This document shows positions 1-14,327 of a DNA stretch of 14,327 nucleotides, one piece after another. Position numbers and translations under genes: made by a program. Source of the stretch: Candidatus Latescibacterota bacterium (GTDB lineage: Bacteria > Latescibacterota > UBA2968). Each line of letters begins with the position of its first letter. Positions within the stretch are counted from its first letter, which is position 1. The stretch is from NCBI GenBank assembly GCA_038279365.1, contig JAYODI010000113.1:1-14327 (forward strand). The letters run 5' to 3'. The notes below the pieces were generated by a model. That model had not been told where the DNA came from and did not search any database. It saw only the letters and a list, made by a program, of their open reading frames with translations.

Positions 1-1
1 G

Positions 2-538
2 GCTGTGACGGCTTTGCGTTTTAATGAGATGTTGCGTTATGAATGTGAAGGGCGCACAGAACCTGCCGAAATTTTGGATGGGCTCAATGCCTCATTGGAA
101 GATCAAATTGATTTGGCAACATTTATTACGTGTTGTGTGGTGGTGTTGGATGTGTCAACGGGTGAGGTACAAGTGGCCAATGCGGGGCATTGCCCACCCG
201 TGTTGGTAAAAGACACGGCTGAGTTGGTCGATTTGAATGGGTATCCATTGGGGTTACCTAAAATTGTACGACCCGACGAGCCATATGATACGGTTTGTTT
301 TGCCTTGTCGCCTGGTGACCGTTTGGTGTTGTATTCTGATGGTGTGGTTGAAGCACAAAACGCCCGTCATCATTTGTTTGATGATGATCGTTTTTTGCGT
401 TTGCTTGAACGAGCAGGTGCAGAAATGACATCTGAAGATCTTATTCAGAAGACTGTGACACAGGTGACATCTTTTATTGGTGATGCACCGCGTACAGATG
501 ATATAACCATGGTGGTTTTGCAACGAGAGGTTTCATGA
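2..538 (+). CDS. PP2C/SpoIIE-family serine phosphatase (RsbU-like), C-terminal part; 5' end lies outside the window
   Basis: Frame is open from the window edge. Motifs FITC, ANAGHCPP, LGL, GDRLVLYSDGVVEA and DDITMVV are typical of the SpoIIE/PP2C domain. The stop TGA overlaps the thiI ATG (ATGA, 535-538). Confidence 0.92.
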   Translation, partial: AVTALRFNEMLRYECEGRTEPAEILDGLNASLEDQIDLATFITCCVVVLDVSTGEVQVANAGHCPPVLVKDTAELVDLNGYPLGLPKIVRPDEPYDTVCFALSPGDRLVLYSDGVVEAQNARHHLFDDDRFLRLLERAGAEMTSEDLIQKTVTQVTSFIGDAPRTDDITMVVLQREVS

Positions 539-1701
539 AGAACGAAAGATTGTTTTTAATTCACTATCACGAAATTGGTTTAAAAGGAAAAAACCGTACT
601 CGCTTTGAGCAGCGCCTACAACGCAACGTTGATCGGGCATTAAAAGGTATTCCGCGTGGTTCTGTGCGGCGTATGTTTGGTCGTATGACTTTGGAGCTTA
701 CCCCCGATTCACCTGTGGATGTGATTCGAGATCGTTTGTCACATGTGTGTGGCATTGCCAATTTTGCAGAGGCTGTGACGGTTGAACGCACGATTGAATC
801 GCTGCGAGAAACGGCTTGGGCATTGGCGGAAAAAGCAAAATTTGGATCATTTCGCATTACGGCCAAACGAAGCGATAAATCGTTTTATATGAATTCGGAT
901 GAGATATGTCGTGATGTGGGTGCTTATGTTAAAGAGCGCTCGGGTGCTCAGGTGAAGATGAAAGATGCCGACTTGGAAATTTATATTGAGATTACCACGT
1001 CGCGGTTGTTTATGTATGCCGAAAAAATACCTGCTCCAGGGGGATTACCTGTTGATACGAAGGAGCGGGCGATGAGTTTGATTTCTTCGGGGATTGATTC
1101 ACCGGTGGCTTCTTATAAGTTGATGAAGCGGGGCGTTCATTTAAGTTTTGTACATTTTCACAGCCAACCTTATACCAATAAAAACTCTCAGCGCAACACA
1201 GAAGAATTGGTGCAGGTATTGAACAGATATCAGTATGTGTCGGATTTGTATTTGGTGCCGTTTGTAGAGATTCAACGACACATCATGACCGAAGCCATTG
1301 CAAGTTATCGAGTGATTCTGTATCGGCGCTGTATGGTGCGCATTGCGGCGGCTTTGGCTGAGCAGGCAAATTGTCAGGCGTTGGTGACGGGGGATAATGT
1401 GGGGCAAGTGGCATCACAAACACTGGCCAACATACGGGCCATTGAAGAGGTGACACTGATGCCTATTTTGCGGCCTTTGGCGGGTGATAATAAAGATGAG
1501 ATTATTGAGCAGGCGCGAAAGATTGGTACGTATGAATTGTCGATTGAGCCATATGAAGACTGTTGTTCGGTGTTTGTGCCCAAACACCCAGAGACACGGG
1601 CGAAGTTGGATATGGTGCATAAGATTGAATCGCGGCTTCGTTTGGATGAAATGATTGCACAAACGCTTGAGCAGGTGGAGACAAAGACCTTTAAGTTTTA
1701 A
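535..1701 (+). CDS. thiI: tRNA 4-thiouridine(8) synthase ThiI, short form without rhodanese domain, 388 aa
   Basis: N-terminal YHEIGLKGKNR, THUMP region (SFRITAKRSDK), GGLP, PP-loop ISSGIDSPVA, GQVASQTL, LRPL and EDCC. Confidence 0.96.
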   Translation: MKNERLFLIHYHEIGLKGKNRTRFEQRLQRNVDRALKGIPRGSVRRMFGRMTLELTPDSPVDVIRDRLSHVCGIANFAEAVTVERTIESLRETAWALAEKAKFGSFRITAKRSDKSFYMNSDEICRDVGAYVKERSGAQVKMKDADLEIYIEITTSRLFMYAEKIPAPGGLPVDTKERAMSLISSGIDSPVASYKLMKRGVHLSFVHFHSQPYTNKNSQRNTEELVQVLNRYQYVSDLYLVPFVEIQRHIMTEAIASYRVILYRRCMVRIAAALAEQANCQALVTGDNVGQVASQTLANIRAIEEVTLMPILRPLAGDNKDEIIEQARKIGTYELSIEPYEDCCSVFVPKHPETRAKLDMVHKIESRLRLDEMIAQTLEQVETKTFKF

Positions 1702-1792
1702 AATCAAAAGGTAGATGGCAAAAGGCAGATGAAAAAGCGGATACTGAATCATCAGGACACATATAACAAAAGTACTGTTTTTAAAAAAACCG

Positions 1793-1821
1793 TTGACTTT
1801 TCAATTTGATGCCTGTAACTT
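1793..1821 (+). promoter_or_regulatory. Putative sigma70 promoter of the leu leader/leuA transcript
   Basis: TTGACT (1793-1798), 17-bp spacer, TAACTT (1816-1821), about 40 nt upstream of the first leader ATG. Confidence 0.6.
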
Positions 1822-1859
1822 TTGGCACAGTCAACCATACATTTATCTTTGAGAAAAAA

Positions 1860-1949
1860 ATGACCATCCCTTACACACACCTTCATCTTCTCCTTCTAAG
1901 CCTACTTGGTTTGTTCCAAGAAACGGTAGTTGGAGAGGCGTGTGTATAG
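1860..1949 (+). CDS. Leucine-rich attenuator leader peptide 1, 29 aa: MTIPYTHLHLLLLSLLGLFQETVVGEACV
   Basis: Hand translation: 8 Leu within codons 8-18, two of them CTA. Followed by an intrinsic terminator and located upstream of leuA. Below the ORF-track length cutoff. Confidence 0.85.
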   Translation: MTIPYTHLHLLLLSLLGLFQETVVGEACV

Positions 1950-1969
1950 ATTTTGGTAGATTAAAACAC

Positions 1970-2007
1970 AAACCCTCGCTGCCGTTGGCAGCGGGGGTTT
2001 TTTGTTT
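1970..2007 (+). terminator. Attenuator terminator 1
   Basis: Stem AAACCCTCGCTGCC, loop GTT, GGCAGCGGGGGTTT, followed by a T run. Confidence 0.9.
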
Positions 2008-2057
2008 AAAACATACAAAACAAAAAGCAATTTCAATTAAAACAGGTTTTAAATATC

Positions 2058-2144
2058 ATGAAAAATATGCTTCTATACATCCTTCTACTTACAATCGACC
2101 TCCTACTTACAGGAGGTTCGGCAGGGGGCTTGGTGCGGCTTTAA
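2058..2144 (+). CDS. Leucine-rich attenuator leader peptide 2, 28 aa: MKNMLLYILLLTIDLLLTGGSAGGLVRL
   Basis: Hand translation: 10 Leu, in LL/LLL/LLL runs that each contain a CTA codon. Followed by a second terminator just before the leuA RBS. Confidence 0.85.
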   Translation: MKNMLLYILLLTIDLLLTGGSAGGLVRL

Positions 2145-2173
2145 CAACATGCACCATGAGCATATTTTATCCC

Positions 2174-2216
2174 ACCCGCTGCCGTATTCGTCGTCAGCGG
2201 GTTTTTATTTTTTATT
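2174..2216 (+). terminator. Attenuator terminator 2
   Basis: Stem ACCCGCTG(C)CG, loop TATTCGT, CG(T)CAGCGGGT, then TTTTATTTTTTATT. The left arm CCCGCTGCCG can alternatively pair with CGGCAGGGGG (2119-2128), a candidate antiterminator. Confidence 0.88.
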
Positions 2217-2229
2217 AAGGAGTTTAATC

Positions 2230-3771
2230 ATGTCTAACAAAATCGTTGTATTTGACACCACTTTAAGAGATGGCGAACAAGCTGCAGGCACACGTTTGGG
2301 CGCCCGTGAAAAACTCACCATTGCCCGACAGTTGGAACGTTTGCAAGTGGATGTTATTGAAGCTGGGTTTCCGGCCTCATCCCCTGAAGATGCCGCAGCA
2401 GTGGCCTTAATTGCTCAAGAAGTGCGCAACCCCATTGTTTGTGGTCTGACGCGTGCCGTTAAAGCCGATATTGATGCATGCGCCAAAGCATTGGAAAAAG
2501 CCTCTCGCCCACGTATTCACACAGGTATTGGTGTGTCGGATATTCATGTGATGGGCAAATTTGGAGACATCAAATATGGGAAAACCATTGCGGAAAAAAA
2601 GACACGCATCTTGGACATGGCCGTCAATGCCGTGCGTCATGCTCGCACCTATGTGGATGATGTTGAATTTTATGCAGAAGATGCAGGGCGTGCCGATCGG
2701 GCGTATTTGTTTGCCATGATTCAAGCCGTCATTGAAGCGGGTGCTACCGTTGTCAACATTCCCGACACCACAGGGTACACCTTGCCCGATCAATATGGTG
2801 CGCTCATTCGCAGTCTGACGGAACACGTGCCCAACATCAAACAAGCGATTATTAGTGTGCATTGTCACAACGACTTGGGTTTGGCTGTTGCCAATACCTT
2901 GTCGGGTTTGCAAAATGGTGCAGGGCAGTTTGAAGGCACGCTCAACGGCATTGGAGAACGCGCAGGCAATGCCGCATTAGAAGAAGTGGTGATGGCACTG
3001 CGCACCCGCCAAGATGCCATTGGATTGGATACAAACATCAACACAAAAGAATTTTATCGCACAAGCCGAATGGTATCAGACGCAATGGGCATGCCCGTTT
3101 CGGCAAACAAAGCCATTATTGGCGAAAACGCCTTTGCACACAGCTCGGGTATTCATGTAGATGGTGTATTAAAAGAACGCACCACTTATGAAATTATGTC
3201 ACCTGAAGATGTGGGCATGTCACACTCACAAGTGGTGCTCACCGCACGCACAGGTCGCCATGGTGTCAAACATCGCTTGGAAGAATTGGGCCACATTGTT
3301 TCAACGGAAGAACTCGAACAAATTTATCAACGGTTCTTGGTGGTTGCCGACAAAAAACGCGAAGTCTTCGACGACGACCTCATTGCCATCTTGCACGATG
3401 AAATTCGCGATCAGCCCGAAATATATCGATTAGAAGAATTTCAAATTACAACCGGCACCAGATCGATGCCCACGGCATCGGTCAAATTGTGCATCAACGA
3501 CCAAGCACATGAAGGCGCGGCCACAGGTGCTGGCCCTGTGGATGCTCTTTTTATAGCCATTGCATCGGTGGCCGACATCGCACCCAAATTGGTCGATTAT
3601 GACATTCGCTCTGTCACCAGTGGCACAGAGGCTATGGGTGAAGTTTCGGTGAAATTATCTGCAAACAATCGCCAGGTGGTTGGGCGTGGTGCGGCTACAG
3701 ATATTATAGAAGCCAGTGCCAAAGCATATTTGGATGGTTTGAACAAATTGGCACACACCATAAAAATATAA
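2230..3771 (+). CDS. leuA: 2-isopropylmalate synthase, 513 aa
   Basis: [57 protein letters not shown] and a C-terminal regulatory domain (GPVDA). Start placed at ATG 2230 behind AAGGAG (2217-2222), not at 2149. Confidence 0.96.
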
Positions 3772-3940
3772 AATTACAACCTGTAACCACTGGCAAAGTG
3801 TCTGTCATTCACCAGCACAAAGTTGCCACCACGTGATGGTGTTATCGCAAAATCAAACCGTCTCAAAGACCATTTATGTATCCAAACGATTGGTTAATTT
3901 TGTAACGACATCATCAATGATTGCAATCGCAAAGGATAAA

Positions 3941-3978
3941 ATAAAGCGTTGAATAGCATATTCAGCGCTTTTATTTTT
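3941..3978 (+). terminator. Intrinsic terminator downstream of leuA
   Basis: AAAGCGTTGAATA-GCA-TATTCAGCGCTTT then TATTTTT. One G-U pair favours the + strand. Confidence 0.8.
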
Positions 3979-3981
3979 AAA

Positions 3982-4205
3982 GTTAGATGCGTGTATAACC
4001 AAAAAAATATTCCAAATACATCTAACTTTACAAGAAAAAAATATTTAACTCACATTAAAAACAATGTTTTATGTTTGTGTTAGATGTTTGTATATTCCTA
4101 CAAAAAAAATCTAACAATAGACTTGCATGTAAATGGTTATATGCCTATATTATGGGTGTCAGTGGTAAATACGGCTATTTTTTAACGGTTAGATATTCAT
4201 CGAAC
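3982..4205. promoter_or_regulatory. Array of GTTAGAT/ATCTAAC operator-like half sites upstream of the ArsR-family gene
   Basis: GTTAGAT at 3982, 4079 and 4188; ATCTAAC at 4020 and 4109. Near-palindrome GTTAGAT-ATTC-ATCGAAC at 4188-4205. Confidence 0.65.
4123..4151 (+). promoter_or_regulatory. Putative sigma70 promoter of the ArsR-family gene
   Basis: TTGCAT (4123-4128), 17-bp spacer, TATATT (4146-4151). Confidence 0.6.
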
Positions 4206-4220
4206 AAACGGAGTAGTTAA

Positions 4221-5453
4221 ATGGCATTTGCCTTTAATACCAATTCGCAACCCCAAGACAAGTTCAAATTTGTGGTTGGTTTGCGATTTGAACTGTTTTA
4301 CGCACTCCAAACACTCACATATCACAGCACACCAACTTGTGACGATGGCAAACGCATTGGTATGCATTTGGGTTGGAAACAAAAAACGCTTCAAAAATTG
4401 CCACAGGCCTTTCATGACAATTTTAAAACCTTGGGTGGTTCACCGCATTTTTGGCCAGCAATTGCTGATGCATTGGAGTACTGCCCCATTGAAGCTTCTT
4501 TTGAAGACATCATCACCTATCTCAAAAATCTCGATCCATCCGATTTTCGAGAATCTATTTTGGTGGGCACCTTGCACGAGCAAGACATTGTTAACGATTT
4601 GATCTCGGGTGCCAAAACCTTAGCAGATGTTTCTGAAAACGCACCCGAGCAAGAACAAAAGTGGCTTGAATTTTTAGGATTAAGACCCTATCAGGCAGAT
4701 GCCGACATTGTCAAAGCTATGAACAGTCTTATCCATACGCCCGAGGCATTCAAAAACACACTCGTAGAAACGCTTCGCCTCATTTGGGATATTGAACTGG
4801 AATCTATTTGGTTGTCTGAATATCCACAACTGGTCAAATCGATAGAAGAAAAGAAACGGCTCTTTGAAACCTATACATTGCCAGAGTTTTTAGAACGTGC
4901 CTTAGACAATGACAAAACTGTTGCCATGAAAATTGATGAGGAAAATCAAACCCTTGTCTGTTGCAAAGGCCAGTTCCGAATTCCTTTTCATAAGCTGGGC
5001 AGTTTCTCGCTCATGCCGTCTATTTTTAACAGCATGAGATTCTGGACATTTTACGAATATGGTGATTATACCAACATCTTTCTCCCCTACTTTGTCTATG
5101 ACTTAACCCTTGATGGTGATGAAGAAACATCACCTGAAAACGTTGTGTCGATCTCATCCAACGGCAAACGGGTGCCCGAAATGAATCCGTCACTCATATT
5201 TAAAGCCTTAGGTGACAACACCCGATATGCCATTATTGCACACATTGCTCAAACACCGTGTACTGCAGCAGAACTTTCAAAAATATTAAAAGTATCCAAA
5301 CCCACGATTTCACATCACGTTCAATTATTGCGCGAGGCTGGGTTGTTACTTGAAGAACCTGCAGCACGATCTATTCAATTATCGCTCAAGCGCGAAGTAA
5401 TTGAACATTTGTCTCAAGCAACAGTTGGAAATCTTTTTAGCAGTGTAAATTAG
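4221..5453 (+). CDS. ArsR/SmtB-family transcriptional regulator with C-terminal winged HTH and long N-terminal domain, 410 aa
   Basis: C-terminal FKALGDNTRYAII...TAAELSKILKVSKPTISHHVQLLREAGLL is a typical ArsR HTH. RBS GGAG at 4210-4213. Confidence 0.88.
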   Translation: MAFAFNTNSQPQDKFKFVVGLRFELFYALQTLTYHSTPTCDDGKRIGMHLGWKQKTLQKLPQAFHDNFKTLGGSPHFWPAIADALEYCPIEASFEDIITYLKNLDPSDFRESILVGTLHEQDIVNDLISGAKTLADVSENAPEQEQKWLEFLGLRPYQADADIVKAMNSLIHTPEAFKNTLVETLRLIWDIELESIWLSEYPQLVKSIEEKKRLFETYTLPEFLERALDNDKTVAMKIDEENQTLVCCKGQFRIPFHKLGSFSLMPSIFNSMRFWTFYEYGDYTNIFLPYFVYDLTLDGDEETSPENVVSISSNGKRVPEMNPSLIFKALGDNTRYAIIAHIAQTPCTAAELSKILKVSKPTISHHVQLLREAGLLLEEPAARSIQLSLKREVIEHLSQATVGNLFSSVN

Positions 5454-5522
5454 CTGAAACCTGTTGCTTTTTATACAGTCTAAATTCCGGAAAACTTGTC
5501 GCTGATCAGCGCAAATGCCAAC

Positions 5523-5559
5523 AAAAAAAACCTCTGTGCGCAGGATGCACACGGAGGTT
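5523..5559 (-). terminator. Intrinsic terminator on the minus strand
   Basis: 14-bp stem with one mismatch (AACCTCCGTGTGCA-TCC-TGCGCACAGAGGTT). Plus-strand A8 at 5523-5530 gives a U tract on the minus strand only. Confidence 0.75.
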
Positions 5560-5695
5560 GATAAACCCATAGGAGGGTTTGGCTTTGCGTAATAAAAAAA
5601 TAAAATAGAGTGCCCGAACCGACTTGCAAAAGGCCTGGTAAGCAACAAGCAAGCTGGTTTCCCCGGCGCAGGGACCGTATTTAAACGGGGGCACT
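5523..5695 (-). ncRNA. Candidate small non-coding RNA of about 173 nt with a 5' four-way-junction domain; family not recognised
   Basis: Has its own promoter, and the predicted +1 falls on the first base of the closing stem. Four helices, a U-rich linker, a CCUCCU-containing hairpin and a terminator. No convincing ORF. Confidence 0.6.
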
Positions 5696-5701
5696 GCTGT
5701 T

Positions 5702-5729
5702 AATATAACAGACATGCCTCCATTTGCAA
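5702..5729 (-). promoter_or_regulatory. Putative sigma70 promoter with extended -10 driving the candidate sRNA
   Basis: Minus strand: TTGCAA (5729-5724), 16-bp spacer ending in TGT, TATATT (5707-5702). Predicted +1 near A at 5695. Confidence 0.65.
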
Positions 5730-5757
5730 AGGGTTTGTATTCTCTTGGAGGTTTAAA

Positions 5758-6435
5758 ATGTTGAAGCTTATTCAAAACGGCGCATTGTTTATGCTGTTGT
5801 TCTTGGTAGGATGTGGTTCTGGCATTACCCATTCATCGGGGTCACCCGATTTGTCAACGCTGCCTTTTACATTAACGACGGATGTGGGTGAAAATCTTGT
5901 GCATTATTTTTCACCACAGGCAACCAAACCGCCTGTTAACCGGCAGTTGCCAAACCGCATTTATCGTTTTGATTTTGTCGAGCATGAACGAACACTTTCA
6001 TCGGATGGCAATGGTGTTATTAGCGGGGCATTTTTATTTAGCATCAACAATCAGCCCGCGCAACGCGGTTTGATTGAGCTGACCTATACATCCGATGGTT
6101 CCATATGGCGCAAAACCAATAACGTTCGCATTGTGCAAACAGATATAGAAGCCATTACACTGATTGCCAATGTGCACGACAGTGAAAGTGGCTTGCCCCT
6201 ACAAAACGTGGCTGTTGAAGCACGACGCCCTGATGGAGTGCGCACATCCAGAATCGTTCGCACAGATGAATTTGGTGTGGCAACCTTAGAAGTTTTGGCT
6301 GGTGATTTTGAAATTGTGGTTGATCACCCCAATTTTCAACCCATTTCGCTGACCACCATCCGTGCAGATATGGCACAAGTAAAAATAGAAGACATTAAAC
6401 TTGCACCCATTAACAAACTGATTCGCACACCTTAA
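5758..6435 (+). CDS. Putative lipoprotein with C-terminal carboxypeptidase-regulatory-like (beta-sandwich) domain, 225 aa
   Basis: RBS GGAGGT (5747-5752); signal peptide with lipobox LVGC (Cys19). C-terminal VHDSESGLPLQNVAV...TDEFG...GDFEIVVDHPNF fits the CarboxypepD_reg-like pattern. Confidence 0.75.
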   Translation: MLKLIQNGALFMLLFLVGCGSGITHSSGSPDLSTLPFTLTTDVGENLVHYFSPQATKPPVNRQLPNRIYRFDFVEHERTLSSDGNGVISGAFLFSINNQPAQRGLIELTYTSDGSIWRKTNNVRIVQTDIEAITLIANVHDSESGLPLQNVAVEARRPDGVRTSRIVRTDEFGVATLEVLAGDFEIVVDHPNFQPISLTTIRADMAQVKIEDIKLAPINKLIRTP

Positions 6436-6505
6436 AAAAATAGCGTTCATTAGAACGCCCCGGTGGGTAGTGATTGATTGAACCCTTTCCTTCTACCCAT
6501 CCTTT

Positions 6506-6544
6506 AGAGGACGCCCGGTTGCCCGACTGGGGGTCCTCTTTTTT
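6506..6544 (+). terminator. Intrinsic terminator on the + strand
   Basis: AGAGGAC-G-CCCGGTTG...CGACTGGG-G-GTCCTCT followed by a T run. Confidence 0.75.
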
Positions 6545-6546
6545 AT

Positions 6547-6577
6547 AAAAAAAGCACACCCTTGTGGTGTGCTTTTT
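6547..6577. terminator. Bidirectional terminator between the convergent genes
   Basis: AAAAAGCACACC-CTTGT-GGTGTGCTTTTT with an A tract before and a T tract after. Confidence 0.8.
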
Positions 6578-6618
6578 GTTTGAGGCCCTGCATAATAGGT
6601 ATTCGCAATTAAAACCTT

Positions 6619-7890
6619 TTATGCACGAAAATATGAGCTGGGATTGCCGTGTGGTGGAATGCGGCTAAAGGCATCGTCATTGGCAAGCGTCATGGCAATG
6701 CCCAAAGGTGCGGCATCGGTATCGTCACAGCGCATATTAAATGTGGTGCCTCCCCACCGTGTGCCAACCACCAACACATCAAAACGCGTAAACCGTTCTT
6801 GAATGCGATCAAATGCAAGGTGACCTAAAATGTGGGGTTCAAAACCACGCTCTTCCACCAAGCAACACATCTGCCCGCGTCGATACACCGAACGCGAAGG
6901 CGGTTGAATACACCACGATCCACTTTCTTGAAGCTTACCCCCACCGTGTAGCGTCATATAAACATGATCCATATCCACATCGGTTACCAACAATTCCAGT
7001 GCCACATCTTGTGGCACATCTTTGGGCCAAGGGGGTGTTTCGCCACGCACAATGTCTAACATGTGATAACGAACCAGACGCCGATGAATGGCCTCGGGCA
7101 GTGAAAAACGATCGCCCTTTTGAACGCCCTCAGGTACAATAGATAACATCTCTTCACGTGTTAACCATACAAAGTCTTGATTGTGTGCCAAGCGTTGATA
7201 ATCGCCATCGGGGCGTGTATCAATTTTGCGGGGCAAATCGGTACAGCCCAAGTGCAACACCAGCCCATCTTCGGGATAATGCCAAACATATTTGGTATCG
7301 CGGGAAAAGTCGCCAATTTGAGACACATCTTTTTGCGTGGTGCGGTTGTCCCAATTGCTCAGTGCTTGATGGAGCATTGCAAGCAACTCATCGGGATCGG
7401 CTGTGTGACGCGAGCCCAACAACTCTCCCTCAATGGTTGCTACAAATTGCCCTTGATGACATTCACCGTGATCGGTTTGCGCCATTTTTGCAAGGGCTTC
7501 ATCAAATGAAAGCTTGAACCGGCCTTGTAATGCAATGAGGCGAAAACAGCGGCCTTCTTCGTCATCTTGTCGTTGTAAACTGTTAATATCAATCGCAGCT
7601 GTTACAAACCGTTCGTTTAACAGTTGGATAATGCGTGGGTCAGAGTATGTGCGCTCACGGCGCACAACACCATTGTTTCAGACACAGCCAACGGGGTGGC
7701 CATTCATTGCCCATAAAAAAAGCGGTTTGTTTTCTTGGGCAGATCGTTGACGGGCAGGCCAAAACTCGGTTTCCCACTGAATTTCTGTCCAACGCTCTGT
7801 TTGGGGTTTGGGCAAACATTGGGCAAATACTGCATCAAACGTATCTAATGTTACCTCTGGTGGTGGGTTTTGTATGATATCGTTGTACAT
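6619..7890 (-). CDS. Predicted selenoprotein, thioredoxin-like/SelN-like, 423 aa with Sec at codon 71 (TGA 7680-7678); joins ORF-track entries 7678..7929 and 6619..7665
   Basis: The two ORFs are in the same frame, separated only by TGA plus AAC AAT GGT GTT. Joined reading: ENKPLFLWAMNGHPVGCV-U-NNGVVRRERTYSDPRIIQLLNERFV. RBS AAGGAG precedes ATG 7890; SECIS-like hairpin lies directly downstream of the TGA. Confidence 0.85.
7644..7671 (-). promoter_or_regulatory. Bacterial SECIS-like hairpin
   Basis: mRNA GGUG-U(bulge)-UGUGCGC-CGUGA-GCGCACA-UACU: perfect 7-bp upper stem and a 5-nt loop with GU at loop positions 2-3. There are 18 nt between the UGA and the loop. Confidence 0.75.
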
Positions 7891-7912
7891 CCAATTACTC
7901 CTTTTAAGAAAA

Positions 7913-7985
7913 CTGTCGCAGGTCTGCAAGTCGCAGGTCAGAATCTTTAAGTCTTTGTTTTTTGACCTGCTGACTTGTGACTTGA
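7913..7985. repeat. REP-like palindromic element built from heptamer units (GCAGGTC / GACCTGC), copy A
   Basis: CTGTCGCAGGTCTGCAAGTCGCAGGTCA...TGACCTGCTGACTTGTGACTTG. Related copy in inverted orientation at 10210-10287. Confidence 0.75.
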
Positions 7986-7986
7986 T

Positions 7987-9009
7987 TTATTTATCTTCTA
8001 AAAGCTCTTCGGAATATGCAAACAATGCTGGTGTACCTCCTGTGTGCACAAATACAACCGTTTCATCTGGTCCAATATCCCCTTTTTGTATGAGGTCTAT
8101 TAAACCAGCCATCGTTTTTCCCGTGTAGATAGGCTCCAATAAAATGCCTTCTTTTTCGGCCATCAAACGCACAGCCGCATTGCCTTTTGCAGTACAATAC
8201 CCATATCCTTCTTCACCCACATAGGCACTGGTGTTCTCAATATCAGAAACATCAAATGACAAGTCCACACCCAAAATATCCGACATTTTGTTCAACACAC
8301 TTAAAAAAGCGGTTTGAATATCATAAGACCACACGATTGGGGCAATGCCCATAATGCGTGTGTCTATGCCCAACATTTTTTTGCCAAAAATCAAACCGGG
8401 TTGTGTACAACTTCCCGAGCATAAAATAATGGTTGTTGGTTTTTTACCCAATGCTTCACACTGTTCTAAGATCTCTGCCATACACAATGCGTATCCCATT
8501 GCACCATAAGGACGGTTGGCTTTTTGCATGACGGTGAACGGTTTGCGCCCTTCACGTGTGAGCCGGTTGACCAAAGCATCTTTGGCTTCATCTAAAAGCT
8601 CTTGTGTTTCGACATCGATCATATCTACCGAAGCACCAAACAAATCGTCTAACAAAAGATTGCCTTGTGTTGTGCCACTTTTATGATCTTTCACCATTGC
8701 CAGGGCACAATCTACACCCAGCTTGGCGGCAGCGGCTGAAAGCTGTCGACAGTGATTGGATTGAGAACCTGCCCCACCTATGAGCACATCGGCACCGCGT
8801 TCCAAGCCTTGTGCAATTGTAAACTCCAGTTGCCGTGTTTTGTTGCCACCAAAAGCCAAACCTGTGCAATCATCGCGTTTGATAAAAATTTCGGGACCAC
8901 CCAAGGCCTCGCTTAATCTTGGACAACATTCTAATGGGGTTGGCAAATGCCCCAACTTTACACGTGGTAATTTGCCAATGTGCGCACGTAAATCTAAAAT
9001 GGTCACCAC
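7987..9009 (-). CDS. D-cysteine desulfhydrase / ACC deaminase family PLP enzyme (DcyD-like), about 340 aa
   Basis: PTPLE, KRDDCTGLAFGGNKTRQLEF (PLP lysine), QSNHCR, GILLEPIYTGK, FVHTGG. Start placed at GTG 9009 behind AAGGA; GTG 9006 is also possible. Confidence 0.9.
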   Translation of the reverse strand: MVTILDLRAHIGKLPRVKLGHLPTPLECCPRLSEALGGPEIFIKRDDCTGLAFGGNKTRQLEFTIAQGLERGADVLIGGAGSQSNHCRQLSAAAAKLGVDCALAMVKDHKSGTTQGNLLLDDLFGASVDMIDVETQELLDEAKDALVNRLTREGRKPFTVMQKANRPYGAMGYALCMAEILEQCEALGKKPTTIILCSGSCTQPGLIFGKKMLGIDTRIMGIAPIVWSYDIQTAFLSVLNKMSDILGVDLSFDVSDIENTSAYVGEEGYGYCTAKGNAAVRLMAEKEGILLEPIYTGKTMAGLIDLIQKGDIGPDETVVFVHTGGTPALFAYSEELLEDK

Positions 9010-9214
9010 AAGCCATCCTTTCAATATCTATCCCAATAACACATACCGCATTTGATCACTGCATTTATGGAAAGGGAAATATGATCACATTGCAAGCAAA
9101 ATTATCTCAGGCGCAAGGGATAAAACTTGCGCCCAGGATGCCCTTTGCGTACCTATAATAGGCCTCAACATTTCTTTAAAAACGAAAATCAGCAACATAT
9201 TTCGAGGTGATCTT

Positions 9215-10192
9215 ATGCGTATTTTAATTACAGGTATTACAGGCCGTATTGGTGGCAACTTGGCTGCACAACTTATAGAACAAGGACACCAAGTGCGTGG
9301 TTTGGTGTGGCCTCAAGACCCGCGCATTGAAAAATTTAAAGATTTAGATTTGGAACTGATTGAGGGCAGTTTAACCCATTATGATGATGTAAAAAAAGTC
9401 ACCGAAGGCATGGATGTGATTTACCATTTGGGCGCGGCCTTTCAGGGTGGAGGCCCCTTTCAGGACACAGACTATTTTGACATCAATATTCGTGGCACCT
9501 TTCATATGCTCAAAGCTGCTGAGGAAAACGATAAACTTAAACAATTTATTTTTGCCAGTACCGACGCCCAATATGCCAAATATCCTTTTGAAGGCATGAA
9601 AAAACCCATCAAAGAAGATGAATTGCCCAGCGAACCCACGGGTTGGTATGCGTTGTCTAAGTCGGTGGGGGAAGAACTCTGCAATGGCTATTGGCGTACA
9701 TCTCATTTGCCCATTACCATTTTGCGCTTCAGTATGGTGGTGGGTGCAGGCGAAATTTTAGATTTTCGTCAGTTTTACTTGAGCAAAATGAAAGATCGCC
9801 CCGACTTACAAAATGTGTGGAAAGGGGAAGAACGTTTGCTCTTGCTCAAAGATATGAAAGGTCGCGCTTACAAAAAACACATTGCTGATGTGCGCGACAT
9901 TGTGCACGGCTGTATTTGTGCCTTGGGCAAAACAGAAGCCGCAGGACAAACCATTCAATTGGGTGGCCCACGCCCTTTTACTTGGGATGAAGCCATTCCT
10001 TATTTGTCTCAGCGCTTAAACATTCCTTATCAAGAAGCGATCTTACACGGCCCACCCACTTACTACGAATTTGACCTCTCCAAAGCCAAAAGCCTTATTG
10101 GCTTCAACCCCCAATATGACATCATTCGGATGATTGAAGACGCCATTGCCTACCGCGAAGGCAAAACGATCCATGTCTTACCGACAGAATAA
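9215..10192 (+). CDS. NAD-dependent epimerase/dehydratase (extended SDR), 325 aa
   Basis: ILITGITGRIG Rossmann motif, HLGA, catalytic YALSK, DVRDIV. RBS GAGGTG. Confidence 0.92.
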   Translation: MRILITGITGRIGGNLAAQLIEQGHQVRGLVWPQDPRIEKFKDLDLELIEGSLTHYDDVKKVTEGMDVIYHLGAAFQGGGPFQDTDYFDINIRGTFHMLKAAEENDKLKQFIFASTDAQYAKYPFEGMKKPIKEDELPSEPTGWYALSKSVGEELCNGYWRTSHLPITILRFSMVVGAGEILDFRQFYLSKMKDRPDLQNVWKGEERLLLLKDMKGRAYKKHIADVRDIVHGCICALGKTEAAGQTIQLGGPRPFTWDEAIPYLSQRLNIPYQEAILHGPPTYYEFDLSKAKSLIGFNPQYDIIRMIEDAIAYREGKTIHVLPTE

Positions 10193-10209
10193 AACATATA
10201 ATACCGTTA

Positions 10210-10287
10210 CAAGTCTGCAGGTCGCAAGTTGCAAGTCAAAACCTTGATCGGCTGACCTGCGACCTGAAGACCTGTGACCTGCGACAG
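10210..10287. repeat. REP-like heptamer palindromic element, copy B
   Basis: CAAGTCTGCAGGTCGCAAGTTGCAAGTCA...TGACCTGCGACCTGAAGACCTGTGACCTGCGACAG. Confidence 0.75.
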
Positions 10288-10304
10288 ATTCCAAAGGATT
10301 CCCA

Positions 10305-11069
10305 ATGCCCAATTCAACTGCTGCGTTTTGGCCTCAAGGCATCGAAGGGGCGCTCTCGCTCACCTTTGACGACAATGCGCCTTCCCAACTCAACAATGCT
10401 CTGCCGTGTTTAGACGACAACCACTTAAAAGGCACTTTCTACGTGAACCCTGGTCGTCATGAACGCTGGCAAAGTCAAATTCCACAATGGCAAATGGCCA
10501 GCAAAAATGGCCACGAAATAGGCAATCACACCACGCGTCACCCGTGTTCGTGTAACTTTGGCTTTGGCGATGGCAATTACTGTTTGGAAAAAATCTCATT
10601 GGAAGATATTGCCCACACCATTGACGAAGCCAACCAAGCTTTGGATGCATTGTTTCCAGAACAAAATGGCGACCGCAGTTTTTGTTATCCGTGTTATCAA
10701 TCTTATGTGGGCGCAGGTGTTCACCGCCAGTCTTACGTACCTGTGGTTGCCGAACGATTTAAAGTGGGGCGCGGTGGTGGTGAGCGTGCCAATCATCCGC
10801 AAAAAATAGATCTCTCTTATATTTGGTCCTTTGCGGTTGAAGGCCACTCTGGGCAAGATATGATCGGTTATGTTGAAAAAGCTGTCAAAGAAGGCTTGTG
10901 GGGTGTTATTTGTATGCACGGTGTGGGGGGCGATCATTTGGCTATTGAAACAGACGCTTTTCGCGAACTGTGTGCATACCTCCACAAAAATCGTCACCGC
11001 ATTTGGACAGATACCGTCATCAATGTGGCCAATTACATTATTGATCAACGCAAGACAAGCACGTCCTAA
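10305..11069 (+). CDS. Polysaccharide deacetylase family protein (CE4/NodB-like), 254 aa
   Basis: SLTFDD, GTFYV, GHEIGNHTTRHP, FCYP and a C-terminal MHGV. RBS AAAGGA. Confidence 0.88.
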   Translation: MPNSTAAFWPQGIEGALSLTFDDNAPSQLNNALPCLDDNHLKGTFYVNPGRHERWQSQIPQWQMASKNGHEIGNHTTRHPCSCNFGFGDGNYCLEKISLEDIAHTIDEANQALDALFPEQNGDRSFCYPCYQSYVGAGVHRQSYVPVVAERFKVGRGGGERANHPQKIDLSYIWSFAVEGHSGQDMIGYVEKAVKEGLWGVICMHGVGGDHLAIETDAFRELCAYLHKNRHRIWTDTVINVANYIIDQRKTSTS

Positions 11070-11107
11070 GAAGAGATGGCCCATCTTTTTGCACGGAGGA
11101 ACTTGTA

Positions 11108-12613
11108 ATGTCTCAGCCCAATATCTTGCTCATCATTTCTGACCAAATGGTAGCTCACCTCACGGGTGCCTACGGTCACACTGTTGTGCAAACGCCTGGC
11201 CTCAACAGCTTGGTCGAACAGGGCGTGCGCTTTGACGCGGCCTATTCCCCCTTTCCGCTGTGTTCACCTGCCCGTGCCTGTCTTATGACGGGTTCCTTTG
11301 CAGCCAACATCGGTGCTTATGACAACGCCTCCGAACTCCGCTCCGACATTCCCACTTTTACACATTACCTCACCAACGCCGGTTATGATACCGTACTTTC
11401 TGGCAAAATGCACTTTGTTGGTGCCGATCAACTCCACGGCTTCAACAGACGCCTCACCACCGACATTTATCCCGCCGATTTTCAATGGGTCAAACCCGAG
11501 TGGATCAAATTAAAAGAAGCCAAAGGCGATGGCTACGAAGACATTATGAGCACCCGTGCCACCTACCATTCTAAAAACTATGTGGGCCACACTCTCAAGA
11601 TTGGCACTTGGAATGCGCCTTTAAGTTATGATGAAGAAACCCATTTTCGGGCCTTGGAATATCTGCACGCAATGGGGCAACAAAAAGACCACAAACCTTT
11701 TCTTTTGTGTGCGTCTTACCACCACCCTCACGAACCTTTTTGGTCGCCTCAAAAATATTGGGATCAATATGAAGGTGCCGAAATAGATATTCCAGACCTG
11801 CCCGACAACTTAGATGATACCTATTCTATGATGGACAAATGGCTCAATGCCTATCACGGCACCCGACGCAACGACTTGCGAGATCGCGACGCGCTTTATA
11901 AACTGCGTCGTTCCTATTACGGCCTTGTTTCTTATATGGACAACAAGGTATCTGAACTTTTGGATAGCCTCAAAGAAAATGGGCTTCACGACAATACCAT
12001 TGTCATTTTTATATCTGATCACGGCGATATGCTTTGCGAAAAAGAAATGGTTCAAAAACGCACTTTCTATGAATGGTCTGCCCGTGTGCCTTTCATTGTT
12101 CGTTTTCCCGACGGCTACCAAGCCGGCAAAACCATTGACCAACCTGTTTCCCTCATCGACATTTTGCCCACCTTGTGTGACCTTGCCGACGTAGACGATC
12201 GCCTCCCCTGCGACGGTCAAAGCATTATGCCTCTTATTGATGGTACTGAAACCGAAAATCGCACGGTCTTCTCAGAGGCCTACGAAGCTGTTGCCGCCCC
12301 CTGTATAATGGCCAGAAAGGGCCATTATAAATACGTCCACATTCACGAACACCCGGGCCAACTCTTTGATCTGTCCACCGATCCTGGCGAATGGCATAAT
12401 CTCTTGGGGCACCCAGAAACAGCCGACATTGAAACCGATTTGCGCGCTCAAATTTTCGAAAACTTTGACCCCGCTGAAATTGCCGAAGACAACCTCGACA
12501 GCCTCTACCGCCGTCAAATGATCAACCAAGCCCAGCAAACCAATAACGTCTCGTGGGCGCACACGCCCACCTTCAACCCCAACAAAAATTCGCTCAGCCA
12601 ATACCTACCCTAA
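11108..12613 (+). CDS. betC: Formylglycine-dependent sulfatase, choline-sulfatase (BetC)-like, 501 aa
   Basis: PNILLIISDQ and the CSPAR signature. YDNA...LSGKMHFVGADQLHGF..RLTTDIYPADF closely matches my recollection of BetC. SDHGDM present. The substrate is inferred. Confidence 0.8.
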   Translation: MSQPNILLIISDQMVAHLTGAYGHTVVQTPGLNSLVEQGVRFDAAYSPFPLCSPARACLMTGSFAANIGAYDNASELRSDIPTFTHYLTNAGYDTVLSGKMHFVGADQLHGFNRRLTTDIYPADFQWVKPEWIKLKEAKGDGYEDIMSTRATYHSKNYVGHTLKIGTWNAPLSYDEETHFRALEYLHAMGQQKDHKPFLLCASYHHPHEPFWSPQKYWDQYEGAEIDIPDLPDNLDDTYSMMDKWLNAYHGTRRNDLRDRDALYKLRRSYYGLVSYMDNKVSELLDSLKENGLHDNTIVIFISDHGDMLCEKEMVQKRTFYEWSARVPFIVRFPDGYQAGKTIDQPVSLIDILPTLCDLADVDDRLPCDGQSIMPLIDGTETENRTVFSEAYEAVAAPCIMARKGHYKYVHIHEHPGQLFDLSTDPGEWHNLLGHPETADIETDLRAQIFENFDPAEIAEDNLDSLYRRQMINQAQQTNNVSWAHTPTFNPNKNSLSQYLP

Positions 12614-12648
12614 TCCTATTGCAATCTTCTTCGCCAAGGGCCACCCTC

Positions 12649-12815
12649 GCACAGCGCATGATCCCACTGGCATAGTTGTCACAAAACCACCCCATCTCGT
12701 AGGCCACTGAACCCATTGAACCCACAAACGAGATTTGCGCTGTGCAGCCCCCCGGCACTTGAGGGGCGACTTTTTGCCTACTTTTTTGTTGCTTAAAAAG
12801 TAGGCCGCCGGAGGC
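12649..12815. repeat. Structured intergenic element, probably a dispersed repeat (MITE/REP-like)
   Basis: Stems GCACAGCGCA/TGCGCTGTGC (12649-12658/12736-12745), ATCTCGT/ACGAGAT (12694-12700/12728-12734) and GCCTACTTTTT/AAAAAGTAGGC (12776-12786/12795-12805). Confidence 0.55.
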
Positions 12816-12892
12816 CACAAAACAAAACGTAAAACCGGTTTTCATTCACCCAACAAACCACAATACCCATCCGATTAAGAAAGCGACCCCAA

Positions 12893-14200
12893 ATGCCCAA
12901 CCAACCCAACATCCTCTTCCTCTTCCCCGACCAACTCAGATTCGATTGGATCTCCGGCAACCCTCAAATCCCGGTTCGCACGCCCCACCTCGACCGCCTT
13001 CGTGCCCAAGGCACCACCTTTGCCAAAGCCGTTACCCCCTCTCCTTTGTGCGCCCCTTGCCGAGCCGCCCTTGCCCTGGGCGTTGAATATCACCACAGCC
13101 CTGTTCAAGGCAACGGCGAAAATGTGCCTCTAAACGCACCGACCTTCTACAAGCATTTACGCGATTCTGGGTACCACGTGATGGGGTGTGGCAAATTTGA
13201 TTTGAACAAGGGCGACTGCATTTCTCGCAAACCCGCCTGGGGGCTTGATGGCAAAAAGAATTTACACGCGTGGGGTTTTTCTGATGGCATCAACAATGAA
13301 GGCAAAATGGACGGTGCAAACAGTGGCAAAGAAAAACCGCAAGGCCCCTACCTCCAGTTTTTGGAAGAACGGGGGCTCCGTCAGGTTCATATCGACGACT
13401 TTGCGGCGCGCAACAAAACATCGTCATTTGCTACGCCACTTCCCGACGACGCCTACTGCGACAACTGGATTGGGCAAAACGGATTGGATCTGATTGATTC
13501 CGTTCCCCCAAACAAGCCGTGGTTTCTCCAGGTGAATTACAATGGTCCTCATAACCCGTGGGATATTACCGAATCTATGAAAGCGCTCTACAAAGACGCA
13601 CCATTTCCTGCCCCCAATGCAACCGATGACATCGACCCCGAGGTGCACCAAGACGTGCGCCGAAACTACGCCGCAATGGTCGAAAACATTGATCGTTGGA
13701 CGGGGAAGTTTTTAGACAAGCTCACCGAACGTGGCGAACTTGAAAACACCCTCATTGTCTTTTCTTCGGATCACGGTGAAATGCTTGGCGATCAAAATTT
13801 GTGGGGCAAAACCCAACCCTATCACCCTTCCGTCAGCGTGCCCTTGGTTATTGCGGGGCCACAGGTAAAACACGCGACAACAAATGTGCCCACCACCATT
13901 CTCGACCTACCCGCCACCTTTTTGGATTACGCCAATGTGCCCATTCCTCCAGAAATGGACAGCCGTTCTTTGCGCTCTTTCTTGGAAGGTCAAACGACTG
14001 CCCATCGCAAAGTTGTTACGTCCAGCCTTCGCAACTGGCAAATGGTTTATGACGGGCGTTTTAAATATGTTGAAGGCTTTATCGACACCCCTCAGTTTTT
14101 CGATCTTGAAAGTGACTCGCTCGAAAACAACAACCTCATTACCCACCCCAATGCGGTCGAACAAATTGCACGATTAAAAGCACAACTGCCAAATCCATAA
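12893..14200 (+). CDS. Formylglycine-dependent sulfatase family protein, 435 aa, substrate unknown
   Basis: PNILFLFPDQ, RTPHLDRL, CAPCR signature (CxPxR), GPHNP, ENTLIVFSSDHGEMLG. No signal peptide. Confidence 0.9.
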   Translation: MPNQPNILFLFPDQLRFDWISGNPQIPVRTPHLDRLRAQGTTFAKAVTPSPLCAPCRAALALGVEYHHSPVQGNGENVPLNAPTFYKHLRDSGYHVMGCGKFDLNKGDCISRKPAWGLDGKKNLHAWGFSDGINNEGKMDGANSGKEKPQGPYLQFLEERGLRQVHIDDFAARNKTSSFATPLPDDAYCDNWIGQNGLDLIDSVPPNKPWFLQVNYNGPHNPWDITESMKALYKDAPFPAPNATDDIDPEVHQDVRRNYAAMVENIDRWTGKFLDKLTERGELENTLIVFSSDHGEMLGDQNLWGKTQPYHPSVSVPLVIAGPQVKHATTNVPTTILDLPATFLDYANVPIPPEMDSRSLRSFLEGQTTAHRKVVTSSLRNWQMVYDGRFKYVEGFIDTPQFFDLESDSLENNNLITHPNAVEQIARLKAQLPNP

Positions 14201-14233
14201 ACTTTTGTTTCTGAAGACAAAAAAAATTTATAC

Positions 14234-14262
14234 AAAAAAAATCCTTTATTAAAAGGATTTTT
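14234..14262. terminator. AT-rich hairpin after the second sulfatase, possible terminator
   Basis: AAAAATCCTTT-ATTA-AAAGGATTTTT; weak stem. Confidence 0.5.
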
Positions 14263-14327
14263 CATATTTACATACTAAGTAATACAATATAAAATTTAAA
14301 CGAGATCCAATCCATGACCACTCACCA

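Follow-up and report, generated by a model that had tools for sequence, protein, structure and literature searches.

Why should a stand-alone leuA gene be preceded by two short leucine-rich open reading frames (ORFs) in tandem, each followed by its own terminator, and do the two act in series? In textbook descriptions of leader-peptide attenuation, each operon has a single sensor. The locus lies on a contig (JAYODI010000113.1, assembly GCA_038279365.1) of an uncultured lineage labelled Candidatus Latescibacterota; "the window" below means the whole stretch analysed, 14,327 nucleotides. We consider it probable that a single promoter drives two classical leucine attenuators in series before this gene, a reading in which we infer the translation of the leaders, the ribosome stalling, the single transcript and the quantitative effect.

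Two leucine-rich leaders upstream of a second leuA

The target gene and the two leaders are as follows.

2230..3771, + strand: leuA, 2-isopropylmalate synthase paralog of 513 aa, with AAGGAG at 2217-2222; monocistronic
1860..1949, + strand: leader ORF 1, ATG at 1860 and TAG at 1947-1949, encoding MTIPYTHLHLLLLSLLGLFQETVVGEACV (29 aa, 8 Leu)
2059..2145, + strand: leader ORF 2, ATG at 2059 and TAA at 2143-2145, encoding MKNMLLYILLLTIDLLLTGGSAGGLVRL (28 aa, 10 Leu)

The leuA product matched the Pfam families HMGL-like, HCS_D2 and LeuA_dimer, and scored 718 bits with NCBIfam NF002086 (cut-off 532) and 671 bits with TIGR00973 (cut-off 599). Judged from these matches, it is a bona fide isopropylmalate synthase with a predicted leucine-binding regulatory domain. 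A hairpin with a T-run lies downstream of the gene near 3940-3980. This leuA is the second paralog of the genome, the other being located in an ilvN-leuA-leuCD-cimA cluster. A 61-codon hydrophobic ORF was also found upstream of the ilvN-leuA cluster, but this region was not regarded as an attenuator, because it is without a terminator.

The regulatory codons of the leaders are those of leucine, the end product of the leuA pathway, with 8 in the first and 10 in the second, including LLLL and three Leu triplets. Leader 1 uses CTT four times, CTA twice, and CTC and TTG once each, and leader 2 uses CTT five times, CTA three times, and CTC and TTG once each. Of the Leu codons in the genome's long ORFs, 2.7% are CTA and 45.8% are TTG, while CTA, CTT and TTG account for 5, 9 and 2 of the 18 Leu codons in the two leaders of this genome (G000). 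The leader Leu codons are mostly the rare ones of the genome (CTA, CTT), which is a strong bias, and the leaders of relatives show the same codon pattern. There is one tRNA-Leu gene per anticodon. With regard to translation, which is predicted for both leaders, a GAG/AGGA element 8-9 nt upstream of the ATG gives leader 1 ribosome-binding potential, and the Shine-Dalgarno-like element of leader 2 consists of GG only, at -13/-12, 11 nt from the ATG.

A Leu-run ORF next to a terminator is unlikely to have arisen by chance, since only 9 of the 1436 short ORFs that end just upstream of a terminator-like hairpin in the whole genome contain at least 5 Leu per 8-residue window. Leader 2 is among these nine; leader 1 is outside them because an upstream in-frame ATG pushed its ORF past the length cut-off of the scan.

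Alternative structures in both units

The following RNA elements were assigned in the two units.

1870..1948, + strand: unit 1 protector hairpin (regions 1:2), in which ACACAC and Leu codons pair with GGAGAGGCGUGUGU; from the minimum-energy fold
1922..1986, + strand: unit 1 antiterminator (regions 2:3), GGUAG..GAG..GUGUG with CACA..CUC.CUGCC, the 5' arm of the terminator
1970..2007, + strand: terminator 1, 14-pair G+C-rich stem at 1970-2000, 3-nt loop, T6-G-T3 tail from 1998
2098..2119, + strand: unit 2 hairpin, CCUCCU/AGGAGG, formed over Leu triplet 3 and enclosed by a helix of Leu codons with GGGGG (2081-2086 paired to 2123-2128)
2120..2185, + strand: unit 2 antiterminator, CGGCAGGGGG with CCCGCUGCCG of the 5' arm of the terminator; from nascent-RNA folds, in five of five sequences
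2174..2216, + strand: terminator 2, 8-pair stem ACCCGCUG/CAGCGGGU at 2174-2202, 13-nt loop with 2 inner pairs, T5-A-T6 tail

The original prediction, made from the window alone, had proposed two Leu-rich leader ORFs (8 Leu in 29 aa and 10 in 28 aa), each with its own terminator, and these elements were all found where it had placed them. The alternative pairings that it named in both units were recovered in minimum-energy and nascent-RNA folds: the minimum-energy structure contains CUUCUCC:GGAGAGG in unit 1 (z -5.7) and the ACCUCCU/AGGAGGU hairpin in unit 2 (z -3.8).

To model a stalled ribosome, the nascent RNA was folded after it was cut before the 3' arm of the terminator and the ribosome footprint was masked. 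When the ribosome was placed on the Leu run, 9-12 of the 11-14 bases of the terminator 5' arm were sequestered in 10 of 10 unit-by-sequence cases, and masking everything up to the stop codon freed the arm. In all five sequences, the unit 1 antiterminator formed at whichever position from Leu8 to Leu16 the ribosome was placed, and its gain in arm-pairing energy was reached by none of 300 dinucleotide shuffles in each of G000, G002 and G001. Full-length equilibrium folds with the same kind of masks always retained the terminators; they were dropped as the wrong model, because attenuation is decided before the 3' arm exists.

The two units differ in where region 2 ends relative to the stop codon. 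In unit 1 it reaches the stop codon, 20 nt upstream of the terminator stem, and in the folding model this unit clearly has the stop-codon placement that would let an unstalled ribosome block the antiterminator. In unit 2 it lies inside the ORF, 14-23 nt before the stop, and would thus be only partly covered by a ribosome at the stop; a ribosome-sized mask placed there leaves 8 of 11 arm bases pairable.

The two terminators are also unequal. Terminator 1 was listed by a consensus scan, in which 0.4 terminator-like sites were expected and 2 were found; the calculated energy of its hairpin is -25 kcal/mol in G000 and -25 to -30 kcal/mol across the sequences. Terminator 2 was seen by folding only and was absent from the list of the consensus scan, because its loop is too large. 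Its calculated energy is -15.8 kcal/mol in G000 and -15.6 to -19 kcal/mol over G000, the metagenome contig L154 and G001, and it is weak in the metagenome contig L133 (-11.9 kcal/mol) and in G002 (-7.4 kcal/mol). In terms of predicted stability, terminator 2 falls far short of terminator 1 (-7.4 to -19 vs -25 to -30 kcal/mol), a point that had escaped the original prediction, as had the second leuA paralog and the likeness of the two units.

Conservation of the double unit

The search for the double unit covered 41 related genomes (with the protein as query), a species collection and metagenome contigs, and five distinct sequences were found to carry both units. They come from three species of the genus (G000, G001 and G002) and from the two metagenome contigs L133 and L154. 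A sixth sequence, contig L113, breaks off within unit 1 but still has terminator 1 and unit 2. Both ORFs, the Leu runs, the terminators and the antiterminator pairings are all kept in the five. A search of the relatives had been suggested together with the original prediction, and the double unit indeed proved to be kept in G001, G002, L133 and L154.

Its distribution is narrow within the regions surveyed, several of which cover less than 300 nt upstream of leuA. Among 28 loci of related genomes (L003-L030), 27 are without an upstream Leu-run ORF and one (L024) has an unrelated 46-aa ORF. In the 79 upstream regions of L031-L112 (three loci without the N-terminus were dropped), the double unit occurs in the genus's own records only, and in the 77 regions of L113-L192 (three loci dropped) it occurs only in L133, L134 and L154, plus the cut L113. 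Similarly, a BLAST search of the leader against the 41 related genomes gave a match along its length in G001 and G002 only, the other matches being 27-33 nt long.

Between G000 and G002, identity is 81% in the promoter, 79% and 86% from the Leu run to the stop of the two leaders, and 89% and 78% in the two terminators, against 52% in the spacer between the units, 52-57% in leader codons 1-9 and 58% at third positions of leuA. By this comparison conservation is a mosaic, in which the segments between the predicted functional elements drift at an approximately neutral rate.

Base pairing was evaluated on 4-6 closely related sequences with structures derived from one of these. In unit 1, pairing across sequences is 95% for protector helix 3 and 90% for protector helix 4, each of which has one compensatory pair, and 97% for terminator 1, which has two, including G-C to A-U in G001. 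The G-to-A change of G001 in the 5' arm of this terminator leaves pairing intact in either state, as A-U in the terminator and U-A in the antiterminator. In the terminated state, 87.7% of the cells of unit 1 are paired (sliding the partners lowers this to 40-50%) and 84.5% of those of unit 2, and the pairs in which both sides have changed number 7 and 4, respectively. The antiterminator is 87.5% paired in unit 1 (34-47% with partners slid) and 81.9% paired in unit 2, whose largely invariant core helix reaches 93%; both antiterminators drop to 34-51% when slid. Most antiterminator pairs are invariant and are therefore uninformative either way on covariation. The features that can be tested in sequence, including the compensatory changes, are consistent with the two ribosome-dependent leucine attenuators in series that had been proposed.

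One promoter or two

The serial arrangement would require that both units are carried on one transcript. The elements concerned are as follows.

1793..1829, + strand: promoter, -35 TTGACT at 1793-1798, 17-nt spacer, -10 TAACTT at 1816-1821, putative start at about A1829
2008..2058, + strand: inter-unit spacer; interspecies identity is 50-60%, and G002 and L133 carry a 20-nt insertion here

The -35 element and the block CTGTA..TTTTGGC are identical in five of five sequences, and the promoter region is 73-81% identical between species, compared with 52-60% for its flanks. As far as sequence comparison goes, there is one conserved promoter, 5' of unit 1. Contigs from RNA libraries, which cannot show RNA ends or levels, give weak hints only: one (X19) covers 1829-1983, and its start 8 nt after the -10 element hints at transcription starting there, and another spans terminator 2 into leuA, a similarly weak hint of transcription across it. 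A further contig (X20) covers 1695-1857, that is, the end of thiI and the promoter, and could be due to read-through or to DNA in the library.

Alternatively, there may be two separate transcription units: unit 1 would be an orphan attenuator or small RNA gene, and a second promoter, located in the spacer or close to it, would drive unit 2 and leuA, leaving leuA under one attenuator. Little read-through is expected at terminator 1, whose hairpin of -25 to -30 kcal/mol and T6 tail make it very strong. Moreover, the RNA contigs of run X10 cover 2158-3100 with none over 1829-2157, and among the contigs placed on the locus, which cannot show ends or levels, none joins units 1 and 2. No sigma-70-like site was listed in the spacer in four of four sequences scanned, by a weak scan that also misses the conserved upstream promoter, because the -10 of the latter matches 3 of 6 positions; a scan of such low power leaves room for a weak spacer promoter, and a TTTAAT-like motif is indeed present just upstream of the leader 2 ATG in four of five sequences. 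On the other hand, this motif is 3-4 nt from the ATG, so that a start from it would fall past the start codon. The spacer is the least conserved segment, with its 20-nt indel, and no conserved -35/-10 pair was found in it by sequence comparison. In addition, the conserved antiterminator of unit 1 would serve solely to let the polymerase continue. Thus, we regard separate transcription as unlikely, and it is the strongest of the alternatives.

Is unit 2 a decaying copy?

If one promoter serves both units, it may still be that only one of them senses leucine and the other is a decaying tandem duplicate. Unit 2 would be the likeliest decaying copy, because its terminator is weak, falling to -7.4 kcal/mol in G002 and -11.9 kcal/mol in L133. 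The similarity of the two units to each other (z 3.9-9.8 relative to shuffled sequences, in a whole-unit test that overstates it, since the hairpin and T-run they share are lost on shuffling) makes duplication likely. Within the unit 2 antiterminator, L133 has a mismatch caused by a G-to-T change inside CGGCAG, and the pairing was reached by 36 of 300 dinucleotide shuffles in G000, which is not significant, compared with none of 300 in G002 and G001.

However, unit 2 is well kept. Its ORF (28-30 codons), the Leu triplets, the hairpin and the terminator stem are present in six of six sequences; pairing amounts to 96.7% in the hairpin, 91.7% in the outer helix and 95% in the terminator stem, and the hairpin shows two compensatory pairs, among them the change from CCUCC/GGAGG to CCUUC/GAAGG in G001. 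These elements were kept while the adjoining spacer and loops drifted to 44-64% identity. Moreover, the very change that weakens terminator 2 in G002 turns the antiterminator into a perfect 9-pair helix, which looks more like tuning than like decay, and both units retain rare Leu codons. A decaying unit 2 seems rather improbable to us, somewhat more so than a second promoter.

A reading in which the short ORFs are genes for small hydrophobic proteins that have some separate function, ended by ordinary terminators and without amino-acid sensing, is quite improbable. Both peptides are hydrophobic, and amino acids are conserved in parts, such as LLSLLGL and IDLLLTGGSAGG, the latter in leader 2, where the stretch IDLLLTGGSAGG.VRL is almost invariant. 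But the conservation is at the nucleotide level, including third positions, and falls exactly at the predicted RNA pairs. Leader 1, at a constant 29 codons in five of five sequences, has variable codons 2-9, while its Leu run through the stop is 78-97% identical; such freely varying N-terminal codons, as well as the use of the rarest Leu codons, contrary to the expectation for an expressed protein, argue against a protein function, which would leave the adjacency to leuA and the antiterminators overlapping the terminators without a role. Finally, an assembly artefact by collapse or duplication of a repeat, a concern already raised with the original prediction, is negligible: Logan contigs of the independent DNA run X3 break at 1976-2019, at the palindromic terminator 1, but the two units differ greatly in sequence and the same double order stands in the independent assemblies G002, G001, L133 and L154, five in all when L113, which bridges terminator 1 to leuA, is included.

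Proposed mechanism

Returning to the two attenuators in series, one promoter (about 1793-1821) would start a leader RNA of about 400 nt that carries both units. In each unit, a ribosome would translate the short ORF with its mostly rare Leu codons (CUA, CUU). A shortage of charged tRNA-Leu is expected to stall the ribosome in the Leu run and thereby to melt the protector helix; the freed region 2 (GGUAG... in unit 1 and CGGCAGGGGG in unit 2) would then pair with the terminator 5' arm and RNA polymerase would continue. When leucine is plentiful, the ribosome would cross region 2 to the stop, the terminator would form and transcription would end at about 2005 or 2210. In this scheme leuA would be expressed only after both checkpoints are passed. 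Since both would be required, read-through would be the product of two probabilities, which should lower the basal expression and make the response to the charging of Leu-tRNA steeper.

Comparison with known leaders

The closest analogue is the enterobacterial leuL attenuator, whose Leu-codon run contains rare codons. Common features are the short Leu-run leader ORF, the alternatives of protector, antiterminator and terminator, and the intrinsic terminator before leuA; leuL senses charged tRNA-Leu via ribosome stalling, and the same may hold for the leuA units. In contrast to the single leader and single terminator of leuL, two complete units in series are found here, and the target is a monocistronic extra leuA instead of the leuABCD operon, in an uncultured lineage, Candidatus Latescibacterota, instead of enterobacteria. 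In a scan of 1600-2400 against Rfam (E <=10), nothing scored above any gathering score, and the best matches (L10_leader at 28.3 bits, PyrR and His_leader), which cover only the terminator, were rejected. For Leu_leader (RF00512), unit 1 reached 16.5 bits against the gathering score of 50 and unit 2 gave no match; with a score below this threshold, the leader is an analogue of RF00512 and not a member.

Tandem riboswitches have two complete units of sensor and terminator for the same signal in one 5' leader, which appear to have arisen by duplication and to sharpen the response, and tandem arrangement reshapes the dose-response curves of riboswitches and T-boxes. Two leader peptides are present in the ermA leader. 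The leader peptides ermBL and ermBL2 of ermB are likewise described in tandem (PMC8274638). These erm leaders share with the leuA leader the tandem ORFs and ribosome stalling as the signal, but theirs is macrolide-induced translational attenuation, with no amino-acid sensing and no terminator pair. Double T-boxes, as described in PMC9413887, have two units of sensor and terminator in one leader and are thought to be duplicated and to sharpen the response. In both tandem riboswitches and double T-boxes the RNA itself senses the ligand or the uncharged tRNA, whereas here the predicted sensor is the translating ribosome.

The mgtCBR leader of Salmonella comes close in another respect, having the tandem attenuators mgtM and mgtP, in which short translated ORFs control alternative stem-loops and whether transcription proceeds into the coding region; its authors remark that biosynthetic genes are normally under a single attenuator (PMC3641672). 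It resembles the leuA leader in having two translated ORFs before one coding region, but its signals differ, being ATP and proline, and according to that account it is without the two intrinsic terminators of tandem riboswitches, whereas the leuA leader has two, for what would be the same signal twice. The original prediction knew of no described example of its proposal, and in agreement with this, our literature search found no tandem ribosome-mediated attenuators, or leader-peptide attenuators, that sense one and the same amino acid.

Origin and implications

Leader-peptide attenuation appears, from sequence features, to be used elsewhere in this organism, as leader ORFs rich in Val, Ile and Thr, followed by terminators, precede two ilvB-like genes (C73:25147 and C9:32773 in G000). 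Their architecture is the same as that of the leuA units, but they are single units with Val, Ile and Thr regulatory codons, compared with two units and Leu for leuA. The C73 terminator and unit 2 both carry CCCGCTGCCG...CAGCGGG, the sole two such sites in the genome, and the C73 leader shows collinear similarity to both units (z 4.5-7.9 in a shuffle test). With the ORF parts alone, the similarity between units 1 and 2 was reached by none of 300 shuffles in G002 and G001 and by 140 of 300 in G000 (not significant). Profiles of the units searched against the genome with nhmmer gave weak cross-matches only (unit 1 to the C73 terminator, E 0.17; unit 2 to unit 1, E 5.1), and the claim of homology therefore rests on the shuffle test. 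These comparisons suggest that units 1 and 2 are probably duplicates of one attenuator cassette, related to the ilvB leader of the same genome.

On this basis, the leuA leader may be the first natural case of serial ribosome-mediated checkpoints for the same signal, with a duplicated cassette selected for near-zero basal expression of an auxiliary, probably horizontally acquired leuA and for its ultrasensitive, switch-like induction when leucine runs out. We offer this broader interpretation tentatively, as a possibility that falls a little short of our being inclined to accept it. A conserved natural case would be a good test bed for whether serial stalling sensors multiply repression and sharpen the response. 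It also raises the questions of how the second leader becomes translated once the strong upstream terminator is passed, and how cassettes duplicate and retarget, here from an ilvB-type to a leucine leader. Moreover, it would extend classical attenuation to an uncultured lineage, and would illustrate how a second, possibly acquired, isopropylmalate synthase may stay silent until a real shortage of leucine.

Attenuator RNAs may have a second role, as the trp attenuator RNA of Sinorhizobium is reported to act in trans (PMC6614838). By analogy, an abundant RNA of about 175 nt released at terminator 1 might act in trans too.

Results

A double leader upstream of an extra leuA gene

The original prediction placed two complete leucine attenuators in tandem upstream of leuA, and sequence reading and folding agree on two Leu-rich leader ORFs, each followed by a terminator, at the following positions.

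Features of the leuA locus
stop at 1701: thiI-like gene (Pfam ThiI, THUMP)
530 nt between the thiI-like gene and the leuA ORF: intergenic region
1860-1949: leader ORF 1, 29 codons, 8 Leu
1970-2000: terminator 1, 14-pair hairpin, then T-run
2059-2145: leader ORF 2, 28 codons, 10 Leu
2174-2202: terminator 2 hairpin, with T-runs to 2216
2230-3771: leuA, 2-isopropylmalate synthase, 513 aa (Pfam HMGL-like, HCS_D2, LeuA_dimer)
near 3940-3980: hairpin with T-run downstream of leuA

The leader regions of both units (each an ORF with its terminator) are more stable than dinucleotide shuffles (z -5.7 for unit 1 and -3.8 for unit 2). The genome of the window (G000; 6.03 Mb, 199 contigs) was scanned for short ORFs ending just before a terminator-like hairpin; 9 of the 1436 candidates had at least 5 Leu in an 8-residue window. 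Chance does not account for two adjoining Leu units before leuA. The double unit is also present in two genomes of the same genus, G002 (leuA 89% identical) and G001 (90% over the part present), and in the metagenome contigs L133 (88%) and L154 (96%). Another contig, L113 (95%), is truncated within unit 1 but runs from terminator 1 through the spacer and unit 2 into leuA. Over their last 500 nt, L134, L055 and L111 do not differ from one another, nor do L002 and L031, so the distinct sequences comprise five full ones and a partial one. Misassembly, which had been a concern of the original prediction, is ruled out by this recurrence in independent assemblies.

The leuA ORF scores above the NCBIfam equivalog cut-offs (NF002086, 718 bits vs 532; TIGR00973, 671 vs 599). 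By downstream sequence and Pfam, leuBCD are absent after it and the next gene is unrelated. A second isopropylmalate synthase of G000, which also passes the equivalog cut-offs and is 55% identical to the window copy, lies on another contig (C37:40064-41554; 10047-11600 of the fetched locus L112) in a cluster of ilvN-leuA-leuC-leuD-citramalate synthase; the window leuA is an extra copy in this genome. Upstream of this cluster, we found neither a Leu leader nor a terminator. Within 600 nt before it, there is a 61-codon hydrophobic ORF (L112 9237-9407; …LALILPMLASLIAAILIIAQ) with a TTGACA-like promoter upstream and without a terminator downstream. Among 41 related genomes searched, the window-type leuA is confined to the genus (G000, G001, G002), the leader DNA matches G001 and G002 only, and the remaining genomes have only the cluster-type gene (54-58% identity). 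Outside the genus, the protein is most closely related to those of Bryobacterales and other Acidobacteriota (63-70%), which suggests that the window leuA may have been horizontally acquired.

Alternative structures in both units

In the minimum-energy fold of unit 1, a protector is formed by ACACAC and the Leu-codon stretch paired with GGAGAGGCGUGUGU, and the terminator is also formed. Since attenuation is decided before the terminator 3' arm exists, we folded nascent RNA cut before this arm with the ribosome footprint masked. With the A site on Leu8-Leu16 of unit 1, a long imperfect helix formed (GGUAG..GAG..GUGUG : CACA..CUC.CUGCC). Of the 14 bases in the 5' arm, this helix occupied 12 in G000 and L154 and 9 in G002, L133 and G001, and the arm was unpaired once everything up to the stop codon was masked. 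In unit 2, CGGCAGGGGG within the leader ORF paired with CCCGCUGCCG in all five sequences, and this antiterminator sequestered 9-12 of the 11-13 arm bases in each. In the terminated state of unit 2, the G-run of region 2 (the segment that pairs with the terminator 5' arm upon ribosome stalling) pairs with the Leu codons CCUUCU and encloses a CCUCCU/AGGAGG hairpin over the third Leu triplet. Thus, the alternative pairings claimed for both units were recovered, protectors and antiterminators alike, the latter in 5/5 sequences. In the masked fold of unit 2, a ribosome paused at the stop codon left part of region 2 exposed, so that termination there would have to depend on passage of the ribosome through region 2 and re-pairing of the G-run with the Leu codons behind it.

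Base pairs were counted in alignments of closely related sequences (A1, five rows, four distinct; A2, six rows), using structures derived from G000, in which most antiterminator pairs are invariant. In unit 1, the terminated state was paired in 87.7% of cells (40-50% when slid; 7 pairs altered on both sides), terminator 1 in 97% (2 compensatory pairs) and the antiterminator in 87.5% (34-47% when slid). In unit 2, the terminated state reached 84.5% (40-50% when slid), the hairpin 96.7% (2 compensatory pairs), terminator 2 95% and the antiterminator 81.9% overall and 93% in its core helix. In terminator 1 of G001, a G-to-A change in the 5' arm has a matching C-to-U change on the 3' side; the 5'-arm change also turns an antiterminator U-G into U-A. 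When the segment from stall site to terminator was shuffled, the energy gain of arm pairing beat 300/300 shuffles in five of six tests; in G000 unit 2, it was reached by 36/300. Terminator 2 is far weaker than terminator 1 (hairpin energies, -7.4 to -19 vs -25 to -30 kcal/mol) and was not seen by the consensus terminator scan.

Leu codon usage

Leu codons in long ORFs of the G000 genome (share of all Leu codons)
TTG: 45.8%
CTC: 16.3%
TTA: 13.6%
CTT: 12.7%
CTG: 8.9%
CTA: 2.7%

The 18 Leu codons of the two G000 leaders are CTT (9), CTA (5), CTC (2) and TTG (2), and CTA makes up four of the six in G002 unit 1. Five Leu anticodons are represented in the genome, each by a single tRNA-Leu gene. Such a preference for the rarest codons suits a starvation sensor, whereas an expressed small protein would be expected to show the opposite. 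Part of this bias is forced by pairing of CUUCU with G-rich partners.

Promoters and RNA contigs

The observed double unit is real, and its interpretation as tandem attenuators is the best supported one: it is fairly probable that two leucine-sensing attenuators act in series from one promoter. A second promoter, which would make unit 1 independent of leuA, is unlikely. The promoter upstream of unit 1 is conserved in all five sequences (TTGACT, 17-nt spacer, TA(A/G)(C/T)TT), and no conserved promoter-like pair was found in the aligned inter-unit spacers. A consensus scan also listed no spacer promoter in four sequences, which is weak evidence because the scan misses the conserved upstream promoter, too, whose -10 fits the consensus at three of six positions.

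The RNA evidence consists of assembled contigs only. One contig from a DNase-treated metatranscriptome (X19) starts at 1829, 8 nt past the -10, and extends into terminator 1, and another from a different run (X10) starts at 2158 and crosses terminator 2 into leuA. Terminator 1 is a near-perfect palindrome, reported on both strands by the scan in relatives, and Logan contigs of both RNA and DNA runs end at it. A further RNA-library contig (X20, 1695-1857) runs from the last thiI codons through the promoter of the leuA leader, reflecting either thiI read-through or DNA in the library.

Related attenuators and origin of the units

Val/Ile/Thr-rich leader ORFs, each with a terminator, precede two ilvB-like genes of G000 (C73:25147 and C9:32773), and leader-peptide attenuation thus seems to be used elsewhere in this genome. 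At C73:25147-25320 (+), a strong terminator (CCCCGCTGCCG...CAGCGGGG + T7) lies between the leader ORF MKQTYQTFTTTVTLVTTILVGVVGIVRAIRKSEAAL and an acetolactate-synthase-like gene directly downstream; this leader is probably an attenuator for branched-chain amino acids and a relative of the leuA units. At C9:32773-33017 (+), the leader ORF MTSTQITAIVVTHLVERVGVVDVSVPRWRY and its terminator precede a promoter that fits TTGACA-17-TATAAT perfectly, with the other acetolactate-synthase-like gene after it, an arrangement which the second-promoter explanation proposes for the leuA locus.

The core CCGCTG...CAGCGGG + T-run occurs at only two sites in the genome, the unit 2 terminator and the C73 leader terminator, and unit 1 of the relatives has the same core (CCCGCTGCC...GGCAGCGGGGG). 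When the two units were aligned collinearly, the score exceeded dinucleotide shuffles (z 3.9 in G000, 9.8 in G002, 8.5 in G001); for the ORF parts alone, it did so in G002 and G001 (z 5.3 and 6.4) but not in G000 (z -0.0). Both units also resemble the ilvB leader (z 4.5-7.9). In profile searches with the units, cross-matches were weak. On this moderate evidence, the units are probably duplicates of one attenuator cassette.

Conservation across the leader is a mosaic. Between G000 and G002, identity is 81% in the promoter, 79% and 86% from the Leu run to the stop in leaders 1 and 2, and 89% and 78% in terminators 1 and 2. The first leader codons (52-57%), the segments from stop codon to terminator (46-60%) and the spacer between the units (52%, with an additional 20-nt indel) are no different from leuA third codon positions (58%). 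Selection therefore acts on the attenuator-required parts of both units and not on these intervening segments. That one unit is a silent duplicate is unlikely, somewhat more so than a second promoter.

Distribution and comparison with known systems

For proteobacterial attenuators, the key comparative study is that of Vitreschak et al. (2004). In the full-text literature searched, which covers few subscription journals, we came across no tandem arrangement of leader-peptide attenuators that sense one and the same amino acid. According to Lee and Groisman (PMC3641672), biosynthetic genes are normally under a single attenuator, and Salmonella mgtCBR has tandem attenuators sensing different signals; on the other hand, the leuA locus is predicted to sense the same signal twice. 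Other papers describe a tandem second terminator in the leader of rimP, which does not work through a leader peptide (Naville and Gautheret, PMC2965389), single leuA leader elements in Actinobacteria (Seliverstov et al., PMC1262725), two leader peptides in erm genes (PMC8274638), and double T-boxes, thought to derive from duplication and to sharpen the response (PMC9413887). The leuA locus would represent the classical mechanism in a tandem same-signal form known to date from riboswitches and T-boxes, predicted here in an uncultured lineage and for an auxiliary leuA.

As for relatives, where the original prediction proposed to look for the double unit, it is present in the genus and in L133 and L154, and no double Leu-run leader was found outside the genus among the upstream regions of other leuA genes fetched. 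A single Leu-run ORF precedes leuA in a few loci of other phyla (L079, L179, L149, L153, L070, L071, L073). In L079 and L179 from Victivallales, its terminator has a CCCACUGCC-type arm like the genus units. Three Planctomycetota loci (L070, L071, L073) share a leader ending ...LALLLILRP with no clear T-run; a hairpin lies over the leader's stop codon, and the sequence downstream contains a conserved block.

Elsewhere in the window, 4221-5453 (+) encodes a 410-aa protein with a C-terminal ArsR/SmtB-type HTH (residues 326-398) as its sole Pfam feature, its ~320 N-terminal residues having no Pfam family, and the 348-aa ORF at 6619-7665 (-) matches no Pfam family at all. At 11108-14200, two neighbouring sulfatase genes (Sulfatase + SGSH_C) follow genes for an epimerase and a polysaccharide deacetylase, which fits a polysaccharide-degrading lifestyle.

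What the first reader, a model, noticed from the sequence alone, without database searches (positions are those of the whole stretch)
5609..5695. Unrecognised four-way-junction RNA starting exactly at a predicted transcription start
Seen on the minus strand: P1 AGUGCCC/GGGCACU (7 bp) encloses P2 CCGU/ACGG, P3 UCCCUG/CGGGGA and P4 AACC-A-GCUUGC/GCAAGU-C-GGUU, with only one unpaired base at the junction. G-U pairs in P3 and P4 would be A-C mismatches on the + strand, which supports the minus strand. A TTGCAA / TGnTATATT promoter places +1 at about the first base of P1. It lacks tRNA T-loop and CCA features, the SRP core, and the riboswitch cores I can recall. Inference: a stand-alone structured ncRNA, possibly a new motif.
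Basis: partly seen in the sequence, partly recalled or inferred. Interest (0 to 1): 0.75.

Follow-up and report, generated by a model that had tools for sequence, protein, structure and literature searches.

The report
Conserved cloverleaf-shaped small RNA gene
This looks like a real, previously undescribed small RNA gene with its own promoter, a four-armed folded 5' domain and its own terminator, kept in two genera of an uncultured bacterial lineage, but its function and expressed strand are still unproven.

Summary
On the minus strand, 5695->5609 folds into exactly the four helices described (-37.7 kcal/mol, z -3.4). A TTGCAA-16-TGtTATATT promoter puts +1 at the first base of P1, and an intrinsic terminator lies 5557-5523. 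The predicted RNA is about 172 nt: four-way junction, 28-nt A/U-rich linker, small hairpin, terminator.

There is no Rfam family and no tRNA. The element is single-copy.

Homologues occur in the same genus (G001, G002, one metagenome contig). A second genus, G003 (70% G+C), has one at the same place, between an ArsR/DUF5937-type regulator gene and a lipoprotein gene. Across these five, 99.3% of 134 pair cells pair and 9 of 27 pairs carry compensatory changes. G003 has its own promoter and terminator on the same strand.

The RNA is 88-93% identical where third codon positions of the flanking genes are 51-63%. It stays intact in G002, where the lipoprotein gene is broken.

Metatranscriptome contigs cover the region but carry no strand information.

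Verdict: a new lineage-restricted structured sRNA family of unknown function. Only two independent lineages support it, so interest is moderate.

The parts
5702..5729 (-). Sigma-70-type promoter of the small RNA: -35 TTGCAA (5729-5724), 16-nt spacer, extended -10 TGtTATATT (5710-5702). Predicted +1 is at 5695.
   Evidence: 9 of 12 matches, TG present. Invariant in G000, G001 and G002. 92-95% identical against 51-63% at third codon positions nearby. G003 has TTGATG-16-TATATT at the matching place.
5609..5695 (-). 87-nt four-way junction. P1 5695-5689/5615-5609; P2 5688-5685/5678-5675; P3 5674-5669/5665-5660; P4 5659-5649/5628-5618. The conserved P4 loop motif GCUUnCCAGG lies at 5643-5634.
   Evidence: fold. 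(99.3% of 134 cells paired; 9 of 27 pairs compensatory). (alignment showing the conserved loop motif).
5581..5608 (-). Predicted single-stranded A/U-rich linker of 28 nt. It begins with CUCUAU, a motif also found right after P1 in G003.
   Evidence: unpaired in both full-length folds. (G003 sequence).
5563..5580 (-). Small hairpin AAACCC-UCCUAU-GGGUUU. It is present in the window's genus only, not in G003.
   Evidence: Absent from the G003 fold.
5523..5557 (-). Intrinsic terminator: G+C-rich hairpin (5557-5531) followed by T8 (5530-5523). It has a U tract on the minus strand only.
   Evidence: G003 has a 12-bp hairpin plus T6 at the equivalent place on the same strand.
5698..5706 (+). Possible opposing extended -10 (TGtTAATAT) on the + strand. 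It shares the nearly symmetric -10 region with the RNA's promoter. Predicted + strand start is about 5713, 18 bp from 5695 and 45 nt before the lipoprotein ATG.
   Evidence: Read directly from the sequence. The geometry is compared with passages of PMC10268837. Inference only; the promoter scan did not list it.
5758..6435 (+). Divergent neighbour: 225-aa predicted lipoprotein (LVGC lipobox) with a weak CarboxypepD_reg-like domain.
   Evidence: Orthologue beside the RNA in G003 (32% identity). Found with this query in 4 of 31 family genomes, the same four that hold the RNA.
4221..5453 (+). Convergent neighbour: 410-aa regulator with a C-terminal ArsR-type HTH. The G003 orthologue also matches DUF5937.
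   Evidence: (37% identity to G003). Found in 5 of 53 genomes of the order.

Best explanation
An independent small-RNA gene lies on the minus strand, from about 5695 to about 5524 (~172 nt). A sigma-70-type promoter starts transcription at the first base of a compact cloverleaf-like four-way junction. A 28-nt unpaired A/U-rich linker, a small hairpin and an intrinsic terminator follow.

The gene belongs to a conserved three-part module. It points towards the 3' end of an ArsR/DUF5937-type regulator gene. It is transcribed away from a lipoprotein gene, with which it probably shares a nearly symmetric -10 region, so RNA polymerase would bind in one orientation or the other.

Most likely mode of action (inferred): a stable regulatory RNA. 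The junction would protect the 5' end and display the conserved P4 loop (GCUUnCCAGG), while the linker stays free to bind a partner, either a protein or mRNAs. It would not depend on Hfq.

Shown: the fold, its conservation with compensatory changes, promoter and terminator motifs on the same strand in two lineages, slow evolution, single copy, and no known family.

Inferred: the expressed strand, the RNA ends, the shared promoter and the partner.
For: - The whole transcript gives z -5.48, 0 of 200 shuffles.
- Conservation: a covariance model from the three same-genus copies finds a full-length match in G003, a different genus with a 70% G+C locus (32.5 bits). It lies between orthologues of the same two genes (37% and 32% protein identity).
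- Covariation: on the five firm copies, 99.3% of 134 cells pair and 9 of 27 pairs changed on both sides. 0 of 500 shuffles reach this, and slid controls pair at 25-48%.
- Within the genus, changes fall in loops or turn G-C into G-U.
- Strand: 9 G-U against 1 A-C cells in the five copies.
- In G003, the only promoter-like site (0.1 expected) and the only terminator-like site in 700 bp both lie on the RNA's strand and bracket it. The same holds in the window.
- Selection: the junction is 88.5-93% and the promoter 92-95% identical to G002/G001. Third codon positions of the flanking genes are 51-63% identical.
- Independence from the lipoprotein gene: in G002 that gene is split by an internal loss and a frame change, but the RNA is intact.
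- Loop indels of 1-2 nt between species argue against a coding frame.
- Single copy in the genome.
- Both full-length folds share the plan of junction, unpaired linker, terminator.
Against: - No strand-resolved expression data exist. All RNA-library runs are unstranded contigs. Three of the four laid (X8, X15, X17) bridge the predicted gap between the divergent starts, 5695-5713. So some transcript, or carried-over DNA, crosses the promoter. That fits a + strand leader or read-through as well.
- In G003 the + strand folds more stably (-45.1 vs -41.4 kcal/mol).
- All nine compensatory pairs come from one lineage contrast (G003 against the window's genus). The alignment was fitted to the model.
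- The only further candidate, G007 (23.1 bits), lies in another gene context. It folds worse than its shuffles (z +1.76). It has 5 A-C cells against 1 G-U, which favours the opposite strand.
- Not found in 26 of 31 family genomes, nor in the rest of the order and class searched.
- No partner or target was identified. No Hfq was found in 0 of 4 genomes.
Confidence: 0.65

Rival explanations
1. The functional strand is the + strand. The four-way junction would sit in a long 5' leader of the lipoprotein mRNA, or in a regulator-lipoprotein read-through transcript, and control that gene in cis.
For: - The junction lies 63-149 nt upstream of the lipoprotein ATG on the same strand.
- The + strand also folds into a four-way junction, and in G003 more stably than the minus strand.
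- RNA-library contigs join the junction to the lipoprotein coding region (X8 5364-5888, X15 5594-6194, X17 5682-5854).
- A weak + strand promoter-like site, TTGGCT-16-TAAAAT, lies at 5579-5606.
- RNA and lipoprotein gene are found in the same four genomes.
Against: - The + promoter-like site would start transcription inside P1 and cut its 5' arm.
- Its -10 is changed at the key second position in G001.
- G-U against A-C cells are 9 to 1 in favour of the minus strand.
- Promoter and U-tract terminators are on the minus strand in both lineages, with none on the + strand.
- In G002 the lipoprotein gene is broken while the RNA is kept at about 90% identity.
- Contigs carry no strand and may include DNA.
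Confidence: 0.12
2. A sensor RNA on the minus strand. The junction would bind a ligand or protein and decide whether transcription stops at the terminator or reads on. The read-through RNA would then be antisense to the ArsR-type regulator gene.
For: - A structured 5' domain followed by a linker and an intrinsic terminator is the layout of a transcriptional riboswitch.
- No minus-strand gene lies downstream, only the antisense of the regulator gene.
- This convergent arrangement is kept in G003, where the terminator overlaps the last ~45 nt of the regulator's coding region.
- X8's contig reaches down to 5364, past the terminator (no strand).
Against: - The junction has almost no unpaired conserved nucleotides to build a pocket. 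Conservation sits in helices P1-P2 and the P4 loop.
- I saw no convincing conserved anti-terminator pairing in both lineages on inspection.
- No known aptamer matches.
- In G005 the regulator gene exists without the RNA next to it.
Confidence: 0.1
3. By-product of a symmetric promoter. The minus-strand RNA would be divergent transcription without a function of its own, and the fold would be incidental.
For: - The -10 region 5698-5710 is nearly symmetric.
- It predicts starts 18 bp apart, the commonest geometry of bacterial bidirectional promoters. Many of these give non-coding divergent RNAs (passages of PMC10268837; sequence).
Against: - A by-product would not keep an 87-nt junction through nine compensatory pair changes.
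- It would not keep a dedicated terminator in both lineages.
- It would not stay at 88-93% identity where synonymous sites are at 51-63%.
Confidence: 0.05

Closest known systems
Stand-alone bacterial regulatory small RNAs (own promoter, structured body, unpaired A/U-rich stretch, intrinsic terminator)
   Same: An independent transcription unit of about 145-172 nt in an intergenic region. It has a sigma-70-type promoter, a single-stranded A/U-rich linker ahead of a terminator hairpin with a U tail, and is restricted to one lineage.
   Different: The body is a compact four-way junction starting at +1, not a series of hairpins. No Hfq gene was found in 0 of 4 genomes holding the RNA. No target or seed pairing conserved in both lineages was found.
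tRNA and tRNA-like cloverleaf RNAs
   Same: Four-helix cloverleaf topology: a 7-bp closing stem, a 4-bp second stem and almost no junction nucleotides.
   Different: The third arm has a 3-nt loop. The fourth arm is 10 bp with a 20-nt loop. I saw no T-loop or D-loop motifs and no CCA. ARAGORN finds nothing and no tRNA-clan Rfam hit appears even at E<=10.
Riboswitch-controlled antisense or small RNAs (the B12 riboswitch ahead of the antisense RNA to pocR in Listeria; recalled, not looked up here)
   Same: A structured 5' domain plus terminator, aimed in antisense at the 3' end of a transcription-regulator gene. The arrangement is conserved in two genera.
   Different: There is no known aptamer and no evident ligand pocket or anti-terminator. 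Ligand dependence is untested.
Bidirectional (symmetric -10) bacterial promoters
   Same: Overlapping -10 hexamers on opposite strands with -11A and -7T reciprocally paired. Predicted starts are 18 bp apart, with an mRNA on one side and a non-coding RNA on the other (passages of PMC10268837).
   Different: The starts are only predicted here. The + strand hexamer is weaker in G003 (AAATAT, read). The non-coding side is a conserved structured RNA, not a spurious transcript.
6S RNA
   Same: Similar size. The Rfam 6S model finds nothing elsewhere in G000 or G003 (0 of 2), so that slot is formally open.
   Different: The predicted fold is a four-way junction plus a terminator, not a long rod with a central bubble. 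No 6S hit appears at the locus even at E<=10. The 6S model rang in only 5 of 14 control genomes, so its silence means little.

Membership tests
tRNA / tmRNA | Cloverleaf with D- and T-loop motifs and a 7-nt anticodon loop, detectable by ARAGORN or the Rfam tRNA models | tested here: not met
   ARAGORN finds 0 genes in the window. No tRNA or tmRNA family appears at E<=10 over 5450-5800.
Bacterial small SRP RNA (RF00169) | Match to the SRP covariance model (domain IV core) | tested here: not met
   No hit at the locus. The genomes' SRP RNAs lie elsewhere: G000 contig C17 at 72.6 bits and G003 at 70.1 bits.
6S RNA (RF00013) | Rod-like fold with a central bubble; match to the 6S model | tested here: not met
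   No hit at the locus. The predicted fold is a four-way junction plus terminator.
Any Rfam 15 family, including riboswitches and ribozymes with four-way junctions | Score at or above the family's gathering threshold | tested here: not met
   0 matches in the window and 0 in the five homologous loci. The best sub-threshold hits are RAGATH-21 at 16.5 bits (threshold 70.3) and PyrR at 16.4 bits (threshold 54). Both lie over the terminator region, not the junction.
Hfq-dependent sRNA | The organism encodes Hfq | tested here: not met
   PF17209 was found in 0 of 4 genomes (G000-G003). The control rang in 5 of 14 named genomes. G000 is 98.5% complete and G003 100%.
CsrA/RsmA-sequestering RNA (CsrB/RsmZ type) | Many GGA motifs displayed in hairpin loops | tested here: not met
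   CsrA is encoded in 4 of 4 genomes. On inspection of the 170-nt sequence I noticed only one GGA, at the P3/P4 boundary and not in a loop. This count was made by eye, not by a tool.
Transcriptional riboswitch | Conserved aptamer followed by a terminator, with a regulated gene downstream on the same strand | tested here: inconclusive
   A structured domain and a terminator are present. No gene lies downstream on the minus strand, only the antisense of the regulator gene. Ligand binding cannot be tested with these tools.
Bidirectional promoter (symmetric -10) | Divergent transcription starts 7-25 bp apart, typically 18 bp, with reciprocally overlapping -10 elements | tested here: inconclusive
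   The sequence geometry fits: -11A/-7T are paired at 5702/5706, and predicted starts are 5695 and 5713 (criteria from passages of PMC10268837). The starts were not measured, because the contigs carry no ends or strand.

The most novel reading that the evidence does not exclude
The four-way junction would be a new sensing domain. By binding a metabolite, metal or protein, it would decide whether the RNA ends at its terminator or reads on as an antisense RNA into the ArsR/DUF5937-type regulator gene. A shared symmetric promoter would meanwhile trade its own transcription off against the lipoprotein gene. That would make a three-way RNA-based switch in an uncultured phylum.
Probability: 0.1. Interest if true: 0.75.

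Novelty: new variant of a known kind. Interest (0 to 1): 0.45.

Why it matters
Almost nothing is known about RNA regulators in this lineage, which is known only from metagenomes. The one named relative found is a MAG titled Candidatus Latescibacterota (locus L057). Full-text searches for 'latescibacter' with 'noncoding RNA' gave 0 papers. With 'sRNA' they gave 1 paper, unrelated by its title.

A compact four-way junction at the very 5' end of a small RNA is unusual. It is kept across a shift in G+C from about 50% to 70%. That suggests a defined three-dimensional shape recognised by a partner, not a simple base-pairing RNA.

The tight module of regulator gene, RNA and lipoprotein gene, with an apparently symmetric promoter, gives a concrete small system to test in a surrogate host.

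Two limits apply. The known distribution is narrow: two firm genera. No function can yet be assigned.

Tried and rejected
- **Rfam** at gathering score and at E<=10 gave nothing usable. The weak RAGATH-21 and PyrR hits cover the terminator region and are far below threshold.
- **tRNA/tmRNA:** none.
- **Repeat or mobile element:** rejected; the element is single-copy in the genome.
- **Coding explanation:** minus-strand ORFs 5506..5832 and 5379..5648 have no Pfam match. Loop indels of 1-2 nt between species would break a frame.
- **Weak model hits rejected as chance.**
  - Inside long ORFs: L026/G044, L028/G004, L116, L117 and L118.
  - L115 lies in a 105-codon open frame.
- **G007 (L027)** is kept only as doubtful. 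It shares the motif spacing and a TATAAT just upstream. But it folds worse than its shuffles, has A-C where G-U would be expected, lacks a scan-level promoter or terminator, and sits between a YceI gene and a response-regulator gene.
- **Pattern scan of named genomes:** 77 stretches. Only 2 (L057, L059) are confirmed by the model at the pattern's site. Three other weak model hits lie elsewhere in their loci.
- **Metagenome scan** with a tighter pattern: 3 stretches, 1 confirmed, nearly identical to the window. That pattern was fitted to three sequences and will miss divergent relatives.
- **Class-wide model search:** no further credible member. Only 33 of several hundred first-look candidates per genome were scored, so sensitivity was limited.
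- **RNA-library contigs.**
  - Depth is one figure per contig and cannot rank the RNA against its neighbours.
  - X15 has no contig over 5370-5593, and X17 and X18 cover only 5682-5877. Such holes prove nothing.
  - Strand and ends cannot be read from contigs.
- **Pairing between the RNA and the 5' regions of the two neighbouring genes (RNAduplex).**
  - A strong score was seen only for G000 against the lipoprotein leader. It is driven by the self-complementary TTGCAA region.
  - It is not reproduced in G003 (32 of 200 shuffles as good).
  - Nothing was found for the regulator gene.
  - Rejected as a conserved target.

Full report
**1. The observation**

RNAfold returns them as both minimum-energy and centroid structure:
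- P1, 7 bp.
- P2, 4 bp with a 6-nt loop.
- P3, 6 bp with a 3-nt loop.
- P4, 4 bp, an A/C mismatch, then 6 bp.
- One unpaired C between P4 and P1.

The energy is -37.7 kcal/mol, z -3.37, and 1 of 200 shuffles folds as well. The + strand folds less well (-34.6 kcal/mol, z -2.25, 6 of 200).

The promoter scan lists TTGCAA-16-TATATT with an upstream TG on the minus strand (5729..5702). This puts 5695 seven bases after the -10 hexamer. It also lists a minus-strand terminator-like hairpin at 5552..5536 followed by a T run. ARAGORN finds no tRNA. Rfam finds nothing at gathering score. At E<=10 it finds only 14-17-bit noise.

**2. Setting**

The element lies in a 304-nt spacer between two + strand genes:
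- 4221..5453: a 410-aa protein with a C-terminal ArsR-type HTH.
- 5758..6435: a 225-aa predicted lipoprotein with a weak CarboxypepD_reg-like domain.

The RNA gene is therefore convergent with the regulator gene and divergent from the lipoprotein gene. It is single-copy in the 6.0-Mb assembly.

The whole predicted transcript (5695-5526) folds as:
- the four-way junction;
- a 28-nt unpaired A/U-rich linker;
- a small hairpin;
- the terminator.

The energy is -63.7 kcal/mol, z -5.48, 0 of 200 shuffles.

**3. Relatives**

BLAST-level search of 41 related genomes found full-length copies only in the two genomes of the same genus (G002 91%, G001 89%). In their alignment the stretch from the -35 hexamer to the terminator is nearly invariant. 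The bases next to the lipoprotein start diverge. Differences inside the junction fall in loops or turn G-C into G-U, or G-U into A-U.

A covariance model of these three (R1) found a full-length match in G003, another genus of the family (32.5 bits). There the locus is 70% G+C. It lies between orthologues of the same two genes (37% and 32% identity).

G003 folds into the same four-way junction. After P1 comes the same UCUAU motif, then an unpaired linker and a 12-bp terminator with a T run. In 700 bp of that G+C-rich locus, the only promoter-like site is TTGATG-16-TATATT (0.1 expected by shuffling). That site and the only terminator-like site are both on the RNA's strand and bracket it.

A refined model (R2) was run over:
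- the family: 7 of 31 genomes with any hit at E<=1;
- the order: 7 of 53;
- the class: 10 of 132.

Apart from G000-G003, the hits are weak. They lie inside long open reading frames, so I reject them. The exception is G007.

G007 (23.1 bits) shares the motifs CCCCG...CGGUCC and GCUUnCCAGG at exactly the same 28-nt spacing, and has a TATAAT just upstream. Against it:
- it sits between a YceI gene and a response-regulator gene;
- it folds worse than its shuffles (z +1.76);
- it has 5 A-C cells and 1 G-U.

I keep it as doubtful.

A motif-pattern scan of 185,579 species' genomes gave 77 stretches. The model confirms only G003's and G007's records. The G003-equivalent record (L057) is titled a Candidatus Latescibacterota MAG. 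The metagenome scan gave one more copy, nearly identical to the window.

**4. Is the structure selected?**

On the five firm copies, 99.3% of 134 pair cells form standard pairs. Nine of 27 pairs changed on both sides: 1 in P1, 2 in P3 and 6 in P4. None of 500 column shuffles reaches these values. Sliding the partners by 1-3 columns drops pairing to 25-48%. With G007 added the figures are 95.6% and 12 of 27.

Caveats:
- All nine compensatory pairs come from the single contrast between G003 and the window's genus.
- The alignment was fitted to the model.

An independent measure of selection compares the region with its neighbours. Against G002 and G001 the junction is 88.5% and 93% identical, and the promoter 92% and 95%. 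Third codon positions of the two flanking genes are 51-63% identical.

**5. Which strand?**

For the minus strand:
- Promoter and U-tract terminator lie on that strand in both lineages, with none on the other.
- There are 9 G-U against 1 A-C cells in the five copies.
- The window's copy folds better on that strand.

Against:
- G003's + strand is more stable (-45.1 vs -41.4 kcal/mol).
- G007 shows the reverse G-U/A-C bias.

Expression data do not decide. Twenty public runs hold the stretch or part of it, six of them RNA libraries. The four RNA runs laid give contigs at 5364-5888 (X8), 5594-6194 (X15), 5682-5854 (X17) and 5710-5877 (X18). Contigs carry no strand, no ends and no usable local depth, and may include DNA.

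Three of them bridge 5695-5713. So some molecule crosses the promoter region. This leaves room for a + strand leader or a read-through transcript that would be antisense to the small RNA.

**6. Independence from the lipoprotein gene**

With the lipoprotein as query, matches occur in G000, G001, G002 and G003 only (4 of 31). These are the genomes that hold the RNA.

In G002 the gene matches in two pieces (residues 1-36 and 171-225) in different frames. It has lost its middle and is broken. The RNA and its promoter remain about 90% identical.

In G005 the regulator gene (76% identity over the part on the contig) is followed directly by a convergent gene. By the likeness of their C-terminal residues, this looks like the counterpart of the window's 348-aa ORF 6619..7665. 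Neither the RNA nor the lipoprotein gene lies between them.

RNA and lipoprotein gene thus behave as a cassette, yet the RNA outlives the gene. This argues against a pure cis-leader role.

**7. How it probably works**

The -10 region (5698-5710) is nearly symmetric. The minus-strand hexamer TATATT (5707-5702) and a + strand hexamer TAATAT (5701-5706) each have a TG two bases upstream. Their -11A and -7T are paired with each other. The predicted starts are 5695 and 5713, 18 bp apart.

That is the commonest geometry of bacterial bidirectional promoters, according to passages of PMC10268837, which cites Warman et al. 2021. The abstract of PMC12825309 adds that one RNA polymerase binding event prevents the other (search listing). 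G003 keeps the key A and T on the + side but in a weaker hexamer (read).

I therefore infer that the small RNA and the lipoprotein mRNA start back to back from one shared site.

The RNA itself has the build of a stable regulator: a 5' end buried in a compact junction, a conserved exposed loop (GCUUnCCAGG) on the longest arm, an unpaired A/U-rich linker, and a terminator. Hfq is not encoded (0 of 4 genomes). CsrA is encoded (4 of 4), but by eye the RNA has only one GGA. I found no target pairing conserved in both lineages.

My best reading is a structured regulatory RNA that binds a protein or RNA partner through the P4 loop and/or the linker (confidence 0.65 for the stand-alone minus-strand RNA gene as such). 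Read-through past the terminator would produce antisense RNA to the regulator gene. In G003 the terminator already overlaps that gene's last ~45 nt. This keeps a sensor or attenuator reading alive (about 0.1).

**8. Comparison with known families**

It is not a tRNA or tmRNA. It is not the SRP RNA, which is found elsewhere in both genomes. It is not a 6S RNA by model or shape, nor any Rfam 15 family.

It works most like a stand-alone bacterial sRNA, but with an unusual cloverleaf-shaped body. The layout resembles riboswitch-gated antisense RNAs (recalled example: the B12 element ahead of the pocR antisense RNA in Listeria), without evidence for a ligand.

Full-text searches for the lineage name with 'noncoding RNA' (0 papers) and 'sRNA' (1 paper, unrelated by title) found no prior description. 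Subscription-journal papers are outside that library.

**9. Verdict**

This is a real, conserved, probably novel small-RNA family with a four-way-junction body. It is restricted, as far as these searches reach, to two genera of one family (one more doubtful). Novelty: a new variant of a known kind. Interest 0.45. It is well supported as a gene, but its function is unknown, its distribution is narrow and its expressed strand is unproven.

Noticed in passing
L003 1217-1527 (G002), minus strand: In G002 the lipoprotein gene next to the RNA is broken. The start (signal peptide and lipobox) and the last ~50 residues survive in different frames, and the middle ~135 residues are missing. This could be a real pseudogene or a MAG assembly fault.
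   Followed up: partly
L033 1-900 (G005): G005 has the ArsR-type regulator gene (76% identity) followed directly by a convergent gene whose product ends like the window's 348-aa ORF 6619..7665. The RNA-plus-lipoprotein cassette is missing as a unit.
   Followed up: partly
window 5500-5511: A perfect 12-bp palindrome, CGCTGATCAGCG, lies just beyond the RNA's terminator and 47 nt after the regulator gene's stop. It is invariant in G000, G001 and G002. It may be a protein-binding site.
   Followed up: no
window 5510-5519 with 5580-5589: A 9-10-bp complementarity (CGCAAAGCC with GGCAUUUGCG on the minus strand) encloses the small hairpin and the terminator. It can form only in transcripts that read past the T run, or on the + strand. 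It underlies the weak RAGATH-21 hit (16.5 bits).
   Followed up: no
window 5698-5710: A nearly symmetric extended -10 region (TGTTA-ATA-TAACA) could serve both strands, with predicted starts 18 bp apart.
   Followed up: partly
G000-G003, whole genomes: No Hfq gene was found (0 of 4). CsrA was found in all four. The Rfam 6S model found nothing in G000 and G003, but it rang in only 5 of 14 control genomes.
   Followed up: partly
window 6619-7665, minus strand: A 348-aa ORF has no Pfam match. It appears to be conserved next to this module in G002, and next to the regulator gene in G005.
   Followed up: no
window 5440-5800 in public runs: Runs labelled estuary, marsh and marine metagenomes hold all sampled words of the stretch. 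Seven are flagged as possible sources of the assembly. Six RNA libraries hold part of it.
   Followed up: partly

Follow-up and report, generated by a model that had tools for sequence, protein, structure and literature searches.

A stretch of 14,327 nucleotides from a Latescibacterota genome (hereafter the window) contains, at positions 6619..7890 of the minus strand, what is in all probability a single gene for a 423-residue selenoprotein, in which UGA codon 71 would be decoded as selenocysteine (Sec) with the aid of a SECIS-like hairpin, and whose product would combine a thioredoxin-like domain and a C-terminal beta domain in a selenol/thiol redox role. We assign this combined reading a probability of about 0.88. 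A sequence-only reading of the same DNA had proposed a hidden selenoprotein split in two by the UGA, and that proposal is borne out by conservation of the codon, by a SECIS-type hairpin and by the Sec machinery of the genome.

A single gene with a conserved in-frame UGA

Two minus-strand open reading frames, one of 83 residues from a TTG start (7678..7929) and one of 348 residues from a GTG start (6619..7665), share one frame and are separated by a single TGA. The upstream frame contains an ATG at 7890, and read-through from this codon to the TAA stop (6619-6621) gives 423 codons with one step outside translation table 11, U71 for TGA, in the context ...NGHPVGCVUNNGVV.... The Sec codon occupies 7678..7680 and the codon of Cys69, its partner in a C-x-U motif, 7684..7686. 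As the sequence-only reading had held, the ATG alone has a convincing ribosome-binding site: a Shine-Dalgarno-like AAGGAG (7898..7903, read from the sequence) stands 7 nt upstream of it, and inspection of the sequence ahead of the GTG at 7665 reveals no AAGGAG-like motif. Codon 71 is the sole in-frame TGA among the window's 11 long genes.

Of 120 related loci, 119 have the in-frame TGA in one and the same alignment column and the remaining one is without that region; a recurrence of this kind is not chance. It includes all ten reference-genome loci, where the TGA lies in WAMNGHPxGCVUNNG and follows a conserved N-terminal part, as well as 79 of 80 loci on metagenome contigs of a distant branch whose proteins are about 30-40% identical to that of the window (L136, in that branch, begins downstream of the TGA site). 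Among 168 genomes from the phylum, matches occur in 45, and all 47 site-spanning matches contain exactly one TGA, five further match rows in these genomes being fragments; tblastn and whole-genome matches extend over query residues 1-423, across the TGA. The expression [GA]-C-[VT]-U-[NG]-N-G is matched by 117 of the 120 loci, equivalent to 104 distinct sequences, every one of which has C-[VT]-U. Cys69, two residues before Sec71, belongs to an invariant block W-A-M-N-G-H-P-x-[GA]-C-[VT]-U-N-N-G. In the alignment of 32 members, W39, P56, M62, N63, G64 and C69 do not vary. Two loci are exceptional in other ways: in L140 the TGA is present and the frame shifts just after it, and the paralogue L041 (G042:C1:5837604-5838848) has Ser-Val-Sec instead of Cys-Val-Sec, with Sec retained. 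The genome of the latter, G042, holds three paralogues of the family.

The sequence upstream of the UGA behaves as coding sequence. Comparison with five relatives gives the 60 codons that precede the UGA a pN of 0.07-0.31 and a pS of 0.71-0.85, and these values indicate that this part is translated and under purifying selection. In close relatives pS falls from 0.71-0.76 before the UGA to 0.43-0.47 just after it, a decrease in synonymous divergence that fits a constraint on the RNA. The database, by comparison, holds the gene in truncated form, as had been predicted of gene callers: none of the 87 homologous matches extends over more than 83% of the read-through query, a share corresponding to the part after the TGA, and the 14 distant ones that were aligned start at or after that codon.

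Two metatranscriptome libraries, each from a different study, yield contigs that run across an intact TGA, X16 spanning 7362-7711 with no differences and X15 spanning 7301-7872 with nine differences, none of them listed at 7678-7680; in contigs X4 and X6, from DNA runs, the TGA lies outside the covered part. The RNA-library contigs could derive from carried-over DNA, and they independently confirm that the TGA is no assembly error.

A SECIS-type hairpin after the UGA

A bSECIS-like hairpin spans 7644..7671 of the minus strand, with five lower pairs, a bulged U, a 6-bp upper stem of GUGCGC with GCGCAC (7660-7665 with 7649-7654) and the loop CGUGA (7655-7659), which starts 18 nt after the UGA and has G then U at loop positions 2-3. 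These 28 nt have a minimum free energy (MFE) of -13.3 kcal/mol, and 5 of 200 shuffles fold as well. The published bSECIS model, as summarised in the legend to Fig. 2 of PMC13188914, comprises a loop of 3-9 nt with G in the first two loop positions, a stem of 4-16 bp, a spacing of 16-37 nt and an MFE <= -7.5, and the window hairpin agrees with it in loop, stem, spacing and MFE. Over the 66 nt after the UGA the fold is no better than that of shuffles (z -0.28), so the hairpin alone stands out.

The hairpins of the two branches of the family were analysed separately. In the window's branch, represented by 23 of 28 distinct segments (the class-A alignment, from which L050 was removed for containing N and L054, L056, L058 and L060 as near-duplicates), the upper stem forms standard pairs in every cell, and three of its six pairs have changed on both sides (in 8, 10 and 6 cells). 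The covariation score of 0.407, against 0.217 after shuffling, was reached by none of 500 shuffles, and sliding the stem partners lowers pairing to 32-72% of cells. The 71 sequences of the distant branch carry a different hairpin, 4 nt further on, of the form CCAGAC-[AG]GUC[UCG]-GUCUGG, which is 94% paired at -8.3 kcal/mol and shows almost no covariation, its score being reached by 65 of 500 shuffles, because its sequence is conserved. Since the two hairpins sit in different registers, RNAalifold returned no consensus over all 99 distinct segments. In the distant branch, AGA (Arg) and UCU (Ser) codons apparently serve stem formation, as seen in alignments A4 and A5 of 63 nt around the UGA.

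Selenocysteine machinery of the source genome

All the genes that the sequence-only reading had proposed to look for are present in the source genome and score above their cut-offs: selA at 592 bits, selB at 379, selD at 367 and tRNA-Sec at 68. They form one cluster, selA-selB-selD-tRNA-Sec, on contig C34:31069-36920 of G000 (loci L001, L009, L014 and L018), and the tRNA, called SeC by ARAGORN, has the anticodon TCA. The selD gene has one in-frame TGA itself and is thereby a second selenoprotein gene of this genome. TGA ends 664 of 2999 long ORFs there, and the codon is accordingly an ordinary stop that has not been reassigned. Within the phylum, selA exceeds its cut-off in 131 of 168 genomes and in 43 of the 45 that bear the family, the two without it being 80-81% complete; as these genomes are related and not independent, the co-occurrence serves as supporting evidence only.

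Predicted fold, domains and localisation

AlphaFold2 run on the alignment of 32 full-length members (A3) gives a mean pLDDT of 90.6 and a pTM of 0.89 for the whole chain, with pLDDT of 80-83 over residues 61-80. The model contains an N-terminal thioredoxin-like domain (residues ~30-185; 7336..7803, minus strand) and a conserved, beta-rich C-terminal domain (residues 190-423; 6622..7323, minus strand) that is predicted to pack against it and has no clear known relative. Strand 57-62, the loop NGHPVGCVU and helix 72-79 follow one another, so that Sec71 is placed by the prediction at the N-terminus of the first helix of a thioredoxin-type beta-alpha-beta fold. The earlier proposals that Sec occupies the redox position of such a fold, and that splitting the gene would break a domain, both accord with this model, in which the cut falls between strand 1 and helix 1.

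Sequence families describe the protein only faintly. Pfam cut-offs are not reached, PF03190 scoring 15.1 bits for the window protein against a cut-off of 27; Thioredox_DsbH and Thioredoxin_7 appear as sub-threshold matches only, matches to PF13899 are confined to 5 of 32 members and to E >= 0.0064, and no NCBIfam family reaches its cut-off for the window protein. A profile search of PDB sequences gave no match (best E 1.9).

Of 69 distant loci, 58 have a hydrophobic segment of 12 residues ahead of the conserved domain; of 23 loci in the window's clade, none has. Judged by hydropathy alone, most family members are probably exported or membrane-anchored, and the window protein, with its Latescibacterota-type clade, is probably cytoplasmic.

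Family size and forms without selenocysteine

A profile of the 32 full-length members retrieves 3381 representatives at E<=0.001, 591 of them at E<=1e-30, from a library clustered at 50% identity. Among the best 150 of the 3381, 139 begin after the Sec column, consistent with truncated gene calls; the remaining 11 run the full length uninterrupted by a stop. The distribution takes in at least Latescibacterota and Planctomycetota-like lineages.

These 11 full-length non-Sec forms show what can replace Sec. Four have Cys at the column, namely P0151 (CTC), P0187 (CNC), P0092 (STC) and P0127 (QAC); the other seven have Ser (P0124, P0203), Ala (P0101, P0236), Asp (P0183, P0090) or Arg (P0104), and Trp and Gly do not occur. 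The sequence-only reading had expected codon 71 to be TGA or Cys in homologues, amid conserved sequence on either side, and had taken any other residue as evidence against itself. The alignment of homologues agrees with the former expectation, and non-Cys residues turn up only in divergent members, those seven of 11, where the flanking MNG/NNG blocks are degenerate in five, P0101 and P0104 keeping most of them. The conserved core of the family, on this alignment, consists of Sec forms and some Cys forms, and, to judge by the seven others, some members of the superfamily lack a redox residue at the Sec column. Several non-Sec forms are fusions or extensions. In P0090 (1541 aa) and P0236 (812 aa) the two-domain module is C-terminal in proteins containing a Ser/Thr kinase (domains judged by eye), with neither Sec nor Cys at the active column, and in P0187 (738 aa) a long extension comes after the module.

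Gene neighbourhood

Examination of 149 flanking ORFs reveals no conserved gene partner and none that hints at a substrate. In the window, a gene for a PLP-dependent enzyme of the PALP family (7987-9024, minus strand; E 4e-45) lies 97 nt upstream of the selenoprotein gene, an arrangement found only in L036, L038, L040 and L050; the pairing, which recurs in close relatives only (L038, L040 and L050), may be a clade-specific operon. A plus-strand ORF of 410 residues (4221-5453) has an ArsR/MarR-type helix-turn-helix at its C-terminus only (residues 330-377), its N-terminal 320 residues being without a Pfam match; at L038 and L039, too, this gene is found close to that of the selenoprotein. Further along the plus strand, two tandem sulfatase genes (11108-12613 and 12893-14200) adjoin polysaccharide deacetylase and epimerase genes in what looks like a polysaccharide-degradation neighbourhood. 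At one metagenome locus (L108:3-1187) the neighbour is a DUF3179 protein, a family included among those containing selenoproteins in PMC13188914.

Proposed mechanism and alternative readings

In the proposed mechanism, SelB and tRNA-Sec decode UGA71 as Sec under the direction of the hairpin, which begins 12 nt downstream of that codon. A selenol/thiol redox centre is suggested by the placement of Sec at the start of helix 1 and of Cys two positions ahead of it; Sec71 would be the nucleophile of this centre and Cys69 its partner. The centre may cycle between a reduced form and a Cys69-Sec71 selenenylsulfide, or pass through a selenenic acid, as in a peroxidase-like reaction, that Cys69 would resolve. 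From fold and motif, we infer that the protein is a selenol/thiol oxidoreductase; it would act on a substrate held by the fused and tightly packed C-terminal domain, which is likely to be the part that binds it.

Two competing readings would remove Sec from the protein altogether. One takes the TGA for a genuine stop codon or an error of sequencing, leaving two separate genes or a pseudogene of which only the 348-residue ORF is made; every database entry is indeed called split, and the GTG at 7665 could serve as a start. Against this stand the retention of the TGA down to about 30% protein identity and on independent contigs, the purifying selection upstream of it, the lack of a ribosome-binding site before the GTG, and a cut that would sever the predicted thioredoxin-like fold, so that we regard it as exceedingly improbable. 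Read-through in which near-cognate or recoded decoding inserts Trp, Cys or Gly has in its favour that Cys can be inserted at Sec-UGA codons of other selenoproteins under selenium shortage. The genome, however, combines a full Sec machinery with a SECIS-type hairpin and uses TGA as a normal stop, and the full-length relatives have Trp or Gly at the column in 0 of 11 cases and Cys in four, which makes such decoding very improbable as well.

More room is left for a reading that accepts Sec and disputes the chemistry, with C-x-U binding a metal or metalloid, or handling sulfur or selenium, rather than serving a disulfide-type oxidoreductase. C-x-U is listed for UshA-like proteins and rhodanese-like form 3, which are not classical oxidoreductases (PMC13188914, Table 1); L041, which keeps Sec with Ser in place of Cys69, indicates that a two-residue redox couple is not obligatory; and the PLP-dependent enzyme gene lies upstream, in close relatives only. 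In thioredoxin-like folds, nevertheless, the classical redox position is at the start of the helix, where Sec71 is predicted to lie, and no metal-handling neighbours are conserved. We consider this reading rather unlikely and prefer the selenol/thiol oxidoreductase.

Comparison with selenoprotein N

The sequence-only reading had also called the protein SelN-like, a label that the comparison does not support. With eukaryotic selenoprotein N (SELENON), of which it would on that reading be a bacterial orthologue or near relation, the protein has in common Sec in a thioredoxin-type domain and a presumed redox function. Their available descriptions set them apart in motif, domain order, EF-hand and membrane anchor. 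SELENON has the motif SCUG, with Cys adjacent to Sec, according to PMC12839072, unlike the C-[VT]-U of all the distinct sequences here, and SelN is described as a type II membrane protein of the endoplasmic reticulum, with an EF-hand and with SCUG in its thioredoxin domain. In the window protein no EF-hand family is found in Pfam at E<=1, there is no N-terminal hydrophobic anchor, and the thioredoxin-like domain is N-terminal, giving a different domain order. The resemblance noted after the motif lies in residues 37-103, which weakly match general thioredoxin-like Pfam models, and is presumably generic to a thioredoxin-like subgroup. SELENON is also absent from the protein, PDB-sequence and N-domain profile search matches, an absence that carries little weight, the search depending on a word index and no solved structure being available.

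A close relationship to SELENON is thus unlikely; the likeness seen is that of a thioredoxin-like fold of the UAS/AGR/DsbD-gamma type and nothing more, and the SelN label is best dropped for now. A bolder proposal, speculative and also rather unlikely, is that the family is among the largest unlisted selenoprotein families, comprising nearly Sec-obligate, mostly exported two-domain redox enzymes with a new substrate-binding C-terminal fold, and that it may in addition be the prokaryotic source lineage of the thioredoxin/UAS-type Sec domain of SELENON.

Relation to known families and novelty

The closest structural company of the N-terminal domain is the DsbD-gamma, Thioredoxin_7, DsbH (DUF255), AGR and UAS group, from which the window protein differs in having C-x-U where those proteins have CxxC, in a longer loop from strand 1 to the active site, and in its fusion to a 230-residue beta domain that they lack. 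With the known bacterial thioredoxin-fold selenoproteins (Sec-Trx, DsbA-like, VPGUxxT and Sec.1) it shares Sec in a thioredoxin-type active site, a SECIS element in the coding region and relatives containing Cys; its family stands apart from them as a two-domain protein of ~420 residues in which Sec forms dominate. The VPGUxxT NCBIfam models are touched by 3 of 32 and 2 of 32 members, at E >= 0.0034.

Table 1 of the 2026 review PMC13188914 gives domain identifiers and motifs for 119 prokaryotic selenoprotein families and subfamilies, and lists no family combining a DsbH/Thioredoxin_7-type domain with a C-x-U motif. Its only thioredoxin-like CxU entry is 'Thioredoxin-like selenoprotein Sec.1', assigned to PF13192, a model without a match to the window protein at E<=1 or to the 32 members at E<=0.1. 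The families of Haft & Tolstoy 2025 were compared through the NCBIfam scan and the same table. BSepDB gave zero term matches for the family, and the literature searched contains no description of it, although one may exist in other papers or in supplements; a "hypothetical" Planctomycete selenoprotein candidate appears in Supplementary Table S9 of PMC4807772, the text of which gives no link to the family. A profile search with the N-terminal domain for longer proteins, through a word index of limited reach, recovered the same truncated family, with no SelN and no named protein. In the protein atlas, the plain 348-residue ORF has only unnamed clusters for neighbours, Planctomycetota being their most common source. 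Taken together, the gene belongs to a family of thioredoxin-fold selenoproteins that is large and, it seems, has yet to be described; its members pair a C-x-U centre with an uncharacterised C-terminal domain.

Significance and outlook

Thioredoxin-fold selenoproteins are a well-known kind, and the principle is not new; the family itself is absent from curated models. In protein searches it surfaces as truncated "hypothetical protein" entries or unnamed sequences from which the active site is missing, and because its Sec forms far outnumber its Cys forms, the usual methods based on Sec/Cys pairs would tend to miss it. The authors of deep-Sep likewise remark that families lacking Cys homologues may escape their method (PMC12013277). 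Correct annotation would raise the selenoproteome counts of these phyla and would bring to light a new Sec-dependent redox enzyme, mostly extracytoplasmic across the family, together with an uncharacterised partner domain for study.

Follow-up and report, generated by a model that had tools for sequence, protein, structure and literature searches.

A probable bacterial SECIS element in the coding region of a predicted CxU selenoprotein gene from a Latescibacterota contig

A hairpin lying directly after an in-frame UGA codon, on the minus strand of a 14,327-nt stretch of Latescibacterota DNA (the whole stretch is called the window below), is very probably a functional bacterial SECIS element (bSECIS) of a known kind, situated within the coding sequence of a predicted selenoprotein. 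Proceeding from sequence comparison, we estimate the probability of this reading at about 0.88. The gene represents a CxU selenoprotein family for which neither Pfam nor NCBIfam has a model, and the mechanism itself is not new.

It is supposed that a ribosome would arrive at the UGA of codon 71 with a 7-bp stem, closed by the loop C-G-U-G-A, starting 11 nt downstream. SelB carrying Sec-tRNA(Sec) would bind this hairpin via G23 and U24 of the loop, selenocysteine (Sec) and not a release factor would enter the A site, and translation would yield one polypeptide of 423 residues whose C-x-U redox motif occupies the active-site position in a thioredoxin fold. The host would then be expected to carry sel genes. 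In the window itself, neither tRNA-Sec nor any other tRNA was found, and the 10 neighbouring genes scanned gave no match to Sec-pathway Pfam families.

A preceding sequence-only reading of this DNA had taken the hairpin as evidence for Sec decoding that does not depend on the protein motif. This is borne out by covariation at synonymous sites, by the constraint on codons 76–80, by the conservation of the UGA and of the loop, and by the fit to the bacterial consensus.

Gene and hairpin in the window

The read-through ORF (Table 1) is a single frame, conserved on either side of the TGA in all 11 sequences compared. The AAGGAG before ATG 7890 favours initiation upstream of the TGA over the GTG 7665 start of the public gene calls, a codon that sits in the hairpin stem, five codons past the UGA. 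The Sec gene is flanked by a PALP enzyme gene and an ArsR-type regulator gene both in the window and at L002, a close locus; its neighbours in L005 and L006 are different, and no operon is inferred from this neighbourhood. Two plus-strand ORFs, 7514–7750 and 7635–7877, overlap the site of the hairpin.

Table 1. Positions in the window of the predicted selenoprotein gene, its start signal and the parts of the candidate SECIS element
Feature	Position	Strand	Remarks
Sec gene (predicted)	6619..7890	(-)	423 codons; ATG 7890-7888, Sec-UGA = codon 71, TAA 6621-6619
Shine-Dalgarno-like AAGGAG	7898..7903	(-)	7 nt 5' of ATG 7890
In-frame UGA, predicted to be read as Sec	7678..7680	(-)	codon 71; same-column TGA in the window and 10 loci
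Putative SECIS core	7648..7666	(-)	7-bp upper stem: 5' arm 7666-7660, 3' arm 7654-7648; 5-nt apical loop
Apical loop CGUGA (CGUGC in 7/11 sequences)	7655..7659	(-)	C22, G23, T24, G25 invariant in 11/11; presumed contact of SelB: G23 and U24
Weak lower stem around the core	7644..7671	(-)	GGUG 7671-7668 with UACU 7647-7644, mostly G-U pairs; U 7667 unpaired

Read along the minus strand, the UGA (7680–7678) is followed by AACAAU (7677–7672), GGUG (7671–7668), an unpaired U (7667), UGUGCGC (7666–7660), the loop CGUGA (7659–7655), GCGCACA (7654–7648) and UACU (7647–7644). In numbering from the U of the UGA, the core comprises nt 15–33. The hairpin that had been noticed directly after the UGA, with a perfect 7-bp upper stem and 18 nt to the loop, is confirmed at 7680–7644 of this strand.

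In RNAfold the MFE or centroid structure is this hairpin, with an energy of −13.8 kcal/mol including the lower stem and −10.4 kcal/mol for the 19-nt core. There are two registers of equal energy, so that the unpaired U is either nt 7667 or nt 7666. Folding of 60 nt, which had been proposed as a check, recovered the hairpin, but its stability alone is unconvincing: over 60 nt the z-score is −0.80, and 42 of 200 shuffles are equally stable. Over 40 nt the corresponding values are −1.95 and 8 of 200. The hairpin energy in the other 10 sequences lies between −9.6 and −15.7 kcal/mol, and the 40-nt z-scores across all 11 extend from +0.36 to −2.49. Thermodynamic significance was set aside as evidence for a SECIS, being too weak.

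When the published consensus limits were applied to the window in a simplified scan, a qualifying contiguous hairpin was found after 18 of the 527 TGA trinucleotides (any frame, both strands). Judged from a single sequence, the hairpin is only modestly unusual, and the SECIS consensus is permissive. A search of the whole window against Rfam returned no family at the gathering score. A permissive Rfam scan of positions 7500–7800 (E ≤ 10) gave nothing at the hairpin and only an unrelated snoRNA model at 7526–7595.

Conservation and covariation in related loci

The comparison set consisted of the window and 10 related loci, i.e., 11 sequences, with 48–86% protein identity in the best tblastn segment; seven of the 10 loci belong to Latescibacterota genome bins, and L006 and L008 lie on complete chromosomes (OZ252228.1 and OZ244937.1). 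All 11 sequences have the TGA in one and the same alignment column, and the flanks of this TGA are invariant, with W-A-M-N-G-H-P-x-G-C-V before it and N-N-G-V after it. In all 10 related loci the loop is CGUG(A/C), 5 nt long, on the same stem of 6–7 bp, the distance from UGA to loop is 18 nt throughout, in an alignment without indels, and the core is present in the MFE fold of every sequence. The G reported earlier at the second position of the loop holds across the whole set: the loop reads C-G-U-G-A/C, and both G23 and U24 are invariant (11/11).

RNAalifold recovers exactly the seven pairs of the upper stem. Compensatory changes in TGA-bearing homologues, which had been suggested as a check, were found at four of these seven pairs, in sequences that form two or three clades and in which some compensatory cells have a single origin, for example the change from C-G to G-U at pair 31–41. 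Paired cells account for 74 of 77 in the upper stem and 41 of 44 in the lower stem. Against a shuffle control that does not preserve relatedness, the overall share of paired cells is 95.0% of 121 as compared with 82.4% (reached by 0 of 500 shuffles), the covariation score is 0.380 as compared with 0.168 (also 0 of 500), and five pairs are changed on both sides, a number that 19 of 500 shuffles reach. Slid controls had 29.8–71.9% of cells paired.

The coding sequence bears traces of the same structure. The third positions of Val75 and Thr81, which are synonymous sites, pair with each other as U-A, G-C or C-G in 8 of 11 sequences, and the replacements of Arg by Gly at position 77 and of Arg by Leu at position 80 both keep a base pair. 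The codon of Arg78 is CGT in all 11 sequences, despite the existence of six Arg codons. Zero synonymous variation in any amino-acid class was found at codons 76–80, exactly over the stem and loop. Columns of this kind are 20 of the 377 informative ones, and the sole run longer than 1 is formed by codons 76–80 (length 5); a run of five was reached in 2 of 20000 permutations. At the protein level, residues 75–81 vary widely in 20 stop-free homologues, with the exception of R78. The comparison of sequences strongly indicates that the hairpin is conserved far beyond chance.

Concerning the lower stem, its pair 24–47 varies as U-A, G-U and A-U. This stem was not predicted by RNAalifold, and its register differs between clades. 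An alternative register, joining alignment columns 21–25 with 48–52, was rejected: it fits one clade only, and in 5 of 11 sequences its pairs 22–51 and 24–49 do not form. Neither of the two registers has firm support.

Covariation testifies to a selected structure and is silent on function. The hairpin could be conserved for some other purpose, such as mRNA stability, a binding site for protein or RNA, or an overlapping plus-strand feature, for which the two ORFs mentioned above are at hand. We consider this very unlikely. The constraint extends over five codons only, matching the stem and loop, whereas that of an overlapping gene would reach further, and the structure always stands 11 nt past a conserved in-frame UGA, with the consensus G-U in its loop. 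In addition, a covariance model of the 40-nt element, run with filters off on all 72,405 nt of the window plus the 10 loci, found only its 11 training sites and no further copy, the next best hit having E = 0.68.

Comparison with known bacterial SECIS elements

The bSECIS consensus, as given in an excerpt of PMC13188914, has a loop of 3–9 nt, an upper stem of 4–16 bp, a UGA-to-loop distance of 16–37 nt and an energy of ≤ −7.5 kcal/mol, with a G at loop position 1 or 2, usually followed by G or U. The element considered here shares with this consensus, which is the model behind bSECISearch, the position in the coding region after the Sec-UGA, on the same strand and in the same ORF. It also shares a loop of 5 nt, a stem of 7 bp, G-U at loop positions 2–3, a spacing of 18 nt, an energy below −7.5 kcal/mol, and a structure conserved among UGA-bearing orthologues. 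In the defining geometry there is no difference; the primary sequence is specific to the present gene family.

The SECIS of E. coli is described, in the excerpt of PMC8659212 that concerns it, as a minihelix that spans nt 15–31 at a distance of 11 nt from the UGA and has G23 and U24 in its loop. The present helix also starts at nt 15, 11 nt past the UGA, and also carries G23 and U24 in its apical loop. It differs from that of E. coli fdhF, a 17-nt minihelix to which SelB binds, in being a perfect 7-bp helix (nt 15–33) with a 5-nt loop and without an internal bulge. In the fdhF element, U17 is bulged within the minihelix, whereas here nt 14 (nt 15 in the other register) is the unpaired U, which belongs to the junction with the lower stem and is not conserved as a bulge.

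The bulged U of the sequence-only reading stands only in part. An unpaired U is indeed present at 7667, but a one-base bulge on the 5' side appears in only 2 of 11 folds (40 nt). The likeness of this base to U17 of fdhF was not upheld, since nt 14 lies at the base of a perfect helix, outside the minihelix. The unpaired U stands at the second position of a Val codon that is invariant.

The protein and its homologues

The N-terminal domain of the read-through protein is thioredoxin-like and contains the motif G-C-V-U-N-N-G (C69-x-U71). It is followed by a C-terminal domain of about 220 residues, which is beta-rich and gave no structural match in Foldseek. An AF2 model built from 111 sequences (pLDDT 94.7, pTM 0.92) replaced an earlier, poor one from 11 sequences (pLDDT 65.6). 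With strand 57–62, U71 and helix 72–80, the model predicts Sec71 at the active-site position of the thioredoxin fold, at the N-terminus of helix 1. The Foldseek matches are thioredoxin-fold domains, namely 3f9u (E 1.6e-3, target TM 0.64), 7tkv, 3ira and AGR2, as well as the UAS domain 2dlx. In a profile search of the PDB, where the thioredoxin-fold matches are weak, the Sec column is matched by the first cysteine in the CxxC motif of PDB 3ira.

No Pfam family scored above its cut-off for the read-through protein, and no matching family was found in NCBIfam. The one Pfam match, Thioredox_DsbH / DUF255 (PF03190), which aligns with residues 37–103, was rejected as sub-threshold (15.1 bits, the cut-off being 27; E = 0.024).

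Among 20 distant full-length stop-free homologues, the Sec column is occupied by Cys in seven, five of these having C-x-C, and by D, A, S, R, G, N or Y in the other 13; one of the 20 has Gly and none has Trp. With respect to the Sec/Cys-pair criterion for selenoproteins, there is a conserved TGA with protein conservation on both sides, together with Cys homologues. An exhaustive search yielded 1449 representative clusters at E ≤ 0.001, and many of the hits listed begin right behind the Sec column. The database entries matched are all named "hypothetical protein", have about 347 residues and start at the GTG inside the hairpin, and each of the 87 database proteins matched covers ≤ 83% of the read-through protein. 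As many as 131 of 235 homologues begin within about 30 residues after the Sec column, as is expected if gene callers stop at TGA.

These public gene calls, incomplete coverages and late starts are also in agreement with a UGA that is a true stop. The locus would then consist either of two genes, one for a peptide of 70 residues and one for a protein of 348 residues restarted at the GTG 7665 within the stem, or of a pseudogene, and the hairpin would be either incidental or a device of termination-reinitiation. However, such a stop would split one thioredoxin-fold domain of the model between strand 57–62 and helix 72–80. The 70 upstream codons are in frame and conserved in 11 of 11 sequences, the 20 stop-free homologues are single polypeptides across this point, and ATG 7890 is preceded by AAGGAG. 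A pseudogene would not hold one TGA in one column down to 48% identity. A true stop has, in our opinion, an even smaller chance of being correct than a hairpin kept for another purpose.

As to the genetic code, TGA ends the SpoIIE-domain gene of the window (TGA 538) three residues beyond the end of its Pfam match. Hence, it is a real stop of that gene and the code is standard. TGA serves as the stop in 1 of the 10 other genes of the window and is thus rare as a stop there; no internal TGA was found in these genes. The least probable explanation of all is that the UGA is read as a standard amino acid, through reassignment to Trp or Gly or leaky near-cognate read-through, with the hairpin merely slowing the ribosome, because the scarcity of TGA stops and the stimulation of read-through by downstream hairpins in other systems, which are in its favour, are opposed by the terminating TGA of the SpoIIE-domain gene, the lack of internal TGA in the other genes, a homologue column with Cys in seven, a single Gly and no Trp, and a loop G-U and spacing specific to SelB-type elements.

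Significance

Taking the hairpin as a bSECIS, a set of database entries would be truncated selenoproteins, devoid of the catalytic N-terminal 70 residues and of Sec. The gene adds a CxU thioredoxin-like selenoprotein without a Pfam or NCBIfam model and points to the use of selenocysteine in Latescibacterota-type bacteria. A brief search of the literature on Latescibacterota gave nothing relevant in PMC8318568, and neither this paper nor PMC4807772 provided anything on the present protein family. In our opinion, the element is a clean case of an RNA structure written over a coding sequence and visible without experiment, owing to two covarying synonymous third positions and to replacements that preserve base pairs.

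Relation to other thioredoxin-like selenoproteins

Thioredoxin-fold selenoproteins of the CxxU, UxxC and CxU families, as presented in the excerpt of PMC13188914, have in common with the present protein a Sec at the N-terminus of helix 1, a nearby Cys and Cys homologues. The present protein differs from them in that its partner Cys is upstream, with a one-residue spacer and not in a CxxC arrangement, in the fused beta-rich domain and in having no NCBIfam model.

A language-model feature search with the Cys homologue P0234 placed a eukaryotic cluster named 'Selenoprotein N' first (score 0.91, 196 of 256 features). This search is alignment-free and gives no E-value, and the relation to selenoprotein N is a lead only. 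Profile searches, the reach of which is limited by the word index, returned only hypothetical proteins and no named selenoprotein N, and no bacterial or prokaryotic counterpart of selenoprotein N was found in the literature searched. SELENON, according to an excerpt of PMC12839072, contains a SCUG motif, in which C and U are adjacent, and has Sec at residue 458. A Sec near a Cys within a thioredoxin-like domain is shared by the two proteins. The differences are C-U there versus C-x-U here, and the position of Sec, at residue 458 there versus near the N-terminus here. The combined proposal that this is an undescribed, widespread selenoprotein family and that the catalytic region of eukaryotic selenoprotein N has its bacterial relative in this Sec domain is doubtful, and we put it forward as a tentative one.

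The same two-domain module, consisting of the thioredoxin-like CxU domain and the beta-rich domain, also occurs C-terminally in Ser/Thr kinases and in FecR-type anti-sigma factors.

Hairpin and its host gene

Two open reading frames (translation table 11), 7929-7678 and 7665-6619, lie in one frame of the minus strand and are split by a TGA codon; read-through gives a single gene of 423 codons, from ATG 7890 to TAA 6619, with AAGGAG 7 nt 5' of the ATG. The residues around the Sec codon are W-A-M-N-G-H-P-V-G-C-V-U-N-N-G. The hairpin that follows the UGA was confirmed in sequence and layout (minus strand, 7680-7644) as it had been drawn in the sequence-only reading.

Coordinates of the hairpin elements and of other features of the window
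Feature	Position	Strand	Source
In-frame UGA	7680-7678	-	sequence read 5' to 3'
Spacer AACAAU	7677-7672	-	sequence
GGUG, 5' side of lower stem	7671-7668	-	sequence
U, unpaired in the initial drawing	7667	-	sequence
UGUGCGC, 5' arm of upper stem	7666-7660	-	sequence
CGUGA, apical loop	7659-7655	-	sequence
GCGCACA, 3' arm of upper stem	7654-7648	-	sequence
UACU, 3' side of lower stem	7647-7644	-	sequence
Hairpin, 13-bp perfect, 3-nt loop	3943-3971	+	consensus hairpin scan
Hairpin, 11-bp, 8-nt loop	12776-12805	+	consensus hairpin scan
Hairpin, 8-bp, GC-rich	9110-9133	+	consensus hairpin scan
Gene of a 410-residue protein	4221-5453	+	Pfam: ArsR/MarR-type HTH domains only, residues 330-377

Within the window sequence alone, the hairpin stands out from chance only modestly. 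Folding of the 60 nt after the UGA, proposed earlier as a check, returned the hairpin (RNAfold, -13.8 kcal/mol) at an unremarkable stability (z = -0.80; 42 of 200 shuffles as stable), and the 40-nt fold gave z = -1.95, with 8 of 200 shuffles as stable. The bacterial SECIS consensus, as given in the consulted part of PMC13188914, allows 3-9 nt in the loop and 4-16 bp in the stem, and calls for a G within the first two loop positions, a UGA-to-loop distance of 16-37 nt and an energy of -7.5 kcal/mol or lower. The window hairpin lies within every one of these limits, including the early G in a small apical loop at a short distance from the UGA on which the initial proposal relied, and this G23 (counting from the U of the UGA as nt 1) is invariant among relatives. 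In our own coding of the limits, applied with contiguous stems only to every TGA trinucleotide of both strands, 18 of 527 passed, and the hairpin was ninth, its 19-nt core having -10.4 kcal/mol. Rfam gave no family at the gathering score in the whole window and no match at the hairpin in a permissive scan of 7500-7800.

Conservation and covariation

A scan with one genome per species provided ten related loci, titled as Latescibacterota or Latescibacteria MAGs (seven), Gemmatimonas (one) and unclassified bacteria (two), each with 48-86% identity to the query in its best tblastn segment. Each has only one in-frame stop, a TGA in the same column as in the window; the residues flanking this column on either side are invariant, and the alignment around it covers 78 nt with zero indels. 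Using the 11 sequences, RNAalifold predicted precisely the 7-bp upper stem drawn initially, in which 4 of 7 pairs keep pairing via two-sided changes, and the compensatory changes sought in TGA-bearing homologues were thereby found. The 11 sequences represent two or three clades, some covarying cells are of common origin and shuffles ignore relatedness; read in this light, 95.0% of the 121 cells of the full 11-pair structure are paired vs 82.4% in shuffles, and the covariation score is 0.380 vs 0.168, neither value being reached in 500 shuffles. Double changes were found in five pairs (reached by 19 of 500 shuffles), and the count of further pair types showed no excess over shuffles (355/500). 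In a control with the 3' partners slid by 1-3 columns, pairing was 29.8-71.9%.

The upper stem and loop of the initial drawing stood well, being present with 6-7 bp in the MFE folds of all 11 sequences, and C22, G23, U24 and G25 are invariant; its lower stem and bulged U proved weak. In the lower stem 41 of 44 cells are paired, for the most part as G-U, its register varies between clades and it was not predicted by RNAalifold from the 11 sequences. Conservation of the bulged U is uninformative, since this base is the middle position of an invariant Val codon; a one-base 5' bulge occurs in only 2 of 11 sequences in 40-nt folds, and the window has two registers of equal energy at this position.

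Constraint on RNA and on protein

The stem and loop overlie codons 75-81, encoding V-V-R-R-E-R-T in the window and V-V-G-R-A-L-T in the other clade. The third positions of Val75 and Thr81, two synonymous sites, form the closing pair of the stem, which is U-A in three sequences, G-C in three, C-G in two and unpaired in three; the window and its nearest relative, L001, differ by just such a double change. Codons 76-80 have zero synonymous variation within any amino-acid class, and Arg78 is CGT in 11/11 sequences, which is notable given the six codons available for Arg. Among the 377 informative codon columns of the gene, 20 are without synonymous variation, and these five codons form the sole run longer than one (2 of 20000 permutations give a run that long). 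The between-clade replacements at codons 77 (CGC to GGC) and 80 (CGC to CTC) each turn a C-G pair into G-U. Synonymous covariation, local constraint and pair-keeping replacements together show selection on the RNA structure itself, apart from the protein, and Sec decoding gains from Val75/Thr81 and codons 76-80 the support independent of the protein motif that the sequence-only reading had claimed. Conservation of the hairpin for some other role fits poorly with so local a constraint, with its tie to the UGA in SECIS-type geometry and with the lack of any further copy in the 72,405 nt of the window and ten loci.

Proposed Sec decoding and its alternatives

In the part of PMC8659212 considered, the E. 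coli SECIS is a 17-nt minihelix that spans nt 15-31 at a distance of 11 nt from the UGA; U17 is bulged, the loop contains G23 and U24, and SelB contacts U17 and G23. The window helix likewise begins at nt 15 and carries G23 and U24 in the loop, but it is without an internal bulge, the unpaired U being nt 14. The element resembles that of E. coli in spacing and loop and belongs to the general bSECIS class, not to the fdhF subtype. SelB with Sec-tRNA(Sec) is proposed to bind, via G23 and U24, the apical loop of the hairpin 11 nt downstream of the UGA and to bring Sec to the ribosome; a full-length protein made in this way would bear a C69-x-U71 selenenylsulfide redox centre. The window itself contains no selA, selB, selD or tRNA-Sec.

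Decoding of the UGA through a reassigned code or near-cognate read-through is opposed by the termination of another gene of the window at TGA. Among the stops of its 11 genes TGA occurs once, in the SpoIIE-domain gene, whose Pfam match ends three residues before this stop at 538, with TAA in eight of the others and TAG in one; no other gene of the window has an internal TGA, and the genetic code is thus standard. With the ATG that starts the ThiI gene, this TGA forms an ATGA overlap (535-538, +). Homologues also speak against such decoding: in 20 proteins spanning the Sec column it is Cys in 7 (C-x-C in 5), the classical Sec/Cys pair, and D, A, S, R, G, N or Y in 13. A true stop, implying two genes or a pseudogene, would divide one folded domain whose halves on either side are conserved in one frame. 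It may be concluded that the hairpin is a functional-looking bacterial SECIS of a known kind, an observation now confirmed, with its interpretation supported.

The protein family

The 20 spanning proteins belong to 235 sorted homologues, 131 of which start no more than about 30 residues past the Sec column, the expected pattern of truncated gene calls, and 84 are other fragments. Among all 87 near relatives from a 90%-clustered protein collection, coverage of the read-through protein never exceeds 83%, and all named ones are 'hypothetical protein'; an exhaustive HMMER search gave 1449 representative proteins at E <= 0.001. Public gene calls of the family (P0002-P0030 and other homologues) start at a GTG or ATG shortly after the TGA, and the corresponding start in the window, GTG 7665 (-), is within the SECIS stem. 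Such entries have about 347 residues, without the N-terminal 70 residues and Sec, and all names returned were 'hypothetical protein'.

Pfam gave only Thioredox_DsbH, below threshold (15.1 bits vs a cut-off of 27), and NCBIfam gave no match to the protein. In the AlphaFold2 model (111-sequence alignment; pLDDT 94.7, pTM 0.92), Sec71 comes after strand 57-62 and before helix 72-80, and is predicted to occupy the active-site position of a thioredoxin fold. Foldseek against the PDB found thioredoxin-fold matches 3f9u (E 1.6e-3, target TM 0.64), 7tkv, 3ira, AGR2 and the UAS domain 2dlx, with no convincing match for the C-terminal beta-rich half; in a PDB profile search the Sec column aligned with the first Cys of the 3ira CxxC (E = 0.017). 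Since the entries considered in a table of prokaryotic selenoprotein families from a 2026 review include no DUF255, PF03190, DsbH or PF13899, this mis-annotated CxU thioredoxin-like selenoprotein family, exposed by the SECIS, is probably undescribed, though a description may exist elsewhere.

The two-domain module is also C-terminal in Ser/Thr protein kinases, one with Kelch repeats, and in FecR-type anti-sigma factors, which suggests a sensor role in these fusions. The fused forms, taken from the HMMER search, are P0090, P0107, P0113, P0179 and P0168, P0199, P0227; of the seven, only the kinase fusion P0113 has Cys in the Sec column (C-T-C). An alignment-free language-model feature search with P0234, a natural Cys homologue, gave as top match a eukaryotic 'Selenoprotein N' cluster (0.91; 196 of 256 features common). 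Selenoprotein N has Sec in an SCUG motif in a thioredoxin-like region, according to the part of PMC12839072 consulted. This resemblance is a lead and not a result: two profile searches did not recover selenoprotein N, leaving the P0234 match without alignment-based confirmation, and the literature search found no bacterial homologue of it.

Other features of the window

The first ~330 residues of the HTH-domain protein have no Pfam match; its gene adjoins the selenoprotein gene also in L002, not in L005 or L006, three of the related loci. The 13-bp hairpin, ~170 nt downstream of a LeuA/homocitrate-synthase-like gene (2149-3771), looks like a terminator, and the 11-bp one, between two sulfatase genes (11108-12613 and 12893-14200), is probably a terminator. 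The 8-bp hairpin lies in the divergent intergenic region between a PALP-family gene (9024-7987, -) and an epimerase gene (9215-10192).
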